A DNA stretch of 63,570 bases, the filler included, from Octopus bimaculoides (Eukaryota): the NCBI RefSeq assembly GCF_001194135.2. It is 6 parts of 6 records of this genome, joined end to end, with 100 filler letters (N's around TTAATTAATTAA, not from the genome) between each part and the next. Parts side by side here need not be neighbours in the genome. Positions count along the whole stretch, not along the records: positions 25,405 to 44,189 come from NC_068989.1; positions 44,290 to 49,484 come from NC_068982.1; 4 more parts are not named here. One strand, 5' to 3'. Both the position numbers and the translations under genes were made by a program. The notes below the pieces were generated by a model, which did not search any database, was not told where the DNA came from, and was given only the letters and a program-made list of their open reading frames with translations. Positions 1 through 63,570 of this stretch are shown here, piece after piece (the stretch's first letter is position 1; every line of letters begins with the position of its first letter).

Positions 1-38488: not shown

Positions 38489-39004
38489 AATGACAGACGA
38501 TGGAGAAAGATCACGAAAGCATGAGTAATAATGTTTGAGAAATCAATGCAGAGGTCTCATGTATGGTTTTAGCTTTTTTTTTTTTTTGCAACTTGGCTCT
38601 CCACTGTGAGTTACTAAGTTCTATGATACTTCTTTTATTGGGAAGTTCACTTGTTGCCTTAAGAATTTGGAATCGCCCACATAATACCATCAAGGTGTAG
38701 TCGTAAGTTTTGCGTTTGGAGATGAATAAAAAAAATGATGTAACAGTCAAAATATTTAAGCAAGCAAAATTTCACAAGACTAAAGGAACTTTAAGGCCAT
38801 TAAACTTAAATGCCCCCCACGAATGCAGGGATAAAAGAGATGAATGCTGAAATCTGTCCAGTAAAACTCTGAACAGAGACTATGTGTGACAAACAACGGC
38901 TGCTATTGTACAACTTTTCATCATATTGAAGGCCAACTTCGTATATTCTCGTAATAGGAGAAGAACTAAAGATGGGCTGACGCTACTACAATGTTGCTTT
39001 TTTT

Positions 39005-39199
39005 TTTACCTTTTAATATTTCAGTCATAGGACTGCGGCCATGCTGGAGCCCTTCAAAGAGTTTGGTCGAGTAAATCGGTCACTGTACCTATTGCAAGTC
39101 TGGTACTTATTCTATAGGCCTCTTTTGCCGGACAGTTCAGTTACGGGGATGTTAACAAACCAGCATCGGCTGTCAGGCGATGGTGCTGGACAAACGCAT

Positions 39200-39231
<32 letters not shown>

Positions 39232-39390
39232 CAGACTTCCACTTAGTTGCCGTTTACCAAAGTCATTCACAAGGTATTTATCGCTCCGGAACTATAGTAG
39301 AAGACACTTGTCCAAGGTACCACACATTGGGACTGAACCCAAAACTAACTGTTTGCAAAGCGAGCTTCTAAACTACGTAGACATGCTGGC
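39005..39390 (-). mobile_element. SINE-A copy
   Basis: gactgcggccatgctggagc tail, tatagtagaagacacttgtccaagg body, internal (CA)n. Confidence 0.82.
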
Positions 39391-39961
39391 GCCGCTGTAT
39401 TGTTTTATGATTAGATGGCCCGATTAGCAATATCAGCTTCGATAAAGTCACCGGTGTTTCTACAGTCAAGTGAAGCTTAACTGATTGATTGCAAAGTGCA
39501 ACATTAACGAACGCAAGAGATAAAGGATTTTCAATTAAAGCTGACAACTTGAATAGTAACAGTATCTAACGGGTTCCTGAAGATATTCGCACTCCTGTGA
39601 AAATGGTGTAGCGTACACACTAGTGAAATTCCTCTCTTCTTTATTATATATACATATATTCGAACGTAGCAGATAACAGCTCTCGAAGCCAGGAATACTA
39701 GTAAGAAACTTTGCAGAGGTACCTAACTAGTGTTTGAATTGCGAAGAGACTGACACCGATTGAGAAGGAATTACACTAATTCTTTGAGGACATATAACGC
39801 AGACCAATTTCATTCATTGAATAAGCTGACATTATAAGTAACAATAAGAAATCTGAATACCAAAGACTTTATTCAACGAATAATGAATGACACAGCTCAA
39901 AATCCTGCTGAACTACAGATCACTCGGCCGTCACGTGACAGATGTTTCAAGCAGAATCGCT

Positions 39962-40215
39962 GGCGGCGAGCTAGCAGAATCGTTAGCACATCGGGCGAAA
40001 TGCTTAGCGGCATTTCGACCATCTTTACGTTCTGTGTTCAAATTCCACTGGGGTTGACTTTGCCTTTCATCGATAAAATAGGTACCAGTCGAGCACAGGG
40101 GTCGATGTTTTGTCCTCAAATCCTACCACGGTCAACTTTTACTTTCCATCCTTCCAGTGTCGATAAAAATAAAATACATACCTATTAAGTACTCGGGTCA
40201 CTTTAATCGATTAAG
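39962..40215 (+). mobile_element. SINE-B with a tandemly duplicated central block
   Basis: ggcggcgagctagcagaatcgttagc..gttcaaattcc (tRNA-like head). The gactttgcctttcatc..gtcgataaa..gtac block occurs twice. Confidence 0.82.
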
Positions 40216-40505
40216 CTTGAGTCTACGTAAGAGATTATTGCTATAATTACTATCACTGCTTCTTTTTGCCTCAGAATGGTACACATAACTTGGTCGCGTT
40301 TTTTGCTTCGACAGCAGGCTATGAGCCAGTGGCCTTGAGTACGAAGCAGCCTCCTCTTAGACTTTTCCATTCTTTTTGGTCAATCTTGGCCATGGAGTGC
40401 TCTTAGTAATATTTTAGCTGTTCCAATAAACAATTTCTTTGCAACAGTTACATCTCACAACCAACGCCTTTTACGATATGAGCATACCTCATTTACCTAG
40501 GGGCT

Positions 40506-40545
40506 CAATTCTAGGATCTTTCTGATCAGAAAGATCCCAATTCTA
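40506..40545. repeat. 24-bp perfect palindrome flanked by an 8-bp direct repeat
   Basis: caattcta GGATCTTTCTGA TCAGAAAGATCC caattcta. Confidence 0.9.
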
Positions 40546-41128
40546 ATCCATGTGTTGCTGTCGATAAAAACTATAGGGTCCAGGGCATTGATTTACCCGG
40601 GGGCTTACAATGCTGCTAAGACTCCTATTCACAATCTCCTTCGATCTCTCTTTGCAAACTTGTCCTATCCCTAATGCTCTTACGATTACAAGTATGATAG
40701 TTACCTTCTTCACTTTCTACATTCTAATGATTTCATACTTAAACTCGTTGAAATTATTATTGTAAAATATAACAAGAATACTGAGAATTCGCGACAGTTT
40801 AATAGATACAAAAAGGTTAAGATAAAAAGTAGGTGACGCTTAAGAAGAAGAAAAAAATGGCTTGTAGCTAGACAAGGTGACAACGGTGGTAGAGGTGAGG
40901 TTCGCTCTATAGAATTTAGTTGCGAAATTAAATACATAGAAAGATTAATAGAATTAATAGGCCGTGAAGAGTAGTAGCACAAGTGACATTTCTAAACAGC
41001 TGGATATAGAGAGAACGCAGACACATCTGTGTGTTTGTTAACTTCAATGAACAAATGAAATGATGGCAGTTGAAGCTTTTGTACACCCTGCATAGTATAC
41101 ACACATAGTCATATATATGACAGGCAAA

Positions 41129-41169
<41 letters not shown>

Positions 41170-41661
41170 CTATAACATTATTGTACTACAATCTACGTAT
41201 ATAACGCTTCAAGTAGAGGTTTTTTTTTTCTTTTGGTCGGGAGGCTTCTTTTTTAATAGTGGAACGAAATATATAAACTATTCTACACAGGTTTGCAAGA
41301 CAATTGACTGATGAATAAAATGAAGTGTGGTGCGCGCACGCGTGCGTATGTGTGTGTATTGAAAATCTATAGCTCAGTCGGTCGAGCAACCGTGTACTTC
41401 ATTTACTGGGATGCATATTTCTCTGATGTGAAAATAAATATGTGATACAGTATATTAAGATTTGATAAAGCTTTGTCAATGCAATCACACTACTGCAGAA
41501 CAAAATGATACAAGACGCGAGAAATATTTAAGGACATACTTGGTAATTTGATAAAACAACTCTCATCTGGTAAAAACCAAATGTGTTTTAATAAAAAATT
41601 ATGCACATGGCAATCTCACTAGTGCTAGTACCATAGAAAAATGCACACATGCAGTAAAGTA

Positions 41662-42270
41662 TTGGGTTGTCTGGAAAGTTCGTGCCAATTTACAGTAGCT
41701 TGCCTTTCGACTTATAAGAATTCGATGAGATATGACGGCTCGGCCGTCTCTCCCCAGTTCTTATATTAATCATTAAATCCAGAAATACAACACGAGGGAT
41801 AACGGTAACAACAGATCAATAGTTTATTCTAGGTTGCTGTAGAGCCGTTTCGTTCCTGGGTGAATAGGCCTGCCGCTAGAATACCAAAGGAAGCTTCGAC
41901 CACATGTTGTGGGAGAGTTGAGAGATACGTGTTGTCACCACCGCTGCTTGAGAGAAAAGAGCTCGGACGCTATTGCTTTTTCTCCACTTGTTGCATTGCG
42001 CATGCGTGCTCGGGTACTTCCGCTGAGGGCAAATCCCTTGCAGATGCGCAATGGCACTTCCCAAGATGGCGGCCACACGCGCCACTACAGACTTATTTGC
42101 CATGAAACCACCTCAATTCTGAAAAGAGGGTATTTTCTAGTTAAAGGAAAGATAGAGACGCATTGTGCAACAAAATGGTTGATATTTGGTTGATTAAAAA
42201 TGTAATGGCCAGTATTTATTGACCTTTTTCTTTCCTTTAAAAATCGGCGCGAACTTTCCGGACAACCCAA
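41662..42270 (+). mobile_element. Non-autonomous mariner derivative with ~30-bp TIRs and TA TSD
   Basis: TA|ttgggttgtctggaaagttcgtgccaattt ... aaatcggcgcgaactttccggacaacccaa|TA (3 mismatches). The residual IVQQNG*YLVD* resembles a mariner C-terminus. Confidence 0.88.
41713..42089 (-). mobile_element. Solo-LTR-like insert (377 bp) nested in the mariner
   Basis: Flanked by the 4-bp duplication GACT (41709-41712 and 42090-42093). The minus strand begins TGTAGTGGCGC, ends CTTATA, and has AATAAA near its 3' end. It is GC- and CpG-rich. Confidence 0.75.
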
Positions 42271-43906
42271 TAGTTGTTATCATTGTGTTTTTCAGTTAGT
42301 GTTGTTTGTAAATTTTGTAATTAAATTTTGTTGTGTATCTGAAAGCTTGATGCTCAAATATTGAGCCACTGATGCTCAAATATTGTAAGTCTTGTTACTT
42401 CTTACCCTTAGACTTACATGAGGATTTAATTATATACACACACACACATTCTCTCTCCCCCCTCTCTCTCATGTGTGCGTGTGTTGGTGGTGGTAAGGCC
42501 CTCAATTCAAGGAGAATCAGAGGGACATCATGGTGACATAGTGGGGTCAGAGCCCATCCCACACCAGGTCTGAATAGAGCTAGTTTCTTCCAGAGACAAA
42601 ATGTGCACGTGTATGCATGTTTGTGTGTGTGTACGTGCATGTGTATGAGAGAGAGTGAGTGAGTGAACGAGCGAGTGAGTGAGTGAGAAGAAGAAGAAGA
42701 AGAAGAATGTCAAAGATGTTTCCATATGTACTTTTGTTTTTTCTAATAGCCATAATGCACATATAGCCACTATACGAAATGTCAAAGAGCTATATATACA
42801 TGACAAGAGAACCATGATTTGGGTGACACCTTTGCTTTACTAAGAATATCTAAGAAGATAAATATTTAATAACTTTTGTAGGGAGATAGCAAAATACTTG
42901 AAAGTGTTTACCATTCATTAGCAGAAACTGTACCATTCCATTAGGATTCCATACAGTCATACTTCGTAGTTTAGAGAACAATCTTGGATAAGTCTGTTGC
43001 TTTCTGTCTTGTTGTTGTTTAAATCTGTTTAATCGCTGATTTTCAGACTATGGGGCTGGAGGAGAATAGAACTGATGTCAATGCCTGACTAGTAGCATTT
43101 GCTTGGCGGAAAGATATCAAAAACCGAAAGTTGGCAAACAATGATCTTTTCCCATTAGCACAAAGCTTTTGGATTGATAGGAGAGTGGTGAATGAAAGTG
43201 TGTGCGTGCGCGTGTGTGTGTAATATTCATGTTTTTCTCTTGTAAGTAGAATGGCTACTAATGGGAATTGAAACCGAGCTGCAGATGAAGCAGACTTCTA
43301 TGTTAAACTATAAATAAATTATGATTACCAACTCTGATTATTCTTGTGTGCACACGCACACACCTGTTTTATCTCGTATCCTCTTCCATATAAACTGTGT
43401 CTCTTCTATTTCATATAAAATTCATGATGTAGATTTGAGTGACGCCTAAAGAAAGTGCTATTGTGAATAGTGTGTACGCTACTGTACAGTAGTATAACAT
43501 CTATCTGTATACTAGTACTTCATTGCTTTCTTCACTATGTGTGTGTTTGTGCGTGTGTGTGTTGCTATATGAATTTCCCATTGTGATTACCACTTTCATG
43601 TCTTTCAAATTCAAAAGGCAATCAATGTTATCAGCCCATCACATTCCACTGTTAGCCAGCTATGTTGAAGACTTGTCACATAGTGAAAGAGTGAATTTTA
43701 GAAATTTTTAGCTTGTTCCTGAAGAGAAGAGGAAGAAACTCTGAAGAAGAAATTCTGAGGAAGAAACTAAGTAGAAAATTGACCAATATGGGATCTTTCC
43801 TCAACACTAAGCATTGAAAAGCTTATGTCTGTGGTTCAAATTTACCCCACATTTAAATTTGAACAGCAGTTAGAGTGTCGGGCTCACAATCATGAGGTAG
43901 TGAGTT

Positions 43907-44185
43907 TATAGGAAATTGGTTATACACCATTAGGTGTACACCTGCTTTCCCATATTAAATTCTAAATAACAACGTAACGCAGAACTCCGAACTATCAACA
44001 CAACAATATTTATTTATGGTGAAAATAGGCAGCAGTTATTTGTGAAGCTCTGGTGCTGACATGTTAGAGAGCTCCGCTGTTGGACGTCTGCCATCGTCGC
44101 CGGCCGGCGAGAAAAGAGAAAGAATCAGGGCGCCAAACTTGGATATTGATGACTACGCATGCGCACGAGACAAGGCGTTACTACA
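43907..44185 (-). mobile_element. Solo-LTR-like insert (279 bp) interrupting a SINE-C-type head
   Basis: Flanked by AGTT (43903-43906 and 44186-44189). The minus strand begins TGTAGTAACGC, ends CCTATA, and contains AATAAA. The left flank ttagagtgtcgggctcacaatcatgaggtagtgagtt is a SINE head cut at the B box. Confidence 0.75.
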
Positions 44186-44533
44186 AGTTNNNNNNNNNNN
44201 NNNNNNNNNNNNNNNNNNNNNNNNNNNNNNNNNTTAATTAATTAANNNNNNNNNNNNNNNNNNNNNNNNNNNNNNNNNNNNNNNNNNNNATATATGTTTA
44301 GAAGCAAAGAAGTTTATTAAAGAATACACACACACACACGCTCACACATACATACACATGTATTACTATTGTTATTAAAAATATAATTTCATGAATTGTG
44401 TGGTATGCATTAAGGACACATTACACAATGTTAGTCTTAGATAGCCTTAGACATATGGGATGTTCAGAGTTGGAATGTCTTTGATCATAAGATCTGTCCA
44501 ATTAGTGTTGACCTGGAGCTAAACAACTCCAAC

Positions 44534-44534
44534 T

Positions 44535-44571
<37 letters not shown>

Positions 44572-44622
44572 CGACGATGATGATGGTGATGATGATGACG
44601 ATGATGACGATGATGATGATGG

Positions 44623-44670
<48 letters not shown>
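44534..44670. repeat. (GAT)n microsatellite at the end of a degenerate SINE-E tail
   Basis: Read directly. Confidence 0.9.
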
Positions 44671-44672
<2 letters not shown>

Positions 44673-45020
44673 AAAGCCCTCTTTGCTCATATTGGTAGGA
44701 ACCAGGAAATGTTAGGCCTGCCACTGATTACAGAACATAGATCAAACAAACAGCCGAACAACCATTCCAGCATTATTAACCCCCACTCCACCCCACCATC
44801 CCCTTCTTCCTCTTTTCACCCTCTCGTCTCCACCCCCCTTCTTTTTCCTCTTCCCTTCCCCTCTCCCACCAACCACTTCTTCTCCTCACCTCTAAGATGT
44901 TTACAGTATTTCCTCAAATTTCTTCAGAACAAATAATACATGACGTAAGATTTTAAGAATGACTTCTTCGACATCAACATCAACATCAACATCAAAAATC
45001 AACGGCAACAACTGCAACCA

Positions 45021-45062
<42 letters not shown>

Positions 45063-45867
45063 TGATGATTTCCGAGGCATTTGAAGTGTACTGGGGAAAG
45101 TTACTGATGCTNNNNNNNNNNNNNNNNNNNNNNNNNNNNNNNNNNNNNNNNNNNNNNNNNNNNNNNNNNNNNNNNNNNNNNNNNNNNNNNNNNNNNNNNN
45201 NNNNNNNNNNNNNNNNNNNNNNNNNNNNNNNNNNNNNNNNNNNNNNNNNNNNNNNNNNNNNNNNNNNNNNNNNNNNNNNNNNNNNNNNNNNNNNNNNNNN
45301 NNNNNNNNNNNNNNNNNNNNNNNNNNNNNNNNNNNNNNNNNNNNNNNNNNNNNNNNNNNNNNNNNNNNNNNNNNNNNNNNNNNNNNNNNNNNNNNNNNNN
45401 NNNNNNNNNNNNNNNNNNNNNNNNNNNNNNNNNNNNNNNNNNNNNNNNNNNNNNNNNNNNNNNNNNNNNNNNNNNNNNNNNNNNNNNNNNNNNNNNNNNN
45501 NNNNNNNNNNNNNNNNNNNNNNNNNNNNNNNNNNNNNNNNNNNNNNNNNNNNNNNNNNNNNNNNNNNNNNNNNNNNNNNNNNNNNNNNNNNNNNNNNNNN
45601 NNNNNNNNNNNNNNNNNNNNNNNNNNNNNNNNNNNNNNNNNNNNNNNNNNNNNNNNNNNNNNNNNNNNNNNNNNNNNNNNNNNNNNNNNNNNNNNNNNNN
45701 NNNNNNNNNNNNNNNNNNNNNNNNNNNNNNNNNNNNNNNNNNNNNNNNNNNNNNNNNNNNNNNNNNNNNNNNNNNNNNNNNNNNNNNATTAACTGTGGTA
45801 GGAAGGGAGACGGTGGGAATGTGTAGTTAGTGTTGGGGGGTTAAGATTAAGGAAATGGATAGCAGTG

Positions 45868-46237
45868 AATCATCATCATCATCATCATCATCATTATCAT
45901 CATCATCATCACCATCACCATCGCTACCAGCCCTCTCCTCTTCATCATCATCATCATCATCATCCTCATCATCATCATCATCACCATCGCTACCAGCCCT
46001 CTCCTCTTCATCCTCCTCCTCCTCCTCCTCCTCCTCCTCATCATCATCATCATCATCATCATCGTCGTCGTCATCATCATNNNNNNNNNNTCATCATCAT
46101 CATCGTCGTCGTCATCATCATCATCATCATCGTCGTCGTCATCATCATCATCCTCCTCCTCCTCCTCCTCCTCATCATCATCGTAGTCATCATCATCATC
46201 ATCGTCATCATCATCATCATCATCATCGTCGTCGTCG

Positions 46238-46278
<41 letters not shown>

Positions 46279-46445
46279 GTCGTCGTCATCCTCATTATCA
46301 TCATCATTGTCGCCATCATCGTCCATCATCTGCTGCCGCTGCTGTTGATGCTGATGATATATCACAACAGTGCCATTGGCTGCAAATACAGTTGCCAGAA
46401 CAACAGCAACAACAACAACAACATCAAAACTACAACAACAACAAC
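45868..46445. repeat. Compound (CAT/CGT/CCT)n then (CAA)n tract with an internal duplicated spacer
   Basis: caccatcgctaccagccctctcctcttcatc occurs twice (near 45915 and 45982). The rest is trinucleotide runs. Confidence 0.9.
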
Positions 46446-46759
46446 AAAGAACGTGTACACAGCTGCGCAAACTTGTTCTGTGTAGTTACCATATGTCTTT
46501 CTCGTCTTCCTTAAAAAAAAAGAAAGAACGCCACCGCCATCTTTAAAAATGGTGACCGTATACTTAAAATCCAAGATATTAAGACATTCTAAAGACATTA
46601 TGGAAGTATAAAAACAGAACTCGTCATATATGGAAATATGAATCGATTACCTCGTTCGAGAAAAGATAGGTGAACGCAAATATGTACTTTAATGCATTTA
46701 TAATGTACAATTTAGAATATATTTTGCGAAGCGAGTCAAATATAACTCTTAATCATTAT

Positions 46760-46901
46760 TTACATTATTTACATTTGACGGATATTTGTCCTCATCTTGT
46801 TTGTTGTTAACACAACGTTTTGGCTGATATACCCTCCAAACTTCATCAGGTGTCTTGTGGAAATTTCGAACCTGGGTTCTCATTCCTAAGGTATTTTTCG
46901 A

Positions 46902-46955
<54 letters not shown>
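46760..46955 (-). mobile_element. Penelope-like terminal remnant next to an (ATT)n array
   Basis: Paralogue of 27618-27790. On the minus strand it ends with tgtaaataatgtaaataat. Confidence 0.7.
46809..46854 (-). ncRNA. Minimal hammerhead motif (stem I and cleavage site intact; stem II and G12 mutated)
   Basis: gacac CTGATGA a gtttg gagggtatat cagcc aAA ACGT T gtgtt. Confidence 0.62.
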
Positions 46956-47537
46956 NNNNNNNNNNNNNNNNNNNNNNNNNNNNNNNNNNNNNNNNNNNNN
47001 NNNNNNNNNNNNNNNNNNNNNNNNNNNNNNNNNNNNNNNNNNNNNNNNNNNNNNNNNNNNNNNNNNNNNNNNNNNNNNNNNNNNNNNNNNNNNNNNNNNN
47101 NNNNNNNNNNNNNNNNNNNNNNNNNNNNNNNNNNNNNNNNNNNNNNNNNNNNNNNNNNNNNNNNNNNNNNNNNNNNNNNNNNNNNNNNNNNNNNNNNNNN
47201 NNNNNNNNNNNNNNNNNNNNNNNNNNNNNNNNNNNNNNNNNNNNNNNNNNNNNNNNNNNNNNNNNNNNNNNNNNNNNNNNNNNNNNNNNNNNNNNNNNNN
47301 TTCACCTCTGGAAACATGGGTGTTTTGCTCAACATCCTTAAACATCCTTAAACAACCCTTTTGAACGGGATGTGCTACTCGACCTGAAGAAAATTCTAAC
47401 TGGGCCCCACCTGCGAGGTCATGCGCTGTTTATCTTGCGCTGTGTACCCTTATCAGACGAGTAGTCATGATGGGTATACTGGGCTTCGTATATTTTACCC
47501 CAGTGTCACTTTGATGGCATACCCTACTCTCTCACTC

Positions 47538-47594
<57 letters not shown>

Positions 47595-47595
<1 letters not shown>

Positions 47596-47960
47596 TAGTT
47601 GTCAGAGATCACCAAGAAAAACATGCCTTCTAATCGATGTATCAATCCTAACAGATGATAATGTATCTCTAAAAGAAACGGAGAAGCTCTCAAAATACAA
47701 AGATCTGGAAATAGAGATAATTCGAATGTCGAACCTAAAAGCAAAAACAACCCCCATAATAATAGGTGCGTTAAATATTATTGAAAAACATACAGACAAA
47801 TACATAACCAAGACATCAGGACTTACGAATATATATGACATACAGAAAATAGCACTACTAGGTATCGCACACATTCAACACAGTGAAAATAAGAGCACTA
47901 CAACAAACCACAATAAATACCAAAGGTACACACGGCTGCGCTCGGTAGTGCAATGAGAGC
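47595..47960 (+). mobile_element. R4/Dong-type 3' fragment directly after (AAT)n (47538-47594)
   Basis: IVVRDHQEK..LIDVSI..DDNVSLKETEKLSKYKDLEIEI..PIIIGAL..IQKIALLGIAHI, the RLE nuclease C-terminus, followed by a 3' UTR. Confidence 0.85.
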
Positions 47961-48415
47961 ACGACAAATATTGACACTGGATAATGTGTCGGCATTATAA
48001 AACCAAAACTGCTGGAAAATGGTACAAGCACCACCATGAGGTTGTAACTGAGGGAGAAAATGTAACTATTCGTTGGAACTTTCCAGTATGTACAGACCGG
48101 ACTATTAAAGCAAATAAACCAGATATTGTTGTGAAAGACCAAAACAATAAAGTCTGTTTATTGATTGACATGAGCATACCTGTGATTATAACATCTCTGC
48201 AAAAGAATTTGATAAGCTCAGAAAATATTAAGATTTGCTCATCGAAATCGAAAAGATGTGGCATCTCAAAACGGTTACAATACCAGTAATTTTATAGGAA
48301 CACTTGGAATGATCAAGAAAGGAACTGAAAATTATTTAAGAATGATCCATGGCTTACCATCCATACAGGAAATGCAAAAGATTGGTACGTCACACACATT
48401 GAGAAGAGTACTGTC
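47961..48415 (+). mobile_element. Second, different R4/Dong-type 3' fragment in tandem
   Basis: HWIMCRHY..WYKH..VTIRWNFPVCTDRTIKANKPDIVVKD..CLLIDMSIP..EIEKMWHLKT..GTLGMIKKG..LRRVLS, with frameshifts. Confidence 0.88.
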
Positions 48416-48484
48416 CTCTTTTATTTTCTTTGTTTACATTTTTGTTTTTTATGTTTTCTCTCTGTCTTTCTCCCCTTTTTTCTC

Positions 48485-48619
48485 TGGTACTCAATTTATC
48501 GAACCCGAGGGGGTGAAAGGCAAAGTCGACCTCGGCGGAATTTGAACTGAGAACGGAGCGACGGGCGAAATACCACTAAGCATTTCACCCGGCGTGCTAA
48601 CGATTCTGCCAGCTCGCCT
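48485..48619 (-). mobile_element. SINE-B, well preserved, followed by an (AAT/GAT)n array to 48737
   Basis: tttatcgaacccgagggggtgaaaggcaaagtcgacctcggcggaatttgaactgagaacg..gctaacgattctgccagctcgcc. Confidence 0.9.
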
Positions 48620-48660
48620 ACTTAATAATAATAATGATGATGATGATAATAATAATAATG

Positions 48661-48697
<37 letters not shown>

Positions 48698-48704
48698 TAA
48701 TAAT

Positions 48705-48739
<35 letters not shown>

Positions 48740-49242
48740 CACCAAATTCAGACTTTTAAAAAAGGGTGTAAGAAAACTTAAGAAAACTTTTCGCATTATA
48801 AAGGTTTTGATGTTATGTATAACGAGAGATTTCTTTTTCAAAAGCCATGGGGTAAAATCGCATTCTGCAGTTAACGGTTGTAAAATTTTAAGCAGATATA
48901 TACGCTTTTCGCGTTCAAAGAGTCAATGTTTGAATAGCCCCAAGTACTTTGTAGTAAATAGGTTCAATGGATTAAGAACAAGTTATGGTCTAACCCTGTG
49001 ATCCTGCGAATACGCTTTAGAGAGTACAATTTCATTTGACTGTATCCCTGGAAGCCACTACGAGATCCAATCTTTGTTACGAAGTGGTGGTTTTGTGTGA
49101 TTCTATGACCATGTGAGCTATGCCAGCCGAGTGCTGTCCATACTGAGTAGGTGAAAGGAATTCCTGAAGTAAATCCAGTGGCATTTACATCCATGCTGTT
49201 GATGACATCAGATGGTTGACTACAAGGTGTATATGTACATGT

Positions 49243-49273
<31 letters not shown>

Positions 49274-49584
49274 CCTAGGTATGTGACAGCCCATCTTTGA
49301 GGCAAGTCTGATGAAGTACTCCTCTAATGTCTAAAACCGCTAATATTATTTAAATTTTCACTTCGAATTAATGTGAAAACTGGCATTGCAAATAGAGTTG
49401 GTACAGAAACAATTGTAACGAATCATTAAAGATGTGTTAAAGAATTTTCTTTGTCTTCTTCTAATCATTTGTGTGTGTGTGTGTNNNNNNNNNNNNNNNN
49501 NNNNNNNNNNNNNNNNNNNNNNNNNNNNTTAATTAATTAANNNNNNNNNNNNNNNNNNNNNNNNNNNNNNNNNNNNNNNNNNNN

Positions 49585-49760
49585 AAAAGGTCTCTCTGCA
49601 GTGAATTCTGCCTAGGTAGTACTCACTTGGCAGTAAAAGAGAAATTAAATTTTTTAAAGTTTTGTAAAGTCTAATATATTCTTTTGTAGTCTTATACCAT
49701 CTTATAAATATTTATTTTGCAATAAAATACTTATTGCGGAGAGACTTTTTGAACACCTTG
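49585..49760. mobile_element. Tc1/mariner-type MITE; left TIR partly in the gap
   Basis: The right end, read on the minus strand, is caaggtgttcaaaaagtctctccgca. The left end reads aaaaggtctctctgca. Confidence 0.6.
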
Positions 49761-49799
49761 TGTGTGTGTGTGTATTATATGTGTGTGTGTGTGTGTGAG

Positions 49800-49925
49800 A
49801 GAGATTATAGTATGTGTGAGGCTATAGTAGACAAACTTGCCCAAGGTGTCATGAGGGGGAGTGGACCCGGAATCATGAGGTTGGGAAATAAGCTTGTTTA
49901 CCACACAGCCACATCTGCACCTTTC
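49800..49925 (-). mobile_element. SINE-A 5' fragment
   Basis: ggctatagtagacaaacttgcccaaggtg..ttaccacacagccac. Confidence 0.75.
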
Positions 49926-51709
49926 TGTTGCTTTTGCCTTTTTTTTTTCCATTAGCTACTTAAGTGAAGTGATTCCAAATGGAGATTAAAACCAACTATT
50001 AGTTCTGGTTTACCAACAATTTACCATTGTATTAAATTTTTGTCTGCAAAGAAAATTTAAGGGAAAAAATACATACTTACACGATTAATATGAACATAGT
50101 GAGCAGGCTCAAGATGTGTTTTTACAAAAGTAGTTTTTCCACCTGGAATTGAAATTTGAAAAATGTAAAAAAACAAAATACATAAAAAATATTTTTTTAA
50201 ATCATAACTTCAAATTAACAAGCTCTTTGTAAGTTAAATGAAAAGGGTGATGAAAGCCATTAAAATGCTGAACACAAAGAAAAATGAATTTACTCTATAA
50301 TTACATAACCTTAACAATGAAAAAAATTTTATTGAAAGAATGAATAAATATAGAAACTGCTACAATTTGCATAACAAGATGGGTTAAGAGAGATATTTAA
50401 ATCAGTTAAACTTTTGACAAAATTTCATTGGTGTTAATTTGTGATTTTAAAGGTTAATATATACATTTTTGATTCTCCCATTGTATACCCCTAATAACTG
50501 CAACAACTATATTCTGGAGGGTGTTATTGTAATGTTCTTGAATGTGTATATACACAATGGTCAGAGAGTATTGCTAATGCACAATAAACCATGTTGAATT
50601 CTGTTTGGTGCATCAAAATTCATAATCAGCATATCTCCAAAAATTTTAGGGCCTTTCAAGATTTATCATTAAATGCCATTGATGTATTCCAATACATCCA
50701 TTAACTAGCAACAATTAAAAAATATTATTAATTAACTGCTAATTCATTAAATTGGTAACATTAAAAGAGAGAGAGTTATCTAAAACCAGTTCTGAGACAC
50801 ATACCAGTTTATCTGCTAAAAAAAAAAAAACAGCATCAGAGAAATTATTTGTTACATTATGCAATATGGCAGCAATTAAGACTGGGCTTCATAATTAGGG
50901 CTTGAAATGCTTTTAGCCCCTGAACACATACTAACTTGTTATATGATCTGAGATTAAGCAAATAGAGAATTATTCCCACTTCATAGAATAATGTATCTTG
51001 CTTTTCCTAATTATCTTGCTTTTATAACCTAATTATTAGATAAACTTTATGTAAATACATTCAGTTTAAATGAGTTGAGCTCTTAATACAATATCTTGCT
51101 TTCTTGTTGCCTTTTCTACAATGAGTTCAATAAAAATAGAATAAAAATGATAAATATAACATTCCTGACCTGTCTACATATAGTACGACATGACTGGAAA
51201 TATTTTTTATTTATCAGAGTGCAGGAAAATAGACATGGCCATAGTGGTGATGAAAGAGAGGGGGGAGAGAAAAAGAGAAAGAGAGAGGTGTTTCTTTCCT
51301 CAGAGGAAATTGTATTCATTACATCATAAAATGTCACAGCTAGCTAAAAAAAATCCCTTAATAGTAAAAGGTTGCAAAAAACAGCACTATTTCATTCCCT
51401 TGTTTAACTAATCAATTTGGGTTGCCACACTATCATATGAAAAAATAATTTATGGATAAAGGTAAAACATAAACAAAGTAATCCACTTGAAAAAGAGTAC
51501 ATACCTGCAGGATATCCCACCAATAAAATAAGCTAGAAAGAGAAGATAAAAACAAACTATTTCACAAAATTGTTACAAACAATTCATTTCTTCTACAACC
51601 ACAAACAATTATTTAAATATAATATGCTTTACTTGAATTGTACTTTTTGGCAATTACGATTGGATATCATACATGTTGGGACTAAAGTGATTGCATTGCA
51701 ATGGTCAGT

Positions 51710-51710
51710 G

Positions 51711-51754
<44 letters not shown>

Positions 51755-52000
51755 TATACATATATACACACATAAACATACATATATATTCATATATATA
51801 AACATATATACATATATATATACATACATACATATATACATATATATATATAAGACATATACATATACACATACATACATATATACATACATATAAATAT
51901 ACACATATACATACATATAAATATACACATATACATACATATAAATATACACATATACATACATATAAATATACACATATACATATATATAAATATACAC

Positions 52001-52073
<73 letters not shown>

Positions 52074-52150
52074 CATATATACATACATATATAAACACAT
52101 ATATACATATGCATATATATACATAGATACATATAAATATACATACATAC
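51710..52150. repeat. Compound (TA)/(TACA) microsatellite with a ~24-bp minisatellite unit
   Basis: atataaatatacacatatacatac repeated several times at about 51890-52000. Confidence 0.9.
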
Positions 52151-52152
52151 AT

Positions 52153-52487
52153 GATGGCACCTGTGTCCAGCATCGCCTTCGTAGCACTTGAGCTGGTGGC
52201 ACATGTAAAGACATTCGAGCGAGATTGTTGCCAGTCCCACTGGACTGGCTCCTGTGCAGGTGGCACGTAAAATACACCGTTTTGAGAGTGGCCGTTGCCA
52301 GTACCGCCTGACTGGCCTTCGTGCCGGTGGCACGTAAAAGCACCCACTACACTCTCGGAGTGGTTGGCGTTAGGAAGGGCATCCAGCTGTAGAAACTCTG
52401 CCAAATCAGATTGGAGCCTAGTGTAGCCATCTGGTTCACCAGTCCTCAGTCAAATCGTCCAACCCATGTAAGCATGGAAAGCGGACG
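52153..52487 (+). mobile_element. Young RTE 3' UTR with three tandem subunits, lacking its (GAT)n tail
   Basis: Units end in ggtggcacgtaaaa. The sequence stops at gcatggaaagcggacg, where the opposite-strand RTE begins. Confidence 0.9.
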
Positions 52488-53810
52488 CAGCTATTCTCAT
52501 CCATTCTCACTACATGTCCATACCAGCGCAATCGTCTCTCTTGCACACCACAACTGATGCTTCTTATGTTCAGCTTTTCTCTCAAGATACTTACACTCTG
52601 TCGGGTATGCACACTGACATTACTCATCCATCGGAGCATACTGGCTTCATTCCTTGCGAGCTTACGCATGTCCTCAACAGTCACAGCACATGTTTCACGG
52701 CCATGTAGCATGGCTGTTCGTACACATGCATCATACAGTCTACCTTTTACTCTGAGTGAGAGGCCCTTTGTCACCAGCATAGGTAAGAGCTCTCTGAACT
52801 TTGCCCAGGCTATTCTTATTCTAGCAGCTACATTTTCAGCGCACCCACCCCCACTACTANNNNNNNNNNNNNNNNNNNNNNNNNNNNNNNNTTTGTGTAT
52901 CACCTAACTGGCTATACGGGTGACTAGGCTATAGCCAACACTGCCAGATATTTTGAGCATCTCTGCAGTAATTCCTGATGGGCCGGGGGCTTTCCCTGTC
53001 TTCACACTCTTAATTGCTTTATCTACCATGGTACTGTCAACTCGGATAGCTGGTCCCTCTGTTGGGTCTACATACAGCAGGCTCTCTTTCTCCCATTCAT
53101 TCTCTTTATTAAGCAATCTATTGTAGTGGCATCTCCAGACCTCTTTCTTTGCAGCCTCATTTAGTGCAAGCGTACCATCATCCATTCGAACACATTTCTC
53201 TCCTACGACATCACAATTCTCTCACACACTGTCTTGTAATACGAAATACCTCAAGTCTTTGGTCCTCACAGCAAAGAACATTGGCAAATTTTTTCTTATC
53301 TGCTTCCCTTCTGGCTGAATAAACCTGTCGCCTAGCTTCCCTTCTGGCAGTCTGATACAATTCCCTGCTACCACCGTTCTTCCAGTCCTTCCAAGCCTGT
53401 TTCTTTTGTCTAATAGCCCTGTCTACCACCTTGTTCCACCACCATGTTACTTTGGGTCAAGTGGGGACTTTACACTAGCCACAGATCTGGTTGGTGGCTC
53501 TCAGCAGGTTGTCCCGCAGAAACCTCCAATTGTCTTCCACGTCGTATGATGCTATATCCCCTTCTATTTCGTTAAATGCTTCGAGTAACATGTCTCTAAA
53601 TCTCTGTCCATTTGCAGGATCTTCAAGCTTCTATACCCTTCTCCTCCAAGCCGGTCTACTTCTGGGCATCCATTTTGCCTTGATCCCGAAGTCGCTAGCT
53701 ACTAATCTGTGTTGAGGGGTACATTCTTTGCCAGGGAAGGTTTTGGCATTTATAAACCGCCCTTTTTCCCTATTTCTGGAGAGGATGTAGTTGATTTGGC
53801 TAGAGTGTCG
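52487..53810 (-). mobile_element. RTE-clade LINE remnant: APE endonuclease end, linker and post-RT region; RT core absent across the gap at 52860-52891
   Basis: SQINYILS..QHRLV (APE end), WWNKVVDRAI, KAIKSVKTGKAPGPSGITAEMLK (pre-RT), AARIRIAWAKFRELLP..RRLRWYGHVVRMDENSCV (C-terminal). Confidence 0.92.
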
Positions 53811-53862
53811 TAATGTTGTCGTAATTCAAACTGTTTGAATTACGACATTTAGATAAGTATAG

Positions 53863-54559
53863 CTTTTACTTTGTTTAATGACTTTATATCATTGTTTGAA
53901 AATAATATGTATTCTTGTATTTTTATATTATTCAATTGATTTTTAAAGATTATTTTTAATCGATACCTTATTTAACACTAAATTATTTAGAAGTAAGAGT
54001 ATCATTTTAACCTAAAATAAGACTTCAATTTGATTAGGGTTGAAATATTTTCAATTAATACTGTTTAATATTTCATTCTATTTTATGCGATAAATAACTA
54101 GTCTTTTTTCTTTGTTTATACAGTATCGTTAATGGGTTGTTTTTTTTTTATGACTTAAGCTATATAAAGTTTAATCTTTCATTCATAATAATTTTTTCAT
54201 TCATATTTTTATTTCTAATAAACCTCTAGTTCTGAGTTTAACATCTAAGTTTCAGTTTGAACTACAACAACATTTTGATTAGTATAATTTTTACTTTCTT
54301 TAACGACTTTATATCATTGTTTGAAAAAATAAGTATTCTTGTATTTTTTTATTATTCAATTGATTTTTAATGATAATTTTAATCGATACCTTATTTAACA
54401 CTAAATTATTTAGAAGTAAGACTTCGATTTGATTAGGGTTGAAATATTTTCGATCAATACTGTGCGATAAATACCTAGTCTTTTTATTTTAATTTCTTTG
54501 TTTATACAATATCGTTAATGCTTTTTTTATTGATTTAAGTTATATAAAGTTTAATCATT
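53863..54559. repeat. AT-rich tandem repeat, unit ~425 bp, at least 1.6 copies, running into a gap
   Basis: ttttactt..gactttatatcattgtttgaaaa..aatcgataccttatttaacactaaattatttagaagtaag starts at ~53863 and again at ~54288, with indels. Confidence 0.88.
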
Positions 54560-54659
54560 NNNNNNNNNNNNNNNNNNNNNNNNNNNNNNNNNNNNNNNNN
54601 NNNTTAATTAATTAANNNNNNNNNNNNNNNNNNNNNNNNNNNNNNNNNNNNNNNNNNNN

Positions 54660-54710
<51 letters not shown>

Positions 54711-55666
54711 TATATATATGTATGCATGCACGTCACTGTATTTTTTATGTCACTTTTATGTATCAGCATATTATCGCTTCTACAATAGGATAATATCATT
54801 ATATTTTATTTCATCGAACCCTATTTTATTATTCTTTGAACCCATATATCACCATGAAATATTTGCGTAGTAGACCCAAATAAGCTATATGAAGCGTACT
54901 GGCTTTTGTAAGTACGGGTGAGTCGAAGTGTTTTTTAATTTGGACAGACGTTGTTGAAACTTACCAGCTGCTCTCCATTGATTGTCTGTTTTGATTCGTT
55001 TTGTAGCACCATCCCAAAAGGCTTTGTTAAAGTAAGACACCTGTACGTAAGAGCATCATAGACGCATACACACATATACAAGCATATATACATGCATGCA
55101 TCAATGAATGCATGAATACATACATACATACACGCACGCACACAAAACACTAAGTTACCATCTTCACTTCCCACCCCACAAAAATCATCCCTTGAAAGGC
55201 GAAACTTAAACACAAAGTAAGAGCAAGAATATTCACCAATGAGAGAGTCTGGGTCAATGAACGATTGTCTCTGGGGTTGCCTGACCAGCTAGAAATAGCA
55301 GCTCAGTATCTCTCAAATAAAGCTTTACTATCTAAACAAAGAAGGCTTATTAGATAATATCGTGCTACTACTTTCTACCCATGACATCCCCGTTTAATGT
55401 TTAGTCAGTTTAAATTGCTGAGTAGCTGCTGTTTCTCTTGTCCCTTTTGACAGTACAAAAATCGAAAATTCATTTTCTGCATAAATCAGATATATCCGCT
55501 CAAAATTGCATTACCCTTAACTGAGAAAAGCAGTTTTACATATTTATCAATCTATCTTTTGTTGAGGAATGTCGTGTTTGAGACTAATTTTGTAGAGACA
55601 ACGTGACTTGCTGAAAATACCGATTCTATTTTCATTTTTTGTTTTTCATTTTTCATTGTGTGTGTG

Positions 55667-55723
<57 letters not shown>

Positions 55724-57119
55724 TTTACTTCATCACTGGAATGACTGAAATCCAGTTTTGTAGTTCAAAGGTTAACGAAGTTGACTTTTCTGCTCATTTC
55801 GGTTTTAATTTAATCTCGTTCACATCCTTTTCGGCTCACTACACTTATTATATTAGCCTGCACTTAACTATGTGTTCTTCACGCAGAAGGCATACCTAAG
55901 AATTTTGCAGTGATGTTATCTAATTTGTTTTTAAAGCAAGCATAGTCGTTCTGTAATCTGTTAGCAAAGTTTTAGACCATACTTCTCAAAAGAGGTTTAA
56001 TAAATTCGAAACATGTCCGTAGCTGTCAATGATCAACCCACACACATCTTACAAATCTCTACTTAAGTTTTAGCCAATTAAACTTTCACAATTCCCTCCC
56101 TTGCTACTTCATTGACTTCTTTTCATAAAGGATACAATTTCAATTTGCTAAAAATTTTATGCCAAAATGTCTTGAACCTTAAACTTCATTTCAGTGTGGG
56201 GAAAAAAGAGAAATATTCATATTTTTTATGTATGTCCGAGGTAAATAGTTTTCAGGCAAAAGGTATCTTAGCCGTTGCTTGATTTAATTTAAGTGCTGAA
56301 CATCAGGGCTGCTCACTTGTAGAGCACAACTGATCGATAAACTTAAATAAAACCAAGCGAAATAGCATTCAAAAATTAACAGACCAAAACAAATGCAAGA
56401 AATTTTTCACATTATGCCGAAGAGAAGTTTAGTTTGCTAATAATTTTCAGTTCCCGTTCGAAATGTTTTGTGATAAACCTTAGTTAATCGATGTTCTCAG
56501 ACACAAAAATGCATATTAGGAAGGAGAATTCTAAATATTTTCGCTGCTGACATTTTGAAGAATTCGCACCTAGAATTTAATGAGTAATCAATATGAAGGA
56601 TTTATTACAAGTATTCAAGTAGTACGATCCAAATTTAGCATACATAGTTTTTGGTGTTTTTGTCTTTTAGTCTCCATATGTGCTATGAAAAGGATGTGAT
56701 AGCACTTTGAATTTCTAAAGGAATGCGTGAGCTCTGGGAACCCGTTATTAAAGCGACGGAATGCTATGTCTAAACGCTTTCAGCACAAAATACTAAGTTC
56801 TTGCTTAGGCATTTGCCATCAAGTTGGTATGAATTGATATTGACACAATTGCATTGGATTCATAACATGACAGAAGGCTGCTACTGTAATTTCATGATTT
56901 TATGCCATAAATCAGATCATTGTGGTTACTACTATAGCTTCAGCAAGTTAATCATATTCTGGAGAACCTATTGCATGAATGGTTATAAAAAAATTTTCAA
57001 CATTAACATTTCTTCTCAATTCGTTGAACACTTGGAATAAACCCATTCCAAAATTTCATCACCAGAGCAAACTTATTGAACCTACATTGAATATATTGCA
57101 ATGTTATACATAGAATTAA

Positions 57120-57295
57120 AGCGGCGGGTACGCCGAGAAAAGTGGTTAGCTGCACTTCGTCTGTCTTTACGCCTGAGCTCAAATTCCGCTGAGGTCGACT
57201 TTGACTTTCATCCTTTCCGGCTCGACAAAATAAGTACTATGTAATCAACTAGCCCTCTCCCGAACTTGCTGGCCTTGCGCCAAAATTAGAAACCA
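57120..57295 (+). mobile_element. SINE-B copy
   Basis: ctcaaattccgctgaggtcgactttgactttcatcctttcc..aagtac. Confidence 0.8.
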
Positions 57296-58580
57296 ATATT
57301 ATACATAGAATTTCTTTGAAGTCCCTCGTTCATTTTAGGAACTTCCATGTAGTGTAAATAAACGTCCTATGAATATTTAATGTTCTCTTTAACTAACCCG
57401 AAATTTTATCTCAAAGATTATCATCTATCAGCTCAATGTTGCTGAAAGATATATTTCTCAGGAAAAAAACCCAGTACAATGACTTCTCTTTGTTTCACAA
57501 TTCAAAAAGATGAACGTTACTGTATATTCATATACCTTACACTTTCTTATTTACTTTTAAAGGATACTTCATAAATATACGGCTTTTACATTGTGATATT
57601 GTATCTACTGTTATCTCTAACAGCGAAAGACCTAGTGCTAACGATCTGTTACACTTCTGCTTTTTTTCATTTTCTCAGTTCTGCCTCTGTCTCGACTATT
57701 TCTACTTTACCTTCCCAATTTTCCTCTCTTCACATTTTTGTGTTAAATTTAGTCTTTCCTTTTTCTTCTCTTTTATGTCTTGCAACTTTCTCCTTATATA
57801 CTTCGATGTAGGTCATGTAGTAACAATTTCTTTTCTTTCTTTTTTTTTTTCTTTTTTTGTAACTATACCAGTTTTATTTCCCTTCATGTTAGTGGCCATA
57901 TTTCAAATAATCTGAATATGAAATTTTACATTTTAATCATTTTAAGTTTTGATATCTCAGTATTTATAAACTTTCCTTTGAAAATTGTATAATGCCTGCG
58001 TAAGCTTGTAAGTTGCCATAAAAATCCATCAGTCGTAAAGAAAAGCGGTAACGTGAATCTCGGAATAACGACTGTGTAAAATTTCAGTTTCCATTGTTCT
58101 TCTTATTAAAAATTTTACTTTATGNNNNNNNNNNNNNNNNNNNNNNNNNNNNNNNNNNNNNNNNNNNNNNNNNNNNNNNNNNNNNNNNNNNNNNNNNNNN
58201 NNNNNNNNNNNNNNNNNNNNNNNNNNNNNNNNNNNNNNNNNNNNNNNNNNNNNNNNNNNNNNNNNNNNNNNNNNNNNNNNNNNNNNNNNNNNNNNNNNNN
58301 NNNNNNNNNNNNNNNNNCATATATATGTATATATAAATACATATATATTTATGAATAGCAAGAGTGAAATTTAGAAAGAAAAACCTTGAAAATATGGCAA
58401 GCTATTAACAGAATAAAGATGACAGGTGTTGTCATTTGAAATAACTCCTACATTAAAAAAGAATGGAACATAGAAAATGTATATTCCTTATTTGAATTTT
58501 ATTATTTCTGCATGTATATGTTACGCTTGGTTACGTTTATATGATTTCTTAAATTTCTCTCCCTCTCTCTTTCCCACCCA

Positions 58581-58614
<34 letters not shown>

Positions 58615-59522
58615 TTCTCCCTCCCGCTCCCTCCCTCTTTATCTCTGTTAGATCTTGCGATATTTTTAATATAGCTTATTTTGTTAAATGCAGTCTGTCG
58701 TGAAAAAATGCACATTATAAATTGTATGCAGCAAACTGTAAATATTATATTATCATTTATTTTTTCAAGAATGGGCGGTCAAAAGCAGAATCGGTAGAGC
58801 GTCGGACTAATAGTATTGTAGAAAAGATATCCTGTAATTATCTTATATTGTTATGTTATGTTATTGTTATGTTAATTACTAAGTCTAACATACGCCAGAT
58901 CCTGAGAGTCCCATGGACGTCCTTATTAGTCTGGATATAACAGATCGCCATTGATTTTAGTCTTGGTTCAGGACTTTTACACGGCTGCAGATAATGTCCT
59001 GTTATTGACAAGGGATATCTTATCAGTAAGATGATAGGGGATTTAGCAAAAGTGTTTTAGAAACTAATAATTAAATCTGTTTCAGGCTATTGATTACGGT
59101 CATGACATTAAACATTAAAGTGATTTATAACACAATCATGAAACTATTATATTTGTGTGAAGGATAGTCGATCATATCATACTCCAGTCTTTGGCTTGTA
59201 TTAGATTTACCAACCTTAGTACATAGTTAGTATTTCATTTATCGATCCTGCTGGGATACAGGAAGTTGACTGCAGCTGAAATTCAAAGCAAATTAAGTAA
59301 AATAATCGTTATTGTTATATTGCGATTAGTAAAGCCTATAAAACACATTCACCAGTTATTTCTTTGTCGCTCAATTCTTTTTCAATTTTCAAAACAGTCC
59401 ACCAAAATATTTTTCGCCACAACAATCTGTAGCTTTCTCAGTGGATATAAATTTTCCCTTTAAAATGCTTTGTTTTCAGTTTATAACTTGGATTACATTT
59501 CCATCACAATATTATCTATCAC

Positions 59523-59562
<40 letters not shown>

Positions 59563-60765
59563 CTCTCTCTCTCTCTCTCTNNNNNNNNNNNNNNNNNNNN
59601 NNNNNNNNNNNNNNNNNNNNNNNNNNNNNNNNNNNNNNNNNNNNNNNNNNNNNNNNNNNNNNNNNNNNNNNNNNNNNNNNNNNNNNNNNNNNNNNNNNNN
59701 NNNNNNNNNNNNNNNNNNNNNNNNNNNNNNNNNNNNNNNNNNNNNCTCTCTCTCTCTCTCTCTCTCTTGCACACACACTGCGCGAGTGCACAAGCACACT
59801 CATACTCACTCGAAAAATTAAGCGAGCTTCATTAAAAGGGATAGCGTAAAAGATATTTACCATCGGATAAATAATATCAAATAATATACTGCTTGTCTCG
59901 GCATGTGTTCGCTGCCACGCTTTTCAACATTTTTAACCATATAACAAAATCGAAGACAAAATCGATAGCTATTACATAATTGTAACTAATATAGACCAAG
60001 GCTCGACATTTAAGGAACCTTGAGACAATCTTTCGCTTAACCAAATCACCGATACGATTTCTTTTCTTGAATGGGTATGACTTCGTCTCTTGAATGAATA
60101 TGCTTTCCTTTCTTGAGTGGAACACATTCACCTCTTACTGAGCGATAGTTTACTTGGGAATCTTGTAAACATTACACAACATAAACCTTTTACCTAGTTG
60201 AAAAAAAATAGTGTTCCAATGTTCCAACGTCATACCTTTCTACCTTCACAAAACCCGCTACTGTTTCGAATATAAATTCTCTCCTACTTTTCTAATTATA
60301 AAAAGGAGCTAAAACCAAGAAAATAAGAATATTGGAAGCAGATACAATAGATTTTCTGTTATTCATCAGGTAGAACAGATGAATTTCATGTTGTTTTTGG
60401 CACTTTACACTCGAATTTTTATGTCATCATTGGTTTTGATGTATAAAACATATGTTGAAATATGATCCATACCAAAGCAGCATGTGTGGCATTCAGCCGA
60501 AGATAACACACTACACCAAAAAATATTGGTTTCTTTCGAGTCAGTAAGGGAGTTTCTAGACAGTTGATCCGCAAGCTAGAAATAGCAACTCAATTGTATT
60601 CTGTTCTATCGAATTAACTCCTTTAAAACCACCCACTGTTAAGAACTCATGACACTTAGAACACTGGGGCTCATATGGATAAAAATTGACAGAATTGAAA
60701 GTTTGAAAGATATACATACATATATACATACATACGAACAGACAGACAGACAAACTGACAGACAA

Positions 60766-60815
<50 letters not shown>

Positions 60816-60816
60816 G

Positions 60817-60905
60817 TACAGGGTTGGCCAAAAGTCCCCCGACTGCAAATAAAGATTCCATAAATAATATCTGTAATTCTGTATTGACTCGAATTGAAAA
60901 ATGTG
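60817..60905 (+). mobile_element. Tc1/mariner-like left end
   Basis: TA-CAGGGTTGGCCAAAAGTC after (GATA)n. No partner TIR is visible. Confidence 0.45.
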
Positions 60906-60978
60906 NNNNNNNNNNAAAACAAATTTTACAAAATATATAGTATCTTGATTTTGAGCTCTATCCTTTAAGAGACATGTA

Positions 60979-61009
<31 letters not shown>

Positions 61010-61010
<1 letters not shown>

Positions 61011-61222
61011 ATCTACCTTGCTGGAAGGACGGTTTCAACGAAGTCGCATATTGTCCTTACCTTCGAAACGCGGAGTAGATGAAACAGGGACAACTGGAGA
61101 AGGGGAATATTCTTTATGTTGCATGTCTCGTTTCTCTGTTTTTTCTTGTTCGAAAAAAAAGCTCGTTTTCTATGTTTACGTTTCTCGTTGTGTTTAACAT
61201 TGTTTTGATGTCCGGTGCCCAT
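61010..61222 (-). mobile_element. Copy of the 3285-3470 repeat
   Basis: See 3285-3470. Confidence 0.75.
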
Positions 61223-61375
61223 ATATGCATGTATATATACATATATATGTAGGTATACTCTTTTACTCTTTTACTTGTTTCAGTCATTTGACTGTGGTCA
61301 TGCTGGAGCACCGCCTTGAGAAGGACTTCAGGTATGTGCATATATGTATGTATATATGCACATATTTATATATTA

Positions 61376-61424
<49 letters not shown>

Positions 61425-61524
61425 NNNNNNNNNNNNNNNNNNNNNNNNNNNNNNNNNNNNNNNNNNNNTTAATTAATTAANNNNNNNNNNNNNNNNNNNN
61501 NNNNNNNNNNNNNNNNNNNNNNNN

Positions 61525-61555
<31 letters not shown>

Positions 61556-61759
61556 TTTCCGTCATTCGTCTATGGTTATGGTGAGGCACAACATTGAAGA
61601 ATTTTTAGTCGAATGAACCGACTTACTGTTTTGAATCCTGGTACGTATTCTATCGGACACTTTTAATGAAGTGTTGGCTTACGGGGATGTAAGCACACTA
61701 ACACCGGCTGCGAAGCGGTGGTGGTGAGGGAGAAAGATGCAAAATACATATAGATAGAC

Positions 61760-61836
<77 letters not shown>

Positions 61837-61866
61837 GGCAAGAAATGCTATAAGCATGCGCCAAAC

Positions 61867-62640
61867 AAGGCCACAATCATCTGGGAGATGCCGGTTCAAA
61901 CTGACAAAGAAATAAAAGATAATCACCCAGACATTTTAATCAGACATTGTGAAAAAAAAGAAAAGAAAAAGAAAGAAACAACTGTTTACTGATAGACATT
62001 GCAGTCCCTTAAGTCCAAAATATTCAACCCCCCTCACCTCTAACATGATTTTCCCACCAACCTCCCCACCGACCACCACGGTTCTCTCACAACTCCTACC
62101 AATACCACTATCAGCCTCCGCCTCCCTAAATACCAGTAATAATTGCGGCATTGGTATGATAAAGAAAAAACATCAACAAAAGTCGCAGAGACTTGATTCT
62201 GAACCTGGATTCAGATCCTGGATTCTCAACACTGCACACTATCCAAAAAAATAGCCCTGCTAGGAACAGTTTACATTCTACGCAAGAGACTATCAATTCA
62301 ATAATACAACCTAAAGAAAACAATCAGCAAAAACAAGACACACTCTATACAGCAAATATCCAATGAAATAAACTTCCAACAACAGGCTAGATAACCATCG
62401 CATTACACACACAACACACAATACAAACACTAATACAAAAAAGATTGCACCATACCTCAAAAAAAAAAATAGAAAAAATAGAATGTAACGCAGTACAATA
62501 CCGGGAAGAGTTTGCACACTCCCAACAACAACAAAAAAAACAGTGCTGCACACGGAGGTGTAGCAGGTGATGCAGTAGAAATTTACCTCAGGCTATCAAA
62601 TGTTGAAATAAAACAACAACAACAACAACAGCAACAATAA
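61867..62640 (+). mobile_element. Degenerate R4/Dong-type 3' fragment with a C-rich internal replacement
   Basis: KATIIWEMPVQTDKEIKDNHPDILIRH..CLLIDIAVP, then IPVII..MIKK and QKIALLGTVYILRKRLSIQ*, then an A/C-rich UTR ending in (CAA/AAT)n. Confidence 0.75.
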
Positions 62641-62677
62641 TAATAGTAACAGCAACAACAACTAGGCTTTGCTACCA

Positions 62678-62796
62678 CTTTACGGCCATATCACGATGAA
62701 TACAGCGGTTCTCGTTCGATCACCTAAGGTATGGAACGTCTAGCCTAGTTAGTAATTAGATGGGTGACCGCTTGGGAAACGTAAGTGCTGTAAACG
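62678..62796 (+). rRNA. 5S rRNA gene copy, probably a pseudogene
   Basis: ctttacggccatatcacg..cggttctcgttcgatcacc..ttagta..gatgggtgaccgcttgggaa..gtgctgtaaac is full length (119 nt). The terminal helix tttacggc/gctgtaaa is retained and a T4 run follows. Box A (aggtatggaacg) deviates from the usual AGTTAAGCAACG. Confidence 0.9.
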
Positions 62797-63034
62797 TCTT
62801 TTATGCCGTAATATAGCACCAGGCAGTGGCTCTCGTGGCTTCCGATCTTAACAGATCAGAAGTGTGGTCATGTACCTTGTTTTGTCTTGGTATAAAAAGA
62901 TGGGCTATAGCAAATATTTTGCTCAATACCACAGATTTGCTTGTAAATTGTTTGATCTTGTCATTTGTTGCACCTTAACCAGTTGAGCAAATCCTTAGTG
63001 GCTGACGATATGTGCATCTCTGATCACTTTGACA

Positions 63035-63096
<62 letters not shown>

Positions 63097-63097
<1 letters not shown>

Positions 63098-63460
63098 ATA
63101 AAGAGAATAGAAAGTGTCAGATAACTGACTTTACAGTTATCTGTAAAACATCAATATGGGAGGTATAGAAAAAATAGCTAAGTACCAGGACCTGGCCCTT
63201 GAATTACAGCGACTATGGAAAGTGGGGGTAAAATGTATCCCTGTATTTACAGGTGCATTAGGAACTATCACTAAAGTTATGTACAGATGGATAAAGGAAA
63301 TAGGGATAAAACCCTGTTTAGTACAGCTGCAGCAAACAGTGTTATTAGGGACAGCTAGGATACCGAGGAGGGTTCTTGACACCTAAGGTTACTTGTCACT
63401 GTGTCGGTTGCCACCATCATTTCTATCAATCATTATTCGTTCCCTTTTTACCTTTTCGCT
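63097..63460 (+). mobile_element. R4/Dong-type 3' fragment directly after (GTA)n (63037-63096)
   Basis: (VVV)DKENRKCQITDF..EKIAKYQDLALELQRLWKV..CIPVFTGALGTI..LQQTVLLGTARIPRRVLDT*. Confidence 0.87.
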
Positions 63461-63513
63461 AAACATGCTTCAATTTCTTCTCCTTTTCCTTCTCTTCCCT
63501 CTCTCTCAACCTC

Positions 63514-63570
<57 letters not shown>

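What the first reader, a model, noticed from the sequence alone, without database searches (positions are those of the whole stretch)
41709..44189. Pair of solo-LTR-like inserts with shared non-canonical TGT...ATA termini and exact 4-bp TSDs
Seen: two inserts of different length and mostly different sequence (41713-42089 inside a mariner; 43907-44185 inside a SINE head). Each has a perfect 4-bp flanking duplication (GACT; AGTT). On the plus strand both start TATA(A/G)GAA and end GCG..ACTACA, so on the minus strand they read TGTAGT...TATA rather than TG...CA. Both have AATAAA about 105-110 bp from the minus-strand 3' end and a GAGAAAAGAG motif. Established: LTRs normally end TG...CA, and many Gypsy elements make 4-bp TSDs. 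Inference: the same deviation in two divergent copies suggests an LTR lineage with asymmetric integrase attachment sites rather than chance mutation.
Basis: partly seen in the sequence, partly recalled or inferred. Interest (0 to 1): 0.72.

Follow-up and report, generated by a model that had tools for sequence, protein, structure and literature searches.

The report
Two solo LTRs ending in TA
Two short inserts in an animal genome are most likely leftover end-pieces (solo LTRs) of two related retrotransposon families whose ends read TG...TA, not the usual TG...CA; this is a known, uncommon variation.

Summary
Insert 1 (41713-42089, 377 bp) is flanked by GACT/GACT and insert 2 (43907-44185, 279 bp) by AGTT/AGTT. 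Both read 5'-TGTAGT...TTC(T/C)TATA-3' on the minus strand. These are the only two TATARGAA...ACTACA pairs in the 18.8-kb piece, and both carry a 4-bp duplication; 0 of 500 shuffles gave two.

The inserts are weakly but collinearly related (global alignment z = 6.1). On the minus strand both show the module order described for animal LTRs:
- a TGT start;
- a GC-rich, CpG-retaining upstream part;
- one AATAAA, 116 and 108 nt from the 3' end;
- a GT-rich stretch after it;
- an AT-rich tail.

New here: the last 53 and 48 nt fold into a hairpin (z -4.1 and -4.8) that uses the very last base. The sequence differences between the two outer stems keep the pairing. This places TATA in the element rather than in the target.

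I read them as solo LTRs of one lineage with TG...TA ends. The family-level tests could not be run: no collection held another copy, so paired copies, gag-pol, PBS and PPT are untested. TG...TA and other non-TGCA LTRs are already described, so this is a new member of a known kind. Interest is low to moderate.

The parts
41713..42089 (-). Insert 1: solo-LTR-like element, 377 bp. On the minus strand it reads 5'-TGTAGT...TTCTTATA-3'.
41709..41712 (.). Left copy of the target duplication of insert 1 (GACT). Identity with the right flank continues through 41715 (GACTTAT).
42090..42093 (.). Right copy of the target duplication of insert 1 (GACT). Identity continues through 42096.
43907..44185 (-). 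Insert 2: solo-LTR-like element, 279 bp. On the minus strand it reads 5'-TGTAGT...TTCCTATA-3'.
43903..43906 (.). Left copy of the target duplication of insert 2 (AGTT).
44186..44189 (.). Right copy of the target duplication of insert 2 (AGTT). These are the last four bases of the piece, so any longer identity cannot be seen.
42078..42089 (-). 5' terminal motif of insert 1 (TGTAGTGGCGCG). It matches insert 2 at 9 of 12 positions. This is the canonical TG end.
44174..44185 (-). 5' terminal motif of insert 2 (TGTAGTAACGCC).
41823..41828 (-). The only AATAAA of insert 1 on the minus strand. It starts 116 nt from the 3' end.
44009..44014 (-). The only AATAAA of insert 2 on the minus strand. It starts 108 nt from the 3' end.
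41778..41822 (-). GT-rich stretch after AATAAA in insert 1: 67% G+T against 50% for the whole insert. It is part of the best-conserved internal block.
43964..44008 (-). GT-rich stretch after AATAAA in insert 2: 78% G+T against 53% for the whole insert.
41713..41765 (-). Terminal hairpin of insert 1: 53 nt, -20.3 kcal/mol, z -4.1. The 8-bp outer stem pairs the final TTCTTATA with an upstream TATAAGAA.
43907..43954 (-). Terminal hairpin of insert 2: 48 nt, -22.0 kcal/mol, z -4.8. The 9-bp outer stem pairs the final TTTCCTATA with an upstream TATGGGAAA.
41999..42006 (.). Palindromic CGCATGCG in the GC-rich upstream part of insert 1. It is one of only two in the piece.
44156..44163 (.). Palindromic CGCATGCG in the GC-rich upstream part of insert 2. 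It is the other of the two in the piece.
41952..41961 (+). GAGAAAAGAG (CTCTTTTCTC on the minus strand) in insert 1. It is one of only two in the piece.
44109..44118 (+). GAGAAAAGAG in insert 2. It is the other of the two in the piece.
41662..42270 (.). Host of insert 1: a mariner-like miniature element with 35-nt terminal inverted repeats (88.6%) and TA at 41660-61 and 42271-72. It is older than insert 1.

Best explanation
Both inserts are solo LTRs. Each is the single long terminal repeat left after a retrotransposon was integrated with a 4-bp staggered cut and its internal part was then lost by recombination between its two LTRs. Integration and loss are inferred, not shown.

The sense strand is the window's minus strand. 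Reading 5' to 3', each insert has:
- a TGTAGT attachment end;
- a GC-rich, CpG-retaining, promoter-like U3 part;
- one AATAAA followed by a GT-rich stretch (polyadenylation signal and downstream element);
- an AT-rich U5 part of roughly 80-90 nt;
- a terminal hairpin whose outer stem contains the last base.

The two inserts belong to two diverged families of one lineage. In that lineage the U5 attachment end is ...TATA, giving a TG...TA end pair. I infer that the TA is a lineage trait and not damage. I also infer that the end is held in place by two constraints at once: recognition by the integrase, and pairing in a U5 hairpin of the kind that retroviruses and Tf1-type elements use next to the primer binding site.
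For: - Duplications and shared ends: read directly; 2 of 2 motif pairs carry a 4-bp duplication, against 0 of 500 shuffles.
- Homology of the two inserts: the global alignment score is 82, against 20.7 +/- 10.1 for shuffles (z 6.1) and 19 for the reverse complement. The shared 7-mers are mostly collinear. CGCATGCG and GAGAAAAGAG occur only in these two inserts.
- Module order on the minus strand: GC is 0.54 and 0.51 upstream of a single AATAAA, and G+T is 67% and 78% in the next 45 nt. The best local block is AATAAA plus the GT-rich stretch. This matches the modules conserved in animal Metaviridae and retroviral LTRs: terminal short inverted repeats, AATAAA, and a GT-rich stretch (PMC3601003).
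- Terminal hairpins of 53 and 48 nt, with z -4.1 and -4.8 and 0 of 200 shuffles as stable. In the outer stem, pair 4 is A-U in one and G-U in the other, and pair 5 is A-U against G-C. The stem ends at the base that the 4-bp duplication gives as the boundary. The G-U pair forms only in minus-strand RNA.
- No terminal inverted repeats and no internal direct repeats.
- No tRNA, ribozyme or other Rfam family in the inserts.
- CpG observed/expected is 0.98 and 1.13 in the inserts against 0.52 in the flanks (Poisson P about 0.005 each). The inserts are therefore young or unmethylated, which argues against two independent end mutations.
- Insert 1 interrupts an older mariner-like element.
Against: - No second copy of either insert, no paired copy, and no gag-pol, PBS or PPT could be examined. 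The LTR identity therefore rests on anatomy alone.
- The 3' CA that defines most LTRs is absent.
- The two ends are only 3-4 of 6 complementary.
- blastn finds no similarity between the inserts, and the best local block is reached by 7 of 300 shuffles.
- Insert 1 could formally have a duplication of up to 7 bp, and the right flank of insert 2 is cut off.
- With two sequences, the covariation evidence is one compensatory pair and one wobble pair.
Confidence: 0.7

Rival explanations
1. They are short non-autonomous retroposons (SINE-like) copied by a LINE reverse transcriptase that recognises the 3' terminal hairpin. The short duplications would come from target-primed reverse transcription.
For: - The size range (279-377 bp) fits.
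- The stable, conserved hairpin sits exactly at the 3' end of the minus strand. Stringent LINE/SINE pairs use 3' stem-loops (my own knowledge).
Against: - No tRNA, 5S or 7SL-like head was found.
- TTTT runs on the sense strand would stop RNA polymerase III.
- There is no A-rich or simple-repeat tail.
- Both copies are full length, with the same 5' end and the same 4-bp duplication length.
- An AATAAA plus GT-rich block about 110 nt from the end has no role in this model.
Confidence: 0.1
2. They are non-autonomous elements of some cut-and-paste or otherwise unclassified transposon with unlike ends. The true duplication may be 7 bp, ending in TTAT, and the element would start three bases further in.
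For: - The flank identity at insert 1 is 7 bp.
- The right flank of insert 2 is unseen beyond 4 bp.
- No coding partner is known.
Against: - There are no terminal inverted repeats.
- The known superfamilies with 4-bp duplications have terminal inverted repeats (my own knowledge).
- In both inserts the hairpin stem uses the TATA and stops at the 4-bp boundary. Under the 7-bp reading this would be a double coincidence.
- The LTR module order is unexplained.
Confidence: 0.07
3. They are ordinary TG...CA solo LTRs that each happened to mutate CA to TA after insertion.
For: C-to-T transitions are the commonest substitution. Only two copies were seen.
Against: - The same base would have had to change in two separate copies whose duplications are intact (8 of 8 bases) and whose CpG is undecayed.
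- The C is not in a CpG.
- The T pairs with an A in the hairpin outer stem of both inserts. A C there would break that pair, so the upstream arm would have had to change too.
Confidence: 0.05

Closest known systems
LTRs of animal Metaviridae (Gypsy/Ty3-type) elements and retroviruses, as modelled by Benachenhou et al. 2013 (PMC3601003)
   Same: - A TGT start at the 5' end.
- A variable, C-containing U3.
- A conserved AATAAA with a GT-rich stretch after it.
- A short U5.
- A 4-6 bp duplication.
The 5' motif TGTAG is close to that paper's gammaretroviral 5' motif, which starts TGWAG.
   Different: The 3' end is TATA, not ...ACA. The two ends are only partly complementary. The superfamily is unknown, because no internal region was seen.
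Non-TGCA LTR retrotransposons of the TG...TA type: the 'TGTA' class of LTR_retriever (10.1101/137141) and AcCOPIA1 of onion (cited in PMC5659011)
   Same: The same end dinucleotides (5' TG, 3' TA) and short LTRs of a few hundred bp.
   Different: Those are plant elements, mostly Copia, usually with 5-bp duplications. Here the host is an animal, the duplication is 4 bp and the superfamily is unknown.
Other non-canonical LTR ends: Tos17 (TG...GA), the Rosaceae TGTT and AACA families, Zam-group errantiviruses (AGT...AYT), and non-TGCA elements in the annelid Lamellibrachia (11% of intact elements)
   Same: They show that whole lineages, in plants and in animals, can carry ends other than TG...CA, sometimes on one side only.
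   Different: The end letters differ. None of these is shown to be related to the inserts here.
U5-IR stem-loop of retroviruses and the similar structure in Tf1 (Lin and Levin 1998, listed in PMC4600332 and PMC4974528; mentioned in PMC3601003)
   Same: An inverted repeat inside U5 forms a stem-loop at the U5 end, next to where the primer binding site would follow.
   Different: Here the stem includes the very last LTR base. Its role is inferred from position only, and no primer binding site is available in a solo LTR.

Membership tests
LTR of an LTR retrotransposon or endogenous retrovirus (solo LTR) | Flanking target duplication of 4-6 bp | tested here: met
   GACT/GACT and AGTT/AGTT. 2 of 2 motif pairs carry one, against 0 of 500 shuffles. 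Insert 1 could formally be read as up to 7 bp.
LTR of an LTR retrotransposon or endogenous retrovirus (solo LTR) | 5' end TG (TGT...) | tested here: met
   Both inserts start TGTAGT on the minus strand.
LTR of an LTR retrotransposon or endogenous retrovirus (solo LTR) | 3' end CA (...ACA), complementary to the 5' end | tested here: not met
   Both end TATA. No shift of the boundary by 1-3 bases gives CA. The ends are 3 of 6 (insert 1) and 4 of 6 (insert 2) complementary. This feature is not universal.
LTR of an LTR retrotransposon or endogenous retrovirus (solo LTR) | AATAAA followed by a GT-rich stretch, upstream of a short U5 | tested here: met
   One AATAAA, 116 and 108 nt from the 3' end, then 67% and 78% G+T. 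This is the best-conserved internal block.
LTR of an LTR retrotransposon or endogenous retrovirus (solo LTR) | Paired copies flanking gag-pol, with a PBS after the 5' LTR and a PPT before the 3' LTR | not testable with these tools
   There is no other copy in the piece. No collection held the source genome.
Gypsy/Metaviridae specifically | Domain order RT-RNase H-integrase in pol | not testable with these tools
   No internal region is linked to these LTRs. A 4-bp duplication is compatible but not diagnostic.
Non-TGCA 'TGTA' class of LTR retrotransposons | LTR starts TG and ends TA, bounded by a duplication | tested here: met
   The class is defined in 10.1101/137141.
SINE | Internal RNA polymerase III promoter head (tRNA, 5S or 7SL type) and an A-rich or simple-repeat tail | tested here: not met
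   No tRNA. No Rfam family in the inserts at E up to 1. TTTT runs on the sense strand, and no tail.
DNA transposons with 4-bp duplications (for example Ginger) | Terminal inverted repeats | tested here: not met
   No inverted repeat between the two ends of either insert.
Helitron | 5' TC, 3' CTRR after a subterminal hairpin, insertion between A and T without a duplication | tested here: not met
   The ends are TGTAGT and TATA, and duplications are present.
TRIM-type miniature LTR element (complete, not solo) | Two short direct terminal repeats inside the insert | tested here: not met
   No internal direct repeats of 9 nt or more.

The most novel reading that the evidence does not exclude
The two inserts mark an undescribed animal LTR-retrotransposon lineage. 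Its U5 attachment end is fixed as ...TATA and forms the foot of a conserved U5 terminal hairpin. One short sequence would then serve both end recognition at integration and an RNA structure next to the primer binding site. Its integrase would accept T in place of the otherwise near-invariant C.
Probability: 0.45. Interest if true: 0.4.

Novelty: new member of a known kind. Interest (0 to 1): 0.3.

Why it matters
Practical effect: annotation tools that demand TG...CA would miss or mis-trim these families in this genome. The two inserts give exact boundaries for two such families.

Biological interest: a one-sided departure from CA, kept in two diverged families and locked into a hairpin stem, would be a natural example of how far the end that the integrase joins can drift. 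Similar departures are already on record in plants, insects and an annelid.

Tried and rejected
- Other copies in the piece: none. blastn with word size 7 found nothing. All three TATARGAA sites lie in the two inserts.
- Other copies through proteins: translations of the inserts, first one frame and then stop-free stretches from all six frames joined with X spacers, gave no hit among 5.8 billion proteins.
- Exact look-up of ten window ORFs: none is in the collection. The source contig therefore could not be fetched, and the bases after 44189 stay unknown.
- A last protein search with a mariner remnant, an RT-like fragment and four other open stretches: no hit.
- DNA scans:
  - A degenerate pattern over the shared AATAAA block gave 16 metagenome matches, all limited to the pattern itself.
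  - The flank of insert 2, the mariner repeat and both 5' ends gave nothing in viral contigs.
  - The flank of insert 2 gave nothing in bacterial and archaeal genomes.
  - A loose end-plus-CGCATGCG pattern gave only bacterial chance matches.
- The mariner repeat as a text string in papers: none.
- Pfam on ten open stretches of the piece: nothing significant.
- Rfam on the left flank of insert 2: no tRNA-like hit.
- Rejected readings:
  - TRIM, and any transposon with terminal inverted repeats.
  - Helitron.
  - A tiny foldback element nested at the LTR end. It would have to be ancestral to both families and to end exactly at the LTR boundary.
  - The two inserts as the two LTRs of one element. 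Their sequences differ and each has its own duplication.
Full report
**Observation.** The piece reads as the finding says. Insert 1 is 41713-42089 (377 bp), between GACT at 41709-41712 and GACT at 42090-42093. Insert 2 is 43907-44185 (279 bp), between AGTT at 43903-43906 and AGTT at 44186-44189. On the plus strand they begin TATAAGAA and TATAGGAA, and they end ...CGCGCCACTACA and ...GGCGTTACTACA. On the minus strand they therefore read 5'-TGTAGT...TTC(T/C)TATA-3'. GAGAAAAGAG is present once in each insert and nowhere else in the 18.8-kb piece. The same is true of the palindrome CGCATGCG.

**Chance.** I enumerated every TATARGAA...ACTACA pair 150-1000 bp apart on both strands of the piece. There are exactly two, and both have a 4-bp flanking repeat. 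Among 500 block shuffles the mean number of such pairs with a repeat was 0.004, and none had two. The motif was chosen after the fact. The flanking repeat is independent of it, and it is present in 2 of 2 cases.

**Are the two inserts related?** blastn finds nothing between them, so 'mostly different sequence' is fair.
- A global alignment scores 82, against 20.7 +/- 10.1 for dinucleotide-preserving shuffles (z = 6.1). The reverse complement scores 19.
- Identity is 48% over 279 aligned columns, 9 of 12 at the 5' end and 10 of 14 at the 3' end.
- The shared 7-mers are more numerous than in shuffles (15 against 6.2) and mostly collinear.
- The best local block is AATAAA plus the following roughly 17 nt (19 of 22 identical, with one gap). 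On its own it is only marginal, since 7 of 300 shuffles reach it.

They are distant relatives, or they share the same ordered set of functional modules.

**Anatomy on the minus strand.** Both inserts have the following parts in order:
- a TGTAGT start;
- a GC-rich part of 261 and 171 nt (GC 0.54 and 0.51) that holds CGCATGCG and CTCTTTTCTC;
- a single AATAAA, starting 116 and 108 nt from the 3' end;
- 67% and 78% G+T in the next 45 nt;
- an AT-rich tail.

This is the set and order of modules that Benachenhou et al. found conserved in animal Metaviridae and retroviral LTRs: short inverted repeats at the ends, AATAAA, a GT-rich stretch after it, and a poorly conserved U3 (PMC3601003). It sets the sense strand as minus, U3 at the TGTAGT side and U5 at the TATA side.

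The last 53 nt of insert 1 and the last 48 nt of insert 2 (minus strand) each fold into one hairpin.
- The energies are -20.3 and -22.0 kcal/mol, with z -4.1 and -4.8, and 0 of 200 shuffles fold as well.
- The outer stem pairs the terminal TTCTTATA (or TTTCCTATA) with an upstream TATAAGAA (or TATGGGAAA).
- Counting from the terminus, pairs 1-3 and 6-8 are the same in both inserts. Pair 4 is A-U against G-U. Pair 5 is A-U against G-C. Every difference between the two inserts in this stem keeps the pairing.
- The G-U pair forms only in minus-strand RNA, which agrees with the AATAAA orientation.
- The inner stems differ in sequence but are present in both.
- The TGTAGT end has no significant fold (z -0.4 and +1.7).

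By position, this is the counterpart of the U5-IR stem-loop that retroviruses and Tf1 have next to the primer binding site. That structure is cited; the primary paper is not held. The function here is inferred.

**Boundaries.** The flank identity at insert 1 is 7 bp, not 4: GACTTAT at 41709-41715 and at 42090-42096. The right flank of insert 2 stops at the end of the piece. From sequence alone, a duplication of up to 7 bp with the element starting three bases further in cannot be excluded. Two things argue against it. First, both inserts share TATA at this end. Second, in both the hairpin stem uses all four of these bases and stops exactly at the boundary given by the 4-bp reading, because the next possible pair would be A opposite A in both. 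No shift of 1-3 bases yields a CA end.

**Age and hosts.** CpG observed/expected is 0.98 and 1.13 in the inserts, against 0.52 in the surrounding 2.5 kb. The Poisson P is about 0.005 for each. The inserts are therefore younger than their surroundings, or protected from methylation. Insert 1 sits in a 609-bp mariner-like miniature element (41662-42270) with 35-nt terminal repeats (88.6%) and TA on each side. It is therefore the later event. The claim that insert 2 sits in a SINE head could not be verified. There is no tRNA, no tRNA-like Rfam hit even when the flank is searched alone, and no second copy in the piece.

**What they are not.**
- Neither insert has terminal inverted repeats or internal direct repeats. 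This excludes cut-and-paste transposons with 4-bp duplications and complete TRIM-type elements.
- There is no tRNA, 5S, 7SL or ribozyme family in the inserts. There are TTTT runs on the sense strand and no A-rich tail. All of this speaks against SINEs.
- The ends and the duplications exclude Helitrons.

**Search for relatives.** No collection at hand held another copy.
- Translations of the inserts in all frames found nothing.
- None of ten window ORFs is in the protein collection. The source contig and the bases after 44189 could not be fetched.
- A last protein search with other open stretches of the piece found nothing.
- DNA pattern scans gave nothing or only chance matches.

**Comparison with what is known.** Ends other than TG...CA are documented.
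- LTR_retriever lists seven non-canonical types in plants, including TGTA, that is 5' TG and 3' TA (10.1101/137141).
- AcCOPIA1 of onion ends TG...TA, Tos17 ends TG...GA, and Rosaceae families end TG...TT or AA...CA (PMC5659011).
- 11% of intact elements in an annelid lack TGCA (PMC8220671).
- Zam-group insect elements have AGT...AYT.

The present pair fits this known kind. What it adds is an animal case with 4-bp duplications, in which the deviant end is also the foot of a conserved hairpin.

**Mechanism.**
- Shown: two insertions with short duplications, shared ends, a shared module order, and a shared terminal hairpin.
- Inferred: integration of a retrotransposon DNA copy by a DDE integrase that makes a 4-bp stagger; later loss of the interior by LTR-LTR recombination; transcription from the GC-rich part with polyadenylation after AATAAA; a role of the hairpin in starting reverse transcription; and an integrase that tolerates T before the terminal A.

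I put 0.70 on the solo-LTR reading. I put about 0.45 on the fuller claim that TA is a fixed trait of an undescribed lineage, tied to the hairpin.

**Verdict.** It is a new member of a known kind, with interest 0.3.

Noticed in passing
window 31694-31764 and 35354-35424: A 71-nt direct repeat, 98.6% identical, with sharp edges, 3660 bp apart. Nothing around it is similar. Its origin is unknown.
   Followed up: partly
window 36781-38483: A large palindromic arrangement around the N gap 36869-37245. The arms are 37246-37499 / 37660-37913 (254 nt, 99%) and 36781-36868 / 38396-38483 (88 nt, 100%). It could be an inverted duplication or a scaffolding artefact. It holds a mariner transposase C-terminal remnant at 37446-37685, with a mirror copy.
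   Followed up: no
window about 38185-38480, minus strand: A decayed reverse-transcriptase-like fragment with the motif order of LTR-retrotransposon RTs. It is broken by several frameshifts and stops. It has no relevant Pfam hit at E up to 1 and no protein hit. No link to the two inserts is shown.
   Followed up: partly
   Followed up: no
window 25405-44189: The piece has four N gaps (26402-26530, 28455-29298, 30440-31098, 36869-37245) and many TA, CA and GA microsatellites. These microsatellites account for all the weak microRNA-family matches in Rfam.
   Followed up: yes
window 42064-42074 and 42020-42030 (insert 1): The GC-rich part of insert 1 also carries AAGATGGCGGC and a CGGAAGT motif, beside the palindromic CGCATGCG. 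From my own knowledge these resemble binding sites common in CpG-rich housekeeping promoters. This was not tested.
   Followed up: no
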